NCBI GenBank assembly: GCA_963665275.2
Contig: CAXXIN010000013.1
Span: 192,001 to 256,000, forward strand
Direction of reading: 5' to 3'
Origin: Negativicutes bacterium
GTDB lineage: Bacteria > Bacillota > Negativicutes > UBA1444
Length of the DNA: 64,000 bases
Below are positions 1 to 64,000 of the stretch, piece by piece. The notes below the pieces were generated by a model. That model did no database searches and was not told where the DNA came from. It saw only the letters and a list, made by a program, of their open reading frames with translations. The position numbers and the translations under genes are program-made. Within the stretch, counting starts at the first letter, position 1. Every line of letters begins with the position of its first letter.

Positions 1-419
1 ACAACTTTGACATTCTCTTTAAATTCGGCAATTTTCGTTTTCCAGTTATAATCGACTTTGGCAGCAGTGATTTGCAGGTTAGGTCGTTGCAAATTTGCCC
101 CACCCTCAATCATTGCTACATCTTTGCCATAAACGACATAAGCGCTGTCGCCTTTGAAAATGACGTCATACTGTTTCAATAGCCAACCGCCTGTACCCCA
201 AAATTCAAGGGTAGAAAGCTTGACTTGAGCTTTATCGCCTGCAATATAGCCATTTTCGAGGGCAATGACGATATTGCCGTTGATGAAATATTGACCGCTT
301 TCAACATCAAAGAATTGTTTGTCCGCTCGAAAATACTTGTTATTGACTGCGGCAAAGCTGGTGCTTGTGATGCATAGCATGAGTAAAGCCGCGACAATGA
401 TGATCCCTGTTTTTTTCAT
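1..419 (-). CDS. LptA/OstA-like beta-jellyroll exported protein (partial, runs off window)
   Basis: Own translation MKKTGIIIVAALLMLCITSTSFAAVNNKYFRADKQFFD...ITAAKVDYNWKTKIAEFKENVKV; signal peptide and OstA-like 'ADK...Y....A.F..NV' pattern; not in ORF track. Confidence 0.65.
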   Translation of the reverse strand, partial: MKKTGIIIVAALLMLCITSTSFAAVNNKYFRADKQFFDVESGQYFINGNIVIALENGYIAGDKAQVKLSTLEFWGTGGWLLKQYDVIFKGDSAYVVYGKDVAMIEGGANLQRPNLQITAAKVDYNWKTKIAEFKENVKV

Positions 420-472
420 GAGCAGTACCTCGCAAAAATTTTATTGGGGTTGATGGTGAAGAACAGTTTGGA

Positions 473-1795
473 TTACTTAACCGGTATGCCCATGGATTTT
501 TCGAGTTGGGCCCGGTAGGTGTTGTTGGCGTAAATCGACTTAAGCAGGTTGCTCTTGGCGGTGGTCAGCGCCAGCTGCGAGTCCAGCACGTCAAGGTTGG
601 TGCCCACGCCTGCCTGGTAACGAATGACTTTGATCTTGTAATCTTCTTCAGCGAGTCCCACCGCGGCAGTGCTCGTCTGGATGGCTTCCTCCGAGGCTTT
701 CAGGCTCAGATACGAAGACCTCACGTCCAGCTGTATATTGTCCACAGTCTGTTTCAACTGTTCCTTTGCTTTATTGAAGCCTTCCACGGCCTGCTTCACT
801 TTGCCGGCCGTCAGGCCTGAGTCCATGAAGGTCCAGGTTGTCTGCAGATAGGCTGACCAGTTATAGTTGTTGCCGCCAGCAAAGGTATTGTCATACCAGC
901 CTGGTGAATAGACCGCCGACACTGTCGGCAGATAACCCGCCTTGGCGATCGTGATTGCTTTCTGGGCGATCTTGGCCGCATCGCCCAACTGGCTGATCTC
1001 CGGCCGTTGCCGCAGGGCGGCGTCTACGCAGGCGGCGAGCGCCTGTTCATATTTCGAGTAGGTCATGTCCCCTTTGATGCTCAGTTCAGTGGTGAGCGGC
1101 AGGCCGACGACGTTATTCAAAGTGGCCATGGTGATGTCGTAGGTATTCATCGCGACGATGAGGGCTTGCCTGGCATTGGCCAAGTCTACTTCTGTCCGGA
1201 GTACATCGACTTTAGCGACGACGCCGACCTCGAACTGCAGTCGGACATCCCGCAGATAGGATTCCAGCCGCTGGACCGCTTCCTGATTCAACGCGACGGA
1301 GTCGCGGGCCGCCATGAAGTTGAAGTAGGCGGTTGTAGCGTCATATTTAAGCTGTTGTCGCGCTTTGGCAATCCCCCACTGGGTGGAATCGAGACCGAGT
1401 TTGGCCTGCGAGATCTGGCTTTCGTATCGGTTGCCGGACCAGAGGATCCAACTGGCATTGAGGCTGTTGGTGAAACGGTCAGTGACCGATCCGGGGTCCC
1501 GGCCCGCGGCTTGGTTCGCTTGGTCTCCCGACATCGTCCAGGTGTCGTTATGGGTTCCGGAGATGGTCGGCCAGCGTGAAGAGCGGGCTGAAGTCAGCGC
1601 CCCTTTGGCGACTTCATAGTCGAAGACGGCGATCTTGCCGGACGGGTTATTGACCTGTGTCATTTTGACGGCTTCATCCAGTGTCAGTTCCAGCGGCGCT
1701 GCATTGCCGATACTAATCCATTGGAAAAGAACCGCCGTCACAAGACAGAACACCACTACTACCTTGAGCTTAATTTTTTGCTGCTGTCGTTTCAT
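473..1795 (-). CDS. TolC-family outer membrane efflux protein
   Basis: Signal peptide, two OEP repeats (LTLDEAV...NP; RYQAGVGTNLDVLDSQ). Confidence 0.93.
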   Translation of the reverse strand: MKRQQQKIKLKVVVVFCLVTAVLFQWISIGNAAPLELTLDEAVKMTQVNNPSGKIAVFDYEVAKGALTSARSSRWPTISGTHNDTWTMSGDQANQAAGRDPGSVTDRFTNSLNASWILWSGNRYESQISQAKLGLDSTQWGIAKARQQLKYDATTAYFNFMAARDSVALNQEAVQRLESYLRDVRLQFEVGVVAKVDVLRTEVDLANARQALIVAMNTYDITMATLNNVVGLPLTTELSIKGDMTYSKYEQALAACVDAALRQRPEISQLGDAAKIAQKAITIAKAGYLPTVSAVYSPGWYDNTFAGGNNYNWSAYLQTTWTFMDSGLTAGKVKQAVEGFNKAKEQLKQTVDNIQLDVRSSYLSLKASEEAIQTSTAAVGLAEEDYKIKVIRYQAGVGTNLDVLDSQLALTTAKSNLLKSIYANNTYRAQLEKSMGIPVK

Positions 1796-1870
1796 ACGTT
1801 CTCCTTTTATCTTGTATTGATTTTCGGTGCGTATTATTCAGATCATCCTTCGAATTAATCGAAATATGGT

Positions 1871-3193
1871 TCATTGTTTCAGCCAACCCTTTTTATGGCT
1901 CGTAATCCCTTTAAATGAAGTTACAAAGGCTTCCAACGGAGTTAGATTGAAAGTTCCCGTAGAAAAAACCGCAACATCCACCTCCTTGCCGTCTTCCACG
2001 TCATACACCATTTGAAAAGTAGTAATATAGTATATTCTTTTTTCTTGCCGGACCTGCGACGACTCCACTTCCGGCGCTATTAACCAGCGGCAATTGGCAG
2101 CAGCGGCATTTTCCAGCCAATTTTCGCTCGCTTTATCGTCGGAAATGATGACATTGGGCAGAGTCTGGCGATATTCATCGTACAAGGCTTCCCGCATATA
2201 ATAGAATTCTCCCGCCAATGACTCCGGCAATTTATTCTTCAACGGAGCGATGCAGACTCTTTCACCACTCATCGGTTTGGCGCTTGTCGTCCCTGTCAGT
2301 TCCGCCCCGGACTCTACTGCCAATCGGCGCTTGTCATACTGATTTTTCATGACGCCATCCATATAGCCTGCCAAATCATGAGGATCATCACGGGTCACCG
2401 GCAATTTGAACTTGACTTCGCTTCCAAACTGCCGATAGCCGCCAACAAGGCCTTGGAGGGCTGTCACAATCGGATCACCGGCAATCACAACCCGGGTCAG
2501 TTTCAGCACCGGATCGAATTTTTCCGCGAATGCCGCATTCCCGACAGCGGGTGCGCCAAAGGTAATGACTTCAATTTGATTTGGGTCCAAGCCCATGTCA
2601 ATAAACCGTGCGCCCACCAGCGTAGCCGCCGCTCCCCCCAGGCTATGTCCGGTAAGCAGCAGGTGCGACTTGGAATTGGCTTGCAGCAGTTCCGGCAAAA
2701 ACAGGGGACCTGTCCCTTGAGTGCGCAGTTCGGCGGTTGCTCCAGCCTGGATATACTCGTTGAATCCCCGGTGAACTTTGGGTTTATCGTTCGGTATATC
2801 GTCGAGCAGTGAATTGGCCGTCATTTCTTCCGGGCTTTGCCCGGCAAAATATACTTTACTTGTCTTGAGGTCGATTGCGACATCCTTCGAGTTTTCGGTG
2901 CCAACGATGGCTACAATATAGAGTGGCACGTCCGGCTCCATCTCTTTGGTTGCGATCAGGAATCTGGCCCCGGCCCGGTTTTGCGGCTGAACATAATGGG
3001 TAATCTCCCAACCGTCCTGCTCCAGATAACGAGTGGCTATCTCCCCCATCCGATTATGGTAGGCGGCTACACTTGCGCCTGCGGCCAAATGCATTTTGTA
3101 AGCGTCTTCATAGACTTCTTTCGGCCCGGCAAAAGATACCGATGGTATACAAAGCACTCCCATGAGCAGAAATAAGATTAACCATTTTTTCAT
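1871..3193 (-). CDS. Secreted lipase class 3 family protein
   Basis: Signal peptide; VHRGF, TGHSLGGA, ITFGAPAVGN, DPI motifs. Confidence 0.88.
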   Translation of the reverse strand: MKKWLILFLLMGVLCIPSVSFAGPKEVYEDAYKMHLAAGASVAAYHNRMGEIATRYLEQDGWEITHYVQPQNRAGARFLIATKEMEPDVPLYIVAIVGTENSKDVAIDLKTSKVYFAGQSPEEMTANSLLDDIPNDKPKVHRGFNEYIQAGATAELRTQGTGPLFLPELLQANSKSHLLLTGHSLGGAAATLVGARFIDMGLDPNQIEVITFGAPAVGNAAFAEKFDPVLKLTRVVIAGDPIVTALQGLVGGYRQFGSEVKFKLPVTRDDPHDLAGYMDGVMKNQYDKRRLAVESGAELTGTTSAKPMSGERVCIAPLKNKLPESLAGEFYYMREALYDEYRQTLPNVIISDDKASENWLENAAAANCRWLIAPEVESSQVRQEKRIYYITTFQMVYDVEDGKEVDVAVFSTGTFNLTPLEAFVTSFKGITSHKKGWLKQ

Positions 3194-3217
3194 GGCTGCA
3201 CCTCCCCCAAATGGTAC

Positions 3218-6200
3218 TTATTCCTGTCGAATTTTGAACCACGCGGCATACATCGTCGGCAATACAATGAGTGTCAAAATCGTGGCGCCGAACAATCCCG
3301 CCGCTATCGCCACCGCCATCGGCCCCCAGAACAGACTGGAGACTAGCGGGATCATCGCGAGAATCGCCGCCGCGGCAGTCAATAGGATCGGCCGGAAACG
3401 GGAGATCGTCGCGTTAATGATCGCCGCCCAGGGTGGTTCCCCTGCTGCAATATGTTTTTCGATTTGATCAATCAGTATGACCGAGTTTCGCATAATAATT
3501 CCGGCCAGCGCCAAAATTCCCAACTGCACGACAAACCCCATTGGCTTGCCCGTCACCAGCAAACCGATACTCACGCCAATCAATCCAAGCGGTGCGGTGA
3601 GCAGCACCAACATGGTTTTGGATACGCTTTCCAATTGCAGCATCAACAGAATGAGAATTATGATCAGCATGACCGGAGCCGGTTCAAGCATCCATGCAGC
3701 TGCCTTGGTGCTCGACTCAGCCGAACCGCCGAGAGTGAGCTCGTAGCCGGCTGGCAAAGTCTCGCGCAAATCCTTGAGCGTTTCAAAGAACTTCTTGGCG
3801 GCGGAATCAGGCGCGATGCCGGGAATGGTGTTGGCCTGAGCCGTGATGGTGGGAACCAGATTTCGCCGCCAAATGAGGCCATCCTCCATTTCACTATTGA
3901 TCGTGGCGACTTGTTCCAGCGGAATGTACTTGCCTGTCCCCAGATGAATATTTATGTCTTTGAGCCTGGACAAGTCCTCCCGCCATGCGGAATCGAGGCG
4001 AAAATCGATGCCGACCGTTTTATCCCGCTCACGAAACTCGCCGACTGTCGTCCCCGGCAAAAACGCTTGCAAATTTTGCGCCACTGTTTGATTGTTCAGC
4101 CCCAGCAGGCGAACTTTGTCGCGATCCATATTCAATCTGACCAGTTTTGATTTTTCATTCCAGTCCAGGTTTACGCTGATCAACTCCGGATTCGCCGCCA
4201 TACGTTGCCGCACTTGTTCGGCAATCGTGCGCAGTTTTGCATGATCTGGGCCACTAACCCGGATCATCACTCCATACGGCTCAGACGGTCCGCTTTTGAT
4301 TATTTTCAAGTTGCCTTGAACTTCAGGAAACTCTGTCGCCAGCAACCCTTGCGCCTTGTTTAGTATCGCTGTGCGCGCTTCCATGTTTTTGGCTGAAATC
4401 ACCAACTGGCTGAAATGAGCCATTGGGTCAGCCGGGTTGACGGTAAGCACAAACCGCGGCGCGCCTTCTCCCACATAAAAAGACAGGCTATCAACATTGG
4501 GATCGCCTTCAAACTGTTTGGCAAATCGTCGCACCTCCGTTTCTGATGCCTGCATGGACGATCCTGCCGGCAGACGGAGTTCGACAATCACTTCCCGATG
4601 CGTAGATGCTGGGAAAAACTCTTCGTGCACTGTGCTGATCAATCCAAGCGATATGATAAAACAAACGACCGTGCTGATCAAGACTGATTTGCGATGCCGC
4701 AGACTCCAATTGAGAATCCCTTTAAACTTATTGTAAAATCGCGTATTGTACATGTCGTGATGACTTTTCGCCTCATGCTGCGGCGGTCGGATCAGTTGGT
4801 AGCCAAACAGCGGCGTTGCCACCGCAGCCACAATCCAGGAAAGAAGGAGTGAAATCAAAATCACGTAGAACATGCTGCCGACATATTCAGCGGCCATGCC
4901 CGGCGCAAAACCAACGGGAATAAAGCCGGCGCAAGTGATCAAAGTACCTGTCAGCATCGGGAACGCGGTTACGGTATAGGCGTGGCAGGCTGCATCAAAC
5001 CGGCTCCAGCCCTGTTCCAGCTTCACCGACATCATTTCAATCGCGATGATGGCATCGTCCACCAACAGCCCGAGAGAAATAATCAAGGCGCCGAGGGAGA
5101 TATTGTGCAGGTCAATATGCATAATCTTCATCATCGCAAATACTGCTGCGATAACCAAGGGAATGCAAAAAGCGACGACCAAGCCGGAACGAAAGCCCAA
5201 ACTGGCAAAACTAACCAGCAGCACGATAATGATCGCTTCGGCCAAAGATTTTGTAAATTCACCGATCGAGCTTTCCACTACCTGAGGCTGGTTAAATACC
5301 GTTTGCAGTTCCATGCCCACAGGCAAATCTCGCTGCCAACGCCCCACCTGCGCGCGTAAATTTTTGCCTAGGTCAAGAATGTTGCCGCCCCGTTCCATCG
5401 ACACCGCAATACCAATCGCAGGTTGTCCATTGAAGAAAAACTTTCCATCCATGGGCTCAACAAAACTGCGCTCTACTTTAGCGATATCGCCCAGCCGAAA
5501 GTTCCTGCCACCGGCGCGGATCGGCAAGCTTTTCAAATCTTCGATGCTTTCAAACATACCGCTGACTCTGAGATACACATCATCGGTCGATGTTTCCAGC
5601 ATGCCTGACGGCGTCATGACGTTGTTCGCTTGAATCGCCGACGTAATATCCGTCGGGCCGATACCCAGCTGCGCCAGCTTGACCGTTTCCATTTCCACAT
5701 AGATTTTTTCGGTTTGCTCACCAACTAACTCGACTTTTTTTACATATTGAATGCCAATCAGTGTCCGGCGAATCTTTTCGGCTTGCTCGCGCAGTTCTTC
5801 GTAGTTGTAGCCGTCACCTGTCAGCGCATACACATTACCGAACACATCGTCGAACCGATCATTGAAAAATGGACCCACAACACCGGACGGCAGCGACCCC
5901 TTGGCGTCATTCACCAGGTTGCGCGCTTCCAGCCAAAGTGGCCGGACCTGAGCTTCCGCAACCGCCTCCTCCTTGAGGTTCACATAAATCAGCGACTGTC
6001 CAGGCTTGGAGTAGCTTTTTAAATAATCCAGATTCGGCAAATCTTGCAGCTTTTTTTCAATTTTATCCGTAACTTGTTCTTCAACTTCGCGCGCCGATGC
6101 ACCCGGCCAGCTAACACTGACAAGCATGGTGCGGATGGTGAAATCCGGGTCCTCCATGCGCCCCAGCTTTTGATAGGAAAAAATACCGGCGACAAAAGTC

Positions 6201-6268
6201 AGGACAATAAAAAAGTATACAAGTTCTTTGTGTTTAAGCGACCATTCCGTTAAGTTAAATCCTTTCAT
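3218..6268 (-). CDS. RND efflux transporter permease (AcrB family)
   Basis: 1016 aa, GLLVDDAII and RFRPILLT motifs, 12-TM pattern. Confidence 0.96.
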   Translation of the reverse strand: MKGFNLTEWSLKHKELVYFFIVLTFVAGIFSYQKLGRMEDPDFTIRTMLVSVSWPGASAREVEEQVTDKIEKKLQDLPNLDYLKSYSKPGQSLIYVNLKEEAVAEAQVRPLWLEARNLVNDAKGSLPSGVVGPFFNDRFDDVFGNVYALTGDGYNYEELREQAEKIRRTLIGIQYVKKVELVGEQTEKIYVEMETVKLAQLGIGPTDITSAIQANNVMTPSGMLETSTDDVYLRVSGMFESIEDLKSLPIRAGGRNFRLGDIAKVERSFVEPMDGKFFFNGQPAIGIAVSMERGGNILDLGKNLRAQVGRWQRDLPVGMELQTVFNQPQVVESSIGEFTKSLAEAIIIVLLVSFASLGFRSGLVVAFCIPLVIAAVFAMMKIMHIDLHNISLGALIISLGLLVDDAIIAIEMMSVKLEQGWSRFDAACHAYTVTAFPMLTGTLITCAGFIPVGFAPGMAAEYVGSMFYVILISLLLSWIVAAVATPLFGYQLIRPPQHEAKSHHDMYNTRFYNKFKGILNWSLRHRKSVLISTVVCFIISLGLISTVHEEFFPASTHREVIVELRLPAGSSMQASETEVRRFAKQFEGDPNVDSLSFYVGEGAPRFVLTVNPADPMAHFSQLVISAKNMEARTAILNKAQGLLATEFPEVQGNLKIIKSGPSEPYGVMIRVSGPDHAKLRTIAEQVRQRMAANPELISVNLDWNEKSKLVRLNMDRDKVRLLGLNNQTVAQNLQAFLPGTTVGEFRERDKTVGIDFRLDSAWREDLSRLKDINIHLGTGKYIPLEQVATINSEMEDGLIWRRNLVPTITAQANTIPGIAPDSAAKKFFETLKDLRETLPAGYELTLGGSAESSTKAAAWMLEPAPVMLIIILILLMLQLESVSKTMLVLLTAPLGLIGVSIGLLVTGKPMGFVVQLGILALAGIIMRNSVILIDQIEKHIAAGEPPWAAIINATISRFRPILLTAAAAILAMIPLVSSLFWGPMAVAIAAGLFGATILTLIVLPTMYAAWFKIRQE

Positions 6269-7470
6269 TGCAGCCCCTCGCCAGCCAGCCGGACTTTTTG
6301 CCCTTCACGCAGCTTTTGCACGCCAGCGGTCACAATCGTATCACCGGATTGCAAGCCGCTGATAACCTGAACCGTATTTTTGCCGAAACTTCCCGTCTGG
6401 ACCGACCGCAAAGTCACGTTGTCATTTTGTACAATCCAGACTGAGGGCTGGCTACCGGATTGATACAACGCCGACAGGGGGATCTCGTAGGAGATTACGG
6501 AACTGGAAGTCTGATCCGCCGATTCCACCGCCGCCGTCATCCCCAGCGTCATTTCGGCAGGCGGCTGATGTAGCGCTATGCGGGCTCGATAGGTGCGCGT
6601 CACCGAATCGGCAACCGGCGAAATTTCACGTACAGTTCCCTTGATCACGCCCTCCGGCATCGCCCACAATTTCACTTTCATAGCCATTCCTTCGCGGAAT
6701 TCGGCGCGACGGCTTTCCGCCACGCTGATTTCCACCTCGCGCTCACCGTCTTGAACCAGTGTCACAATCGTCTGCCCTGAACTCACCACTTGGCCGACTT
6801 CTGCCGATATCGCCGCTACAACACCGGCTTTATCAGCTTGCAAAACACTGTAGTCGAGTTGGTTCGCCCCTTGCGCATATTGCGCGGAAGCTTGCCGCGC
6901 CGCAGCGACTGCTACCTCGTAAGCGCTGAGATATTGGTCGTATTGCGCCTTGCTGACAGCGCCTTTTTCGTATAGCTGGCGGTAACGTTCCAGATTGTTG
7001 GCCGCCAGTTTCAGCTGCGAGTCGGCTGAGGCAACCTGGGCCGAAGCAATATTGACGGTTTGGCGGATGTCTTTGGCGTCGACTTGCAGTAAAGCATCTC
7101 CCGGCTGGACTTTGCTGCCCAGTTCAACAAAACGGCGGGTAATTTTCCCGCCCACTTGGAAAGATAACTGACTCTCATAGCGGCCACGCACTTCACCGGA
7201 ATAAATGTTCACGTTTTTTGCCCCGGCTGCCACAACTTTTTGCGTTCGCACCAACATTTGCTCTTGGGCTACTGCTACCGACTTGTGCTGGCTATGCCAA
7301 AACAGACCGCCCGCTACCCCAACGATCAACACGGCTCCCGCTAAAAACGCCCCTCGTTTCTTGCCAGAACAGAAGCCCTGTAAAGTGTCGCTCAGCCCTT
7401 TCAAGCCTCCCAGTAAATTCTCCGTTAATTTTTGCAATTGACCTTTGGCATTCATCCTATCCGCTCCCAT
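6265..7470 (-). CDS. RND periplasmic adaptor (membrane fusion protein)
   Basis: N-terminal TM, lipoyl/hairpin pattern LSFQVGGKI...GLQSGDTIVTAG; overlaps RND start. Confidence 0.93.
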   Translation of the reverse strand: MGADRMNAKGQLQKLTENLLGGLKGLSDTLQGFCSGKKRGAFLAGAVLIVGVAGGLFWHSQHKSVAVAQEQMLVRTQKVVAAGAKNVNIYSGEVRGRYESQLSFQVGGKITRRFVELGSKVQPGDALLQVDAKDIRQTVNIASAQVASADSQLKLAANNLERYRQLYEKGAVSKAQYDQYLSAYEVAVAAARQASAQYAQGANQLDYSVLQADKAGVVAAISAEVGQVVSSGQTIVTLVQDGEREVEISVAESRRAEFREGMAMKVKLWAMPEGVIKGTVREISPVADSVTRTYRARIALHQPPAEMTLGMTAAVESADQTSSSVISYEIPLSALYQSGSQPSVWIVQNDNVTLRSVQTGSFGKNTVQVISGLQSGDTIVTAGVQKLREGQKVRLAGEGLQ

Positions 7471-7485
7471 ACTTCAAATTATATT

Positions 7486-7503
7486 TGACTGACTTTAGTC
7501 AGT
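7486..7503. promoter_or_regulatory. Putative TetR operator upstream of adaptor gene
   Basis: Near-palindrome ACTGACTTTAGTCAGT; same TGACTGACTTwAGTCA motif recurs upstream of tetR. Confidence 0.7.
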
Positions 7504-7567
7504 TGGTTGTTAAAATAATACCGTCGAAGTGCTCCAACTATTGGAGGTGGTTTCGCTTCGACGGCAG

Positions 7568-8191
7568 CTACTCGTCCTGCGTCAATTTTAATGAGTGCTC
7601 AGCAAGCCCCAAAGTTTTCTCAATCAACATTGCTGCAATTTCCAGATAGTGCGCATACATTGCAGCGGAGACCTTTTCATACGCGGCATCAAAAATGCTG
7701 TGCATGATATTGCCGACAAAAACTTGTGCAACTGCAGGGTGCTCGACGTGAAAAACTCCCTGTGCCTGGCCTTCTTCAATCACGCGTGTCAAACATGGCG
7801 CAATAATTTGTTTGCCTTTATTCACCAATTTATCCATCAGATGCAGGTACTGGTCATTGTACAAAAACTCAAACAGCAATCCGTCTTTATAGCGGATGGT
7901 GCGAAACATCGATTTCAAAACCAGTTCCAGCTTCCGCTGCGGCCCTAGCCTTTTGTCCGCCACCAACTGCTCTACCTTATTCGCTATGCCCTGTATTTGA
8001 CGCGCGATCAGCGCTTCCAAAATTTCTTCCTTGGACTTGAAGTAGTAGTAGAAAGTTCCCTGAGCCACGCCAATCTTTTTTACAATGTCGCTGATCTGCG
8101 TTTCATGATAGCCCTTGGCATAAAACAATTCTTCTGCGGTATCGAGGATTTCCGCCATGCGGACTTGCGGATCTTTCGTGATTCTTGCCAT
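7568..8191 (-). CDS. TetR/AcrR family transcriptional regulator
   Basis: HTH AEELFYAKGYHETQISDIVKKIGVAQGTFYYYFKSKEEI. Confidence 0.95.
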   Translation of the reverse strand: MARITKDPQVRMAEILDTAEELFYAKGYHETQISDIVKKIGVAQGTFYYYFKSKEEILEALIARQIQGIANKVEQLVADKRLGPQRKLELVLKSMFRTIRYKDGLLFEFLYNDQYLHLMDKLVNKGKQIIAPCLTRVIEEGQAQGVFHVEHPAVAQVFVGNIMHSIFDAAYEKVSAAMYAHYLEIAAMLIEKTLGLAEHSLKLTQDE

Positions 8192-8215
8192 GTTACCTCC
8201 TTAGCCGATCAGTTA

Positions 8216-8231
8216 TGACTGACTTAAGTCA
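8216..8231. promoter_or_regulatory. Putative TetR autoregulatory operator
   Basis: TGACTGACTTAAGTCA containing perfect palindrome TGACTTAAGTCA. Confidence 0.7.
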
Positions 8232-8310
8232 ATAATATCATTCACTGATTTTATTTGTCAATCAGGTATGATAATTTTTCTGAAGTTTTTTTTGCGAGTA
8301 TCCGCTGATA

Positions 8311-8357
8311 AAATTAGCCCCCTGCCGAGAGCTTACGTCGACAGAGGGCTAATTTTA
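8311..8357 (-). terminator. Intrinsic terminator after acyl-CoA cluster
   Basis: AAAATTAGCCCC...GGGCTAATTTT inverted repeat. Confidence 0.65.
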
Positions 8358-8396
8358 TCTTGTTACTATCCTTGTAGAAGTTTCACTGTCCTCAAC

Positions 8397-9629
8397 TTAT
8401 TTGCCGCTTGCGCTTTCTTTCCAGACCAGCGGCCATTTATCGAAGAAAGTGTTGAAATACAGGAACACCATGAGCAGCGCGAACTGGCCGGCCAGGATTC
8501 CCATGACGGGATAGCCCATTCCCAGATCATTACCCGCAAAAGGCAGGAATTTGTAGACTTGGAGCCAGGCAAACCCAAAGGCGCTGCCGCCCACGACCCA
8601 AATAACCATGCGAGTCAGAATCCGGTTGGCAAGGTTCGGCGCGATATCCACGCCGGGATAATCGTCAAACAGGTGATGCCAGCAGAGCAGGAACACGATC
8701 ATGGACAGTTCCAGCGAAGCGGCGGTAATCAGCGGATTGACGCCAGGATTAATATTGAACGCCCCGATCATCGCGACATAGAACCGAGGCATCAGGAAGC
8801 CGCCGCAAACCAGAGCGATCACCACGCCGGAGAGCCCCATCCAAGGCTGTTTCGCCGTGATGGCTTTGTAGGGATAACCCTCGCCGCCTTCAGCGGGCAT
8901 CAAAAACCAGAAAATAAACCCTTGACAGAAAGCCAGCACTGCCGGCCAGGAGCCGAGCGGTTGGCTCGTGATCGCATGACCGCCCATCTGTAGTGGAAAG
9001 AAGCTCGGAATGAACATGCCGACCCAAACGAGCAGGGCGACAAATGAGCTTGTCATCATGACGGCGGCCCCGTCATAGGGCGGTTTCAGCATCCCAGCCC
9101 AAGGTTTCTTCCCAAACAGGGATACGAAAGGGATCTGGGCGATGATCACCGGCAAAACATAGAAGTTGGAAGCTTCCCAGCCTTCGATGGCCAAGTGGAC
9201 ATCGGCTGCGGTCTGGGGCGAGAACATCAGCGACAGGCTGAACGGTTTCCACCACAGTCCGATGAAGGAAACGACGATCAGATAGGCGGCGCTGCCGCAG
9301 ACAAAACTGAGGAAAGTATACCAAATTCCGGCTTTGGGTTGCAGTTCGCCGCATTTGTATTTGGCGTAGTTGCCGAAGATAAGGGTCTGCCAAATCCAGG
9401 CATTGATACTGCACCAGAAAAATGTTCCTTCAGCGAAAACCGCGATAAACTTGCTGGAGGTCTTGGCATCGACAAGGGCAAGGCCTTTGGCTGCAGTAGC
9501 CGAAATAATCGCTTTGGCGGCAAAGGCCCAAATCGGCCAGTAAACCATCGCGTATAGGAAGCAGAGGATCACGCCTACGATACCGGTGGTCAGTTTGCTG
9601 TCAAACTTTCTGCGAACGATGTATTCCAC
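8397..9629 (-). CDS. Multi-pass membrane protein, probable transporter
   Basis: About 10 hydrophobic segments in two internally similar halves (F.KWP motifs); last gene of CoA-transferase operon. Confidence 0.7.
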   Translation of the reverse strand: MEYIVRRKFDSKLTTGIVGVILCFLYAMVYWPIWAFAAKAIISATAAKGLALVDAKTSSKFIAVFAEGTFFWCSINAWIWQTLIFGNYAKYKCGELQPKAGIWYTFLSFVCGSAAYLIVVSFIGLWWKPFSLSLMFSPQTAADVHLAIEGWEASNFYVLPVIIAQIPFVSLFGKKPWAGMLKPPYDGAAVMMTSSFVALLVWVGMFIPSFFPLQMGGHAITSQPLGSWPAVLAFCQGFIFWFLMPAEGGEGYPYKAITAKQPWMGLSGVVIALVCGGFLMPRFYVAMIGAFNINPGVNPLITAASLELSMIVFLLCWHHLFDDYPGVDIAPNLANRILTRMVIWVVGGSAFGFAWLQVYKFLPFAGNDLGMGYPVMGILAGQFALLMVFLYFNTFFDKWPLVWKESASGK

Positions 9630-9648
9630 GCTTCATTTCTCCTTTATT

Positions 9649-10797
9649 CTAGCCTGTTGGTTTGGTTGCGTATTTTCGTGCGACCGCGCCGCCCACGACC
9701 ATCTTCAGCACTTCCGAGGCACCCACGCCGATATCCATCAAGCGGGCATCGCGGGCGTAACGTTCCACCGGATTTTGCTTCATGTAGCCATGTCCGCCGA
9801 AGATCTGGACCGCCTTATGGCAGATCTCTTCCGCCGCGCGGGCGGTATGAATCTTGGCGACGGAGGTCTCCAAGGAATAGTCCCGGCCGGAGTCGCGCAG
9901 CGCGGCTGTCGAGTTGACGACGAGCCGGGTGCTCTCCAGCGCCACATACATGTCGGCAAGCATTTCCTGCACGGCAAACAGCGCCGTCAGCGGCTTACCG
10001 AAAGCCACGCGTTTATTCGCATAGTCCGCTGCGCTCTCCAGCGCGGCTTCGGCGATACCAAGACCCATGGACGCCATGCCCAGCCGTCCGCCGGTCAGGC
10101 CGTACATCGCCAGCTTGAATCCTTCATCCACAGCTCCGAGCAGATTCTCGCCCGGCACGAAGCAGTTCTCAAACACGAGTCCGGTAGTCACCGAACTACG
10201 GCACCCCATCTTTTCCTCGCAGCGGCCAATGGAAAATCCGTGCGCGCCTTTCTCGATGATGAACAGGCTGATTCCCTTGGCGCCTGCCTGTGCATTGGTT
10301 TTGAACGCAATCATGTACAAGTCGGCGAGGCCGCCGTTGGTGCAGAAATATTTCGTTCCGTTTAGCAGCCAACCGTCGCCGTCAGGCCGGGCCGAAGCGC
10401 TGATCGCAGCCGCATCGGAGCCGGCATGTCCCTCGCTGATCGTGAAGGCTGCGATGTGCTGCCCGGCGAGAAGTTTCGCCAAATATTTCTGTTTTTGTCC
10501 GTCTGTGCCGAACTTGAGTAGGACATCGACGGCCATATAGTGAACATGCAGGGTCAGGGCGACGCCGGCGCTGGCCTTGGCCAGCTCGGCGAGCGCCTGG
10601 TGGGTGGCGACTGAATCCAAGCCGCCCCCGCCACATTCCACCGGATAGTTCAATCCGAACAGTCCGGCCTCCCGCATGTCTCCCAACAATTCCTCCGGGA
10701 ATCGTCCCTGGACGTCCAGGTCCCGGGCAATTGGCTTCAGTTTTTGCGCTGCGAATAGCTTGACACTACCCAGCACCGCTTCTGCCGTTTGAGCCAC
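9649..10797 (-). CDS. Acyl-CoA dehydrogenase family protein
   Basis: ISEGHAGSD, LNGTKYFCTNG, R.AFGKPL, QIFGGHGY motifs. Confidence 0.95.
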   Translation of the reverse strand: MAQTAEAVLGSVKLFAAQKLKPIARDLDVQGRFPEELLGDMREAGLFGLNYPVECGGGGLDSVATHQALAELAKASAGVALTLHVHYMAVDVLLKFGTDGQKQKYLAKLLAGQHIAAFTISEGHAGSDAAAISASARPDGDGWLLNGTKYFCTNGGLADLYMIAFKTNAQAGAKGISLFIIEKGAHGFSIGRCEEKMGCRSSVTTGLVFENCFVPGENLLGAVDEGFKLAMYGLTGGRLGMASMGLGIAEAALESAADYANKRVAFGKPLTALFAVQEMLADMYVALESTRLVVNSTAALRDSGRDYSLETSVAKIHTARAAEEICHKAVQIFGGHGYMKQNPVERYARDARLMDIGVGASEVLKMVVGGAVARKYATKPTG

Positions 10798-10815
10798 AGT
10801 AGAATCCCCTCCCGT

Positions 10816-11478
10816 TCAGTCCAGTTTCATTTCACAAAACGTATCCGCTATAATGAAGTCCGCGTCGGTGAGGCGCTGAATTTCTTCAAGCGTCACACCC
10901 GGCGCATGCTCTTTGAGAATGAGGACGCCGTCGCCTACTCCGAACACCGCTTTATCTGTGATGATCGTGCTGACGCAGTTTTTGCCGGTCAGCGGCAAGG
11001 TGCATTTCTTCATGATCTTGGATTCGCCGCTCTTGTCGGCATGCATCAGGCAAGCAATGACTTTCTTGGTGCCGTAGCACAGATCCATCGCTCCGCCGAT
11101 GCCGGGCCACCATTTTCCATTGCGGTTGACGGCCCAGTTGGCGATATTACCCAGTTGGTCAACTTCCAACGCGCCCAGGATGGTAACATCCAACAGCCCG
11201 CTGCGCATTGCGCCGAGCGAAGTCGCCAGATCCATAATCGCAGCTCCCGGGGCCAACGTCACCGGTTCCGATCCGGCATTAGTCATGTCGGCTGTTGCGG
11301 CCGAAGCCGTAGGTTTGGGGCCGACGCCGAAAACTCCATTCTCGGCATGAAACATAACTTTAACGCCTTCCGGCAGATAATTCGACGCCTGGGTCGGCAT
11401 TCCGAAGCCCAGATTTACCAGTTGACCATTTTCCAATTCCATGGCGGCGCGTTTGGCGATGAGCACTCTTGCATCCAT
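10816..11478 (-). CDS. 3-oxoacid CoA-transferase subunit B
   Basis: VNLGFGMP, (S/A)ENG catalytic Glu, GGAMDL. Confidence 0.93.
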   Translation of the reverse strand: MDARVLIAKRAAMELENGQLVNLGFGMPTQASNYLPEGVKVMFHAENGVFGVGPKPTASAATADMTNAGSEPVTLAPGAAIMDLATSLGAMRSGLLDVTILGALEVDQLGNIANWAVNRNGKWWPGIGGAMDLCYGTKKVIACLMHADKSGESKIMKKCTLPLTGKNCVSTIITDKAVFGVGDGVLILKEHAPGVTLEEIQRLTDADFIIADTFCEMKLD

Positions 11479-11505
11479 CTGTGATTCCTCCTCCAGTCTT
11501 TCCTC

Positions 11506-12267
11506 TTATTTCTCGGGAGCCAGTTTGCCGATTTTCAGCCAATGTTGACGGTAACGATCATCATGTTCCGCCAGACTCAGGCCCTTGACGACTGCCTGGA
11601 CGAATGGCGCAGGCGTTCCGACGCGTTCCGGCGGAATCGTTCCGACCGGCACGATCTCTTCCACTTCAGCAATTGTATAATCGCACGCCATCGCAACCAT
11701 GGCATTGCAGTTCATGCTGGTCAGACGATATTCGAGGTTCCCCATTTCATCGGCGCGCCATGCTTTGACGAGTCCGACCGGCGCACGCAGGGGGGGCTCG
11801 ACGAAGCATTTGATTCCGTTAACTTCGATGACGACTTTCGGTTCTTTCAAATCCGCGAACAAGCCGGGTTCGTCGAGAATACCAACGCCGACGGGAATCA
11901 GCGCACCGCCGAGGCCCATGGCTCCAGCCCGAACTTTTTCGATCCAGGTTCCCATTGGATAGAATTGCTCGACTTTCAGGTTGCCCTTCAGATATTCATC
12001 CGTAGACTCCTGCGTCGTGCCGACATGGGAAGAAATGATTTCCTTCACCAGCCCGTTCTTGTACAGCATGGCCCGGCCGAATCCGCCGAGGCCCGGTTCA
12101 TTTGTGATCAGTGTGATCCCGGAAATTTGGTTCTGGATCAGCCAGTCGATGCAACAGGTGGGTTCGCCCGCACCGACAAAACCTCCCATCATAATGACCG
12201 AATCCGTCTTGGGAATTACTGCCAGAGCTTCATCCAGCGTTTTGAGTTTATTCTCGAACTTGGACAT
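11506..12267 (-). CDS. CoA-transferase subunit A
   Basis: IMMGGF, PMGTWIEKVRAGAMG, KAWRADEMGNL. Confidence 0.92.
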   Translation of the reverse strand: MSKFENKLKTLDEALAVIPKTDSVIMMGGFVGAGEPTCCIDWLIQNQISGITLITNEPGLGGFGRAMLYKNGLVKEIISSHVGTTQESTDEYLKGNLKVEQFYPMGTWIEKVRAGAMGLGGALIPVGVGILDEPGLFADLKEPKVVIEVNGIKCFVEPPLRAPVGLVKAWRADEMGNLEYRLTSMNCNAMVAMACDYTIAEVEEIVPVGTIPPERVGTPAPFVQAVVKGLSLAEHDDRYRQHWLKIGKLAPEK

Positions 12268-12337
12268 TAATTTTTCCCCCTTTTCGCTTGCTTCAAGTCT
12301 GCCGATTACTGATGGCCATCAGTTGCCCACTACCAAT

Positions 12338-12354
12338 TGCAAGTATCGTGCCAA
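12338..12354 (-). promoter_or_regulatory. sigma54 -24/-12 promoter of CoA-transferase operon
   Basis: TTGGCACGATACTTGCA on minus strand. Confidence 0.85.
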
Positions 12355-12390
12355 TTTACCTCAATTGTCTGAAAAGCCTCATTTTACAAG

Positions 12391-12432
12391 GAAAAGGAGA
12401 GGTGTCCACCCGTCAGGGTGGAGCCTCTCCTT
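12391..12432 (-). terminator. Terminator of sigma54 activator gene
   Basis: AAGGAGAGG-TCCACCC/GGGTGGA-CCTCTCCTT hairpin, U-run on minus strand. Confidence 0.6.
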
Positions 12433-12470
12433 CCGTAGCCTACCGCAACACCTGTCGCTTTCGCGGACAG

Positions 12471-13841
12471 TTAGCCGAGATTGTAGCGTTCCAATTTCTT
12501 ATATAACACGGACCGTTGCATATTGAGAACGCGGGCGGCCTGCGCCTTGTTCCCGCTAGATTTCATCAACGCATTCTGAATCAGGCTTTTTTCCGCTTCT
12601 TCGATCGTCCCCTTCAAGCCATTGAAATTCAGAGTTACCGGGCGCGCCCGGGTTTCCGACTGCCAGGGCGGATTGGGAATAGCCCGCACATCCACGATTT
12701 GGTCGGCGCTCCAGTTGATCGCCTGTTCCAGCAGATTCTCGAGTTCCCGTACATTACCCGGCCAATTGTACTGTTGCATGATGGTGAGCGATTCCGGCGT
12801 TACGGTCCGAGCATCCGAACCGATGCGTTGATTGATCTTGAGAATGAGCCCCTGCAGCAGCATCGGCAAATCATCCAAGCGGTCCCGCAAGGGGGGCATC
12901 TCAATCTGCAGCACATTCAGCCGGTAATATAAATCCTGACGGAATTTATTCTGCGCCACGAGTCGACCGAGATCCTGATTGGTTGAAGCCATGACCCGCA
13001 CGTCAATCTGGGTCGGGGCTGTCGCCCCCACGCGCCATACCGCCCTCTCCTGCAGCACCCGCAGCAATTTCACCTGCATATAAGAGGGCATGTCGCCGAT
13101 CTCATCGAGCAGGATCGTGCCGCCGTCGGCCAACTCGAACTTGCCTGGTTTGCCGCTGCGTTTGGCGCCGGTGAACGCACCTTCCACGTAGCCGAACAGT
13201 TCGGACTCCAGCAGATTTTCCGGAATCGCCGCGCAGTTCACGCTGACGAAGGGCCGTTCACGCCGGACGGACCGGGTATGGATGGCCTGGGCGATGACTT
13301 CCTTGCCTGTGCCGCTCTCCCCGGTGATCAAGAGAGTCGAGCTGGTGCGCGACGCCCTGCGGGCCAGCTTCTTGACATACAGCATCGGCGTCGTTTCGCC
13401 GATAATATTCTGGCAGGTGCAGAGAGTCTGCGGCTGACAATTGCCCAAACGACTGGAGTGCCAGACTTTATTGGCAATCTCCTTGGCAATGGTCTGATCG
13501 GGGAAAATCGTCTTCACGATGGCGCCGACTACTTTACCCTCTTCCTTGATCGGGAATCGAGCCACGAGCAATTCATGCCCGTTGACCAAAATCGTATCGC
13601 CCCAAAGAGAATAGCCCTGAACCACCGTGTCGAACAGGGAGGTTCCAGGCAGTGCGTCCCAGACCTTGCGGCCCAAAAGTTCCGGCTGCGTCAGCCCCAA
13701 CATATCCGCGAAAAAATTATTGACGAAGAAAATCGCGCCAGCCTCGTCGAACGACAGAATTCCCTCGAACGGAGTATCCATCGCCAGTTTCATGCGGTGA
13801 TCCAGATTGAATTCGTTGTGACTCGCTACAATGGCTCCCAT
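12471..13841 (-). CDS. PAS-domain sigma54-dependent Fis-family activator
   Basis: PAS, GESGTGKE, GAFTGA, WPGNVRELEN, C-terminal HTH. Confidence 0.95.
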   Translation of the reverse strand: MGAIVASHNEFNLDHRMKLAMDTPFEGILSFDEAGAIFFVNNFFADMLGLTQPELLGRKVWDALPGTSLFDTVVQGYSLWGDTILVNGHELLVARFPIKEEGKVVGAIVKTIFPDQTIAKEIANKVWHSSRLGNCQPQTLCTCQNIIGETTPMLYVKKLARRASRTSSTLLITGESGTGKEVIAQAIHTRSVRRERPFVSVNCAAIPENLLESELFGYVEGAFTGAKRSGKPGKFELADGGTILLDEIGDMPSYMQVKLLRVLQERAVWRVGATAPTQIDVRVMASTNQDLGRLVAQNKFRQDLYYRLNVLQIEMPPLRDRLDDLPMLLQGLILKINQRIGSDARTVTPESLTIMQQYNWPGNVRELENLLEQAINWSADQIVDVRAIPNPPWQSETRARPVTLNFNGLKGTIEEAEKSLIQNALMKSSGNKAQAARVLNMQRSVLYKKLERYNLG

Positions 13842-13878
13842 GCTTACCCCTCCTTGCAGTGTCCCGTATCCCTATCCA

Positions 13879-13895
13879 TGCAAGCAACGTGCCAA
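13879..13895 (-). promoter_or_regulatory. sigma54 promoter upstream of the activator gene itself
   Basis: TTGGCACGTTGCTTGCA on minus strand. Confidence 0.8.
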
Positions 13896-13974
13896 GAGCG
13901 AAACGGCTCTAGCAAAGGATTCCTCTCCGTTCATTGTGTCTGTTTTTGCTACATGTGTCTTTTTTACGTACAGT

Positions 13975-16503
13975 TTATGACCTTTCAATTTTCAAACATA
14001 CCCCCGTTGCATCGTCACGCAGTTCACCGTTCTCCGCCAGTCCCACCAGCGACGCCATGTCCGCATCAAAATCCTTACCGCCCGGCGACCAGAAGTTTCG
14101 ATTCTCCGCTTGTGACAATGCATCAGAAAAACCATCCGTAAGAAAATGAAAAGTGTCGCCGGGCGATATGGGCAAAACACCCGTTATGAACTTCGGATCA
14201 TCCCACATCCCGACGAACATGCCCGGTGTTTCAATCTTCTGTCCGTTAGCAAAAAACTGCGTTATCCCGGCCCCGACATACCGTAGTTCCTTCAGGAACA
14301 AATCCAGCTCAAAACCCAACAATGCGGCGTAGGAACCCTCGGTGAAACATCGGGCCGCGCGAGCATTGATGCGCTTCATTTGTCCATGCAGCGATAACTT
14401 GGATGTCGCAGCCTCCCGCAGCAATACGCTGAAGGATGCCGTCTGAAGTGCCGTGGCCAGTCCGTGCCCGGACACGTCGACGAGGTAGCCGCGCAACAAA
14501 GTCCCTTCATTGAGCCACCCCAAGTGATAGGAGTCGCCACTCACGAAATGGGAAGGGTAATAGAGAGTTCGGACAGCTACCAAAGGTGAAACAGGCAGTT
14601 CCGTCAACAGTGCCCGCTGTACCTGACGGGCGACCTCGACATCCCGGGCCAGCTCGGCGCTGCGGCGGCGTTCCTCTGCCGTGTCGCGCAGGCTGGCCAG
14701 CAAATACTTCCGGCCGTCAATGTTGATGGTGGTCCCTGCACGTTCCACACATATCAGCGTACCGTTTTTGTGACGATAGGTCCTGGCTTCAGTTGGCAGG
14801 ACACGTTGCGTTCCTGCTAACAGAGAAGTGTAGAGTCTATCTATGTTCGACCGTAGATCCATCGCAATTTCATTCACGCAAAGAGGAGCATCCGCCGGCA
14901 GGAAATAGCCAAGCAACTCGTTAAACCGGTGATTGACCTCCACGATTTCCCGGGTCTCGAGATCTATCAACGCCAAGGCTTCGAAGGACTGCTCAATGAG
15001 TGCGTGATAGCGGGTCTGGCTGGATTGCAGTGCGGTCTCCACCCTTTTGCGGGCCTCAATGTCATGCAATATACCGATGATGGAAACAAACTTGCCCTCA
15101 GCATCACGAACAGGTTTGGCGCTTGAGATATACCACCGCCATTCTCCGCTCGCTTGACGCACACGGATTTCGACCCCATTGTGCTTCTCTCCGGTTAGAA
15201 CCATTTGATTGAAAACTGCGAGGCAATCGGCCTGATCGCTGGGATGCACAAAATCAGTGAACTGCTGGCCGATGATCGCACTACGCCCATGGCCCAACAC
15301 TTCCGTCCAGTTGGGGGACACATAGGTGGCCACGCCTTCCGGTGTAATTGAGTAAACAATATCATTAACATTTTCCACGAGCGTTCGAAAGCGTGCTTCG
15401 CTAGCGGTCAGAGCAGTCTGCATCTGCTTGCGTTCAATTGCCAGAGAAACCTGAGCGGCGATGATGGAAAGAACTTCGGAGTCTTCCTTCTGGAAAGTTT
15501 GGGTTGCACCCAGCAGGACCAACGAAATCACTCCAAAAGGCGTCCCTTGGGAGTCCGTCAGTGGCGCCCCCAGATATTCCTGAACCTTAGCCGTTTGGCC
15601 TTCCGTCAACACATACTCGCCCTTATCGCGCAACCGGGCCATATCGGAGCCTGTCAGGTGGACGGTTCGGCCCAGTCGCAGGACATATTCCGTAAAACCC
15701 CTGGCAATCGGTCGCCGCACCGGAATGTCATCCGCCGCATCAGCGCGAAAGGCCACCACGATTTCACTCGAGGCATCATCCAGAAGACTGATGAGAAAGT
15801 GCTCGGCCGACAACACCCGCACCACCAGCAGATGCACCACTTTATAAAGATCGTCCAGCGACAACACGATCGCGGCCTCGGCAATTTCCCTCAGGATAGT
15901 CTGCATTTCGATGCTGCGTTGTTGCGCTTCTTCTATCTGTTTGCGTTGGGTAATATCGATTGCCATTGCGCGAACCACAGGTACTCCATCGAGTTCCTGC
16001 GCCAAATTCATTTCCAGACGTATCCAAAACCGAGCGCCGCTATTTCCCACCAAACGCAGTTCGCAGGTGGAGGGTACGCTGGTTTCGAACAACTTCCTGT
16101 ATTGAAGATAATAGAGATCTTGATCGTTATGAAAGACAAATTGGTGCAATGGCTTATTAAGCAACTCCGCCTTCGCCAACCCCAACATGGTCGCGAAAGT
16201 AAGATTGGCTTCGATGATCGACCCTTGAACACTCAGCAAAAAATAACCGACCGGGGCCAAATCATACAAGTCAAAGTACCGGTCCCGGCCACCATGAAGC
16301 TCCTCTTGCGCATGCCGCAGAGCCTCGTTCTGCATTTCCAGCTCGAGCTGGTGAACGCGCAGTTCGTGCAGCAATTTCCAGGCCGCTTCCGGCGAAAGCG
16401 CCTCCATCATTTCCGGCGCCTGCCTGATGCTTTCCCTGTCGATATCCTCTGCCCGCTGTCTCAGTTGACGCGCATCGAACCCGTCTTGCTTCCGTGATCG
16501 CAT
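13975..16503 (-). CDS. PAS/GAF sensor with SpoIIE (PP2C) phosphatase domain
   Basis: Several PAS domains, GAF, VSGD / DVSGHG / LTDG / DDAT PP2C motifs. Confidence 0.9.
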   Translation of the reverse strand: MRSRKQDGFDARQLRQRAEDIDRESIRQAPEMMEALSPEAAWKLLHELRVHQLELEMQNEALRHAQEELHGGRDRYFDLYDLAPVGYFLLSVQGSIIEANLTFATMLGLAKAELLNKPLHQFVFHNDQDLYYLQYRKLFETSVPSTCELRLVGNSGARFWIRLEMNLAQELDGVPVVRAMAIDITQRKQIEEAQQRSIEMQTILREIAEAAIVLSLDDLYKVVHLLVVRVLSAEHFLISLLDDASSEIVVAFRADAADDIPVRRPIARGFTEYVLRLGRTVHLTGSDMARLRDKGEYVLTEGQTAKVQEYLGAPLTDSQGTPFGVISLVLLGATQTFQKEDSEVLSIIAAQVSLAIERKQMQTALTASEARFRTLVENVNDIVYSITPEGVATYVSPNWTEVLGHGRSAIIGQQFTDFVHPSDQADCLAVFNQMVLTGEKHNGVEIRVRQASGEWRWYISSAKPVRDAEGKFVSIIGILHDIEARKRVETALQSSQTRYHALIEQSFEALALIDLETREIVEVNHRFNELLGYFLPADAPLCVNEIAMDLRSNIDRLYTSLLAGTQRVLPTEARTYRHKNGTLICVERAGTTINIDGRKYLLASLRDTAEERRRSAELARDVEVARQVQRALLTELPVSPLVAVRTLYYPSHFVSGDSYHLGWLNEGTLLRGYLVDVSGHGLATALQTASFSVLLREAATSKLSLHGQMKRINARAARCFTEGSYAALLGFELDLFLKELRYVGAGITQFFANGQKIETPGMFVGMWDDPKFITGVLPISPGDTFHFLTDGFSDALSQAENRNFWSPGGKDFDADMASLVGLAENGELRDDATGVCLKIERS

Positions 16504-16617
16504 CGCACAGCGCCCCCAAACCCAAAGTTTTAGACACGGAAAAGTGCTTCTGATTGTATAAAATTCCCGGCAGGTTTACGAATTCCTGCCAATTTTCGGA
16601 ATAATAAGCGCGGAACT

Positions 16618-17628
16618 CTATTTGCTAAGCAACTTCCCGATATTCTTGAGCGATATCGACAGCGTGCCGTCGGGATTGTTGATGAACTCCACAAAGTCCT
16701 TGTTTTGAAAATAGTCCACCGGAATGGAAATCTCGATGCCGGTATCCGTTTTGATCTTATGGGTCTTGCCTGTGCGCACCGCCAGATTACGGTCAATTTT
16801 GACCGCCCCGGCGATCCCGGCCTGATCGACTTGCTGCTGATACTCCTGTTGCATGAGCGGTGAGGCCGCGAACACCTCTTTCCCCAGCTCCACCGGATCG
16901 AGATACTCCGACACTTCCGTATTCTCGATGATGAAGGTCTTGGCCCGGGACACCGCGATACCCGAATTCTCGCCGTGCTCTTCCGCCACCTTGCGGGTAA
17001 TGGCCGTCACCTTCTTGATCGTATCTTTCTGTGAGATGCGGGAGCTGCACTCCAGCACCAGTTCCGGCAACACATAGACCTCCTGCCCGTCAATCGAACA
17101 CTTCTTGTCCACGAAGCGAATCTCCTGCGAATCCACCCCGACGAACGCATATTCATCCAATTTTTGCGACGGATTCGGCAGAATCGCGTAATGATTGATG
17201 ATTTGGTTGCGGATGCCGGTTCCCTCCTGCGCCACTTGGTGCGTGTACCCGATCCGGTTGTTGCATTTCAGGATCGCGAGCACTCGCTCCCCATTCGCTG
17301 TAATGTCGCAAATCAGAACATCCGCCGACACCTGGTTATCCGAGCGGGCAATCGCTTCATACATGGTCCCGGCAATCTGGCCGGAAAATTCAACGAACCC
17401 GAGTTCGCCGGCGGCATAAGCAGCCAATTGCGGCTGCAACCGGCTGACCTCGCTAAACGCTCCATGTTTCAAGCCGGAGTCCTCATAGGATTTTTCCAGG
17501 TGCTTCATCAGAAAATCGAACACCCCACTGCTGCCCAGCTCCAGTTCCTGCTCGGAAAAAACGGTCAAATTCGAGTTAAAATCCAATATGTGCAAAATCG
17601 CTTTATTAATGTTGATCAAGGTTTCCAT
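16618..17628 (-). CDS. Nucleoid-associated protein (NdpA/YejK-like, Firmicute type)
   Basis: INKAILHILD start and KIKTDTGIEISIP...NPDGTLSISLKNI C-terminus. Confidence 0.8.
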   Translation of the reverse strand: METLININKAILHILDFNSNLTVFSEQELELGSSGVFDFLMKHLEKSYEDSGLKHGAFSEVSRLQPQLAAYAAGELGFVEFSGQIAGTMYEAIARSDNQVSADVLICDITANGERVLAILKCNNRIGYTHQVAQEGTGIRNQIINHYAILPNPSQKLDEYAFVGVDSQEIRFVDKKCSIDGQEVYVLPELVLECSSRISQKDTIKKVTAITRKVAEEHGENSGIAVSRAKTFIIENTEVSEYLDPVELGKEVFAASPLMQQEYQQQVDQAGIAGAVKIDRNLAVRTGKTHKIKTDTGIEISIPVDYFQNKDFVEFINNPDGTLSISLKNIGKLLSK

Positions 17629-17798
17629 GTTTTATTTTCCTCCAGGTTCTAAGCCCATGTCCAATTGGCGCGAGGCTTTTTTCGTCAGTTCGTTCTGCTC
17701 ATTGAAAATAGTATATCATTTCTCCGTCCGGTTCTGAACTGAAAAAAGGCTCGCCGCTTTTTATTCGGAGAGCCTGCAGCCTGTATTGAACTTCTGAC

Positions 17799-18041
17799 TT
17801 ACTGTCGAGAACTTGGAAAGATGCTCTCTAACGATTTTGTGTAAACTTTTCCCGCCACCCCGATGACAAACTGGCAATCCAAACTCTTGCAGGTAGAGCA
17901 ACCGCTGCAATACTTTGTGAGTATCTCGCTAGCATCCGCCTTTCCGTCTTCGGTAAGATAATATGCCGATATTTGTTGGGCCACTTCTTTTGCGACCAAA
18001 GAACATTGGATGATTCGATTAACAGTGATTGTCTCGCGCAT
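17799..18041 (-). CDS. Small Cys-rich hypothetical protein
   Basis: RBS then MRETITVNR...; C-X31-CSGCSTC-X4-C; start moved from ORF track. Confidence 0.5.
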   Translation of the reverse strand: MRETITVNRIIQCSLVAKEVAQQISAYYLTEDGKADASEILTKYCSGCSTCKSLDCQFVIGVAGKVYTKSLESIFPSSRQ

Positions 18042-18090
18042 CGACAAGCCCCCTGATATAAATTTTCCCCGTTGAGGATCATAAAGAATT

Positions 18091-18273
18091 TTATCCAAGT
18101 ACGCAGTCTTCGCGCCAACGGCATTTTTCCTGGTCACAGTTATCCCCACCCTTGCCAAAGCAGGGTGTATTGTTCTCCTGTACTTGAATTGCGTGGATCA
18201 GCTCCGTTTTATTCATCTTTCCCAGGCGGATTTCCATTTTCCTGGCAATCTCTTTCACTTCCGGAAGCTTCAC
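18091..18273 (-). CDS. SAP/Rho-N-like small protein with Cys tail
   Basis: MKLPEVKEIARKMEI..GKMNKTELIHAIQ..E.NTPCF...CDQEKCRWREDC. Confidence 0.75.
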   Translation of the reverse strand: MKLPEVKEIARKMEIRLGKMNKTELIHAIQVQENNTPCFGKGGDNCDQEKCRWREDCVLG

Positions 18274-18328
18274 GTCGTCTCATCTCCTCGTAATTTTTCG
18301 CAGCCCGGGAGCGCTTATTTTTCAGCCG

Positions 18329-18595
18329 TCAAGCGAATTTGCGATCGATTTTCAAGCCCATATATTTCCGTGCCCGTCTGGTGTTTTCCAACCCTGGCTT
18401 ATCGCCGGACCAGCAACCGATTACTTCCAGCTTCAGGCCACTTGCGCGCCTTGCTTCCCCGAGGGAAAACTCATACCCTTCCCTTTCTTCAAAAGCACGT
18501 CGGGCGTAAGGATCTCTGCACTCATTGTAGGCTTTGGCAAACCCTTTATCCGTATTTAGTCTCTCGAAAAATAACTGGGCGGATTCCAGTCCCAT
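18329..18595 (-). CDS. Nif11-like leader peptide family protein
   Basis: MGLESAQLFFERLNTDKGFAK...C.D..AR......GYEFS matches Nif11 leader pattern. Confidence 0.7.
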   Translation of the reverse strand: MGLESAQLFFERLNTDKGFAKAYNECRDPYARRAFEEREGYEFSLGEARRASGLKLEVIGCWSGDKPGLENTRRARKYMGLKIDRKFA

Positions 18596-18608
18596 TTGTA
18601 CCCCTCCT

Positions 18609-18935
18609 CTATTGCCTGTTCCGTGGAGTCGGAATCGTCATCACTTCATCCCGCGCAAGCCCGTTATTAATTTTGCGCTGCTGAAAAACAGCGGCGATTA
18701 CCTTTTCACTGCTATCGCGGACAGTATGAAGGGTAAAATCGGCAAGCAGGCTGGGCAAAGCTTCTTCAGATGAGACTCTGCTGATATTGCCTACAGCATG
18801 TCCATCACGTTTTTCCACAATTTTGAGAGCCAAAGCGCCAATCACCATCACTTCGCGGGGACTGTGCCCTACCACTTCCTGCAGTTCCGGAATGGTTCTG
18901 ACTATAAACACTTTCCCATCCTCCATACACCCCAT
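18609..18935 (-). CDS. Hypothetical protein
   Basis: ORF in run of same-strand small genes. Confidence 0.5.
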   Translation of the reverse strand: MGCMEDGKVFIVRTIPELQEVVGHSPREVMVIGALALKIVEKRDGHAVGNISRVSSEEALPSLLADFTLHTVRDSSEKVIAAVFQQRKINNGLARDEVMTIPTPRNRQ

Positions 18936-19101
18936 TATCGGATTCGAAATGTTGTCTTTTTCTCACTATCAGTTTACATTGCCGTTTTCAAATTGTTGTT
19001 ATGGAAATGTTAAGTTGTGATGAATTCGGCATAAATATTCGGTGCAACAATGGCTGCAGACCAGGATCAACCTGTCTCCAATTGGAGGCTCCCGTGTGTT
19101 T

Positions 19102-20289
19102 TCACAAAGCGGCTCCGCATTTTTCGTGATATAGCGAAATCAACGTATCCAAAATAATTGTCTGCTGTGCTTCCAGCAGGAAAAACCACCAGGCGTGCGT
19201 CGCATCGCAAATTTCAAAATCAAAGCCAAATTCGGTAGAAATAGCCGGAACGTGGGCAATCGGGAAAAACATCTCGGCGTCTTGACCATCGATCACACCG
19301 GAAAATGTCAGTCCGGCCTGCTGCAGCACCAGTTCACCGCGCCCGCAGCGCCGGTATCCGCCGCGATACTTATCAGCAACGCGTAGTTCACTGACCGTCG
19401 CGCGAAAATCCGCCTGTCCCCGTTGAATTCGCTCAGATTGCTGCGCGCGCTGCCACGCATTCCACTGCACCGGATCGGGAAAGGCAATACAATTCTCGTC
19501 TTGCGGCTCCAGCTTCCCGTACTCATTTTGATGGGCCGAATTTTGACAGGCTATACAAAACAGTCTGTTTTTTTTACTTTGCATAACTCGTTGCGCCAAA
19601 CAACGAGGACAATGGTGCAAAATCTTATGCAACCCCTCCGTTGACGGCGGTGAAATCAGTTTGGCGCCGGCGTTGTTCAGCCAGCGATAGTCGTTATAAG
19701 ATAGTTTCTGTTTGATCCAGTCATGGATTTCCTGCTCACTGCAGGTTTGAAGCTCTGCCTGTGTAAATAACCGGTGCACTGAAACCTCCACTCTCGCCGA
19801 TCGCCATTTTTTCGCCCAGCGCGGCCACAAAAAATAGCCTCCGTCGATGTTCACTACTACAACCTCTACTTGCGCCTTCTGCAAGAACCGGGCAAGGGAA
19901 ACCGACAAATCGCACGACCTGCCATCAACCGAGCGGCGGCCTTCGGGGAAAATTCCGACAACGCCGCCCTGTGCCAGGACGTTCAGCGCCCCGCGCAATG
20001 CCCGCAAGTCCGGTGAAAATTGTATTTTGGGAATGACGCCCCACTTACGCAAAATATAACCGATCAGCGGCAAACGAAAATAATAGTTTGAAGTCATAAA
20101 GCGGCAAACATCGTTACCAATGGCGACTTGCACCAGCGCCGGATCAAAATTCGAGGTATGATTGGCGAGCACGATATAGGGCGGTTTTATGCCGCTCATG
20201 GCGCAACGGTCCATATGAATATGTCGCCTGCCCCGGTCGATCCAAAACACAATCAGCCGCGCCGCCCAAATCTGAAGTGCAGCTTTCAA
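19102..20289 (-). CDS. Lysophospholipid acyltransferase (PlsC/OlsA-like) with Zn-finger-like extension
   Basis: NHTSNFD (HX4D), IFPEGRRS; CPRC / CIAC. Confidence 0.85.
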   Translation of the reverse strand: MKAALQIWAARLIVFWIDRGRRHIHMDRCAMSGIKPPYIVLANHTSNFDPALVQVAIGNDVCRFMTSNYYFRLPLIGYILRKWGVIPKIQFSPDLRALRGALNVLAQGGVVGIFPEGRRSVDGRSCDLSVSLARFLQKAQVEVVVVNIDGGYFLWPRWAKKWRSARVEVSVHRLFTQAELQTCSEQEIHDWIKQKLSYNDYRWLNNAGAKLISPPSTEGLHKILHHCPRCLAQRVMQSKKNRLFCIACQNSAHQNEYGKLEPQDENCIAFPDPVQWNAWQRAQQSERIQRGQADFRATVSELRVADKYRGGYRRCGRGELVLQQAGLTFSGVIDGQDAEMFFPIAHVPAISTEFGFDFEICDATHAWWFFLLEAQQTIILDTLISLYHEKCGAAL

Positions 20290-21059
20290 GCCGAATGTTT
20301 TCCCAACAGGACCCAGGAAGGAAATTGATGGGCATCGAAAATCGTGAAGTAGTCAAACACAGGCGGGTCAAAATCAACGTCCACACTGGGTTCGCCGACA
20401 AATTTCGCTCCATATTTATAGTAAGCCAACATCATGGTCGACATCTTCTTGAGGACATGACGTTGACTAATTTCGCTAATAGCAGTCGCGGCAAATTCCT
20501 CCGGCTGCAAATCGCTCCTTTTTTTCGGTTGAATGCCGAAGTTGCTGTAAATCGCATTATTCCCCCGCAGATAGGCGGATATTTCGGGCAAGCTCGCCCG
20601 AGCTTCCGTCGGCAGTGTGGTAAGCCCAATCAAATAGTCGTGCGGCATCAGCCGCAGATATTCGCCTACCCCCGCAAAAAGCAACCGAAACACGACCGTG
20701 TTCCGGTAAGCAGCATCGATGCAGGCCCGCCCCAGTTCCAGGACCCGGCTGCGATTCTCACTTAATTGACCGATATCAAACCATTGTTCGGAATAAAACC
20801 CGCTACCAACCGGCAACCGTCCGCCTGGCAAAAAACGCAATGTCGCCACGCAGCAATTCCAGTTTTCATCACGGACAAGCAAATGCTCGCACAGTTCATC
20901 GTAAGCATCAGATTCGCCGGCATCCGCCTGAAATTCCCCGTTGTTCCCGGAATAATTCAGTTCATCGCAAAAGACACGATGCCGCAGGCAGAAGGTCTGT
21001 TGTTTATCGGCAGGGCTTTGCGCCAGTTTCAAGCTGTACTTTCCTTCGCGAATTTCCAT
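20286..21059 (-). CDS. GNAT N-acyltransferase, OlsB-like
   Basis: LRHRVF.DEL, ESDAYDELCEHLLV, GFYSEQWFD, LELGRACIDAAYR, PSVDVDF. Confidence 0.82.
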   Translation of the reverse strand: MEIREGKYSLKLAQSPADKQQTFCLRHRVFCDELNYSGNNGEFQADAGESDAYDELCEHLLVRDENWNCCVATLRFLPGGRLPVGSGFYSEQWFDIGQLSENRSRVLELGRACIDAAYRNTVVFRLLFAGVGEYLRLMPHDYLIGLTTLPTEARASLPEISAYLRGNNAIYSNFGIQPKKRSDLQPEEFAATAISEISQRHVLKKMSTMMLAYYKYGAKFVGEPSVDVDFDPPVFDYFTIFDAHQFPSWVLLGKHSA

Positions 21060-21106
21060 CCGTTCATCTTCTCCTTCCCTATATTCCTTACGCTCTATTG
21101 ATGTTT

Positions 21107-21595
21107 TTATGCAGAAATCGCCCTTTGACCAGGCAACGCCAAATGGTAGAGCAGTTTGTCAAAAAATGCGCCTTGTGAATGCTCAATTTTCCGTCGCGCC
21201 TCCGGTAGCGGGAAAAAGGCCAACCGATCAAACTCCGGAAACTCTTGCATAACTCCTGACCTCGCCGGCCACTCCATGCTAAAAAGGTTACTGCTAAGCA
21301 GTGACACGTCGCAGTTACCGGCAAAAGCCCAGATATGAATGTGTTTTTTCCCTATCGTGACATGCCCCAGCGATAGCAGATCGCACACCGGGGACCCCAG
21401 CCCTGTTTCTTCCGCAAACTCGCGCATCGCCGTTTCCAAGAGCGACTCATCTGATTCCGTCTGCCCTTTCGGGATGCTCCAAACCCCTTCGTCACGCTTA
21501 GCATAATACGGACCGCCTGGGTGTCCCAGCAAAACTTCCGGTACGCCTTGATTGATTTTGTACATCAATAACCCTGCGCTGATTACCGGTTTCAT
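21107..21595 (-). CDS. NUDIX hydrolase
   Basis: HPGGP, WSIPKG, AMREFAEETG. Confidence 0.92.
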   Translation of the reverse strand: MKPVISAGLLMYKINQGVPEVLLGHPGGPYYAKRDEGVWSIPKGQTESDESLLETAMREFAEETGLGSPVCDLLSLGHVTIGKKHIHIWAFAGNCDVSLLSSNLFSMEWPARSGVMQEFPEFDRLAFFPLPEARRKIEHSQGAFFDKLLYHLALPGQRAISA

Positions 21596-21836
21596 CCGCC
21601 ACCTCCCTCTACGCGAATAGACTTATCGCCATTATGGCTTCCTTAGCTTTAACTATGCCACAAACAAATTCGCCTTGTGTTAACACGAGATAAAAATTAC
21701 GTAAAATGTAACTTGTTCTTTTCATTTCTTTAACATTCACAGTGGCCGCAAACTGTATGATAGGCCCTGTTGTTTCACTGGAAAGCACCCGTCTACCTGA
21801 TGCTGTTTTTTCCCTATGAGGTAAAGCCGTTGCCCA

Positions 21837-21892
21837 TGGACTAGAAAAGCAGAACCGCCGATCTCAATCGGCGGTTCTGCTTTTCTAGTCCA
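21837..21892. terminator. Perfect 26-bp inverted repeat, probable bidirectional terminator
   Basis: TGGACTAGAAAAGCAGAACCGCCGAT-CTCA-exact reverse complement. Confidence 0.75.
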
Positions 21893-21894
21893 AT

Positions 21895-22010
21895 CTATTC
21901 TTTGGCAGCTTCTTCTACCAGATACTTTTTAAGCGCCATGTTGATAATTCTTGTTTTTTCGCCTTTGCCACCCTTGTCCGCGTATTTTTTGATGGCTTTT
22001 ACTAGATCCT
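21895..22010 (-). pseudogene. Frameshifted ribbon-helix-helix protein remnant
   Basis: Reads DLVKAIKKYADKGGKGEK then, after a 1-nt shift in an A-run, RIINMALKKYLVEE; no start found. Confidence 0.45.
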
Positions 22011-22089
22011 GCGTTTTTTTATTTGTTCGCAACTTTTGATCTGATTCCGAATCATCTCAACCGGTTTTACAGGCAAAAATCGCACAGTT

Positions 22090-23625
22090 TCACTTTATCA
22101 TTTCAGCGCCAAGATCTTTGGCCAAAGACAATCGCCGCAGTTGCGGCGACTTCTTATGTTGATGGCCGCCCATCCGTGACAGGATGTCATCCAATAAGGT
22201 TATGGCTTGCAGCAGATAGGGGCCCTGGTTCAGCATCACGCACTCCGCCCGTTCCGACATGGCTGCGTCCGTTATCTCGGCCCGAGAAGGCGTCCCGTAC
22301 TTCACGAGATTCTCGAGCACCTGCGTCGCCCAGATCACCGGCACATGGGCGGCTTCGCTGATCCAGAGAATCTCTTCCTGCAGTTCGGCCAGTCGCTCAT
22401 ACCCCACTTCCATCGCCAGATCGCCACGGGCGATCATGAGCGCGATCGGATGCCGGGAGGCAGCCCGGACGATGATTTCCGGCAGATTCTCGACCGCGTC
22501 GAATGTCTCAATTTTCGCCATGATCGGCAAACGGCGCCGGGTATTCCCTGTGCGTCGGGCCAGTTCTTCCTGCAGCGCCGAGATATCTTCGGCGGACCTG
22601 ACAAACGAAACCCCCACTGCATCGGCGGCTGTGACAATGAAATCCAGATCCTGCCGGTCCTTGTCTGTAATCGCAGGCATCGTCGTTCGACCGGAATGCA
22701 GATGCAGCCCCTTACCGCTCTTTAACTTCACCGGTTTCATCTTCGCGGTTGCGAGTACTTTCAGCAGGACACCTGTCATGAAGAGCGCCTCGACCCTGCA
22801 GGTGATCTTCCCGTCGTCGATATGGACCGAGTCACCCACTTGCAACGACTCCAAGGCTTCCGGCCAGTTGCAGTTGATCGTAGCGACCGCCCCTTCGCGA
22901 GCCTCCGGCTCGCCGTCCGTAAGAACGATCAAGCTTCCAGTCTCGACTTTGGGATTTTCACCGGATAGTCTCACCTGATCGATCCGGATCTTGGGACCGG
23001 CGAGTTCCATGAAAACTTTGCATGGCAGGCCGAGTTCCTGCTCCGCCTGCCGGACGTTGGCCAGCATGGCGCCCCATATCTCCCTGTCTTCATGGGCGCA
23101 GTTGATCCTAGCGATATTCATGCCGTTGAACATCAGCTGCCGGACCAGCGGATAATCCGTCGCACATTGAGCAGAAAGCGTCACCATGATCCTGACCTTG
23201 CGGTCAGGCGGCTTGGGACCAAATATCAGGTTCGTCTGACGGTTGAGACTCCATTCTCCCTTGTAAAACTTTTCCGGCCGGGGATGCCGGATCCCCACTT
23301 CAGCCCGACGCCCCACAATGCAACTCAATGAAGCGATGACTGCGTCCAGATTGGCGATAGCCCCGGCTTCGCTGCGGCCCAGGGAAGAAAGGCCGAGCGG
23401 TTTGAGCGCCCGTTGCAGTTCACGCAGGTCGCGTCGCCGCAACGCAAGATAAAAAGCCAGATTCAGAGCGCTGGGAATGAAAGACAGCCGCTCAATGCCG
23501 GGATACCATCCGCGGAATCTCGCCAACCCTTCCGTGTAAACAGTCTCCCGTAGCTCTAGCAGAGCTGCCAATAACAGTTCCGGATTGTGCGCAAATGGCT
23601 TGTCGTTCACGTTATCCCTCCGCAC
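22090..23625 (-). CDS. Pyruvate kinase family protein (N-terminal extension, no C-terminal allosteric domain)
   Basis: ARINCAH, AKIET, IARGDL, ATQVLE, PSRAEITD, AECVMLN. Confidence 0.88.
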   Translation of the reverse strand: MRRDNVNDKPFAHNPELLLAALLELRETVYTEGLARFRGWYPGIERLSFIPSALNLAFYLALRRRDLRELQRALKPLGLSSLGRSEAGAIANLDAVIASLSCIVGRRAEVGIRHPRPEKFYKGEWSLNRQTNLIFGPKPPDRKVRIMVTLSAQCATDYPLVRQLMFNGMNIARINCAHEDREIWGAMLANVRQAEQELGLPCKVFMELAGPKIRIDQVRLSGENPKVETGSLIVLTDGEPEAREGAVATINCNWPEALESLQVGDSVHIDDGKITCRVEALFMTGVLLKVLATAKMKPVKLKSGKGLHLHSGRTTMPAITDKDRQDLDFIVTAADAVGVSFVRSAEDISALQEELARRTGNTRRRLPIMAKIETFDAVENLPEIIVRAASRHPIALMIARGDLAMEVGYERLAELQEEILWISEAAHVPVIWATQVLENLVKYGTPSRAEITDAAMSERAECVMLNQGPYLLQAITLLDDILSRMGGHQHKKSPQLRRLSLAKDLGAEMIK

Positions 23626-23626
23626 C

Positions 23627-25186
23627 TTACTCTTTGAGCCATCGTTTCAAGGCTTGGTAAAACTCCTCCCGCTCGTCTTCAAATCGTTGCCGGGCATCGT
23701 AACCGCGCCGGGCTTGCCACCCCGCCAGAGCACCGATTTCTCGGGCGAGCTCCGTATTCTGATTTTCCTTAACCATTTTTGGGATTACACTGCTGCCCTG
23801 GATGGTATCCTGGATTTCTCCCAAACACTCCTGCAACTGTTTTAGTTTCCCGGCCAGTCGCACACTCTTGCGAGATCCCCCGCACTGGACCTGCCGTTCC
23901 AGTATGTAACGCGCCTTCTTGCCACGGATTCGAATCGCATGCATCGCGCTTGCATCCGAAATATCGACTTCTTCTGCCAGCTTCCCGAACTTCTTCATCC
24001 AGCTGCCCAGACGCCGTACCGAATAATCCCGCCATTCGGTATTGAGCATCCCGATATGCGTTACTTTTCCGACGCCCCAGGCCCAAAACGCCAGCAGTTC
24101 CGCCGTCATTTTCCCGCTTTCGACATCTTTATAAAAAGGCTCCGACACTTTTTTTCTTTGCGACTGTAAATATTGCGACAAGAGGACGTGGCTGCTTTCG
24201 ATCCCCAAGTACACCGTCGCCGCGTTCCACTCGGCCTGCAGCATGTCCAATTCCCGAATCCCGGCCATGCGCCGACTCCAGGTTCGCAGAACCTCTTTCC
24301 AGTTCTCCCCCTCAGTCTTCGAATATAGGGGCGCTGCGAAAGAAAGACGAGATCGTAATTTCCGCAGGGCAATACGCAAATCGTGCACTTTTTCTGGACT
24401 GTCAGGGTTTGAATAATAGGCTGCCAGAGCGTTAAACATAATTCCCACTGCTTCGGCGAGAAATGTTTCCACCGATGATGGCCAGATATTGTCGGCTGCG
24501 CCTTTGTGCACGGGCGTCAGTTCCGCCAGACGCAAGCCCCGCCGATATTTGCTTTTCGCCTCCGGCATCACGGGAAAACAGCTTGACAATTCCGCCCCGA
24601 ACGCCAACAAATCGTATGGAGTTCCTTCCTCAAGCCCGATTTCCGCTTCGAACAGTTCCTCCACTTTGTCTCCGGCACTGATGCGGCCTTTGTCCAGCGT
24701 CAAGCGCAACCGCCAGTCGTCCGCCGGGGAATACACACGGGCGCTCCACCGGGTGAACTCCATCTTGAACAAGGGAATCAGTCTGGGTTGATCCCCCTGC
24801 AGAATTTTTTTGATCTTTTCAGCGCCCGGCATCCGGTCAAACACTTCCAGGCCAACTTCGGCGCCCCGCTGGGACGTCTTCCACTCCCGCCGTTGGTGAT
24901 ACTCGCCGCCGCGCCCCGTTCTCGCCAAGGTGGCGGTCCCTTCGTTTTCTTCCATGCGGATGCAGAAAATGTAACCCGCCTTCCACAATGTTCGACTCGG
25001 CGTGTCATAATAGGTCGTCTCCAGTGTTTGTTGCGACCTTTCCGACCCCTCCACCAGCAAGCCTCGCAGCCAGGCCGACTGGGGCAGGGCCTCCCATATA
25101 GACCGGTCCAGCAACCGCAAATTCAGGTCTGTTGCCAATGTTCTGCTCATCGTTCCCTCCGCGCCGTTAGCCGATTCCTTCGGCAA
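23627..25186 (-). CDS. CYTH + CHAD domain protein
   Basis: TYYDTP..L, RREW, LDKG, E.E; CHAD VHDLRIALRKLRS, HAIRIRGKKARY, LQECLGEIQD. Confidence 0.88.
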   Translation of the reverse strand: MPKESANGAEGTMSRTLATDLNLRLLDRSIWEALPQSAWLRGLLVEGSERSQQTLETTYYDTPSRTLWKAGYIFCIRMEENEGTATLARTGRGGEYHQRREWKTSQRGAEVGLEVFDRMPGAEKIKKILQGDQPRLIPLFKMEFTRWSARVYSPADDWRLRLTLDKGRISAGDKVEELFEAEIGLEEGTPYDLLAFGAELSSCFPVMPEAKSKYRRGLRLAELTPVHKGAADNIWPSSVETFLAEAVGIMFNALAAYYSNPDSPEKVHDLRIALRKLRSRLSFAAPLYSKTEGENWKEVLRTWSRRMAGIRELDMLQAEWNAATVYLGIESSHVLLSQYLQSQRKKVSEPFYKDVESGKMTAELLAFWAWGVGKVTHIGMLNTEWRDYSVRRLGSWMKKFGKLAEEVDISDASAMHAIRIRGKKARYILERQVQCGGSRKSVRLAGKLKQLQECLGEIQDTIQGSSVIPKMVKENQNTELAREIGALAGWQARRGYDARQRFEDEREEFYQALKRWLKE

Positions 25187-25222
25187 TATTGGCTAATAAA
25201 CCACGGCTGCCAACCCCGTCGC

Positions 25223-26047
25223 CTAATGCATTTGCCACAGACTCAAAAAAATCTCCACCAGAATGAGGATGATGATTCCCCATTCCAATAGAGTCGCGCG
25301 CCGGGCATGTACCATCCCGCTGAACACTTCTGCGATACCCATGAGCGTGTCGGATTTATGCCGAATCACATCGAAACGCGACTTGAGTTCATAAAGCTGA
25401 TACATCCGTGAAAAAATCCAAGCCGCCTGTTCATCTTCCCAGGTGATATCCGGTTCGTCCAGTAGCTGAAGGGACGAAACCGATTTCAGCTTGTGATCCA
25501 GAATGCGGCCGAACAAACTGGACAACGTTGCGTCCGACGAGGACAACCTTCCCTGTTTCAACTGTTCAATCGTTATTTCCATTTCATCCAGCAGCTCATC
25601 TACCTGACTTTCGATGGCTTCAAAAGCGATGGATTTGGCCAAGACAGTGGTGACGATTTCCTCGTGAACCGAGGGCGGCGTTGTCAGATGAACCGCATCG
25701 TTGGTCACTTTCAGACTTGCCGCTTCCCATTCGATCTGGTAATCTTCCTGAAAAAGCTTTTTCAGGCCCGTCGACGCCGGAAACCCATGCACGTGGAGGG
25801 ATTCTAGGAACAACGGGATTTCTCCTGGCGCAAAATCGACGAATACGATACACCCGAAATGAAAAAGGTACACCCTCTGTTCCGCAGCATGACCGGGAAA
25901 CAGGCGCCCTAAATATTCATCTTTTAATAGCAGCGGTTCCTCCCACTTGGGTTTCTTTTTGCTGCCGACCGCTTGGGCAATGCGCAATACCGGCAGCTCA
26001 TGGTGAGCTACCACCGCCTGGAGCCTGGTAATGGACAAGAGTATCAC
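25223..26047 (-). CDS. RMD1/DUF155 family protein
   Basis: LFHFGCIVF, VLAKSIAFE..E, LLDEPDITWE, ELKSRF, LEWGIIILI. Confidence 0.88.
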   Translation of the reverse strand: MILLSITRLQAVVAHHELPVLRIAQAVGSKKKPKWEEPLLLKDEYLGRLFPGHAAEQRVYLFHFGCIVFVDFAPGEIPLFLESLHVHGFPASTGLKKLFQEDYQIEWEAASLKVTNDAVHLTTPPSVHEEIVTTVLAKSIAFEAIESQVDELLDEMEITIEQLKQGRLSSSDATLSSLFGRILDHKLKSVSSLQLLDEPDITWEDEQAAWIFSRMYQLYELKSRFDVIRHKSDTLMGIAEVFSGMVHARRATLLEWGIIILILVEIFLSLWQMH

Positions 26048-26227
26048 CCCAACTTCCTATATTTATCATGCTATCATCAATATGCACAGCATCATGATAC
26101 CGTTTGGATGAAATTCGTCGGGGCATACGCCACCAGATCCAGCCCGACAGTCCCATGGATATGCGCAAGATCTCATCGATATGAAGCCAGTTGGTCGAAG
26201 TATCCTTTCAACCTGTTTATTCTACCA

Positions 26228-27490
26228 TCAACCGATCTCCCGCAGAAACTCCTTCACTACGGCCGCGAAAATCGTCGGTCGTTCGATCTGATGCAAATGC
26301 GCCGCTTGCGGGATGACCGCCATCCTTGCATCAGGAAACGCCAGCTGGAAATCCTTCACTGTCGCCACTCCCGCTTCATCCCGGTCGCCGCACGTCAAGA
26401 GAACCGGCTCTGCGATCTCCGGCAACCGCTCTTTCAGGTCAAAGTCTTTCAGTTTGCCGGTGATCGTGAATTCACTCGGCCCCCACATCGTGTGGTAAAC
26501 GTCCTCATTTAGCCGGGCGCTCGCCGCCTCCAGAAAACCAGGCCAAGGAGAGAGCAGGCAAAGATGCCGCTCGTAATAAGCCATCACTGCCGCCTGATAT
26601 GCTTCGCCATAGTCACCGGCAGCTTCACCCTGCTCGATCGCCGCCCGGACTTCCGCAGGCATCCGGGAGATATTTCGCCGTTGATCGGCGTCCCAGGCAG
26701 GCGAAGATAGATAGGGCGCACACAAAACCACCCCTTTGATCCCGGCCGGTCGCTCCGCCAGCAAATACGCGCAGGCCAGCGCGCAACCCCACGAAAAACC
26801 CATCAATACCACTTCGTCCAGTTTCAGCGCCTGCCGCACCTCCGCCAGTTCCGCAACATACTGCTCCACCGAATAAAAGTCCGCATCAGCAGCCCGCTCA
26901 CTGTTGCCGCAACCCAGCTGGTCATAAAAATATACCGGTCGGTCTGCCCACAGCGCCTCCATCCCTTCGCTCATACTGAGGAAACCGGGACCGCCGTGCA
27001 GCACGAGCAGCGGCGTTTTTCGCAGTTCCTCCCCGTACACCGAAAACCAGATCTTCCCGTTCGCCGTCTCCACGAATCCTTCCCGCATCATGGGTTCTTC
27101 CATCCTCTTTAGACTTACAAGCTTATCGACAATTTCGACATCAGCCGGACAGAAAGAATAGTCCTGAAGTTCCGCAACCGAAACCCATTTGATTTGCTCA
27201 TGAACATTTACCGATATTTCTCCGCCAACAATTTCGGTTCTGAAAAAAGTGAATACCAATTCGTTGCCCGCAAGAGCATAGCTCGTCTGGCCAAATTCAT
27301 CAATCACCGTTATTTCAACACCCAGTTCTTCCTCGCATTCTCGGATAATGCACTCTGCCAGTGTCTCTCCCGGTTCGAGCTTCCCTCCAGGGAACTCCCA
27401 CAACAGCGGCAACGAATCATCGTTCGCCCGTTGGCAAATCAGATACTTGTCATCCTGATGAAAAATCGCGGCAGTAACATGGATTTTCAA
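26228..27490 (-). CDS. MutT-like NUDIX domain fused to proline iminopeptidase-family hydrolase
   Basis: WEFPGGKLEPGE...RECEEELG then LHGGPG, YDQLGCGNS, GFSWG, GDRDE, H. Confidence 0.85.
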   Translation of the reverse strand: MKIHVTAAIFHQDDKYLICQRANDDSLPLLWEFPGGKLEPGETLAECIIRECEEELGVEITVIDEFGQTSYALAGNELVFTFFRTEIVGGEISVNVHEQIKWVSVAELQDYSFCPADVEIVDKLVSLKRMEEPMMREGFVETANGKIWFSVYGEELRKTPLLVLHGGPGFLSMSEGMEALWADRPVYFYDQLGCGNSERAADADFYSVEQYVAELAEVRQALKLDEVVLMGFSWGCALACAYLLAERPAGIKGVVLCAPYLSSPAWDADQRRNISRMPAEVRAAIEQGEAAGDYGEAYQAAVMAYYERHLCLLSPWPGFLEAASARLNEDVYHTMWGPSEFTITGKLKDFDLKERLPEIAEPVLLTCGDRDEAGVATVKDFQLAFPDARMAVIPQAAHLHQIERPTIFAAVVKEFLREIG

Positions 27491-27574
27491 ACAAATTCAC
27501 CCTCCCGGAAATAGTAGTCAAGCCAATTCATAACCACTAGTTTCTACGTCACAGCACAGAATCCTCTGGCAAAC

Positions 27575-28486
27575 TTATGATTCTTGTGACAGTTTGTTCG
27601 CCTGCGTCAATCGCTGGGTCGCAAAGGCAATGAACGCCCGCAGCGCCGGCGATATCCATTTATCCTTGTGGTACAACAGTTGGGATGTCACGGCGAAAGC
27701 CGGTCCGGCCCAAGCGAGCATCGCCAGCTTCCCAGCCTCTACTTCGGCCTCGACGGTTGCTCGCGGCAAAAAACCGAACCCCCAGTTGTTGGCGACGAAC
27801 TTCTTGATGACTTCCAGACTGCTGATCGACATAACGGACCCCGGCCGCACCTGGGACTGCAGCAAAATACTTTCGAACAACAGATGATAGCTGCAGGATT
27901 CCTCCGTCAGGATCAGCGGCTGCCCCTGCAAATCTTTGGGCAACACGCGTTTTTTGCGGGTCAGTGGATGACCGGGCGCCGCGATAACCACCATCGGTTC
28001 CTCCGCTAAAATCTGCGTCACAATATCCCCGGCAACACAGCGATTATCCAGCACGATCGCCACATCCACGACATTTTTGCGCAAGTGGTTGTAAAAATCA
28101 TCGCTGGTATCAAAGCGGATTTTCACCTCCACCTCTGGATAAAGCGCACGAAAATCGATCAATACATCTGTCAGGCGGTAGATGCACAGAGACTCCGCCG
28201 TCCCCAACTCGATCACCCCTTTGGGCGAAACCGAGCTGGAAATAACCTCTTTGGCTTCGTTCGATAAATTGAGCATCTTTTCCGCATAAGCATAAAACTG
28301 CCGCCCGTCCAACGTCAATTTGATTTGCTTGCCGATGCGTTCAAACAGCTGGGTTTGCAGCTCCTCTTCCAGCGTCTGAATATGAATGGTGATCGTGGAT
28401 TGGGCATAGCCGAGCGTAGCTGCCGCCCGCGTAAAATTCAGTTGTTTCGCTGCCTCCACGAACGTTGCCAACTGTCGAAAATCCAT
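27575..28486 (-). CDS. LysR family transcriptional regulator
   Basis: MDFRQL..F...NFTRAA..LGYAQST HTH; divergent from QueG-like gene. Confidence 0.94.
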   Translation of the reverse strand: MDFRQLATFVEAAKQLNFTRAAATLGYAQSTITIHIQTLEEELQTQLFERIGKQIKLTLDGRQFYAYAEKMLNLSNEAKEVISSSVSPKGVIELGTAESLCIYRLTDVLIDFRALYPEVEVKIRFDTSDDFYNHLRKNVVDVAIVLDNRCVAGDIVTQILAEEPMVVIAAPGHPLTRKKRVLPKDLQGQPLILTEESCSYHLLFESILLQSQVRPGSVMSISSLEVIKKFVANNWGFGFLPRATVEAEVEAGKLAMLAWAGPAFAVTSQLLYHKDKWISPALRAFIAFATQRLTQANKLSQES

Positions 28487-28628
28487 GTGAGCCACTCCCA
28501 TCAATCGCTTTTTTCGAATCATACCATCTAAACTATTCATTTTATCTATTGTTTTTCCCATGATATGATAAATCCCGAAAGAAGTCTACCCCCTCTAACA
28601 AAGACTTCGTGAAGGAGGAACGATTCGG

Positions 28629-29318
28629 ATGAAAAACATGGATGCAACGGCACTCAAACAGCAGGTGACACAGATGGGCGCGGACCTGTGCGGGATCGCG
28701 CCTGTCGATCGGTTCGCCCATGCGCCGACCGGGTTTCATCCGCAAGACATTCTTCCCGCCTGCCAAAGCATCATCGTAGTCGCAGTGCGCTTTCCGGCCA
28801 GTACGCTGACGGCGGGGAAATCACAGGCGGCCTACACCTTCGTGCGAAATCGGTTGGCGGACCAAGTGGACCGGATCACATTCCGTCTGGCGGAAGAACT
28901 GGAAGCCTCAGGGTATGCAGCCATCCCGATTCCCTCGACCGAACCCTATGAATCTTGGGATACGGAGCGGCGCCACGGACAAGGCATCCTGTCGCTGAAA
29001 CACGCCGCTGTGCTGGCAGGGCTGGGGAAAATGGGCAAAAATACGCTGCTGGTGAATCGCCGGTTCGGCAACCTCCTCTGGCTCGGCGCGCTCCTCGTCG
29101 ATGCCGATCTGGCGGCGGATGCTGTCGCACCCTATGCCACCTGTCCCGCCTCTTGCCGCATCTGCCTGGATTCCTGTCCGGCCCAGGCGCTGGACGGAAT
29201 CAGCATCGAGCAAAAAAAATGCCGCAGCGTATCCGGTCAATATACCGAAGGCGGCGGCGGGGTATATACCTGCAATATGTGCCGGAAAGTCTGCCCGAAT
29301 ATGCAGGGGGTGAACTAG
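28629..29318 (+). CDS. Epoxyqueuosine reductase-like (QueG-like) Fe-S protein
   Basis: GADLCGIA, SLKHAAVLAGLG..GKN.LL, CxxCxxCxxxCP, CNMCRKVCP. Confidence 0.85.
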   Translation: MKNMDATALKQQVTQMGADLCGIAPVDRFAHAPTGFHPQDILPACQSIIVVAVRFPASTLTAGKSQAAYTFVRNRLADQVDRITFRLAEELEASGYAAIPIPSTEPYESWDTERRHGQGILSLKHAAVLAGLGKMGKNTLLVNRRFGNLLWLGALLVDADLAADAVAPYATCPASCRICLDSCPAQALDGISIEQKKCRSVSGQYTEGGGGVYTCNMCRKVCPNMQGVN

Positions 29319-29319
29319 C

Positions 29320-29607
29320 ATGGAGCCATCAGCCCTGAGAATTCGTTCTGCCAATGAAGAGGATGTCGCAGCTATCTACCGCCTGCAATTTTGCGAAGGC
29401 TGGCCCCTCGAGCGTAGCGAAATCGCCCGCAACCTGCGGCAGCTATATGTCATGGAAAAAGAAACCCGGCTCATCGGCGTGCATCTGGCGGCGAAAAACA
29501 GAACGCCCCTGTATGCCCCGGCGGTCCATCCCCTGTTTCCGCAAAAAGCGGTCGAAGAAGTGTTGCTGCGCGGCGTGAAGCTGCTGGAGGCAGGAGGGCA
29601 CGGGTAA
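29320..29607 (+). CDS. Small GNAT-like hypothetical protein
   Basis: IRSANEEDV..IY start, VHPLFP motif; coupled to upstream gene. Confidence 0.55.
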   Translation: MEPSALRIRSANEEDVAAIYRLQFCEGWPLERSEIARNLRQLYVMEKETRLIGVHLAAKNRTPLYAPAVHPLFPQKAVEEVLLRGVKLLEAGGHG

Positions 29608-29721
29608 AAGATGAATAGCCGGGTAGCTCAACTGCCTATCAACTGCACCCACACTTTGCGGGCCCGGGGTCCGTCAATTTCGCAAAAGTATATCCCCTGC
29701 CACGTTCCCAGACATAGCCGC
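29341..29721. repeat. Segmental duplication, copy A (copy B at 34081-34360)
   Basis: Long near-identical stretches, e.g. CCCCTGTATGCCCCGGCGGTCCATCCCCTGTTTCCGCAAAAAGCGGTCGAAGAAG. Confidence 0.9.
29628..29721 (-). pseudogene. 3' fragment of yjbQ
   Basis: Matches end of the yjbQ at 34267-34656 ([17 protein letters not shown]) with an extra base; 5' part absent. Confidence 0.8.
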
Positions 29722-29844
29722 ATTTCTGCAACTCCTTGGTCTTTAATGTGCGTTCAATGCGGCGTTCCGCATCCATAAGCGTGCGCCAGATATTTGCAGA
29801 TTGCGATATCCCCGGCGATAAACTTCCTGCCGTTCGCGCCAAGT

Positions 29845-30903
29845 TTATCGCTGGGCAAATTCCCGCAACCCTCGGCGAAATTCCGCACTCTTGGGCAGCC
29901 TGTCCGCAAACCTGATTTCAATGCCGATTTGTTCACACAACTCCGCCAGTAGCATGAATAGTCGCTGCTGTTTTACCAATAGCCTGCGCGGTTTGCGCTC
30001 CATCTTCATCAGTATATCAAGCAGTATATCGCCCGCCAGCGTCTCTGAAGCGTTTTTGTCCTCTGCGAGTCCTGCGTATAGCGCCACCCCGTCGGCATGA
30101 TCAATAATGGTCAACATTTGGGGATAATATGGCCGCTCTTGGTCATGGATGGCAGCAGGCAGAAAAAACTGATCCAATTCCAGCGATTGTTTTTTTTGCG
30201 GCGGTAGTTTTTTTAATTTCTGCACCAACAACTGGTCGGATAACGTGATTCCGGCATACGCCATTTGTTCTTCCTGTTCGTGGAGAAAACGGCTTGCCCA
30301 TTCCAGTCCGGCGGCGGTCTTGCGAGGAACGCGAAGCATTATCTCATCGTCCGGCCCGAACAGGATATCGGTTGTTTGTGCTTTTTTGCATTCCGCAGCA
30401 ACATACAGCGCCTGCCCCAGAATGTGGGTCAGCGTTCGGCACTGCCTGCCGGTCAAACCCCATGGCGCCAACCCCGGAGTATAGTCGCGGAAGCAAGGCC
30501 ACTCGCCTCTGCCGCGGTATTTCAATCCAAGGCTTCGGATAACGGCTAGATCGCCCTTCTCCAGATTTTCACGATCATCAAGTGTAAAAGTCAACGCATC
30601 CTGCAAAAACATGAACTCCTCAGCCCATTCCACCATTTCGTCTTCATCTTCTATCTCCAGCATCTTGACTAAAAGCTGCAGCCCTTCGCTGCCACGGTAG
30701 GCGGCAAGCCCGAATTCCGTACCGCCACGCCCCATAATAGAGCAGTAATATCGCTGCCCATCCTCGGGGTCCTGCACGCCAAAAATCGCCGCATCATCTA
30801 CCCATTCCCAGCAGACTGCCCGCCTGAACTCATTTGCCGACGCATATAGATCACGCCACTGCTCAGCCGTTGGCGCTTCTTTTGCATCAACCGATTCTGC
30901 CAT
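29845..30903 (-). CDS. Conserved hypothetical protein
   Basis: RBS GGAGG before MAESVD; W..LY..A..F....WEW.DD..IFGVQDP...YYCSIMG..G pattern of a Firmicute DUF. Confidence 0.7.
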   Translation of the reverse strand: MAESVDAKEAPTAEQWRDLYASANEFRRAVCWEWVDDAAIFGVQDPEDGQRYYCSIMGRGGTEFGLAAYRGSEGLQLLVKMLEIEDEDEMVEWAEEFMFLQDALTFTLDDRENLEKGDLAVIRSLGLKYRGRGEWPCFRDYTPGLAPWGLTGRQCRTLTHILGQALYVAAECKKAQTTDILFGPDDEIMLRVPRKTAAGLEWASRFLHEQEEQMAYAGITLSDQLLVQKLKKLPPQKKQSLELDQFFLPAAIHDQERPYYPQMLTIIDHADGVALYAGLAEDKNASETLAGDILLDILMKMERKPRRLLVKQQRLFMLLAELCEQIGIEIRFADRLPKSAEFRRGLREFAQR

Positions 30904-31447
30904 GAAATTCATCCTCCATTGATCACTTTTTATGCGAACGAGTTGCGTCTTCTTGAAATTTTCCCCAATCCCGATAGTAGTTCTTGTGCGAAACAATCCA
31001 TTGCAAGCAAGATGTCTCAACGATAAAATTCGCTGACAAATTGGGATTTTGCAGCGCCGCTTCTCCAAGGGTCGCCCAATATTTGATCAGCATCAATACG
31101 AATGCTTGCCAACGCCATTCTCGCAACCCTTCGTCTTACATTTCTTGTATTTATTGTATCACTAGGACACGTTTTTTCAATCACTTGAGCACAAAGCAAT
31201 AAACGCCATCAGAGCCGGTTCCGCAGCTTTCCGCAATAAAACAACGGCTCAACACTCACTGAAACTTCTTCAACACTTCCAGTCTTCATGCCCTACCGGC
31301 AACCAATTCAACGCTTCCTTAACAGATCTCCGTTTCGGCAGTCATATATCCATGCGGTCAATAAATCGGGCGTTATGTCGGCGTTCCGGAAGGTGCATCG
31401 TTTCATGCACCAAAATGCATTCCAGGCCTTCTGCCCTACTTGCATTA

Positions 31448-32059
31448 CTATTTAGCGCACCTGATTTTGCCTTTCGCACTCCCTTCTCCCGACAGATACT
31501 GAAGCATTACATCAACAAGAATCGGGTCAAATTGCCACCCGACGCACCGTATCAGCTCGGCTTTCACATCCTGGACCGTTAAAGCCGGACGATAAGGGCG
31601 AGGATTCAACATTGCATCCACCGCGTCCGCCACCGCAACGATCCGCGCTCCCTGGGAAATTTGGGCGCCACGCAAGCCATCCGGGTATCCCTTCCCATCC
31701 ATGCGCTCATGGTGATGCCGCACAATATCCGCCATCGGTTGAAAAGCACGTGCTTTGCCGATAATGTGATCGCCTATGACCGGATGCAGTTGAATCTGTT
31801 TCATCTCCTCTTTGGTTAAGGGAGCGGGTTTGTCTAAAATCGAATCCGGTATCCCAATTTTCCCAATGTCGTGCAGATGCGCCCCGATATGGATCATATC
31901 TTGTGCCTCTTTAGTCAATGCAAGCCGCCTGGCCATCCACAACGCCAACTCCGCAACCCGCCCGGAATGCCCGCAGGTATAGGAACTTTTTGCATCCAAG
32001 GCGGCAGTCAACGCATCGACCATATCATGCAAATCAAAAGTATCATAAATTTCAATCAT
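31448..32059 (-). CDS. HD-GYP domain phosphodiesterase
   Basis: HS.RVA, LHDIGKIGIPD, HHER.DGKGYP, VADA.DAM...RPYR. Confidence 0.93.
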   Translation of the reverse strand: MIEIYDTFDLHDMVDALTAALDAKSSYTCGHSGRVAELALWMARRLALTKEAQDMIHIGAHLHDIGKIGIPDSILDKPAPLTKEEMKQIQLHPVIGDHIIGKARAFQPMADIVRHHHERMDGKGYPDGLRGAQISQGARIVAVADAVDAMLNPRPYRPALTVQDVKAELIRCVGWQFDPILVDVMLQYLSGEGSAKGKIRCAK

Positions 32060-32268
32060 TCAAGTATAGCTTCCTTTCTCGCTCATTCATCATTCCACCA
32101 GATCGTCGAAACCCTTCGCGACGTTCCACCGTTACTCCGGCATAATTTTCCGCAGGCGGCCTTGCGCCATTAATATTGTTAATTTTGCATTCTATTCATT
32201 GCATCTACAGCAGCCGGTTTCAATATAGCAACGTTCGCCTTCATTATTTGTGCCTCCAATTATTTAAT

Positions 32269-32283
32269 TGATAATTTATTTCA
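32269..32283. promoter_or_regulatory. Possible Fur-family box
   Basis: TGATAATTTATTTCA, partial 7-1-7 match in AT-rich promoter region. Confidence 0.35.
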
Positions 32284-32360
32284 TTTACTATAATGCTATT
32301 GTTTTTTTCACCTTCTGTCAATTCGCTTATATACTCGTAGCAGTATTTATTACAAGTCTG

Positions 32361-32415
32361 CAAAAACAAAACTAGACGGAAAAGCATCCCCTCAAGGGCA
32401 CCCTTCTCCGCCTAA
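32361..32415 (-). terminator. Intrinsic terminator
   Basis: TAGGCGGAGAAG...CTTTTCCGTCTAG followed by TTTTGTTTTT on minus strand. Confidence 0.6.
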
Positions 32416-32772
32416 CTCACATCCACTCAGTATTTACCTTTTACATGATATATATTATCTATTACATATTGCGTGCTTGAATCCAAATCAGATAGATAAC
32501 GCCGAGCAAAATGACCGACCCAAAAATCCGATCACAAACAACCTTGTCAATTCTACCCTCGCCGGATGTCAAACTATAAGTTCCCGGAAAGTCAATCACC
32601 TCCATCATTTTTTCGGCCTTGGCGAGTGTACCAGCCGCTCATTTTTTCGACCGTTACCCCCGGATAATTCGCAACAAACTGCCTGGTGCCGGCAAGTGCA
32701 TTAAAAACAGTCGATTTTCCGCCATTGGGCTGCCCTGCACGAGCAATCAAAAAAAATGCAGTTTCGCCACGA

Positions 32773-33720
32773 TTAAAACTCGTGCTTCAACCAAATTTCA
32801 AGTTTAGAGTTTTTCGCGTTATCACCCAGGCGGACCTGATCTTTATAAATCACTTCCAACGCAAGCTTGTCATTGATCGCGTGTGTCAACCCGTAATAAA
32901 AGCCTCGATTTCCACCATCAAAATCACTTTGTCCTCCCATCGCCGCATTTTCTTCTACACGAAAATTAGTTAGATACAAAGCGGTTTTACCATCAAAATC
33001 ATAAGTCCAATTAATCGCGTAAGCTCTATTGTCCTGGCTGGCAGTCGATTGCGTGTACTCGGCAACAAAGGTGCTCTTACCCCAGGTTGTACCAGCATCG
33101 ACGGCCCAGTGATTGGTCGTGTCGCCGTCAACCACTTGATATTTACCCCAAGTCACCCCCGCATTGGTCACTTTCGAAAAATTATAGCCTGCCCGCAAAG
33201 CGAACAAATCATTGTTTGTCATGCCGACATTATTCTCACGGGCAGCAATACCGGAGAATTCATACTGGCCCGATGCGCCCGAAAACGTTAATCCGTCAAC
33301 GAACTTTCCATAACCGACATTAGTATCGGCACGACTGTACAGCAACGCGGTTTTCCCGATCATTGCCTCCTGGCGGCCCAAGTTGAACGAGAAATCACCC
33401 GGCTTGTACAAAAGACCAAACTGATCAATTTGGGCAACGAACTTATTATCAGTACCATGAGCATCCAGATTGTAGTCCGATAAGGATGGATTACTGGCGT
33501 ACTGCGCAGCCAGGCGGGCATAAACAGACAGATTTTTCCCAATAAGCTGCCTTCCCCGAATTGTCAGCGTTGTCATTGTTCCTGATTCGGTCGCGCCATC
33601 CGCAGTAACTGATTGATGCTTGACCGTGGCTGTCCCTGTAATTTCAAGCGGCTCGGCATGAGTCGGTGTCGTCATCGTCAGCAGGAATCCAACTGCGAAG
33701 ACTGCAATGATGGTTTTCAT
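32773..33720 (-). CDS. Outer membrane beta-barrel (porin-like) protein
   Basis: Signal peptide, alternating beta-strand pattern, C-terminal Phe. Confidence 0.75.
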   Translation of the reverse strand: MKTIIAVFAVGFLLTMTTPTHAEPLEITGTATVKHQSVTADGATESGTMTTLTIRGRQLIGKNLSVYARLAAQYASNPSLSDYNLDAHGTDNKFVAQIDQFGLLYKPGDFSFNLGRQEAMIGKTALLYSRADTNVGYGKFVDGLTFSGASGQYEFSGIAARENNVGMTNNDLFALRAGYNFSKVTNAGVTWGKYQVVDGDTTNHWAVDAGTTWGKSTFVAEYTQSTASQDNRAYAINWTYDFDGKTALYLTNFRVEENAAMGGQSDFDGGNRGFYYGLTHAINDKLALEVIYKDQVRLGDNAKNSKLEIWLKHEF

Positions 33721-34000
33721 AAAACACTTCCCTTTCAATTGAAACAAATTATCGTTTGTATAATATATCAGGAATATATTGATGTCAAGTCACTTTATAA
33801 TAATCCAAGGAAAACAAAAGCCTTATTTGCTAATTATTTAGCCTTTCATCAGCTTTATATCCGCTCTCGTTTTCTAGCTAAAATTACAATTTCATTTTTA
33901 TTTAAATGAAAATATTTATCATAATTAACGTATATCATTATAAATAGCCCGTCAACCTTTTGAACCCGCCAACAGTTTGGGACAGGAGTTGCAAAACAGC

Positions 34001-34053
34001 AAAAAGGAGCTGTTTCGAACAGATTTTCATCTATCCGAAACAGCTCCTTTTTT
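34001..34053. terminator. Bidirectional terminator-like hairpin
   Basis: AAAAAGGAGCTGTTTCG...CGAAACAGCTCCTTTTTT. Confidence 0.7.
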
Positions 34054-34065
34054 CATCCTGCCCAA

Positions 34066-34266
34066 ATGAAGGAATTATGGATTCGTCACGCCCATGAAGG
34101 CGATATCCTAAACATCTACCGCCTGCAGTTTTGCGAAGGCTGGCTGCTCGAGCGTAGCGAGATCGCCCCTGTATGCCCCGGCGGTCCATCCCCTGTTTCC
34201 GCAAAAAGCGGTCGAAGAAGAGCTGCTGCCGGCGTGAAGCTGCTGGAGGCAGGGGTGAATGGGTGA
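34066..34266 (+). pseudogene. Deleted paralog of 29320-29607 GNAT-like gene
   Basis: Same N-terminus (IYRLQFCEGW.LERSEIA) then 80-bp deletion at CGCCC microhomology causing a frameshift. Confidence 0.8.
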
Positions 34267-34656
34267 TCAACCGCCTATCAATTGCACCCATACTTGCCGG
34301 GTCCGGGGTCCGTCAAATTCGCAAAAGTATATCCCCTGCCACGTTCCCAGACATAACCGCCCGTCTACAATCGGAATGGTCATGGAGCAGCCAACAAGAG
34401 TGCTTTTTACATGAGCAGGGGAATTTCCCTCGCTATGGCGATACGGCAAGTCCGGCACCATCCGTTTCAATGCTGCCAACATATCCGTCACGACATCCGG
34501 GTCGGCGTTTTCATTGATCGTCACCCCAGCTGTGGTATGCGGCACAAAGATCTGGCATAGGCCGTTTTGGATTTTTCCTGCTTCCACGATCTGGCGGACT
34601 TGCTTTGTAATGTCGACAAAATCCTCCGCAGGTGTGTGCAATGTGATTTGTTCCAT
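34267..34656 (-). CDS. yjbQ: YjbQ / UPF0047 family protein
   Basis: [44 protein letters not shown]. Confidence 0.95.
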   Translation of the reverse strand: MEQITLHTPAEDFVDITKQVRQIVEAGKIQNGLCQIFVPHTTAGVTINENADPDVVTDMLAALKRMVPDLPYRHSEGNSPAHVKSTLVGCSMTIPIVDGRLCLGTWQGIYFCEFDGPRTRQVWVQLIGG

Positions 34657-34715
34657 GATTATTCCACCTCATGATAGTCGTTAAATGGGGAAAACGCCCA
34701 ACTCAATACCTTCTT

Positions 34716-35003
34716 TTACCCACCGAATTCTGCATTGCTGAAAACCTGCTGTTGCCAATATTCTCGGGCCCGATCAAGCGAACGGGCCGGATCGGCCATG
34801 TCCTGTATGCGTTCATAGCCAACCTTGGCCAGCCATTGTTTGAACGGTTCCGCTTTGGGCGATGGAATGGACTGGATAATTCGCAACAGCCCTTGAACAT
34901 TCGACGTATCGGTAAGTCGCATTTTCCCGTCCGGCGCTTTCATTTTGAACTGTCGACAAATTGTCGACAGTTCAACTCCATCTTCACTCTTTACCCGCAA
35001 TTT
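34716..35003 (-). pseudogene. BRO-N family (phage antirepressor-like) internal fragment
   Basis: STICRQFKMKAPDGKMRLTD...LLRIIQSIPSPKAEPFKQWLAKVGYERIQ; begins exactly at intron 3' end, truncated at both ends. Confidence 0.85.
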
Positions 35004-37384
35004 GTTACCCTAAGCCAGCAAGTCGCCCTACTGACTCGGCTTCAAAACCGGACTTGACAGTTTCCCGTCATCCGGCTCCTCAACTTTCCATACTTTCTGA
35101 AGAGCGGCTCCTATTTCGACAATGCTCATGTGCCAGTTGACTGATCTCCCGTTGTCTACCATTCTTACTTTTGCCGATTCGCTCCATGACGGCTACCGGT
35201 TCCGACATCCGGGTAAAGTACAAACCACATATCGCGCAGCATCCCTTTTGTTTCTTGAGAAGCCTTGCGACGTAATTGTCCAGTTCCGGATGCCGCCCCA
35301 TCCGAGTGGCCCAGTACAACCAGTCCCCATCATAAGGACTGCGTTTTCTGTCCACTTTGATGTGACGACGAATCGGTGTTTCACCGTGCAGGTACAGGGT
35401 CGCCCCCTCCGAAGAACGGAATTGCCATCGCTTGCCGTTATGATGCCAATACTTTCGGTAGATCCATTGCTTCGCTTTGTTTGGGTGTCTGCGTTTCATC
35501 CAGGCCCACAGCTTTTCCCACAGAACGTGCTGCAATTTGCTGAACATTCTAGATGAAGCCTGGGTGGAATAGTAGCGACACCAGCCCCGAATAATCGGGT
35601 TGAGTATGCGAATCAGTTTCTCCTGTGTACCGGCTTGGAGGCTGTCGATGACTTCTCCCATTCTATCTTGGTGGCGAAGGACACCATCCTTGCTGGGACG
35701 AATCAGTGGGAGAAACGTTAATCGCTCCTCACTGTTCGTATACCGTCGGGTATGGGTTTGCCCCGCTGGTACCTGTTGTATATGGAAGCCGAGGAAATCA
35801 AATCCCGGCGGCTGCCCGTTGATCGCTTCCAAGGTATGGACGATGCGGGTTTTGGTCGGACTTAATTCCAGACCCATCGTTGCCAGCCATTTCTCCGTAA
35901 CTTTGCGGAGATTATGGATGACTTCCAAGTCGCGATGCATGATCACAAAGTCGTCCGCGTACCGGATGACCCGAGGCCACCACGTCACGTCTTCTCCTGC
36001 AATCATACGGCGATAAGGGATTTGACGCTTGATCTCCTCTTCCAACCCATGCAGCGCGATGTTTGCCAAGAGCGGAGAAATCACCCCTCCTTGCGGCGTC
36101 CCTCGCTCTGCCCGCTGGAAGACGTCTCCTTCCATTACTCCAGCTTTTAACCACCTTCGCACGATGCGACGCACCCGTGGGGCTGCGTCCATCTTATTGA
36201 GTAGCGCGCGGTGGTCGATGCGGTCGAAACATTTTGCAATGTCCGCATCCAGTACATATTTCGGTTGATGAGCAATTTGTCCGAATATGTATTGAATCGC
36301 ATCATGGCAGCCCCTGCCGGGACGGAAGCCGTAGCTGTTTGGTTCAAACCGGGCTTCCCATTCCGGCTCCAGAGCCTGCTTGACCATCGCCTGTGCCGCC
36401 CGGTCTTGAAGGACCGGGATTCCCAGCGCTCGTCGCTCCGTTTTCCCCGGTTTGGGGATGTATATACGGCGCACGGCCTGTGGCACAGGAATCTGCTTGA
36501 GCTGTTTGGCCAACTGGATTTTGTCTTCCTGGCTGATGGAGGCTATCTTATCCACGCCGGGCGTTTTCTTCCCGGCGTTGTCTTGAGCCACGCGCCGCAC
36601 GGCGAGTAACCGGGCGGGCCACGAGGCGATAAGCAGCCGCTGCAGCCGTTGAACATTTCGCTTGTCGCCCTTTAGAGTCGCTTGGTAGATTCGTTTTTGA
36701 AGCTTGAAAACCGCCCGCTCGACTTGCGGCCAGCAAATGGTCTTCCATTCATCCATCGGCAGTTGTGCCGTGTCCATGACATATCCACTCCTACTATCGA
36801 AATACCATTTGGAAAACCGGGGCCACGTCTGCTTATCCGTCGGCTTTCCCGACGGCATTTGCTTCTTGGCCCATCCTGCCCTCCGTTGGCATACGGTTGA
36901 CTGCCTGCTCCGAAAAGAATCCGGAGAGCCAGCGGAGAGTTACCCCGTTCCTGAATATCGTTTTGCGTAAAGGGTAGAACCGCACTATCCACCGGGTTTC
37001 TGTGAGTGTGGAACCGGTCGCAACTCGAGACGCCGGCCTCGTATCCTTGTCCGTTTTGGACCAAGCCCTTCGGTCCGCGTTGGGGGCTTGTTCTGGTTGA
37101 CGGTGGTTCACGCATGCGTTCGCTTTCGCTGTTCTTGCTTTACCTGCTTGCGGGAGTTCCCGAGTCGGACTCCGGGTTACCCGCGTTTCGCCCATGCTGG
37201 CACCGTTCGGTTTGTCACTTCCGCACAGTGTGGGCGATGATGTTCCCTGTCCACCACAGGGGCTGGGAATTGAGTTTCCTCGCGCCCAGCTTCGATATTC
37301 AAGTTGTCGCTGAAGGCCTTCTGACCTTCACTGCCTCCCATCCCTTCAAACCCATGGCTTGAATTTCAGGAGAACGGGTCGCAC
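35004..37384 (-). mobile_element. Group II intron, apparently full length (IIB, chloroplast-like class by IEP)
   Basis: 5' GTGCGACCCG at 37384; domain V GAGCCGGATGACGGGAAACTGTCAAGTCCGGTT just after ORF stop; domain VI ending GTAAC at 35004; EBS1 loop CGAGUU (37022-37027) complements exon end AACTTG. Confidence 0.93.
35080..36777 (-). CDS. ltrA: Group II intron reverse transcriptase/maturase
   Basis: RT-0 (QDNAGKKTPGVD), SYGFRPGRGCHDAI, GTPQGGVISPLLANI, RYADDF, FDFLGF, X domain LNPIIRGW..YY; RBS AGGAG before MDTAQ. Confidence 0.96.
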   Translation of the reverse strand: MDTAQLPMDEWKTICWPQVERAVFKLQKRIYQATLKGDKRNVQRLQRLLIASWPARLLAVRRVAQDNAGKKTPGVDKIASISQEDKIQLAKQLKQIPVPQAVRRIYIPKPGKTERRALGIPVLQDRAAQAMVKQALEPEWEARFEPNSYGFRPGRGCHDAIQYIFGQIAHQPKYVLDADIAKCFDRIDHRALLNKMDAAPRVRRIVRRWLKAGVMEGDVFQRAERGTPQGGVISPLLANIALHGLEEEIKRQIPYRRMIAGEDVTWWPRVIRYADDFVIMHRDLEVIHNLRKVTEKWLATMGLELSPTKTRIVHTLEAINGQPPGFDFLGFHIQQVPAGQTHTRRYTNSEERLTFLPLIRPSKDGVLRHQDRMGEVIDSLQAGTQEKLIRILNPIIRGWCRYYSTQASSRMFSKLQHVLWEKLWAWMKRRHPNKAKQWIYRKYWHHNGKRWQFRSSEGATLYLHGETPIRRHIKVDRKRSPYDGDWLYWATRMGRHPELDNYVARLLKKQKGCCAICGLYFTRMSEPVAVMERIGKSKNGRQREISQLAHEHCRNRSRSSESMES

Positions 37385-37457
37385 CAAGTTTGATCAAGAG
37401 CCAAGCGGCCACTGCAATCGGGAATCCCACCTGGGATATGAGCTGCGCCCAGTCCAT
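37385..37457 (-). CDS. YvrJ-family small membrane protein, 5' exon (interrupted by intron)
   Basis: Own translation MDWAQLISQVGFPIAVAAWLLIKL matches YvrJ 'I.NVGFPIAV..YLL.R.E'; canonical position after DUF2922. Confidence 0.85.
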
Positions 37458-37461
37458 CGGA

Positions 37462-37674
37462 CTACGCCAGCACCGTGGTGTCCTGAGTCAGGATGATCGG
37501 ATCGACTGCCGAGATGAGATCTCCGCCGCTCGATGCGAACAGGTTTCGGGCGATGATCATGGTTTGTGTGGCAACGGCTTCCGCTTTGGTGAGGTTTTCT
37601 TTTGGATTGGCGATGAGGATGTTCACATCCTTGCCTGCCGCGTTCTTGAAGCCGAGTTTGGCTGTTCTAGTCAT
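37462..37674 (-). CDS. DUF2922 family protein
   Basis: L.F.NAAGK.VNI.IANPKENLT.......M.II..NLF...GGDL. Confidence 0.85.
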   Translation of the reverse strand: MTRTAKLGFKNAAGKDVNILIANPKENLTKAEAVATQTMIIARNLFASSGGDLISAVDPIILTQDTTVLA

Positions 37675-37710
37675 CGGTTGCTCCTCCTTTCGCCAGATTT
37701 TTTACCGGCG

Positions 37711-37935
37711 TTACTCGCCGATCAGGTTGGCGCTGTCGGTGCGAACGATCGCAACGAGCGATTTCGCCTGCAGTCCCGCGAGACTGGCGCCGACATCATA
37801 GATGTCCTGGTCGGTGGCGGTCGGTTTCACGTTGGAAAAGCTCAGCGTCTTGAAGACGTTGGCCCCGGTGGCGCTGACGCCATTCACGACTTTGATGCCG
37901 ATCCGGGATTCCTGGGGTGCTTTCGTAACAGCCAT
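37711..37935 (-). CDS. DUF1659 family protein
   Basis: G....G....KT.SFSNVKPTATDQDIY.V...L..LQ......I.R.D...L; RBS AGGAGG. Confidence 0.87.
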   Translation of the reverse strand: MAVTKAPQESRIGIKVVNGVSATGANVFKTLSFSNVKPTATDQDIYDVGASLAGLQAKSLVAIVRTDSANLIGE

Positions 37936-38047
37936 GAGGATCCCTCCTTCCTGGGTAACGCGGATTTCGCGCTCCCAAACATTCTATGAAAAACGGGACT
38001 CAGTGCCCCGATTTTCCGGTTGTGCCCACATCCCTCTTTTTTTTCCT

Positions 38048-38172
38048 TCCGGCGGTTCAGCAAGGTCCAGATACAAGGCACGGCGAGGCTTGTACTGCGC
38101 CGCGTACAGGTCGTACGCAAGCAGTGCAAACACAGTCGTAACGCCGTAGATGGGCCTTGCTGGGCCGCCGGA
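38048..38172. other. 125-nt long hairpin element
   Basis: 22-bp closing helix (3 G-U pairs on + strand) plus nested ACGGCG/CGCCGT, ACTGC/GCAGT and GCGTAC/GTACGC stems. Confidence 0.7.
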
Positions 38173-38177
38173 CAAAC

Positions 38178-38206
38178 AAAAAAGGACACGCCATGGCGAC
38201 GTGTCC
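38178..38206 (-). terminator. Intrinsic terminator
   Basis: GGACACGTC-GCCAT-GGCGTGTCC-TTTTTT on minus strand. Confidence 0.8.
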
Positions 38207-38327
38207 CGAAACGGGGATGGAGGTACTATATGGCAGCCGCAAGGTAATTAGTCCTGCGGGTGAGCCCGGTATCGTGCGCCCCATCCCCATAGAGCCTATG
38301 TAGTTTTCAAGGTTTGTTTTTGTCTAC
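38178..38327 (-). ncRNA. Candidate structured sRNA / leader RNA
   Basis: TATAAT at 38334-38339, boxA-like ACCTTGAAAACT, 12-bp outer stem, inner CCGCAGG/CCTTGCGG stem, ends in terminator. Confidence 0.55.
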
Positions 38328-38346
38328 AGTCTTATTATACGTCGGT

Positions 38347-38919
38347 TTATTCGTCCGTGAACGCCTCCGGCGGAAATTTTTTCAGTTCTTTTTCATAGTC
38401 ATCCACTGCCACCGCGATGGCGGCTCCCATCCGCCATTGCTCCAGCGAATCGGTGAGCATTTCTCGGTCCACCACATTGGATATAAAGCCTCCTTCGACG
38501 AGCACCGCCGGGCAGTCAGTCTCCCTCAGCACCTGGAAGCTCGCTTCCTTGACGCCCCGGTCGTCGGTAAGCATGGCGTCGGTCATGCAGAACTGGATGC
38601 AGCGGGCCAGCTGCCGCCCTTTGATACTGCCGGGATAGTAGTACGTTTCTGTCCCGTCGGCATCTAGGTTCTCCGAACTGTTACAGTGGATGCTGATGAA
38701 CAGGTCGGCGCCCCACTGGTTGGCCCGTTCCGCCCGAAAGGCCAGCCCATCGCTTTCGATGTGCTTGGATCGAGTCAGAACGACCGCGTGTCCGCGCAGC
38801 TTGAGCTCCGCTCTGGCAAAGCGGGCGATGTACCAGTTGATGTCGGCTTCATTGAAACCGCCGGCGCACGCCCCAGGTTCCACGGGGCCGCTATGCCCCG
38901 GATCAAGTACGATTTTCAT
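38347..38919 (-). CDS. N-acetylmuramoyl-L-alanine amidase (Amidase_3), no signal peptide
   Basis: LDPGH, E, RAERAN..GADLFISIHCNS, PAVLVEGGFISN. Confidence 0.95.
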   Translation of the reverse strand: MKIVLDPGHSGPVEPGACAGGFNEADINWYIARFARAELKLRGHAVVLTRSKHIESDGLAFRAERANQWGADLFISIHCNSSENLDADGTETYYYPGSIKGRQLARCIQFCMTDAMLTDDRGVKEASFQVLRETDCPAVLVEGGFISNVVDREMLTDSLEQWRMGAAIAVAVDDYEKELKKFPPEAFTDE

Positions 38920-38955
38920 AACACAACCTCCCGCATATTTTTTTATTCCTGTCGA

Positions 38956-39083
38956 TTTATCCATCGCACAGCCTGTAAGACCCCGCCCTCTTAGGCCTTC
39001 GGATAAACAGGCTGTAGTTCGAAGTAAATTCGACTAAGATTCAGGTGGCGTTAAAACACCATCTGAATCAAGTCTACATTTAT
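38956..39083. repeat. bcr1-like / IS200-605-derived non-autonomous palindromic element
   Basis: TTTAT at both ends; GTAAGACCCC..., ACAGCCTGT/ACAGGCTGT and GATTCAGGTGG/CCATCTGAATC inverted repeats; layout recalls B. cereus bcr1. Confidence 0.6.
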
Positions 39084-39605
39084 TTACCGGTTTCCCAGAT
39101 TTCCTGCCAAGGCGCGAATTACGGCGCCCATCCCGGATAGCGCGAGCACTTTCTCGTTTTCCTGGTTTTCCCGCCGGCGGCTGCGCATCGACTCATAGAG
39201 CCGTAGGAAATGAGCCCGGTCCGCTTCGGGATTTTCTCCCCTACAGAGCTGCGGCCAGCCAATCGACTGCGCCGCCCGCTTAACCGTATCGCAGCTGTAT
39301 TTCGGCGCCCTATACGGTCCGATCTCTTGAATCAACCTGCCAACTTCCTCCCAGGCTTCGGCGGCAGTCGGCAACTTTTCATTCCGTGGATCAAGTTCAT
39401 TCGCCGCCGCCACAACCTGGGCCACGCTGGGGAAGAACTGTGATTCGCGGCACACCTTGATGATCGCCGCCTTGGCTACGATGACATCGAGATCGGAGAG
39501 CATCAACGTCCAGGCCTCGACAATCGGCCGAGGATCCCGGGCCTGCATTGCAGGATAGGAGCTGGATGCCATCGCCACCAGTGCCAAGGTTTCCTGTCGG
39601 GTCAT
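39084..39605 (-). CDS. Phage replicative helicase loader/inhibitor (G39P-like)
   Basis: MTRQET..L.....SYP......W..ML.D.......A.......S.FFPSVA; TAAEAWEEV; RAHFLRLYE. Confidence 0.8.
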   Translation of the reverse strand: MTRQETLALVAMASSSYPAMQARDPRPIVEAWTLMLSDLDVIVAKAAIIKVCRESQFFPSVAQVVAAANELDPRNEKLPTAAEAWEEVGRLIQEIGPYRAPKYSCDTVKRAAQSIGWPQLCRGENPEADRAHFLRLYESMRSRRRENQENEKVLALSGMGAVIRALAGNLGNR

Positions 39606-40462
39606 GCCGGCGCGCCCTGACGCGCCATCTCAGCCAACTTGTCAATGAAAGTTTGCGGGCGCCCAGTCTGCGGCTGCGGACTGGCCCGTTCCTCCAGGTA
39701 GCGGGAAATCACCCAGGTCGTGATGACTTTATAATCATCCCTGTATTCGCTGCATTTCCCCGGATGATTGGTTTTGTAAGCATCCAAAAGAGCGATGATC
39801 CGCTCTGCCCCGATCGCGCCATGCTCCAGGCACAGCCGTTCCCGCTCGTTCGGTTTCAAATAGACGGTATCCGCCTGCCGTTCGACTCCTTCGCGCAGCA
39901 TGGACGGGCAGGCTGTCTCCCGGTTTCGTCTGTTGCTCTGTTTTGGTTTCTCTCCTTCCCTCTCCTTTGCTTTAGTCTCTTCTGCTTTCCTTTCCTTTAC
40001 TTTGTCGGTTTCTGTCGGAATAGTTGCCGTTTCGGCGGAGTTATTCGCACAGAAACTCGCCGAAGGTTCATTTTCCAACGGTTTTTGCATACCGAAACCC
40101 GGCTTTTGCGGGGCGGCGCTTTTACGCCGATCAAACACCGGCTCCAGATTGCTGACGAAATGATCGCTCCAAACGATTTTCTCCGCCCACAATTCGGCAT
40201 CAATGGCTTCAATCTCTGACAGTTTGTCCAGAATGGCGGTGGCGACGGTTTCTGTCACCCGAGCCTTGGACAGCAGGTATTCCCAATCCGCCGAGCTGTT
40301 GCAGTTGTATGAAAAATCATTGGAGTCCCCCAGCAGCTCCAGCAGCTTGAACCAAAATGCATATCCGTCATTACCCCAGCGGGCTTCCAGAATCGCGATA
40401 GTTTTGCCGGTATGGGTCACATGAGGAAAATAGTCCACCTTCACTTTTGTCGGTCGTGCCAT
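39602..40462 (-). CDS. Phage replication initiator, DUF4373/Lin1244-like N-terminus
   Basis: MARPTKVKVDYFPH......ILEARWGNDGYAFWFKLLE; K/E-rich linker; overlaps loader and Cro genes. Confidence 0.8.
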   Translation of the reverse strand: MARPTKVKVDYFPHVTHTGKTIAILEARWGNDGYAFWFKLLELLGDSNDFSYNCNSSADWEYLLSKARVTETVATAILDKLSEIEAIDAELWAEKIVWSDHFVSNLEPVFDRRKSAAPQKPGFGMQKPLENEPSASFCANNSAETATIPTETDKVKERKAEETKAKEREGEKPKQSNRRNRETACPSMLREGVERQADTVYLKPNERERLCLEHGAIGAERIIALLDAYKTNHPGKCSEYRDDYKVITTWVISRYLEERASPQPQTGRPQTFIDKLAEMARQGAPA

Positions 40463-40668
40463 GTTGCGCCTCCCGGATCTATCAAAAATACCTGTGCGAC
40501 AGTTTTTCCCAGCGCCGCCGAAATTTCCCGCATCGTCTCCGCCCCCGGATTCCGCCGCTGTCCTTTGGCCAGCATGGAAACGTATTGCGCGGTAGTTCCT
40601 GCTAGTTCCGCAATGTACCGGTAGGTCAGTCCTTGCCGCACACGCCAATAATCAATCCTATTCTTCAC
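40441..40668 (-). CDS. Cro-like XRE HTH protein
   Basis: KNRIDYWRVRQGLT...IAELAGTTAQYVSMLAKGQRRNPG; GTG start after GGAGGTG. Confidence 0.85.
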   Translation of the reverse strand: MKNRIDYWRVRQGLTYRYIAELAGTTAQYVSMLAKGQRRNPGAETMREISAALGKTVAQVFLIDPGGATWHDRQK

Positions 40669-40893
40669 ATGTTCACCTCCCAATTTATAACAATGAATTC
40701 ATACTATCACGTTGGTTTTGTTCAAGCAAAACCGCTAACCACAACATAATTACCCCTCACAATGTCACACAATCGACGATAATCAAATACGTTTCAAATT
40801 ATTAAAATTACGCCCATTTACTTGAAGATAAGTAAACTAATAGTTTATAATGTGATTGATCCCCTACTGGTAATAGTAAAGGAGAAGGTGAAC

Positions 40894-41289
40894 ATGTTCG
40901 GTGAAAACTTGAGACGAATTATGAAGAAAAAAAATATAACTTCTCGATATTTGGCAGCGAAAATCGGCGTCACGGAAACGTATATCAGCTATTTATTGAC
41001 CGGCAAAAAGAAACCCAGCTTAAAAATCGTGGAAACCCTGACCGAGTTTCTCGACGTGAGCGTTTCTGATTTGATCACGAAAAAAGAACCTCCGCCTAAT
41101 GTAAAGCTGGAGGCTCTAGCCCAAAAATATGAGTCGGTACTTTTGGCAATGGAATCGATGAGGCCTGAGCTTGTCGCGGAGTTGTCTTCTCGAATCGAGG
41201 CCGCTGCCTGTTTGTTCCCGCGCACGGATGTATCAGCGAAAACGGACCAGGGCGGCGCCGCCTATTTGCGCAAGAAAAAAGTTGGCTGA
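40894..41289 (+). CDS. XRE-family repressor (CI-like, no peptidase domain)
   Basis: MFGENLRRIMKKKNIT...LAAKIGVTETYISYLLTGKKKPS; divergent from Cro-like gene. Confidence 0.88.
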   Translation: MFGENLRRIMKKKNITSRYLAAKIGVTETYISYLLTGKKKPSLKIVETLTEFLDVSVSDLITKKEPPPNVKLEALAQKYESVLLAMESMRPELVAELSSRIEAAACLFPRTDVSAKTDQGGAAYLRKKKVG

Positions 41290-41305
41290 AAGGCTGGGGT
41301 GCTTA

Positions 41306-42004
41306 ATGAAGTTGTTTCAAATCAGATTTTGGGTTATAGCAGTATTGGTTGCCGCAACTTTCGCATTGGGTCTCATGGAACAAGCTCAAGCGGCTCCTTC
41401 GAAAGCGGGGCAAACCATTACTTTGGAAAAACTGCTCAAGCAAAGTGCCACCCCTGTATATTTTAAGATGCCGGATAGTTTTTTCTACAAATTGACCATC
41501 GAAGGCGCTCCGATTGCTACCAAAGCGCAATGTGTCGCTTATTTACGTAAAACGAATCCTTTCCCCCTTATCTCAGTAAGTGTTGAGAAACTGGTCGATA
41601 TTTATTACCGGGAAGGCCAGAAAGAAAATGTGCGGCCGGACTTGGCGTTTGCACAGGCATTGTTGGAAACAGGGCATTTCAGTTATGGCGGGGATGTTTA
41701 CCCCCAGCAAAACAATTATGCCGGGATTGGCGCTACCGGAAACAAAGTTAAGGGAGCCTATTTCCCAACTGCAGAAATCGGGGTGCGAAGTCAGATACAA
41801 CACCTTCTGGCTTACGCTTCGGAACGACGGCCCCGCGAAAAAATCGTTGATCCGCGCTATGAGCTGCTGGCCAAGATTCCGGCAAAGCATGGAAAAATAA
41901 AGACGTGGATGGCACTTGGGGGTAATTGGGCGGTCCCGGGGGCAAATTACGGCGTCAACATCTTTAAAATACATAGTCGAATTCTAAATATGCCTGTGCT
42001 ATGA
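41306..42004 (+). CDS. Exported glucosaminidase-domain protein
   Basis: Signal peptide; AFAQALLETG.F.YGG....QNNYAGIG; QIQHL.AYA; VDPRY. Confidence 0.85.
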   Translation: MKLFQIRFWVIAVLVAATFALGLMEQAQAAPSKAGQTITLEKLLKQSATPVYFKMPDSFFYKLTIEGAPIATKAQCVAYLRKTNPFPLISVSVEKLVDIYYREGQKENVRPDLAFAQALLETGHFSYGGDVYPQQNNYAGIGATGNKVKGAYFPTAEIGVRSQIQHLLAYASERRPREKIVDPRYELLAKIPAKHGKIKTWMALGGNWAVPGANYGVNIFKIHSRILNMPVL

Positions 42005-42055
42005 TCTAATTGAATGAATGCAAAAAAGAGCGAGTGTTGTAGGAGGTGCAGAAGG

Positions 42056-44500
42056 ATGGATCCAGTGAGAAAAACGGTTACGGTAGAAGAGGTCAAAGAG
42101 GGAATTTTGAAGCATCTGTTGACTACGCAGGGACAGATTCCGGAGATCGCGTCGACTAACGATTACTATCAAGCGGTCGCCCACGCTGTACATGACATCA
42201 TCCTGCTCAAACTTGGCGAGAGTCTCAAATGGATGGTTCACAATAAAGACCACCGACTGATGTGTTATTTATCGGCGGAGTATCTGATCGGACCGCAACT
42301 GGGCAACAGCCTGATCTGTTTTGACGCTATGGATTTGGTGCGGCAGGCGGTAACCGAATTGGGCGTCGATTTTGATAAAATGCTTGATTGCGAAGATGAG
42401 CCCGGCCTCGGGAATGGAGGACTCGGCAGACTGGCGGCGTGCTATATCGATTCCTGCGCCACCACCGGCGTGCCAGCGATCGGCTATGGCATCCGCTATG
42501 AATTCGGCATTTTCAGCCAGGAGATTCACGAGGGCTGGCAGGTGGAAAAGGCCGATAAATGGCTGCGCCAAGGATTCCCCTGGGAAACGGCGAGGCCATC
42601 TCTGGCCCTTGATGTCGGTTTTGGCGGTCACACTCAATTCAGCACTGACGCAGAGGGACGAACCGTGGCCGTATGGCAGCCACAGGAGCGAGTCAAGGGA
42701 ATCCCTTGCGACATCGTCGTTCCAGCCTACGGTTCGAATTCAGTGAGCCTTTTGCGCCTGTTCAAAGCGGAAGCTACCGAGGCTTTCCATTTTGACGCCT
42801 TTAATTTCGGCAATTATTATGGTGCAGTCAACGACAAGGTTTTATCGGAAAACATTTCAAAAGTTCTCTATCCCAATGATGAGCAGTTTGAAGGAAAGCA
42901 GTTGCGATTGAAGCAACAGTATTTTTTTGTTAGTTGCGCGCTGCAGGATATGCTGCGGATTTTGGCGCTCCAAGGCCTCGGCGTGGAACATTTTGCGACC
43001 AAGTTTGCCGTGCAGCTCAACGACACGCATCCGTCGATTGCGGTGGCCGAGCTGATGCGTTTATTGGTAGATCAGCACCGCCTCCCCTGGGAAGAGGCGT
43101 GGGAAATCACCCGGGACGCTCTTGGTTATACGAATCACACCTTGCTGCCGGAAGCCTTGGAATGTTGGCCGATTTCTCTGTTTGCTCAGCTGTTGCCGCG
43201 TCATTTGGAAATCATATATGAAATCAACCAACGCTTCCTCGACTCCATACGCCCGCTATACCCAAACGATACGGGGAAAATCCAGCGCCTATCGTTGGTG
43301 GATGATGAGGGAAAGAAGATTCGCATGGCCAACCTGGCTTGCGTTGGCAGCCACGCCATCAACGGGGTTGCCGAGCTTCATTCCACGCTTCTCCAACAAA
43401 CGGTCTTGCGAGACTTTTACGAACTTTATCCGGAAAAATTCTGCAATGTGACGAACGGTGTCACGCCTAGGCGTTTCCTGGCCTTGGCCAATCAGGAGTT
43501 GACCGCGTTGATCAACGAGAAAATCGGCCAGGGCTGGATCAAAGATTTATACAAACTGAAAGAATTGGAGTCATTTGCCAAAGATGCCGATTTTCAACGC
43601 CGCTGGGCTGCAATCAAGCTGAATAACAAAAAGCGGCTGGCAGCGCTCATTGCCGAGCGAACAGGAATCAGCATCGATCCGAATTCGATGTTTGATGTGC
43701 AGGTCAAACGGATCCACGAATATAAACGCCAGCATTTGAATATCTTGCAGCTGATCGCGCAGTATAATCGGCTGAAACGCGGCGAGACAGCCGGGTTCGC
43801 CCCGCGCACCGTGATTGTCGCCGGCAAGGCGGCGCCGGGATATTATCTGGCAAAATTGATCATCAAGCTCATCAATTCTGTGGCGGAAGTCATCAACAAC
43901 GATCCAGATACGAATTCGCTGCTGAAAGTCGTATTCTTCCCCAATTACAGCGTTAAAAACGGCAACGTGATCTTCCCTGCCGCAGATCTATCGGAACAGA
44001 TTTCCACCGCAGGCAAAGAGGCTTCCGGCACAGGCAATATGAAACTGTCATTGAATGGGGCTCTTACCATCGGCACATTGGATGGTGCGAACGTTGAAAT
44101 CCGCCAGGAGGTCGGCAGCGAGAACTTCTTCCTGTTTGGCCTCATCACCGAAGAAGTAGAGCGGATCAAGCGGGAAGGCTATCGCCCCAGAAGCTATGTC
44201 GAGGGTAATCCGCTGCTGCAGGAAGTCATCGACCAATTGTCCAGCGGCGTTTTCTCGAGCGGCGACCGCGAATTGTTCCGCCCGTTGGTGGACTCCCTGC
44301 TGAATTGGGATGAATATATGGTGTTGGCTGATTTTGACGCCTATGACAAGTGCCATCAGCAGGTCGACCAGCTTTATCTGAATCAAAAAAAATGGACCCA
44401 AATGTCCATTTTCAATGTCGCACGCATGGGCAAGTTTTCATCGGATCGGGCAATACGCGAATATTGCCGTGATATCTGGAAGATAACCCCGCAATTGTAG
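42056..44500 (+). CDS. glgP: Glycogen/starch phosphorylase
   Basis: LGNGGLGRLAAC, QLNDTHP, KRIHEYKRQ, EASGTGNMK. Confidence 0.97.
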   Translation: MDPVRKTVTVEEVKEGILKHLLTTQGQIPEIASTNDYYQAVAHAVHDIILLKLGESLKWMVHNKDHRLMCYLSAEYLIGPQLGNSLICFDAMDLVRQAVTELGVDFDKMLDCEDEPGLGNGGLGRLAACYIDSCATTGVPAIGYGIRYEFGIFSQEIHEGWQVEKADKWLRQGFPWETARPSLALDVGFGGHTQFSTDAEGRTVAVWQPQERVKGIPCDIVVPAYGSNSVSLLRLFKAEATEAFHFDAFNFGNYYGAVNDKVLSENISKVLYPNDEQFEGKQLRLKQQYFFVSCALQDMLRILALQGLGVEHFATKFAVQLNDTHPSIAVAELMRLLVDQHRLPWEEAWEITRDALGYTNHTLLPEALECWPISLFAQLLPRHLEIIYEINQRFLDSIRPLYPNDTGKIQRLSLVDDEGKKIRMANLACVGSHAINGVAELHSTLLQQTVLRDFYELYPEKFCNVTNGVTPRRFLALANQELTALINEKIGQGWIKDLYKLKELESFAKDADFQRRWAAIKLNNKKRLAALIAERTGISIDPNSMFDVQVKRIHEYKRQHLNILQLIAQYNRLKRGETAGFAPRTVIVAGKAAPGYYLAKLIIKLINSVAEVINNDPDTNSLLKVVFFPNYSVKNGNVIFPAADLSEQISTAGKEASGTGNMKLSLNGALTIGTLDGANVEIRQEVGSENFFLFGLITEEVERIKREGYRPRSYVEGNPLLQEVIDQLSSGVFSSGDRELFRPLVDSLLNWDEYMVLADFDAYDKCHQQVDQLYLNQKKWTQMSIFNVARMGKFSSDRAIREYCRDIWKITPQL

Positions 44501-44543
44501 CAACTCCGTTACTGGGAAAAATGAACTTTGCGAGGTCGCCGTT

Positions 44544-45791
44544 ATGACCCCATCGATTAAGGCTAGCAACGCCGCCTTCCCCTTTGAAGATTCCATCCGG
44601 TTTATTTATGCGCTGGCCATGGCGATCGAGCAATACGCCGGTCATTCTCATGACACAGACCAGTTTTTGCACCGGATCATTCGGGTCCTGGAACTTCACG
44701 CCAATATCCACGCGACACCCAACTCCATGGTGATTGGACTTTGGCAGGAAGACGAGCTTCAGCAAAAAGTTTTCACTGTGACGAAACGGAATACTCAGTA
44801 TGACATGTCCCGACTATCCGAGATCATGGAAGTCGCCGCAGAACTGGAGGATAGGCGGATCAGCCCCGCCCAGGGATTAGCTCGGCTGCAACGGATCGAA
44901 GCCGCGCCAGCTCTCTATGGCTCTTGTTACAACGCCCTCACGTTTCTGGGCAGCGGCATGGCGTTCGGCGTGATCATGGGTCTGCCTTGGTTGGACGTTC
45001 TGCTCGGCGGATTTTTCGGTCTCACAGCCTATGGTTCTGAGGTTTTGGCCCGTCGCATCCCCGGAACAGGGTACGCCCTGGAGTTTCTCGTCGCCGCCGC
45101 TTCGGCGTTTTTGGCCGCCATCGCAGCCTTTCTGTCGCCAGGAATCCATGCGATAGCCTTGACAATCTGCGCCATCATCATCTATGTGCCAGGCTTCGGC
45201 CTCACCATCGCCCCGCGCGAAATCGTTCTGGGCGATACGCTGTCAGGGATCATCTATTTCACCAACGCGTTCTTCGTTTCCATCAAACTCTTGTTCGGCG
45301 CTTTCGCCGGTTTCGGCATCGCCGGCACTCTGTTCGTCCTGCCGGCAGTCGAAAAAGCAGCAGGAGTCCCTCATCTGTTCACCTGGATTTTTGCACCGAT
45401 TCTGCCGCTTTGCATCGCCATCCAGTTTGGCGTCTCCCCGCGCAGACTGTGGTTGGTCGTATCAGGCGCCCTGCTGGTTTGGGCCGGTGTCCAATTGGGC
45501 GGATTGCTGGGTTCCTGGCAAGGCGCTTTCCTGGGCGCGGTCATTCTGGCCGTTTTCTCCAAGTTGGCGGCTCTGCGGTTCAAAACGACGTCATTGACCG
45601 TCATTTTGCCAGTCGTCATGATCCTGGTTCCCGGCTTCGCTTTTGTCTCATTCCTATATACACTGCAAACGCAGGGAATTATCGTTGGGATCGATATGGG
45701 CTTGCAGGTATTCGCGACCCTCGCCGCGATCATTGGCGGATTTTTTCTCGGTGAGTTCATTGTATCGGCGGTCACGCCCAAAAAAAAATAG
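44544..45791 (+). CDS. Threonine/serine exporter (ThrE family)
   Basis: N-terminal soluble domain then about 10 TMs with two VPG motifs. Confidence 0.85.
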   Translation: MTPSIKASNAAFPFEDSIRFIYALAMAIEQYAGHSHDTDQFLHRIIRVLELHANIHATPNSMVIGLWQEDELQQKVFTVTKRNTQYDMSRLSEIMEVAAELEDRRISPAQGLARLQRIEAAPALYGSCYNALTFLGSGMAFGVIMGLPWLDVLLGGFFGLTAYGSEVLARRIPGTGYALEFLVAAASAFLAAIAAFLSPGIHAIALTICAIIIYVPGFGLTIAPREIVLGDTLSGIIYFTNAFFVSIKLLFGAFAGFGIAGTLFVLPAVEKAAGVPHLFTWIFAPILPLCIAIQFGVSPRRLWLVVSGALLVWAGVQLGGLLGSWQGAFLGAVILAVFSKLAALRFKTTSLTVILPVVMILVPGFAFVSFLYTLQTQGIIVGIDMGLQVFATLAAIIGGFFLGEFIVSAVTPKKK

Positions 45792-45863
45792 ACGGTCCCG
45801 CAATCGTCGAATCCTTCGCTGCGGGGTCGTCTATTTTCATGTCCAAATAATTTGTGCGGCGGC

Positions 45864-47099
45864 TTAGGCCGACTTGTAGACCTTGCCTGCTTTCATTACG
45901 AAGTTGACTTTTTCCATCACCGTGATATCCGTGAACGGATTGCCCGGCACAGCGATGATATCGGCGGTTTTCCCTGGAGCGAGGACTCCGAGATCGCTTT
46001 TCTGCAGCAACTCGGCAGCGACGCTGGTCGCGGCGCGCAAAGCTCGAAGCGGAGCTATGCCGTTGGTCACCATCTCGCCGAACTCCACTGCTCCGTTGGT
46101 ACTGTAGGGCAAGATGCCCATATCCGTGCCAAAGGCGATTTTTACGTTGCTTTTCGCGAGTATGGCAGCGGCCTCCAGCAGTTCTTTCCGGTATTTCCGC
46201 ACCTTGATTTTGCAGAAGGGGCTCATGCCACTGGACGTCCAGTAATCCTCGTCATTGGCGAACCGCGCCGATCTGGCGCCGGCATACTGGGTAGGAACCA
46301 CGAAAATCCCCTTGTCTTCCATGAGGGCGAACGTCTCTTTCGTTGCCATGCTGCCATGTTCAACGGAACGGACACCGGCGAGTACGGACATTCTGATGGC
46401 ATCATTCCCCACCAGATGCGCGGCAACCGATCGACCGAACTGGGTGGCGGTGGCAACGAGGACATTCATTTCTTCTTGCGTGTAGGAAACTTGGACCGGA
46501 TCATCGGCAGGCGAGGAAAAGCCGCCGGATGGGGCAAACTTGATCCATTCTGCGCCCCAGGCGATCTCTTCCCTCACCACCCGGCGAATCTCATCAGGAC
46601 CGTCCGCCAGGCAATTCTGCCAAGGACGGCAGTCCGGCGCAAGAATCATGGTAGCGTCCATATGGCCGCCTCTGGCGGAGATCATGTGCCCCGAGGTAAT
46701 CAGCCGCGCTCCTTCGATGATGCCATTTTCCAAGGCGCTCTTCACGTCCCTGATCGTGTAGCCGTGAACATCCATGTCGCCGCAATCCCGCACGGTAGTA
46801 AACCCGTTCATCAGGTGGATTTTCAACGCCGCAGCGCCCAGAATGGCTTTGTAACCGGCGCCAATCCCCCAGAAATTAGCCGTTCCCTCCGGCCTGCAAG
46901 TGATATGAACATGACAGTCGATGAGTCCAGGCATGACCATCCGGTCGGTCAGATCAATGTGCACGGCCTCTGGCGGCGCGGCGACAAAGGCGCCCACTTC
47001 CTGGATCACGCCATCCTTGACGAGAATCTTCGCAGGTCCCATCGGAGCATCGGCGACACCGTCCCAAAAGCCGCCTGCCGAAATGATGGTAGTTGTCAT
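45864..47099 (-). CDS. Metal-dependent amidohydrolase (Xaa-Pro dipeptidase-like)
   Basis: PGLIDCHVH, GFTTVRD, WIK, VAAH, VEHG, FGTD. Confidence 0.92.
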   Translation of the reverse strand: MTTTIISAGGFWDGVADAPMGPAKILVKDGVIQEVGAFVAAPPEAVHIDLTDRMVMPGLIDCHVHITCRPEGTANFWGIGAGYKAILGAAALKIHLMNGFTTVRDCGDMDVHGYTIRDVKSALENGIIEGARLITSGHMISARGGHMDATMILAPDCRPWQNCLADGPDEIRRVVREEIAWGAEWIKFAPSGGFSSPADDPVQVSYTQEEMNVLVATATQFGRSVAAHLVGNDAIRMSVLAGVRSVEHGSMATKETFALMEDKGIFVVPTQYAGARSARFANDEDYWTSSGMSPFCKIKVRKYRKELLEAAAILAKSNVKIAFGTDMGILPYSTNGAVEFGEMVTNGIAPLRALRAATSVAAELLQKSDLGVLAPGKTADIIAVPGNPFTDITVMEKVNFVMKAGKVYKSA

Positions 47100-47244
47100 G
47101 AAATTTCCCTCCCTTAGTAATCAAACATTTTTCTTCGATTTTTCGTTTTATCGCAGTATCTCACATTGATCGTGTCGAGCAACTCTTCGGTTAGACTGTG
47201 TTTGCTGGTCGCGATGTGGTTTTGGGGTATAGAAACGCTGGGTC

Positions 47245-47374
47245 TATGCCCTCAAGGTAAAATCCAATTTGACTGCCCCGACTCTCCATGTTATGTGAAC
47301 TTGATTTGTTTTGGGATGGTTACTTGTCCCTTATGTGTCACGGTTGCCCATGATTGCAGATTCGTCGCCAACAT
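47245..47374 (-). pseudogene. AbrB/MazE-type antitoxin remnant
   Basis: GGAGGT RBS; MLATNLQSWATVTHKGQVTIPKQIKFT* then GSQIGFYLEG in another frame. Confidence 0.65.
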
Positions 47375-47390
47375 ATCCATTACCTCCTGC

Positions 47391-47436
47391 ATTTATCATT
47401 ACTCTTTACTGTATAGTAATGATAAATTGCCGTCAA
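47391..47436 (-). promoter_or_regulatory. sigmaA-like promoter with 13-bp inverted-repeat operator
   Basis: TTGACG-17-TACAGT overlapped by ATTTATCATTACT...AGTAATGATAAAT. Confidence 0.55.
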
Positions 47437-47479
47437 TTCCTTGAATTTTGCAGCCTATTAACTTGGCCGATTTCTATTC

Positions 47480-47604
47480 TCACTTTTTATTCCAACTCGA
47501 ACGCAGACAAAAAGATATTCGCCAAAAGTAGAATTTTTTCGTATTCGTAACGAATCTTCACAAAATGAAAAACCCCTTATACAAAAATTGTACAGGGGAT
47601 TTTT
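47480..47604. repeat. ~125-bp direct repeat, copy 1 (copy 2 at 51861-51985)
   Basis: CAAAAAGATATTCGCCAAAAGTAGAATTTTT...CGTATTCGTAACGAATCTTCACAAAATGAAAAA...TATACAAAAATTGTACAGGGGATTTTT in both copies. Confidence 0.93.
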
Positions 47605-47723
47605 GCTACTTTATACTACCCACCGGGTAGTCTTTGGGGAAACTTTGTTTGCCGGATTTTTATATTACCCAGAGAAAAAAGCGCGCAAAAAAAGCGAGAA
47701 GTGTTGTCAACACATTCCCTGGA

Positions 47724-47993
47724 TCACCGAGTATATATTTCGCGTCGATGTCCGATATTCAGCACCAGGACGATAATGCGATCATCCTCGATGGAGCAAA
47801 TTATTCGGTAATCTCCCACGCGATAACGCCATAATCCGGATAGGTTAGCTTTTAGAGGCTCGCCAAAGTGACGGGGGTTTTTGCAACCGTCAATTCGTTC
47901 TGACAAATAGTCCAATAGTCGTTTTTGCGTGGCTCGGTCCAAGGCCGCTAGTTGTTTTTGCGCAGTAGGACTGATCTCAACAGTCCAGCCCAA
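47724..47993 (-). CDS. RelE/ParE family toxin
   Basis: AQKQLAALDR...NPRHFGEPL...LSGLWRYRVGDYRIIC.I.D....VL.IGHRREIY. Confidence 0.93.
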   Translation of the reverse strand: MGWTVEISPTAQKQLAALDRATQKRLLDYLSERIDGCKNPRHFGEPLKANLSGLWRYRVGDYRIICSIEDDRIIVLVLNIGHRREIYTR

Positions 47994-48189
47994 GCTCGCG
48001 CCTCACTTCCGACAGTGATTTTGTACCATTCATATCGCGCAAGGACTTTTCAGCTAGGGCTGTGTCCTCCAAGTCTTCAAAATAGCGGACGAGGGCTTCC
48101 CTTACAATCGCGCTGCGGTTTCTTTTTTGTGCTTTTGCAGTTGCCTCCAAAACATCTTCCAGTTCTCGATCCATTCGTATGGCCAACAT
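47977..48189 (-). CDS. RHH (CopG/RelB-like) antitoxin
   Basis: MLAIRMDRELE..LE..A....NRSAIVREAL..YFEDLED; overlaps toxin. Confidence 0.88.
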   Translation of the reverse strand: MLAIRMDRELEDVLEATAKAQKRNRSAIVREALVRYFEDLEDTALAEKSLRDMNGTKSLSEVRRELGLDC

Positions 48190-48291
48190 GATTGCTCTCC
48201 TCCTCCTACTCCGTATAACAAAGTATAACATCTGGGTGATGAAAAAAAGCAATAAATCGCATTTTAAAAAGAGCTTAATGCGTTATCGCCC

Positions 48292-48325
48292 AAGAATCCA
48301 ACGCTTTTAGGCGTGTGGAGTGTCA
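48292..48325 (+). mobile_element. Isolated IS200/IS605 right-end-like hairpin remnant
   Basis: AAGAATCCAACGCTTTTAGGCGTGTGGAGTGTCA resembles AGAATCCCACGCCTTTAGGCGTGGGAGTGTCA-type ends. Confidence 0.5.
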
Positions 48326-48710
48326 TTAGGGATTGCCTGAGAATACTCCAATGCTGACGCATCCGCCTGATGAAGTGACTACGTGTTATGGTTTCTTAAA
48401 AAACAATCCGATGATGTATGAGCGGTGCAAAGATAGGCGGTTGGGGAAAGAAGGCTACCGCAAAGCGGTGATCAAAAATTATTGAAGCTTCTCAAACGAT
48501 CAGCATTATGCGCTCTTTTACTGTGCTCAGGACTATCTGAAATTACGATTCCAGCATTCATCCGCCGACCTCAGGTTAGGGCCTACTTCGCATTGACGGT
48601 ACGTTGCGCGTTGGGTAAGCTATATCCGGGGCGGACTGAAAGATTTACTATCACTGGCTGGCGGCATTCGCAAAGTTTGGGGTTATGTATTAAAAAGTAT
48701 AGAACACGCC

Positions 48711-48743
48711 AAAGAGCAGGTCAGTTGTCTTTGACCTGCTCTT
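48711..48743 (-). terminator. Terminator after inverse autotransporter
   Basis: AAGAGCAGGTCA...TGACCTGCTCTT. Confidence 0.65.
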
Positions 48744-48831
48744 CCGACTAGTTGTTTATACCGGGTTTGCCGTAATTTTGCAAATATTGGTTAAAAAGAA
48801 AGATTCATCAATGTTGTTTCTATTTTTAAAT

Positions 48832-51810
48832 TTAAAGAGGATTCAATTTACCATTGGCTAACTCGAACTGCGCATTATAAATTGGCATAATGAACGTCGT
48901 CACATCAAGGGACGTAGCCTGCGACACTAACCGTATCGTGTGCCCGGGTAACGCATGAAACGTCCCGGCATTCATGTACGAAATGGTCGTTAACTTCGAC
49001 GCTATCGTGTCGTCCCATATGTCTATACCAAGATTAATGCTATCTTTATTGTATAGGTAAATTGTTGGGAATGGGCTGAAAATCGCAGAAACTGACGTGT
49101 TCGCCGTCGGCTTGCTAAAAGTCTTGATGCAACCATCATATTCCGTTGTAGCTGCTGCCGTTATGACCCCATTCACAACAAGGCCTGAGAAGTAATAGTT
49201 TCCTGTATGTGCAATCGTATAGGTGACCGACCCCTCCGAGGTGCACGTCGTGCTGCCGCTGGGGGATATCGTACCGCCCGTACTCGCGCTGCTATAAAAT
49301 ATGTATGATTCAGCGCTGAGCTTGACGCTGGCGCTGCCGCCGCTGCTTGTAACGGCGACCGTGTCCGTGCCGCCGCTGGTCACATAGCCTGTGGCGCTGG
49401 CCGTGAAGTTATAGTTCCCCACTGGAATCCCGGTGAAGGTCGCCACCCCGGAGGTGGTCGTCGTCGTCTGCACCGCCGAGCCTACCGCGAGACTGACTGT
49501 CGCGGTTGTTAGCGGGGTTGAGCTGCCTGATGGATAGACGGTGATGGTCACCGTGCCGCTTTGGCGGGCGAGGGCGACGGCGACCGGGGTGGTCGTCCCC
49601 CCGGCGATGGTAACGCTGAGCGTTTTACTTACGTATCCGTCGAGCGCCACAGCGAAGTCGTAGGTTCCCACGGTCAGGCCGGTAAAGGTCGCCACACCGG
49701 AGACCGCTGTCTTGGTCGTACCGCTCGGCGATTGGGTCACGACGGCATTGAGCGCATTGCCGCCGGTATCGGTAATGGTGAAGCTGGCATTGCCGATCTG
49801 ATTCGTCAGCGCGATCGTGGCGGTTGCCGTTGCGCCGCTGGCGATGGTGACTCCGGCGGTCATCGTCGGATACCCGGTCTTACTCGCCGTGAACGTCTGC
49901 GTTCCTGTCGGCAGGTTGCCAAGGACGGCGACGCCGCCCGGATCGGTCACCACCGATTGAATCACGCTGCCGACGGTGACGCTCACTGTCGCCCCGGAGA
50001 TTACATTCGTTCCGTCAGTGACTTTGATCGCGGCGCCCCCGGCGCCGCTGCCGGACATCACCACATAACTCGTAAGGTTGCCGCCTCCCGTGGGTACGGT
50101 GACGGTGCTGGAGGTGATGGTTTGGGTCCCGGAAGCCGCGGTGAAGATATACGAACCGGCGGGCAGATTGCCGAAGCTCGCCGTACCGGCGGCGCCAGTG
50201 GTCCGTGTGATGCTGTAGCTGCTGACGGCGGCGTATGCCGTTTTGACTCCGAATAGGAGATCGAAGAAGTTTTTCTCGCCTTGAGCGGAAGAGCCGCTGG
50301 ACTGGATCGTGACGATCGCCCCGGCGATCGGGTTGCCGGAGGCGTCGGTGACGGTGACGGTAATTCCGCCGCCGGTAATCGAGAGGGTAATCGCCGCCTG
50401 CGCGGTCTGGTCCTTGACGACCGTTACCGCGCTGCTGTCGGCGGATAGGTTGAAGTACGTGGCTTTCACGGTATAACTGCCAACGGTAAGCCCGCTGATG
50501 GTTCCCTTGCCGGAGGCATCGGAGGTAACGGCAGTTCCTACGGCGTTGCCGTTTTGGTAAGCCTGCAGGCTAACGCCCTGCAGGGCTCCGCCGCTGGTGT
50601 TGGTGACGCTCACGGCGATGGAGCCGGTATAGGCGACGAACTTCGTCCATTTCTCGGTTTTGATGTCGTTTTCCCGTTCTACTTTCTGCAGCATTTTATG
50701 TGAGACATCGTTCGCAGACCGCAGCGCCAGATCCGAGGGATTGACCGGCGTGGCTTTGGCGGTGAAGCGGTCGGTGAGTTTGGCGGCGTTGACCAAGATG
50801 GGTTCGCCGATGGGTTTGCCGTTTTGGTATAGCTGGACCAACACGGGGATGGGTTTGCCGTCTATTGTCGGCAGGCTGCCCCAGAAGGCGGGACCTAACG
50901 CATCGGCGAGTTGGTAGGAGATTTTGCCGTAGAGGTTGCCGCTGGCAAGGTTGGAGCTTTGGTAGCCGATCTCCACTGCCACGCGTGGAGTGAGCTGCAT
51001 GTTGCTGCGCAAGCGAAAGCCGTTTTCGTCGGGGTTGTGCTCGTTGTCCCAGTGATAGCCCCCGGCGTAGACTTTCCACCACGGGGCTTTGGGCAGGGAG
51101 GTTCCCAGTTCGTAGTCGAAACCTTCGACGGCCCGGATGTAGGAATAGAGAATACCGCTGGATTGATACTCCTGTCCGGTTTGTTTCTCCCCGGAGAGGG
51201 GACGGTAATAGTTGAAGCGGTATTCCATTTGTTTGTGGAAGTATTCCGCGCCGAAGCCGACGCGCTGGAGATCGTACTGGAAACCGTAATCGTAGAAGAG
51301 ATTGAGGCCGACGAGGGAGGTCTTGTCGGAGGAAAGTTTGCGCCAGCCGAAGCCGAGGTTGGCGGTGCTGCCGTTATCTGCACTGAGGTGGGCGTAGCGT
51401 CCCTGCCAGAACCAGAGGCTGCCGTCTTTCCCGACTTCTCCGAAGGGTTGGACGGTTTCGAAAGAATAGAGGGGCCGGTTGTCTTGATCAAATCGGAGCT
51501 GGATGTCCGTGGTCTTCAGCCAGGAGGGTCCGCCTTTTTGGCCGCGCTGGAGGTAGTAGGCGAGGAGGCGGTTGCCGAAGCTATTCAGCTTTTCCTGATC
51601 ACTGATGCGTTTGCCGCTGGCGGAGGAGTCTGATGCGGCATCAGAAGAGGCTGCCTTCTCCCCCGTTGTCTCCGCAGTGGTCTTGTCTACCGTAAAAGTA
51701 ATGGGATCGGCACTGTCTGCCGCCGAAGCCGCAGCTAGGCCGGGATTGGCAAGCATCAGTAGAATGAGCAGCTGCGCCAATCGCTGTTTGAGGTTTCTGG
51801 AGATCTCCAA
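48832..51810 (-). CDS. Inverse autotransporter (invasin/intimin-like beta-barrel) with tandem Ig/carboxypeptidase-regulatory-like repeats
   Basis: TANLGFGWR, VGLNLFYDY, RVGFGAEY, N.Y.PLS, GFDYE, KVERENDI; then about 5 repeats of G.I.VTV......I.GA.V...T...G.A.F..L..G.Y; TTG start after GGGAGG. Confidence 0.85.
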   Translation of the reverse strand: MEISRNLKQRLAQLLILLMLANPGLAAASAADSADPITFTVDKTTAETTGEKAASSDAASDSSASGKRISDQEKLNSFGNRLLAYYLQRGQKGGPSWLKTTDIQLRFDQDNRPLYSFETVQPFGEVGKDGSLWFWQGRYAHLSADNGSTANLGFGWRKLSSDKTSLVGLNLFYDYGFQYDLQRVGFGAEYFHKQMEYRFNYYRPLSGEKQTGQEYQSSGILYSYIRAVEGFDYELGTSLPKAPWWKVYAGGYHWDNEHNPDENGFRLRSNMQLTPRVAVEIGYQSSNLASGNLYGKISYQLADALGPAFWGSLPTIDGKPIPVLVQLYQNGKPIGEPILVNAAKLTDRFTAKATPVNPSDLALRSANDVSHKMLQKVERENDIKTEKWTKFVAYTGSIAVSVTNTSGGALQGVSLQAYQNGNAVGTAVTSDASGKGTISGLTVGSYTVKATYFNLSADSSAVTVVKDQTAQAAITLSITGGGITVTVTDASGNPIAGAIVTIQSSGSSAQGEKNFFDLLFGVKTAYAAVSSYSITRTTGAAGTASFGNLPAGSYIFTAASGTQTITSSTVTVPTGGGNLTSYVVMSGSGAGGAAIKVTDGTNVISGATVSVTVGSVIQSVVTDPGGVAVLGNLPTGTQTFTASKTGYPTMTAGVTIASGATATATIALTNQIGNASFTITDTGGNALNAVVTQSPSGTTKTAVSGVATFTGLTVGTYDFAVALDGYVSKTLSVTIAGGTTTPVAVALARQSGTVTITVYPSGSSTPLTTATVSLAVGSAVQTTTTTSGVATFTGIPVGNYNFTASATGYVTSGGTDTVAVTSSGGSASVKLSAESYIFYSSASTGGTISPSGSTTCTSEGSVTYTIAHTGNYYFSGLVVNGVITAAATTEYDGCIKTFSKPTANTSVSAIFSPFPTIYLYNKDSINLGIDIWDDTIASKLTTISYMNAGTFHALPGHTIRLVSQATSLDVTTFIMPIYNAQFELANGKLNPL

Positions 51811-51860
51811 ACCACATACCCTCCCCTGAATTGCAACAAAAAATACTACAATTTTAATCG

Positions 51861-51985
51861 TCACTTCTAATCCTAAAACGAACTCAGGCAAAAAGATATT
51901 CGCCAAAAGTAGAATTTTTCGTATTCGTAACGAATCTTCACAAAATGAAAAATCCCCTATACAAAAATTGTACAGGGGATTTTTT
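51861..51985. repeat. ~125-bp direct repeat, copy 2 (includes terminator hairpin)
   Basis: Near-identical to 47480-47604; AAAAATCCCCT...AGGGGATTTTT hairpin. Confidence 0.93.
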
Positions 51986-52025
51986 TGCGAGTTTAGCTTT
52001 TATTATTGCTTTCTTTATATGAATT

Positions 52026-52979
52026 CTATTTTTCGTTTTTGTCTCTTTGCAGCCAATCGATCAATATGGCTTCCCGTTGTTTCTTCAGCTTGCTCAGCAC
52101 TTCCGGCGATGTCCAGTCGTAGAACCCCTTGCCGGTTTTCGCGCCGAGATCGCCGCGAGCCACCGTCTCCGCCATCATCGGAGAAGAAACAGGATCGTTG
52201 CACAGATCCTTGTACAGATAGCCGGAAATGTTCTGGAAAATATCCAGTCCACCGAGATCGGCGCTTTCCAGTGGGCCGGTGACGCCGTAGCGACGGCCCA
52301 GGCTATACCGAACGGTAGCATCGACCGCTTCCGGGGTAGCGATGCCTTCCTGCACGATATATAGAGCTTCCCGCAGCATGGCCAGTTGCAGCCGATTGCC
52401 GATGAAGCCGAGTGCTTCGCGTTTCAGCGCCACTGGTTTTTTGCCGATTTTCTCCATGAGCGCCCACGTTAGGTTCACCGTTTCCTGTGAAGTATGTTTC
52501 CCAGGCACTACTTCTACCAAAGGCACCAGATGCGGTGGGTTCCAAAAATGTGCGACCACGAATTTATCCTTGCGCGATACCGCCTCAGCCACTGCCGTGG
52601 GGCTCAAGCCGGAGGTATTGGTGGCGAAGATGGTGTGCGCCGGACAAAGCTTGTCCAACTTTTTAAAAACGTCTTGTTTAACTGCGAGTTCTTCTGCGAC
52701 TGATTCGATAACAAAATCCGCGTCTTTCGCAGCTTCCTCCAGGGTCGTCACGCCGGTGATCCGCCCCAGGATCTCGGGGATTTCCGCTTCGGAAATCAGC
52801 TGATGCTCCTTGTAAGTCTGTAACGCACCGCGAACGCCTTTGATTCCCTTCTCAATGCTTTCTTGGCTGCGACCGTACATGCGGACGTTATACCCGGCTT
52901 TGGCGAAAGCGACCGCAGTGCCATGGCCCATGGTCCCCGTGCCCAGGTTGCAGATATTCCGAATGTCTTTGAGTTCCAT
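52026..52979 (-). CDS. 3-hydroxyacyl-CoA dehydrogenase family protein
   Basis: GTGTMGHG, ESVAE, ATNTSG, HFWNPP, GFIGNRLQ. Confidence 0.92.
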   Translation of the reverse strand: MELKDIRNICNLGTGTMGHGTAVAFAKAGYNVRMYGRSQESIEKGIKGVRGALQTYKEHQLISEAEIPEILGRITGVTTLEEAAKDADFVIESVAEELAVKQDVFKKLDKLCPAHTIFATNTSGLSPTAVAEAVSRKDKFVVAHFWNPPHLVPLVEVVPGKHTSQETVNLTWALMEKIGKKPVALKREALGFIGNRLQLAMLREALYIVQEGIATPEAVDATVRYSLGRRYGVTGPLESADLGGLDIFQNISGYLYKDLCNDPVSSPMMAETVARGDLGAKTGKGFYDWTSPEVLSKLKKQREAILIDWLQRDKNEK

Positions 52980-53017
52980 CGTTTTTCCTCCCTCTATCTT
53001 TTTGCTTTCGCGTGTTC

Positions 53018-54388
53018 TTAGCTCAGGCCGCAAATTGCCTTGGCCGCCTGTTTCCCAGCGCCCATGGCGCTGATGACGGTTGCCGCCCCGGTGACGATGT
53101 CGCCGCCGGCATAGACCCCGTCGCGCGAAGTCTCGCCCCGCTCATTGACAACGATCGTGCCGCGCCGCGTCACTACCAGGCCCGGAGTGGTCCGGGGGAT
53201 CAGAGGATTGGGCGTGTTGCCGATGGCGATGACCACCGTATCGACAGGCAGAATCGTTTCCGAACCAGGAACTTCTACGGCGCAACGCCGCCCGGATGCA
53301 TCCGCGGCTCCAAGCTCCATACGCTGGCACTCCAAGCCCTGGACCCATCCCTTTTCATCACCGATGATCCGGCTCGGGTTCATCAGGAACTGGCAGATAA
53401 CCCCTTCGGCCTTGGCATGCTCGAACTCTTCGTGTCGGGCGGGGATCTCCGCTTCCGAGCGCCGATATACCAGATAGACCTTTTCCGCGCCCATCCGCAG
53501 CGAGGTTCGCGCAGCATCCATCGCCACGTTGCCGCCGCCGACAACTGCCACGATTTTGCCCACCTTAACGGGGGTATTATACTCAGGGAATTGATAGGCT
53601 TTCATCAAATTGATCCGGGTCAGGAATTCATTGGCGGAATACACGCCGTTGCAATTTTCGCCCGGAATACCAAGAAACTGGGGTGCACCGGCGCCAGACC
53701 CGATGAATACGGCTTCGTACCCTTGTTCGAACAGCTCGTCAATGGACAGCGCTTTGCCAACCACCGCGTTGGTGATGATTTTGACGCCGAGCGACTTGAT
53801 GTGCTCGACTTCGGCGGCCACGATGTCCTTGGGCAGGCGGAATTCCGGAATTCCGTAAATGAGAACGCCGCCCGCGCGATGCAGCGCTTCGAAGATCGTC
53901 ACGTCATAGCCAGCCATCGCCAGATCCGCAGCGGCGGTCAGCCCGGCCGGTCCCGCGCCGATGACGGCGGCTTTGCGACCATTTTTCGTGATTGTCGGAG
54001 TTTCCGACGACGCCGTCGCCCGATCACAGTCAGCAACATAACGTTCCAACCGTCCAATGGCGACAGCTTCGCCTTTTTTGCCGAGAATGCAGTGGCTTTC
54101 GCACTGTTTCTCCTGCGGGCATACCCGGCCGCACACTGCGGGCAGGTTATTTTTTTCCTTGATCTTGCGGGCCGCATCGCCTATTTTTCCGTCACGAATA
54201 CAATGTATGAATGCGGGAATATCTACTTCCACCGGACAGCCGCTCCGGCAGGGCGCAGTCTTGCACTGCAGGCATCGGGATGCTTCCAGCGCCGCAGTGG
54301 CGGCGTCATAGCCGACGGCCACTTCACGGAAATTCTGAACGCGTTCGGCTACTGGTTGTTCGGGCATGGGGTGTCGATTCAGTGACAT
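53018..54388 (-). CDS. nfnB: NfnB/SudA (GltA-like) flavoprotein subunit
   Basis: EASRCLQC...C..GCP, CGRVCPQE.QCE, YGIPEFRLP, GGGNVAMD, GDIVTGAATV. Confidence 0.88.
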   Translation of the reverse strand: MSLNRHPMPEQPVAERVQNFREVAVGYDAATAALEASRCLQCKTAPCRSGCPVEVDIPAFIHCIRDGKIGDAARKIKEKNNLPAVCGRVCPQEKQCESHCILGKKGEAVAIGRLERYVADCDRATASSETPTITKNGRKAAVIGAGPAGLTAAADLAMAGYDVTIFEALHRAGGVLIYGIPEFRLPKDIVAAEVEHIKSLGVKIITNAVVGKALSIDELFEQGYEAVFIGSGAGAPQFLGIPGENCNGVYSANEFLTRINLMKAYQFPEYNTPVKVGKIVAVVGGGNVAMDAARTSLRMGAEKVYLVYRRSEAEIPARHEEFEHAKAEGVICQFLMNPSRIIGDEKGWVQGLECQRMELGAADASGRRCAVEVPGSETILPVDTVVIAIGNTPNPLIPRTTPGLVVTRRGTIVVNERGETSRDGVYAGGDIVTGAATVISAMGAGKQAAKAICGLS

Positions 54389-55230
54389 GAGCAGGTACCT
54401 CCTCCGTGGCAAGTGTGGGCGCCGTCGCAGGTTTTCTCCATGTCAACGTAGGTCTTTTGGCGTGCCATCAGTCCTGCGAAGTCGATTTGGTGCGCGTCGA
54501 ATTCCGGTCCATCCACACAGGCGAATTTCGTTTCCGTGCCGATACTCACGCGGCAGCCGCCGCACATGCCGGTGCCATCCACCATGATGGGATTCAGGCT
54601 GGCGATGGTCTTGATGCCGTGAGGCCGGGTCACTTCGGCTACCGCCCGCATCATGACGACCGGTCCGATGGCAATGACTTCGGCGATGGGTTCGCCCTGG
54701 GCGATCAATTCTTTAAGAACATCGGTGACGAATCCTTTCCGCTGGTAGGAGCCGTCATCCGTGGTAATTTTCAATTCTGTACTGGCACTCTGCATCTCCT
54801 TTTCGAGAATCAGGAGGCCATGGTTGCGGGCGCCAACGATGCTGATCACTTTATTGCCGGCCTGTTTCATTCCCCGCGCGATCGGGAAGATGGGAGCTAC
54901 GCCGATCCCGCCGCCTACACAGACAACGGTTCCCTGTTTTTTCTCAACATGGGTCGGATTCCCCAGGGGCCCGACGAAATCCAGGATGCTTTCCCCTTCG
55001 GCCAAGCGTCCGAGAGCTTTGGTTCCCGCGCCAACTTCCTGAAATATGATGGTGATGGTTCCCGCCGCCGCGTCAAAATCAGCGATGGTGAGGGGAATCC
55101 GCTCTCCCTTTTCATCCACCCGCAGAATGATAAATTCTCCCGGTTGGGCTTTGCGGGCCACCATCGGCGCTTTCACAACCATTTGCTGCACACCTGGTGA
55201 CAGAGTCTTTTTCGTGACAATCTGATACAT
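54379..55230 (-). CDS. nfnA: NfnA/SudB subunit
   Basis: GERIPLTIAD, GPLG, GGGIGVAP, MVDGTGMCGGCRV...FACVDGPEF. Confidence 0.9.
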   Translation of the reverse strand: MYQIVTKKTLSPGVQQMVVKAPMVARKAQPGEFIILRVDEKGERIPLTIADFDAAAGTITIIFQEVGAGTKALGRLAEGESILDFVGPLGNPTHVEKKQGTVVCVGGGIGVAPIFPIARGMKQAGNKVISIVGARNHGLLILEKEMQSASTELKITTDDGSYQRKGFVTDVLKELIAQGEPIAEVIAIGPVVMMRAVAEVTRPHGIKTIASLNPIMVDGTGMCGGCRVSIGTETKFACVDGPEFDAHQIDFAGLMARQKTYVDMEKTCDGAHTCHGGGTCSCH

Positions 55231-55275
55231 GAACATCCCTCCTGTCGATAATCGATCCAATCAGCACAATGTTAA

Positions 55276-55292
55276 TGCAATTATTGTGCCAA
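55276..55292 (-). promoter_or_regulatory. sigma54 promoter of nfnAB-dehydrogenase operon
   Basis: TTGGCACAATAATTGCA on minus strand. Confidence 0.82.
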
Positions 55293-55444
55293 ACCGAAAC
55301 GATTGCCGCCGATTGGCAAGAAAAAAGTCCGGCTCCTGCCGGTCTCCCGGACGCTATCAGACACCCGGGCTCATTTCCGCTTGCCGCCAAAGAAAGTCTC
55401 CCATTGCCTGGAGTGCGCATTTTTTTGCTCTATCGTACCAGCGT

Positions 55445-56857
55445 TTACTCAATTCCTTGTAGTCCACCGTCCTGAATGTTTCGCCCCAGACCGTGTTCAT
55501 CGATCTTATATAGCAACGCTCTGCGGCTGATGTCCAGAGCCTTGGCCGTTTTCACCCGGTTGCCCTGATTTTGCCGCAGGGCATTTTCGAGGATCTGTTT
55601 TTCCACCTGCCGCATCTGTTCGCGGTAGGTCCCGTTCTCGGGAACGGCGATGACAGGCAGTTCCGTCGCCGGCAGCACACCAGGGAGGTCCATGACATCG
55701 ATGACGCCCTGTGACATGATAACGGCCCGTTCCATCACGTTGGCCAACTCCCGGACATTGCCGGGCCAGGGACAGCGGCACAAGAGCTTCATGGCCTCCG
55801 GCGTGACGATCGGCACTTCGGCATGCGCCTCGTCAGAGAAGCGCCGCACAAAATAGTTCACGAATTCCGGGATATCCCCCATCCGCTCCCGCAGCGCGGG
55901 AACATGGATAGGCACCACTTTCAGCCGATAATACAAGTCTTCGCGGAACAGACCCTGCTGGACGCGTTCCTCCAGGTTCCGGTTGGTCGAGGCGATGATC
56001 CGCACATCGACTTTGAGGGTTTCCGTGCCGCCTACCCGGTCGAACGTCTTTTCCTGCAGCACGCGCAGCAATTTAACCTGCAGTGACAAGGGCAAATCGC
56101 CGATCTCATCGAGCAGCATCGTGCCGCCATTGGCCAGTTCGAACCGGCCCGGCTTGCGGGCCACTGCGCCGGTGAAGGCGCCTTTTTCATGACCGAACAA
56201 TTCGCTTTCCATGAGTCCTTCCGGCAACGCGCCGCAGTTGACCTTGATGAAGGGATTGTCGCGCCGGTTGCTGTTCCGGTGGATCGTCTGCGCGATCACT
56301 TCCTTGCCGCTGCCGCTTTCACCAGTGATCAGCACCGTGGCATTGGTCTGGGCCACCCTGCCGACAACTTTGTATACGGCCTGAACGGTAGGACTGTCGC
56401 CGATGATATTCTCGAGGCGAAAATGCTTCTTCAGCTCAAACCGCAACTCAGTCAGCTCCGAGCGCATGCAGTGCATCTGAAAGGCCCGGTCAAGCATGAT
56501 GCGTAGTTCGTTGACATTGGAAGGCTTGACCAGATAGTCGAAAGCGCCCAGTCGCATCGTCTCGATCACGGTATCAATCGTGCCATAGGCAGTCATCAGG
56601 ATTACCGGAATCTCGGGAAATTCCTGATGGATGAGGCGAAATGCCGCCAATCCGTCCATGACCGGCATTTTGATATCCATGATGATGACTGACGGCTGCA
56701 CTTCGCGGGTCATTTCTATCGCCCGCAGCCCATTCTCAGCCAAGTGCGGTTCATAGCCCGATTTTTTCGCCACCTCATAAAGCAGTCGGCGTACGGTTAC
56801 TTGATCGTCAGCGATCAGCACGGATTTATTCAAAGTTGTTGTCTCCACTGCTTGCAC
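55445..56857 (-). CDS. atoC: sigma54-dependent response regulator (AtoC/NtrC family)
   Basis: REC domain, GESGSGKE, GAFTGA, Fis HTH; next to AtoS-like kinase and AtoE. Confidence 0.85.
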   Translation of the reverse strand: MQAVETTTLNKSVLIADDQVTVRRLLYEVAKKSGYEPHLAENGLRAIEMTREVQPSVIIMDIKMPVMDGLAAFRLIHQEFPEIPVILMTAYGTIDTVIETMRLGAFDYLVKPSNVNELRIMLDRAFQMHCMRSELTELRFELKKHFRLENIIGDSPTVQAVYKVVGRVAQTNATVLITGESGSGKEVIAQTIHRNSNRRDNPFIKVNCGALPEGLMESELFGHEKGAFTGAVARKPGRFELANGGTMLLDEIGDLPLSLQVKLLRVLQEKTFDRVGGTETLKVDVRIIASTNRNLEERVQQGLFREDLYYRLKVVPIHVPALRERMGDIPEFVNYFVRRFSDEAHAEVPIVTPEAMKLLCRCPWPGNVRELANVMERAVIMSQGVIDVMDLPGVLPATELPVIAVPENGTYREQMRQVEKQILENALRQNQGNRVKTAKALDISRRALLYKIDEHGLGRNIQDGGLQGIE

Positions 56858-58328
56858 CTCCTGCCATGGGGAAAATCAACGTGAAGGCGCTGCCCTTGCC
56901 GAGCACCGATTTCACTTCAATTGTTCCACCCCAAATTTCCATAATATGATGGGCCACTGACAAACCGAGGCCCGTCCCTGTCTCCTTGGTCGTGAAGAAC
57001 GGATCGAATAATTTATCCAGATTCTCCGGTGCGATGCCGGATCCGGAGTCGGTGACCGTGACCTGCACCCGCCCGGGGTCAAACCGGGATACGATCCGGA
57101 TCAGACCTTCCTTGGGGATAGCCTGAATCGCGTTGATCAAAAGATTGAGGAAAACCTGTTCGAGTTGTTCTTCGTTGGCACGGACCAGCGGCAACTCCGC
57201 CTCCAATTCCGTAGCAAAGAGGACACGGGAGGATTTGGCCCGCATGTCCACCAGAATCAGCGTGTTTTTCAACACGTCGTTGACGTTGACATCAGCCAGC
57301 TGCGCCAGTGTCGGCCGGGAAAAATATAGCAGTTGCTCGATCAGCTGATTCATACGGTCGACTTCACGGACGATAATATCATTATATTCCTTTTGCTCCT
57401 GCGATGTACTCTCCTCGCCCTGCAACTGCGCAAAACCCCGGATCGCCATGAGGGGATTCCTGATCTCATGCGCCATGCCGGCCGCCATCTCGCCGATCAA
57501 GGATAGCCGGTCAGCGCGTTGCACTTGCTCTTCCAGCTTTTTTTGCAACACCAGAGCCTGCGCCATCTCATTGATTGCATTGGCAATTTCGCCGACCTCG
57601 CCATTAGGCGGCTGCAAACGAAACGACAGATCCCCCCGTATCCGCCGCACGCCGCGATTGATCCCCTCGATATCTTCGACCAGGTGGTCGACCACGAATG
57701 CCACGCCGATGCTGCCGATAACGAGGCAGAGCAGGATGGTCAGGGCAATTTGCCAGCTGATCACGTTAATCTGCGCGATGATATCCGCAGTCAGCTCATT
57801 GGCCCAGACATAGCCGATGACCCTGTCGCCGCGTTTCACCGGATGCATGGCATTCATGATCTGGCCTCGAACCAAGTCGCCCTCCTGCACGCGGGGGATT
57901 CCCGTTTCCATGACGATCCGCCCCTGGTGGCTCGGACTGATGGGTAAACCAACCTTGTCCGCATAAATATCGCTCGGCCCATAGGTGATAATAGCATCCA
58001 GATCGATACTGTAGTATCCCACGCCAATGCCCGGATAAGCATCAGCAACGGCATCGGTGAAATCGGCCAACTCTTCATTGAGGACTGCAACTTTGGCAGC
58101 CTTATCGGCATTTCCCGCACCCTTTCGGCGCAGTATGTCGTCATAGGATCCACTCAGGTGCTGGTCCAGCATGCGGGCGGCGCCAAACAATTTCTGCTGC
58201 TTCTCCGCCACGATGGCATTGATGGAGGTTCGGGCGATCAGATAGCCGGAAAAAATGACCGGAATCCCCGCCACGAGCAATATCAACAAAAACAAACGAT
58301 TTCTCAGGGTCCCCGGCATAATGCGCAA
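56826..58328 (-). CDS. atoS: Sensor histidine kinase, AtoS-like
   Basis: PGIGVGYYS...AIITYGPS periplasmic motif; AHEIRNPL; N/G boxes. Confidence 0.82.
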   Translation of the reverse strand: MRIMPGTLRNRLFLLILLVAGIPVIFSGYLIARTSINAIVAEKQQKLFGAARMLDQHLSGSYDDILRRKGAGNADKAAKVAVLNEELADFTDAVADAYPGIGVGYYSIDLDAIITYGPSDIYADKVGLPISPSHQGRIVMETGIPRVQEGDLVRGQIMNAMHPVKRGDRVIGYVWANELTADIIAQINVISWQIALTILLCLVIGSIGVAFVVDHLVEDIEGINRGVRRIRGDLSFRLQPPNGEVGEIANAINEMAQALVLQKKLEEQVQRADRLSLIGEMAAGMAHEIRNPLMAIRGFAQLQGEESTSQEQKEYNDIIVREVDRMNQLIEQLLYFSRPTLAQLADVNVNDVLKNTLILVDMRAKSSRVLFATELEAELPLVRANEEQLEQVFLNLLINAIQAIPKEGLIRIVSRFDPGRVQVTVTDSGSGIAPENLDKLFDPFFTTKETGTGLGLSVAHHIMEIWGGTIEVKSVLGKGSAFTLIFPMAGGASSGDNNFE

Positions 58329-58536
58329 TATTCTTCCCCACTTTAACCTTGTTTTGTCCTGTTTTAATTATATAGCAAAAACCATACCAATACAGGTGTC
58401 GATTTTTCTATACACCTATCGGGTAGTGAGCAACCGACCAAACTTCCCCGGATCGCCTGCGCCAAATTTTATGCCGCCTGCTATTTCAAGCCTTTTCCGG
58501 CTTATTCATTGTCTCAATTTTCAAATTCACTGCATT

Positions 58537-58553
58537 TTGGCACATTTTATGCA
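58537..58553 (+). promoter_or_regulatory. sigma54 promoter of CoA-transferase/hbd operon
   Basis: TTGGCACATTTTATGCA. Confidence 0.8.
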
Positions 58554-58588
58554 AGTAAATCTAAAAGTAAAATAATATTCTGGAGGAG

Positions 58589-60154
58589 ATGGTGAACTTG
58601 GTCAAAGTAATCACCGCCCAGCAGGCGGCCCAACTCATCAAGAACGGCGACATGGTCGCAACAACAGGCTTCGTGGGGTGTGGACACCCCGAGGCATTGA
58701 CCGATGCACTGGGAAAACGCTTTCAGGAGGAAGGTTCCCCTCGGGCGCTCGGTCTGATTTATTGCGCAGGTCAGGGCGACGGCAAAGATCGCGGATTAAA
58801 CCATCTGGCCCACGAAGGCCTGTTGAAGCGGGTCATCGGCGGCCACTGGAACTTGTCGCCGAAACTGGGCAAACTGGCAGTAGAGAACAAAATTGAGGCC
58901 TACAACTTCCCGCAGGGGACTCTGGCCCAATGGTTCCGAGCCGTCGCAGGCCGCAAACCCGGCGTCATCACCAAAGTTGGCCTCGGCACCTTCGTCGATC
59001 CCCGGATCGAAGGCGGCAAAGTCAACAGCGTAACACACGATGATCTGGTCAAAGTGCTGGATCTCGAAGGGGAAGAATGGCTGTGGTACAAGGCGTTTCC
59101 GGTGAATGTCGCCCTGATCCGCGGTACCAGCTCCGATGAGAACGGCAATATCTCCATCGAACGCGAAGCGATGTCGCTGGAATCATTATCGATGGCGCAG
59201 GCCGCCAAAAGCTCGGGCGGCATTGTCATCGCGCAGGTCGAACGCATCGTCGCCAATGGATCTCTGGCCCCAATGAGCGTGAAAATCCCGGGGATCAGCG
59301 TAGATTATATCGTAGTGGCAAGTCCCGAACAACACATGCAAACCTTCAGCGAACAATACAATCCCGCCTATAGCGGCGAAACCCGGATACCCATGTCCAC
59401 GATCAACACAATGGAAATGAGCGAACGCAAGGTGATCGTGCGCCGGGCAGCGATGGAACTGATCCCTGATGCAAAAGTGAACCTCGGCATCGGTATGCCG
59501 GAGGGCGTGGCGATGATCGCCGCCGAAGAAGGGGTGGGCGATGCCATGACATTGACGGTGGAAAGCGGCCCCATCGGCGGCGTTCCTGCCGGCGGACTCA
59601 GTTTCGGCGCTTCCGCCAATGCACAGGCGATTCTCGATCATCCTAACCAGTTCGATTTTTATGACGGCGGCGGCCTGGATCTCGCCTTTTTGGGGTTGGC
59701 CGAAACCGACATTCATGGCAACATCAACGTCAGCAAATTCAAGGGCCGGGTCGCCGGTTGCGGCGGGTTCATCAACATCACGCAGAACGCCAAGAAAGTC
59801 GTTTTCTGCGGGTCTTTCACCGCAGGCGGACTGAAAGTGGCAGTCGCCGATGGAAAACTAGCCATACTCGAAGAAGGAAAGGCGAAAAAATTTCTCAAAC
59901 AAGTTGAACAGATCACTTTCAGCGGCGAGTATGCGAAAGAAATCCGTCAGCCGGTTCTATACATCACCGAGAGAGCGGTATTCGAACTGCAGCCTGCCGG
60001 AATGGTGCTGACCGAAATCGCGCCGGGTGTGGATCTGGATAAAGACGTTCTGGGCCTCATGGAATTCAAACCCATCATTTCTCCCACGCTGAAATTGATG
60101 GACGAACGGCTCTTTAGGCCTGAACCCATGAAACTGGTCCTGAATAAACAATAA
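58589..60154 (+). CDS. Acyl-CoA:acetate CoA-transferase (Pct/YdiF family)
   Basis: [42 protein letters not shown]. Confidence 0.93.
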
Positions 60155-60177
60155 AAAATAAGGGGGAAGAAAATCAC

Positions 60178-61035
60178 ATGGCAATCAAAAAAGTACTCGT
60201 AATCGGGGCCGGTCAGATGGGCAGCGGTATCGCCCAGGTCATGGCGCAAGGCGGCAGGGATGTCGTCATCAGGGATATCAAGGACGAATTCGTCCAGAGA
60301 GGTATCGCCGGAATCAATAAAAACCTGACCAAGTCCGTCGAAAAAGGCAAGCTCTCCGCTGAAGAAAAAGAAGCGATCATGAAGCGGATCTGCGGCGTCG
60401 TGGACCTTGATGCAGCGGCCTGCAACGTGGACCTAGTGGTCGAAGCCGCCGTGGAAAACCTGGTGCTGAAAAAAGAAATCTTCCAGACCCTGGACAGCTT
60501 GTGTCCGGCGCATACGATCCTGGCCTCGAACACGTCTTCCCTACCGATTACGGTGCTGGGCTCGCTGACGAAACGTCCGGCTCAGGTCATCGGCATGCAT
60601 TTCTTCAATCCGGCCCCGGTGATGAAGCTGGTGGAAGTGATCAGCGGCCTGGCTACATCGACGGAAACTTTTGAAGCCGTCAAAGAGCTGGCCGTAGGGC
60701 TGGGCAAATCCCCCGTCAACGTATCGGATGCGCCGGGATTCATCGGCAACCGGATCATGATCCCGATGATCAACGAAGCGATCTTCACGCTGGCCGAAGG
60801 AGTAGGCAGCGCGGCGGACATCGACACGGTGGCCAAGCTGGGCTTCAACCATCCGATGGGACCGCTGGAACTGTCGGATTTGATCGGCAACGACACGATC
60901 CTCTACATCATGGAAGTGCTGTATGACGGATATGGCGATACCAAATACCGTCCCTGTCCGCTGCTGAAAAAGATGGTGCAGGCCGGCTATCTGGGACGCA
61001 AGAGCGGCAAGGGCTTCTACGACTACAACAAATAA
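60178..61035 (+). CDS. hbd: 3-hydroxybutyryl-CoA dehydrogenase
   Basis: [43 protein letters not shown]. Confidence 0.93.
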
Positions 61036-61106
61036 ATTCCATGCCAGAGTGTTAAAAAGCCAAGGCAGGCCCGCAAAAGCAGGCCTGCCTTTTGGCAGTA
61101 ATCGAT

Positions 61107-61142
61107 AAAAAAACCGCCTGCATTTTACGCAGGCGGTTTTTT
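61107..61142. terminator. Bidirectional terminator between hbd and atoE
   Basis: AAAAAAACCGCCTGC-ATTTTAC-GCAGGCGGTTTTTT; a second hairpin at about 61057-61093. Confidence 0.85.
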
Positions 61143-61153
61143 AGGTAAACAGA

Positions 61154-62575
61154 CTACTTCATAATGGGCGGTATGTACGGCAGAGTTTCCGCCATCAGCC
61201 ACAGTAGGAACAGCACGACGGGAGTGTGGAAGATTAGCTGCAGCACGGAGAATCCGGCCAGATCGCGCGCTTTCACACCGGTAAGTCCCATGAGGGGCAG
61301 CATCCAGAAAGGATTAACGAAGTTGGGCAACGCTTCGGCCGCATTGTATACCTGAACCATCCAGGCGAGATTGACTTTGAGCTCGTTGGCAGCCTGCATG
61401 ATATAGGGTGCTTCAACGATCCATTTGCCGCCGCCGGAAGGCAGGAACAAGCCAAGAATGGCGGAGTAGGCGCCGACGATCGGAGCCAGGGTGTCTTTGT
61501 TGGAAACATTGACAAAGAAATGTGCCAGTACGTCATTGAGGCCCGATCCCATCATCATGCCGAAAATACCGGCATACAGAGGAAACTGGATCAAAACGCC
61601 GCCAGTGGCAGGGATCGACTTGGCCGCCGCTTTGAGGAACGCCCGCGGGGTCCAGTGCAGCGCCATACCGGCAATCAGGAACATGAAATTGTAAACGTTC
61701 AGGTCCAGCGCGGCCAGGCCGCCTTTGGTGGAGAAAATGAAGTACAGATAACCGATGCCGAGAAGCACCATGATAATTGTAAGGATAGGGCTGAATTCGA
61801 GCCATTCACCAGGAGTTTTCGGTTTTTCGTTTTCGTCGCTGGGGGGGTCCTGCAGGCTGATACCAGCCATTTCAAACGTTTTGGTACGATTGGGACTGGG
61901 ATGAGACATATAGCAGATTGCGCAGGACATGACCACAAGCACGGTGATCATGGCCAGATTTTGCCAGGTAAACAGGGTTTGATCCAGACCGATTGTGCCG
62001 GTGATTTTGTACATGGCAGGCGGAATGGACGCCTTGGTGACCATGAGCAAAGCTGCCGAGGAAGACAGTCCCAATGCCCATACGCTGCCTAGGCCCAGAT
62101 AACCGGCTGCGCTGATGGCGCGAAAATCGACGTTGGGAACGCGACGCGCCACTTCACGCATCAGGAACCCGCCGAAGATCAGGCTGAAGCCCCAGCTGAT
62201 CAAGGATGCCAGCATGGCCATGAAAGCCACATAGGCGACGGCAACTTTCGGCGTTTTTGGCACTTCCGCCAGCCGAATGATGAGTTTTTGCACAGGCTTG
62301 GCCACTGCGACAATATAGCCGCCAATAACAACAAAGGCCATTTGCATGGTGAAGGGGATGAGGGTCCAGAACCCGTTGCCGAAGTCGGTGGCAATTTTCA
62401 ACGGAGTCTTGCCCATGGCCAGCGAGCCGAGGGCAACAATGACAACGGCGATAAGTGCGAAAACGTAGGCGTCAGGGAACCATTTTTCGCTCCAATCGGC
62501 CAGCGCAGCCCCCATTCGGGCCAAAATTCCCTGTTCTTCCTCGTCAGCTAGATTCATCTTTTTCGATTGTTCCAT
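61154..62575 (-). CDS. atoE: Short-chain fatty acid transporter
   Basis: PDAYVFA, FTMQMAFVV..G, GLSSSA, LIQFPLYAGI, PSGGGKW, PFWMLP. Confidence 0.92.
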   Translation of the reverse strand: MEQSKKMNLADEEEQGILARMGAALADWSEKWFPDAYVFALIAVVIVALGSLAMGKTPLKIATDFGNGFWTLIPFTMQMAFVVIGGYIVAVAKPVQKLIIRLAEVPKTPKVAVAYVAFMAMLASLISWGFSLIFGGFLMREVARRVPNVDFRAISAAGYLGLGSVWALGLSSSAALLMVTKASIPPAMYKITGTIGLDQTLFTWQNLAMITVLVVMSCAICYMSHPSPNRTKTFEMAGISLQDPPSDENEKPKTPGEWLEFSPILTIIMVLLGIGYLYFIFSTKGGLAALDLNVYNFMFLIAGMALHWTPRAFLKAAAKSIPATGGVLIQFPLYAGIFGMMMGSGLNDVLAHFFVNVSNKDTLAPIVGAYSAILGLFLPSGGGKWIVEAPYIMQAANELKVNLAWMVQVYNAAEALPNFVNPFWMLPLMGLTGVKARDLAGFSVLQLIFHTPVVLFLLWLMAETLPYIPPIMK

Positions 62576-62699
62576 AAAATGTAACGCTCCTTTCAGACTT
62601 TTAATAAAATGAGAATGATGCCGCTACGATCAATAGTTTGCTTTCCTCCTTTTGATTTTATTTGTTCCGGTCGGAAACCAATGTTTCAAGTATTTATAG

Positions 62700-62716
62700 T
62701 GCATTTTTCGTGCCAA
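62700..62716 (-). promoter_or_regulatory. sigma54 promoter of atoE
   Basis: TTGGCACGAAAAATGCA on minus strand. Confidence 0.8.
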
Positions 62717-62983
62717 GCAGCGCCAAAGGCTGCGTCTCTCCCTAGGAAGCCTGATGCAGAGCATAACGAAAGCCAAATCGCAGTGCGCGGCAGTCAAAAT
62801 CCCCAGCAGTTACTCAAATTATTCGCACAATTTTGCACAGCTGCGCAGCATTTTTCACATCTAGGCCTTTATTGCTGTGGCAAAATGCACATTACCTGAA
62901 AACATTTTTCACTCCCAACGAAAAAACGCCCCCGAAGAACTGCAAGTCCTTCGAGAGCGTTTTGAAATTTGGCAAACGTCTTC

Positions 62984-63724
62984 TTATCCTCTTTGTCGCG
63001 TCAGCTCCCAGAATCGTTGCAGCAGCCGGCCTCCGAATGGATTTTCCTGCACGGAAGATCGGATGGCTGCCACATCGCGCCCCGCCCGCAAGAGCGCCTG
63101 CTCATCCTCGGCGATGCAAGCCTGCTCAATCTCCGCCGTGAACTCCGGGTGAAACTGCACTCCCCACAGGTTGCCGTTCACAACGAAAGCATGATGCGGT
63201 TCGAATTCGTTCCGGGCCAGCAGCATAGCCCCCTGCGGCAGCCGCAGGACCGTCTGGGCATGGGCGACATGGGCCATAAATCGCTGCGGCATCGCACCCA
63301 GCAGCGGATCGCGCCGGCCGGCCGCAGTCAGCTCGATTGCGGCCGTGCCGATCTCAACCCCTTGCGGATGGTAACCAACTTCTCCGCCCAACGCGTATGC
63401 CAGCAACTGGTGCCCGTAGCAGATGCCCAGCACCGGCAGCGAACCGGCTGGAATTCCGCGCAGCCATCCGGCCGTGAATTCGCTCCATTCCGCCCGGTCC
63501 GTGACCATGGCATGCGATCCGGTGATCACAACCCCGCTGATTTCCTCATAAGCCGGCAGCCAGAGCCGCTCGGTCACCGGCGCCACCAGCGTGTCGGTGA
63601 TTCCCGGCAGCTGGTTCAGGATGTATTCGTCAAAATCTCCTATCTGTTCGATAAGCGTGGGCAGCGCCGACCCCGTCTTGATGATCAGCAGCGGCTTTCT
63701 GCCTGATCGTGATGTTTGTTCCAT
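62984..63724 (-). CDS. Class I glutamine amidotransferase
   Basis: ITGSH, LGICYGHQLL, GVQFHPE. Confidence 0.92.
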   Translation of the reverse strand: MEQTSRSGRKPLLIIKTGSALPTLIEQIGDFDEYILNQLPGITDTLVAPVTERLWLPAYEEISGVVITGSHAMVTDRAEWSEFTAGWLRGIPAGSLPVLGICYGHQLLAYALGGEVGYHPQGVEIGTAAIELTAAGRRDPLLGAMPQRFMAHVAHAQTVLRLPQGAMLLARNEFEPHHAFVVNGNLWGVQFHPEFTAEIEQACIAEDEQALLRAGRDVAAIRSSVQENPFGGRLLQRFWELTRQRG

Positions 63725-63819
63725 CAATTTCCCCTCCGAATGAACAAAGCCCAAAAACATCCCTGTTTTTGAGCTCCATTGCTTATTATATAAATTATAT
63801 ACCACGTTTGGCATTTATT

Positions 63820-64000
63820 TCAAGACTCTATTGCCGCGATCCATTCGTCCGTGGGAAGCACTCGGGAGAACCGCATCGCCTGTGTAATGAGGATTGCCTT
63901 GTGCAGCTGGGCCGCAGTGATCGCACCGGCATAGTTGGTGATATCGAGGGTTCCGGTGGCATCGGACAGAAATTCCACCGCGAATCCGAGATGAACCGCC
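63820..64000 (-). CDS. Isochorismatase/cysteine hydrolase family, C-terminal part (partial)
   Basis: Own translation [33 protein letters not shown]...[11 protein letters not shown]. Confidence 0.7.

Follow-up and report, generated by a model that had tools for sequence, protein, structure and literature searches.

SaPI/PICI and P4-like satellites are small integrated elements that carry a tRNA integrase, a divergent repressor/cro pair and their own replication initiator, and that have no virion genes. Terminator-based leader control of downstream genes is familiar from riboswitches and from the lambda PR'-tR'/Q system. Two further relatives of the locus described here come from sigma-controlled systems. 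In S. aureus, DUF1659 and DUF2922 are reported as SroA and SroB, a regulatory pair controlled by SigS (bioRxiv 10.1101/2022.10.19.512975); the reports state that SigS directly activates sroAB, that SroA affects about 200 transcripts and the stability of sigS mRNA, and that SroA and SroB pair in a two-hybrid assay (bioRxiv 10.1101/2022.10.19.512975; PMC13192611). In B. subtilis, SigO-RsoA is reported to transcribe yvrJ (PMC8103513).

The window analysed here is a 64,000-nt stretch of DNA from a Negativicutes bacterium (GCA_963665275.2, contig CAXXIN010000013.1), and the module of interest occupies 37385..41289, with every gene on the minus strand except an XRE/CI-type repressor (Table 1). With a probability that we put at roughly 0.55, an uncultured, Sporomusaceae-like lineage of Negativicutes harbours a family of small phage-derived islands, and this region is one of its members, now decayed and immobilised. 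The repressor, which most likely starts at the ATG at 40895 and has a promoter-like site at 40822-40851, matched PHROG transcriptional repressor families, and no S24 peptidase domain was found in it. Divergent from it lies cro, which overlaps the replication initiator by 22 nt (likely initiator start 40462, in an ORF open up to 40648); initiator and helicase loader overlap by 4 nt. The divergent pair and the trio of overlapping frames claimed in the initial annotation are thus present, with both Pfam and PHROG matches. From residue 63 onwards the initiator matched the replication initiation family phrog_2562 (E 2.3e-26), and the loader matched phrog_9804 (E 6.4e-27) and the helicase loader family phrog_2289 (E 2.3e-9). 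Values of dN/dS were 0.19-0.21 for the initiator (against loci L043 and L046) and 0.13-0.21 for the loader (against four relatives).

Table 1. Features of the module and its flank (window coordinates).
Feature	Position	Strand	Evidence or remark
XRE/CI-type repressor	40822..41289	+	Pfam HTH_3 E 2.6e-12; Phage_CI_repr E 0.006
Cro-like HTH	40441..40683	-	Pfam HTH_3 E 2.8e-10; PHROG regulator families
Replication initiator (Lin1244_N/DUF4373), phage-type	39602..40462	-	Lin1244_N 29.3 bits, cut-off 25
G39P-like helicase loader	39084..39605	-	Inhibitor_G39P 26.1 bits, cut-off 22
Repeated element, ~130 nt, between loader and amidase	38955..39083		Sharp ends
Amidase_3, N-acetylmuramoyl-L-alanine amidase	38347..38919	-	Pfam 148.5 bits
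Sigma-70-type promoter	38334..38361	-	TTCACG-16-TATAAT, 10/12 matches
Conserved leader RNA	38174..38310	-	14 distinct copies aligned
Terminator T1	38183-38207	-	Intrinsic, 11-bp stem
Optional palindromic insert, ~145 nt, within leader	38035..38179	-	3/13 aligned copies
Second terminator-like hairpin	37994..38010	-	Just upstream of DUF1659 ribosome-binding site
DUF1659 (SroA-like)	37711..37935	-	Pfam 83.2 bits
DUF2922 (SroB-like)	37462..37674	-	Pfam 57.3 bits
yvrJ exon 1	37385..37457	-	First 24 codons; transmembrane segment only
Group II intron	35004..37384	-	Rfam D5/D6 at 35004-35081; RT/maturase ORF
Bro-N-like fragment	34716..35000	-	Pfam Bro-N profile 36-92 of 96

The amidase ORF is open from 38347 to 38964, with a likely start at 38919, and the enzyme has no signal peptide, as had been proposed, because its catalytic domain begins at residue 3 from that start. 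It consists of the catalytic domain only and is of the endolysin type: it matched the endolysin family phrog_435 (E 8.6e-50) and, by tblastn, 133 phage records, those listed being mostly annotated as endolysin. Between loader and amidase lies a ~130-nt repeated element, present in five full copies and one split copy in the genome, which folds with a z of -5.55, matched no Rfam family and is an insertion outside the conserved module; at locus L041, whose layout is that of the window copy (XRE, divergent from a 76-aa product, initiator, loader, amidase, DUF genes), the ORF coordinates leave a loader-amidase gap of 24 nt. In the window, the join between replication genes and amidase crosses this six-copy repeat beside a two-copy repeat, and a residual chance of an assembly mis-join at that point has to be allowed; L041 has the same adjacency.

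The ~400 nt of heavily structured non-coding DNA noted earlier proved to be a 411-nt spacer (37936-38346) that folds at -167 kcal/mol vs -134.8 for shuffles (z -5.85; none of 100 shuffles as good). What had been described as structured RNAs breaks down into a promoter, a leader RNA that is conserved, a terminator and a palindromic insert that some copies lack. The promoter lies at the end of the amidase gene, overlapping the stop codon, and its -10 and -35 blocks are kept across the 13-copy alignment. In the conserved RNA, ~95 nt long, stem P1 closes around hairpin P2 and a 3-bp stem, and T1 comes after them. In a model-fitted structural alignment of 10 related sequences, compensatory changes occurred in 18 of 29 pairs and 96.4% of cells were paired; none of 500 shuffles did as well, and slid controls reached 42-52%. 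The insert is carried by the window, the C14 copy (see below) and L043, and contigs from two metagenome runs jump from 38034 to 38180, omitting it. Further downstream, the U-tract of the second hairpin and the block that follows are conserved across copies. Among 151 genomes of the class, only 12, from three families, carried the leader motif, and DUF1659 lay downstream of it in 22 of the 24 loci fetched around motif matches. With no match among 4227 Rfam families, this is a previously undescribed structured RNA leader. It has in common with riboswitches and lambda PR'-tR'/Q a constitutive-looking promoter, a short structured transcript and a strong intrinsic terminator ahead of regulated genes, and differs from them in having no known ligand or antiterminator. 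Alternatively, the leader could be a small RNA gene in its own right, with a second promoter after it.

Downstream of the DUF genes the window copy is damaged. What had been read as yvrJ does match the Pfam YvrJ profile (positions 1-19 of 36, 29 bits), falling just below the cut-off of 29.5 because a group II intron interrupts the gene, and is a stump of 24 codons rather than a gene. The intron, whose RT/maturase ORF (35080-36858) contains RVT_N, RVT_1 and GIIM, is identical over 2381 nt to that of a second copy in the same genome, on C7, where removing it rebuilds an ORF of 64 aa, colinear with the uninterrupted YvrJ of C14; removal in the window gives only a 30-aa product. The amidase genes of the window and C7 differ by 27 synonymous and five non-synonymous changes. 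Joined to the 3' end of the intron is the Bro-N-like fragment (phrog_15286 positions 55-139 of 274), of which no other copy was found in the genome or in loci L009-L089; unitigs from runs X1 and X4 bridge the junction. At the fragment, a rearrangement has taken away exon 2 of yvrJ and all that lay beyond it, including the acidic-protein gene, as the initial annotation had suspected. A plausible course is that the intron homed into yvrJ, co-converting the upstream flank, and that the 3' exon and everything downstream were replaced by the fragment.

The host genome (G000) contains three copies of the module (window, C7 and C14), and the same order recurs at 12 loci, nine of type A and three of type B, in three to four other genomes of the genus (those named are G005, G006, G007 and G010); related genomes that hold the module are likewise Sporomusaceae-like. 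The order runs from a repressor divergent from cro through replication initiator and loader, sometimes ANT, and Amidase_3 to the leader, DUF1659, DUF2922, YvrJ, an acidic protein and defence cargo. The C14 copy is a 31.8-kb island at tRNA-Lys, bounded by 45-nt repeats of the tRNA-Lys 3' end, with an integrase, an S24 repressor and a Xis-like HTH. It is the only one of the three host copies with integrase and att repeats: no integrase lies near C7, none was seen in the parts of the other same-genus loci that were scanned, the 347-kb contig of the window yielded no tyrosine integrase or serine recombinase match, and no direct repeats were found flanking its module.

No virion genes turned up at any of the loci scanned. 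No ORF of the window module matched a Pfam virion family, which, with the recombinase and repeat searches, bears out the reported lack of integrase, terminase, capsid, tail and att site. Across the 12 same-genus loci, 249 ORFs were scanned and none gave a match to terminase, portal, capsid or tail families; a further 16 ORFs of the C14 island were equally free of virion-family matches, and the whole genomes G000, G007 and G012 gave no HK97 capsid, TerL ATPase or portal match. G010 and G005 do encode capsid, TerL and portal, on other contigs (C10, C32, C34, C39, C23), and these true prophages have no DUF1659. A search of 50,697 phage records returned no match for the window DUF1659, the window DUF2922 or the intact C14 YvrJ, nor did IMG/VR yield a type A DUF1659 relative. 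Purifying selection acts on all cassette genes, with median dN/dS of 0.27 for DUF1659, 0.28 for DUF2922, 0.25 for the amidase, 0.125 for the acidic protein and 0.055, the lowest, for YvrJ.

These results bear directly on whether the module is plain prophage debris, left by independent deletions of structural genes from ordinary temperate phages whose usual early-then-lysis layout would account for the gene order. The Bro-N-like fragment, truncated yvrJ, inserted repeat and recombinase-free contig of the window would all fit, as would the C7 copy with no integrase nearby and replication modules that vary between copies like phage mosaics. Nevertheless, we consider debris unlikely: not one of 15 loci examined retains even a fragment of a virion family, the att-bounded C14 island is equally devoid of them, and the distribution of the cassette, missing from true prophages and phage records alike, and its selective constraint argue the same way. 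The predicted recurrence of the order apart from virion genes and under purifying selection was thus borne out; no locus continued into structural genes and no neutral evolution was seen. The proposal of a domesticated or satellite element rather than debris is supported for the family as a whole and not for the window copy, which is degraded.

Judged from sequence, the islands appear to be satellite-like or defence islands. Like SaPI/PICI and P4-like elements, they have a repressor/cro switch, an initiator and a slot for defence genes, and C14 adds an integrase at a tRNA; unlike them, they have no known helper, and in most copies the range scanned contains no integrase. We recognised no packaging gene, capsid-redirecting or capsid-size gene, packaging-interference gene, small terminase or cos/pac site in the islands, so their satellite status is one that we infer. 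They also carry their own amidase-YvrJ cassette and RNA leader, which are not known as PICI features. The cargo comprises type I restriction-modification, a CBASS cyclase with a 4TM effector, PDC-S15, QatAB, AbiEii, Fic and a KAP NTPase, with defence genes directly downstream in most copies. A Tad2-like anti-defence gene adjoins two copies.

That setting raises the alternative that the cassette is itself an abortive-infection effector, a defence system, gated by the leader, that would lyse an infected cell at an early stage, with the islands built around a defence core rather than a satellite cycle. The neighbouring defence genes, the apparently tight gating by terminators in the leader and the Tad2-like neighbour would agree with it. 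We regard it as distinctly improbable, since no cassette protein matched any of 5027 PADLOC models, and replication, repressor and integrase genes would be superfluous for a defence system.

DUF1659 and DUF2922, which the initial annotation took to have no established function and offered as possible shell or filament subunits, are homologues of the S. aureus proteins SroA and SroB (bioRxiv 10.1101/2022.10.19.512975), and so belong to a sigma-controlled regulatory type; nothing points to shells or filaments. DUF1659 has a predicted beta-beta-alpha-beta fold (pLDDT 76) and DUF2922 the same predicted topology (pLDDT 85). The S. aureus pair is reported to form in a two-hybrid assay, and the island pair is likewise, if weakly, predicted, with a complex score of 0.49 vs 0.15 for the best control; the mark used was reached by 58 of 80 complexes of solved structure and by 2 of 110 mismatched pairs. 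Among 28 loci from the class, 17 have a dedicated sigma gene (sigma70_r4-type) directly upstream of DUF1659, in a conserved context (ABC-F ... RecD2), and there DUF1659-DUF2922(-YvrJ) are ordinary chromosomal genes; the cassette could therefore be regulatory, not lytic.

On such a reading the triad would be a SigS/SigO-type stress-response output that the islands captured, the leader replacing the sigma factor, to reprogramme host transcripts, and the amidase would serve CwlD-like wall remodelling. The accounts of SigS-sroAB and SigO-RsoA-yvrJ agree with the islands in placing DUF1659 beside DUF2922, in the YvrJ companion and in tight gating, and the best NCBIfam match of the amidase is the CwlD model. 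That match scored 105.8 bits, below the cut-off of 221.55, and the amidase occurs in only four of the 28 loci, all of the RNA-leader form in phage-like contexts and none with sigma. A tblastn search of G000 (E<0.01) detected no homologue of that sigma, and control in the islands appears instead to lie with a sigma-70-type promoter and terminator-bearing leader. The islands also differ in adding an amidase and an acidic protein and in the strong constraint on YvrJ, whose island form has an extra CxxC tail. We therefore think a purely regulatory role unlikely.

Returning to the island family, an intact member opens with an integrase (seen in C14) and a divergent pair, the CI/XRE repressor opposite a gene of Cro- or Xis-like type, continues with a phage replication initiator and helicase loader, often or sometimes with an SbcC-like ATPase and a BroN/ANT antirepressor, and ends with a fixed cassette and a variable defence block. 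The cassette consists of the signal-less amidase, the promoter firing into the terminator-bearing RNA, DUF1659, DUF2922, YvrJ with its CxxC tail and the very acidic small protein. Early expression, from an operon that runs from cro through initiator and loader to the amidase, would be driven by the repressor/Cro switch, and the late genes would stay silent as long as transcription halts at the leader terminator. Read-through may depend on some signal: a ligand, perhaps, or the DUF1659/DUF2922 pair, or an antiterminator that a helper phage might supply. The pair might then act on RNA or regulation, as is reported for SroA and SroB, and YvrJ might open the membrane to the cytoplasmic amidase, leading to cell lysis or release of material.

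The earlier suggestion that YvrJ is holin-like gains weak support. YvrJ, with its one membrane helix, matched PHROG holin family 4898 (E 6.8e-6 to 6.7e-4), and in phi29-like Bacillus phages, whose "holin" labels are annotations by position, a YvrJ-like gene immediately precedes the endolysin; in sequence, YvrJ is weakly linked to holins (tblastn E 0.2-0.6). Unlike the phi29-like arrangement, the islands always have two extra soluble small proteins, no spanin was found in them although their hosts are diderm, and in type A, which includes the window copy, the amidase lies upstream of the leader-controlled unit and is not part of it. Like that arrangement, they place a small single-pass membrane protein beside a signal-less muralytic enzyme, and type B islands run YvrJ, the acidic protein and the amidase in succession, all behind the leader.

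The element at 37385-41289 of the window contains every gene part named in the initial annotation, as judged from the ORF list and family scans; its yvrJ, however, is a stump. A divergent repressor/cro switch and a replication module of its own were recognized with Pfam and PHROGs, and the DUF1659 and DUF2922 genes adjoin, together with yvrJ; the two DUF genes are likewise paired in 27 of 28 loci of the class. The spacer between the amidase gene and DUF1659, described as heavily structured, spans 411 nt and folds with a z score of -5.85. A Pfam scan found no virion families among the ORFs of the module, and no HK97 capsid, TerL or portal family was matched anywhere in the source genome (G000). 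No tyrosine integrase or serine recombinase was matched on the 347-kb contig that carries the window (C13), no flanking direct repeats (att) were found around either the window copy or a second copy on contig C7, and the replication region of the window copy showed no iteron-type tandem repeats. The insertion boundary could not be defined, as same-genus glgP orthologues are only 44-46% identical and the sole close match (85%) begins at a contig edge. Beside the repressor gene lies an exported glucosaminidase that matches endolysin phrog_8124 (E 3.7e-25) and, at 103.8 bits (cut-off 500), the model of the hormogonium morphoprotein TftA in its C-terminal part. Downstream of the element, part of the UPF0047 gene region has an 85%-identical second copy ~4.5 kb away on the same contig (G000 C13:221500-221721).

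Features of the window copy and its surroundings, and sites of the ~130-nt repeat
Feature	Position	Strand	Basis or remark
XRE/CI-type repressor	40822-41289	+	ORF list, family scans
Cro-like HTH protein	40441-40683	-	diverges from repressor; family scans
Lin1244_N/DUF4373 replication initiator	39602-40462, frame open to 40648	-	family scans
G39P-like helicase loader	39084-39605	-	family scans
~130-nt repeat	38955-39083		between loader and amidase
Amidase_3, signal-less	38347-38919	-	family scans
Palindromic spacer insert	38035-38179		145 nt
DUF1659	37711-37935	-	family scans
DUF2922	37462-37674	-	family scans
yvrJ, first 24 codons only	37385-37457	-	cut by group II intron
Group II intron	35004-37384	-	Rfam domains D5/D6, RT/maturase ORF
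Exported glucosaminidase	41303-42004	+	adjoins repressor
UPF0047 gene region, duplicated part	34160-34360		downstream of element
~130-nt repeat, other sites in G000	C1:90856, C1:100531/100650, C7:8488, C7:495799, C13:269932		

G000 has three DUF1659 and three DUF2922 genes, on contigs C7, C13 (the window copy) and C14. Window positions 35003-38946 match C7:248368-252313 at 98.5%, and the flanks outside this shared stretch are unrelated on both sides. The differences number 0/2381 nt in the intron, 0/73 in yvrJ exon 1, 3/213 in DUF2922 and 0/225 in DUF1659 and, farther from the intron, 19/414 in the leader and 32/573 in the amidase gene (27 synonymous and 5 non-synonymous changes), such that identity drops stepwise away from the intron 5' end, from 100% in the intron to 94% in the amidase, and stops exactly at the intron 3' end. 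Homing that co-converted the 5' flank, with the 3' exon lost afterwards, would be expected to leave this pattern. The intron has domains V and VI and an RT-maturase ORF, as group II introns do, and its excision restores the host reading frame in C7 but not in the window: in C7 it yields a YvrJ of 64 aa that is colinear with the intact protein of C14, with the gene for a small acidic protein next, whereas the same splice in the window yields a 30-aa stump followed by a Bro-N-like fragment. Unitigs from two runs span the junction between the intron end and this fragment, and a metagenome contig carries a related intron bordered by yvrJ exon 2. We infer that the C7 and C13 copies were older paralogous cassettes, that the intron passed recently from one to the other, co-converting the 5' flank, and that the 3' exon and whatever came after it were lost on the window side. 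Group II introns recur in the cassette in other genomes: one RT ORF directly follows the yvrJ position in a type B locus of the related genome G010 (L047:11261-13099), and a shorter RT separates the leader RNA from DUF1659 in G010:C9 (L045:8193-9602). These introns seem to settle preferentially in and around yvrJ.

DUF1659 was matched in 45 of 61 related genomes of the class. Stretches of 20 kb were taken for 12 loci of the same genus and for 8 from other families; their ORFs were called by codon-usage score and scanned. Nine loci in the related genomes G006, G007 and G010 (type A) have the same gene order as the window: a repressor, a diverging cro/Xis-like gene, an initiator (DnaD-like or Lin1244_N), a G39P-like loader, sometimes an SbcC-like ATPase and BroN/ANT, and then the amidase, leader, DUF1659, DUF2922, YvrJ and acidic protein, ending in a cargo of defence or toxin-antitoxin genes; the layout of one locus, L041, is exactly that of the window. 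Three further loci (type B; L042, L047 and L049) are ~3.5-kb modules embedded among polysaccharide genes in three species, with the order HTH, HTH_17, initiator, DnaC-like loader, leader, DUF1659, DUF2922, YvrJ, small acidic protein and amidase. In a pattern scan of one genome per species, type A DUF1659 was present in 14 loci of 4 MAGs, titled Negativicutes, Sporomusaceae or uncultured Veillonellaceae.

None of the 249 ORFs of the 12 same-genus loci matched terminase, portal, capsid or tail families. Capsid, TerL and portal matches are wholly absent from G007 (five copies) and G012 (two copies), and in G010 and G005 such genes lie on contigs without any cassette copy. Median dN/dS is 0.27 for DUF1659, 0.28 for DUF2922, 0.25 for the amidase, 0.055 for YvrJ and 0.125 for the acidic protein; dN/dS values for the loader and initiator are 0.13-0.21. 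Because the order recurs, virion genes are absent and dN/dS is low across the cassette, the loci neither run on into prophage structural genes nor combine an unconserved order with neutral change, the two outcomes that the initial annotation had named as fatal to its proposal of a domesticated or satellite element. With respect to plain prophage debris, one of the main rival explanations, the evidence divides: recurrence of a capsid-less family under low dN/dS favors the satellite or domesticated element, and the degraded state of the window copy itself favors debris. We conclude that the window contains a degraded member of a recurrent family of capsid-less, phage-derived islands, the core of which is an endolysin-type amidase, a pair resembling the S. 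aureus proteins SroA (DUF1659) and SroB (DUF2922), YvrJ and the acidic protein, behind a new leader RNA. In 50,697 phage records, tblastn gave no match for the window DUF1659, the window DUF2922 or the C14 YvrJ, and an IMG/VR scan gave no relative of type A DUF1659, using a pattern built on an 8-sequence alignment (A4) because the wide DUF1659 alignment is too diverse for pattern search.

Like phage satellites and PICI-like islands, the window copy has a repressor/cro switch, its own replication module and no virion genes; the integrase and flanking repeats of such islands, both missing from the window copy, occur only in the paralogous C14 island. This 31.8-kb island lies between 45-nt repeats of the tRNA-Lys 3' end and comprises, from the integrase end, an integrase, an S24-type repressor, an Xis-like HTH protein, a DnaD-like protein, an ankyrin protein, a BroN/ANT antirepressor, the amidase, leader, DUF1659, DUF2922, intact YvrJ and acidic protein, and then defence-type genes (type I restriction-modification, PDC-S15, Fic, a CBASS cyclase with 4TM effector, and others), with no virion family match. 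No packaging-hijack genes (small terminase, capsid remodelling) were matched in Pfam or PHROGs among the scanned ORFs of the window, its relatives and the C14 island, several of which have no assignment. The islands may behave as satellites. To the diderm Firmicutes, from which no satellites are known to have been described, they add a candidate family of phage-like islands that lack capsids and carry defence genes. The dense defence block of the C14 island (L008:11245-L058:15939, equal to G000 C14:62244-82938) contains type I M, S and R genes, PDC-S15, a Fic fragment, the CBASS cyclase and 4TM effector, a Schlafen/AlbA_2 protein, AAA_21 ATPases and two ankyrin proteins matching PDC-M72A. A Tad2-like (Thoeris anti-defence) gene adjoins two type A copies (L040:10976-11263 and L044:6935-7222) that share one chromosomal context in G007 and G010. 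In the C7 copy, four 12-nt direct repeats between the SSB and initiator genes (iterons; L007:12830-12888) are likely a replication origin.

Alignment of 13 copies upstream of DUF1659 revealed a sigma-70-type promoter that overlaps the stop codon at the end of the amidase gene, followed by a conserved RNA in which a 9-bp P1 stem surrounds a 3-bp stem and a 7-bp hairpin and which contains invariant unpaired blocks. An intrinsic terminator (T1) comes next and, past a palindromic insert where there is one, a second terminator-like hairpin precedes the ribosome-binding site. A model built from 14 distinct type A leader copies (R1) missed type B and out-of-family copies with default filters; they were recovered with filters off, when type B leaders and that of L056, a locus of another family, scored 32.6-41 bits, and by a second model (R2). 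In a structural alignment of 10 sequences, which carries the caveat of having been fitted to the model, 96.4% of cells are paired and compensatory changes occur in 18 of the 29 pairs; none of 500 shuffles did as well, and slid controls paired at 42-52%. R2 gave 30 matches in 12 of 151 genomes of the class (families f1, 8/12; f11, 2/4; f25, 1/8), with DUF1659 directly downstream in 22 of the 24 loci retrieved around matches, the remaining two being contig edges, and the amidase within 1.5 kb in 18 of 24. The leader falls below every Rfam gathering score, the best being ncr1241 (24.8 bits versus 60) for the terminator part only, and represents a new RNA motif for RNA family libraries. It has the features of a cis-regulatory leader, namely a conserved covarying structure with a terminator after it, found in several lineages ahead of a single gene family, and its architecture is that of a terminator-based switch. 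Termination may be relieved by a ligand, by a phage antiterminator or by the DUF pair. The amidase-DUF1659 spacer is also an insertion hotspot (L039:3503-4792, L043:10936-14734, L045:6897-9602 and the window): inserts include a GGDEF gene, five transporter, regulator and deacetylase genes, a PIN toxin pair with an intron and, in 3 of the 13 copies, the ~145-nt palindrome, downstream of T1.

In other families of the class, the DUF1659-DUF2922-YvrJ triad lies behind a gene for a sigma70_r4-type sigma, and the surroundings (ABC-F ... RecD2) are conserved. Among 28 best-match loci, this sigma gene is directly upstream in 17, the amidase gene is present in 4, and no locus has both. The four class sigmas had no tblastn match (E<0.01) in G000, and the window DUF1659 and DUF2922 have, in place of an adjoining sigma gene, the sigma-70-type promoter. 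The sigma-linked form fits the literature, parts of which report that sroAB is the main direct target of the ECF sigma factor SigS in S. aureus (bioRxiv 10.1101/2022.10.19.512975) and that B. subtilis yvrJ is transcribed by SigO-RsoA (PMC8103513). The two DUF families had been regarded as lacking an established function, but the S. aureus reports assign one: a two-hybrid assay showed interaction of SroA with SroB, and the two influence the stability of sigS mRNA (bioRxiv 10.1101/2022.10.19.512975), and SroA overexpression changed ~200 transcripts (PMC13192611). Such effects would suit a purely regulatory module, a second main rival; the endolysin-type amidase is among the points in favor of the lytic reading. 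The island loci resemble the SigS/SigO-type regulons in their adjoining DUF1659, DUF2922 and YvrJ and differ from them in the absence of a dedicated alternative sigma factor; they represent a second guise of the triad, which is here tied to an endolysin-type amidase and has a structured RNA for its control in place of a dedicated sigma factor.

The amidase matches endolysin phrog_435 and has matches in 133 phage records; its Amidase_3 domain covers the protein from residue 3, without a signal peptide. Assignment as CwlD was rejected, the score being under the CwlD cut-off. Intact YvrJ of the island type consists of a single hydrophobic helix and a charged helical tail, bears a CxxC motif, and weakly matches PHROG holin family 4898 (the window copy is shortened), and in phi29-like Bacillus phages a YvrJ-like gene immediately precedes the endolysin gene (tblastn E only 0.2-0.6). 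The cassette resembles a holin-endolysin lysis cassette in its muralytic enzyme without a signal peptide, and the small one-helix YvrJ of intact copies is a candidate for the lesion-forming membrane protein; lysis by the islands, and its control, are putative. The models of DUF1659 and DUF2922 (pLDDT 76 and 85) share a beta-beta-alpha-beta order, with no sequence homology in profile comparison and no clear fold relatives (best Foldseek E 0.022 and 0.31, best VIA Z 4.8). A predicted heterodimer scored 0.49 versus 0.15 for the best control, lending weak support to pairing. Nothing supports the shell or filament subunits that the two proteins had been proposed to form.

A more specific reading, to which we give roughly one chance in five, is that the leader RNA, the amidase and the DUF1659, DUF2922, YvrJ and acidic proteins would constitute a self-contained device for lysis or release that is gated by RNA and typifies, as its hallmark, a new family of defence-carrying Negativicutes phage satellites, with the SroA/SroB-like pair binding the leader RNA as an antitermination switch. 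The third main rival holds that the cassette is an abortive-infection device; defence cargo accompanies it in type A loci, and no cassette protein matched the PADLOC models. DUF1659, DUF2922 and YvrJ are widespread in Firmicutes, and functional data on them are known only from two S. aureus preprints; an RNA-gated device would give the triad its first mechanistic role, as an RNA-binding pair coupled to a membrane-lesion protein. The second guise of the triad offers concrete tests in leader termination and its relief, leader binding by the small proteins, and amidase escape via YvrJ.

Between the loader and amidase genes of the window lies a ~130-nt repeat with sharp ends, present in G000 in five full copies and one split copy. 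It has two strong hairpins (z -5.55) and a contig depth of ~6-fold, and nothing in it reached an Rfam gathering score; it looks like a small non-autonomous mobile element.
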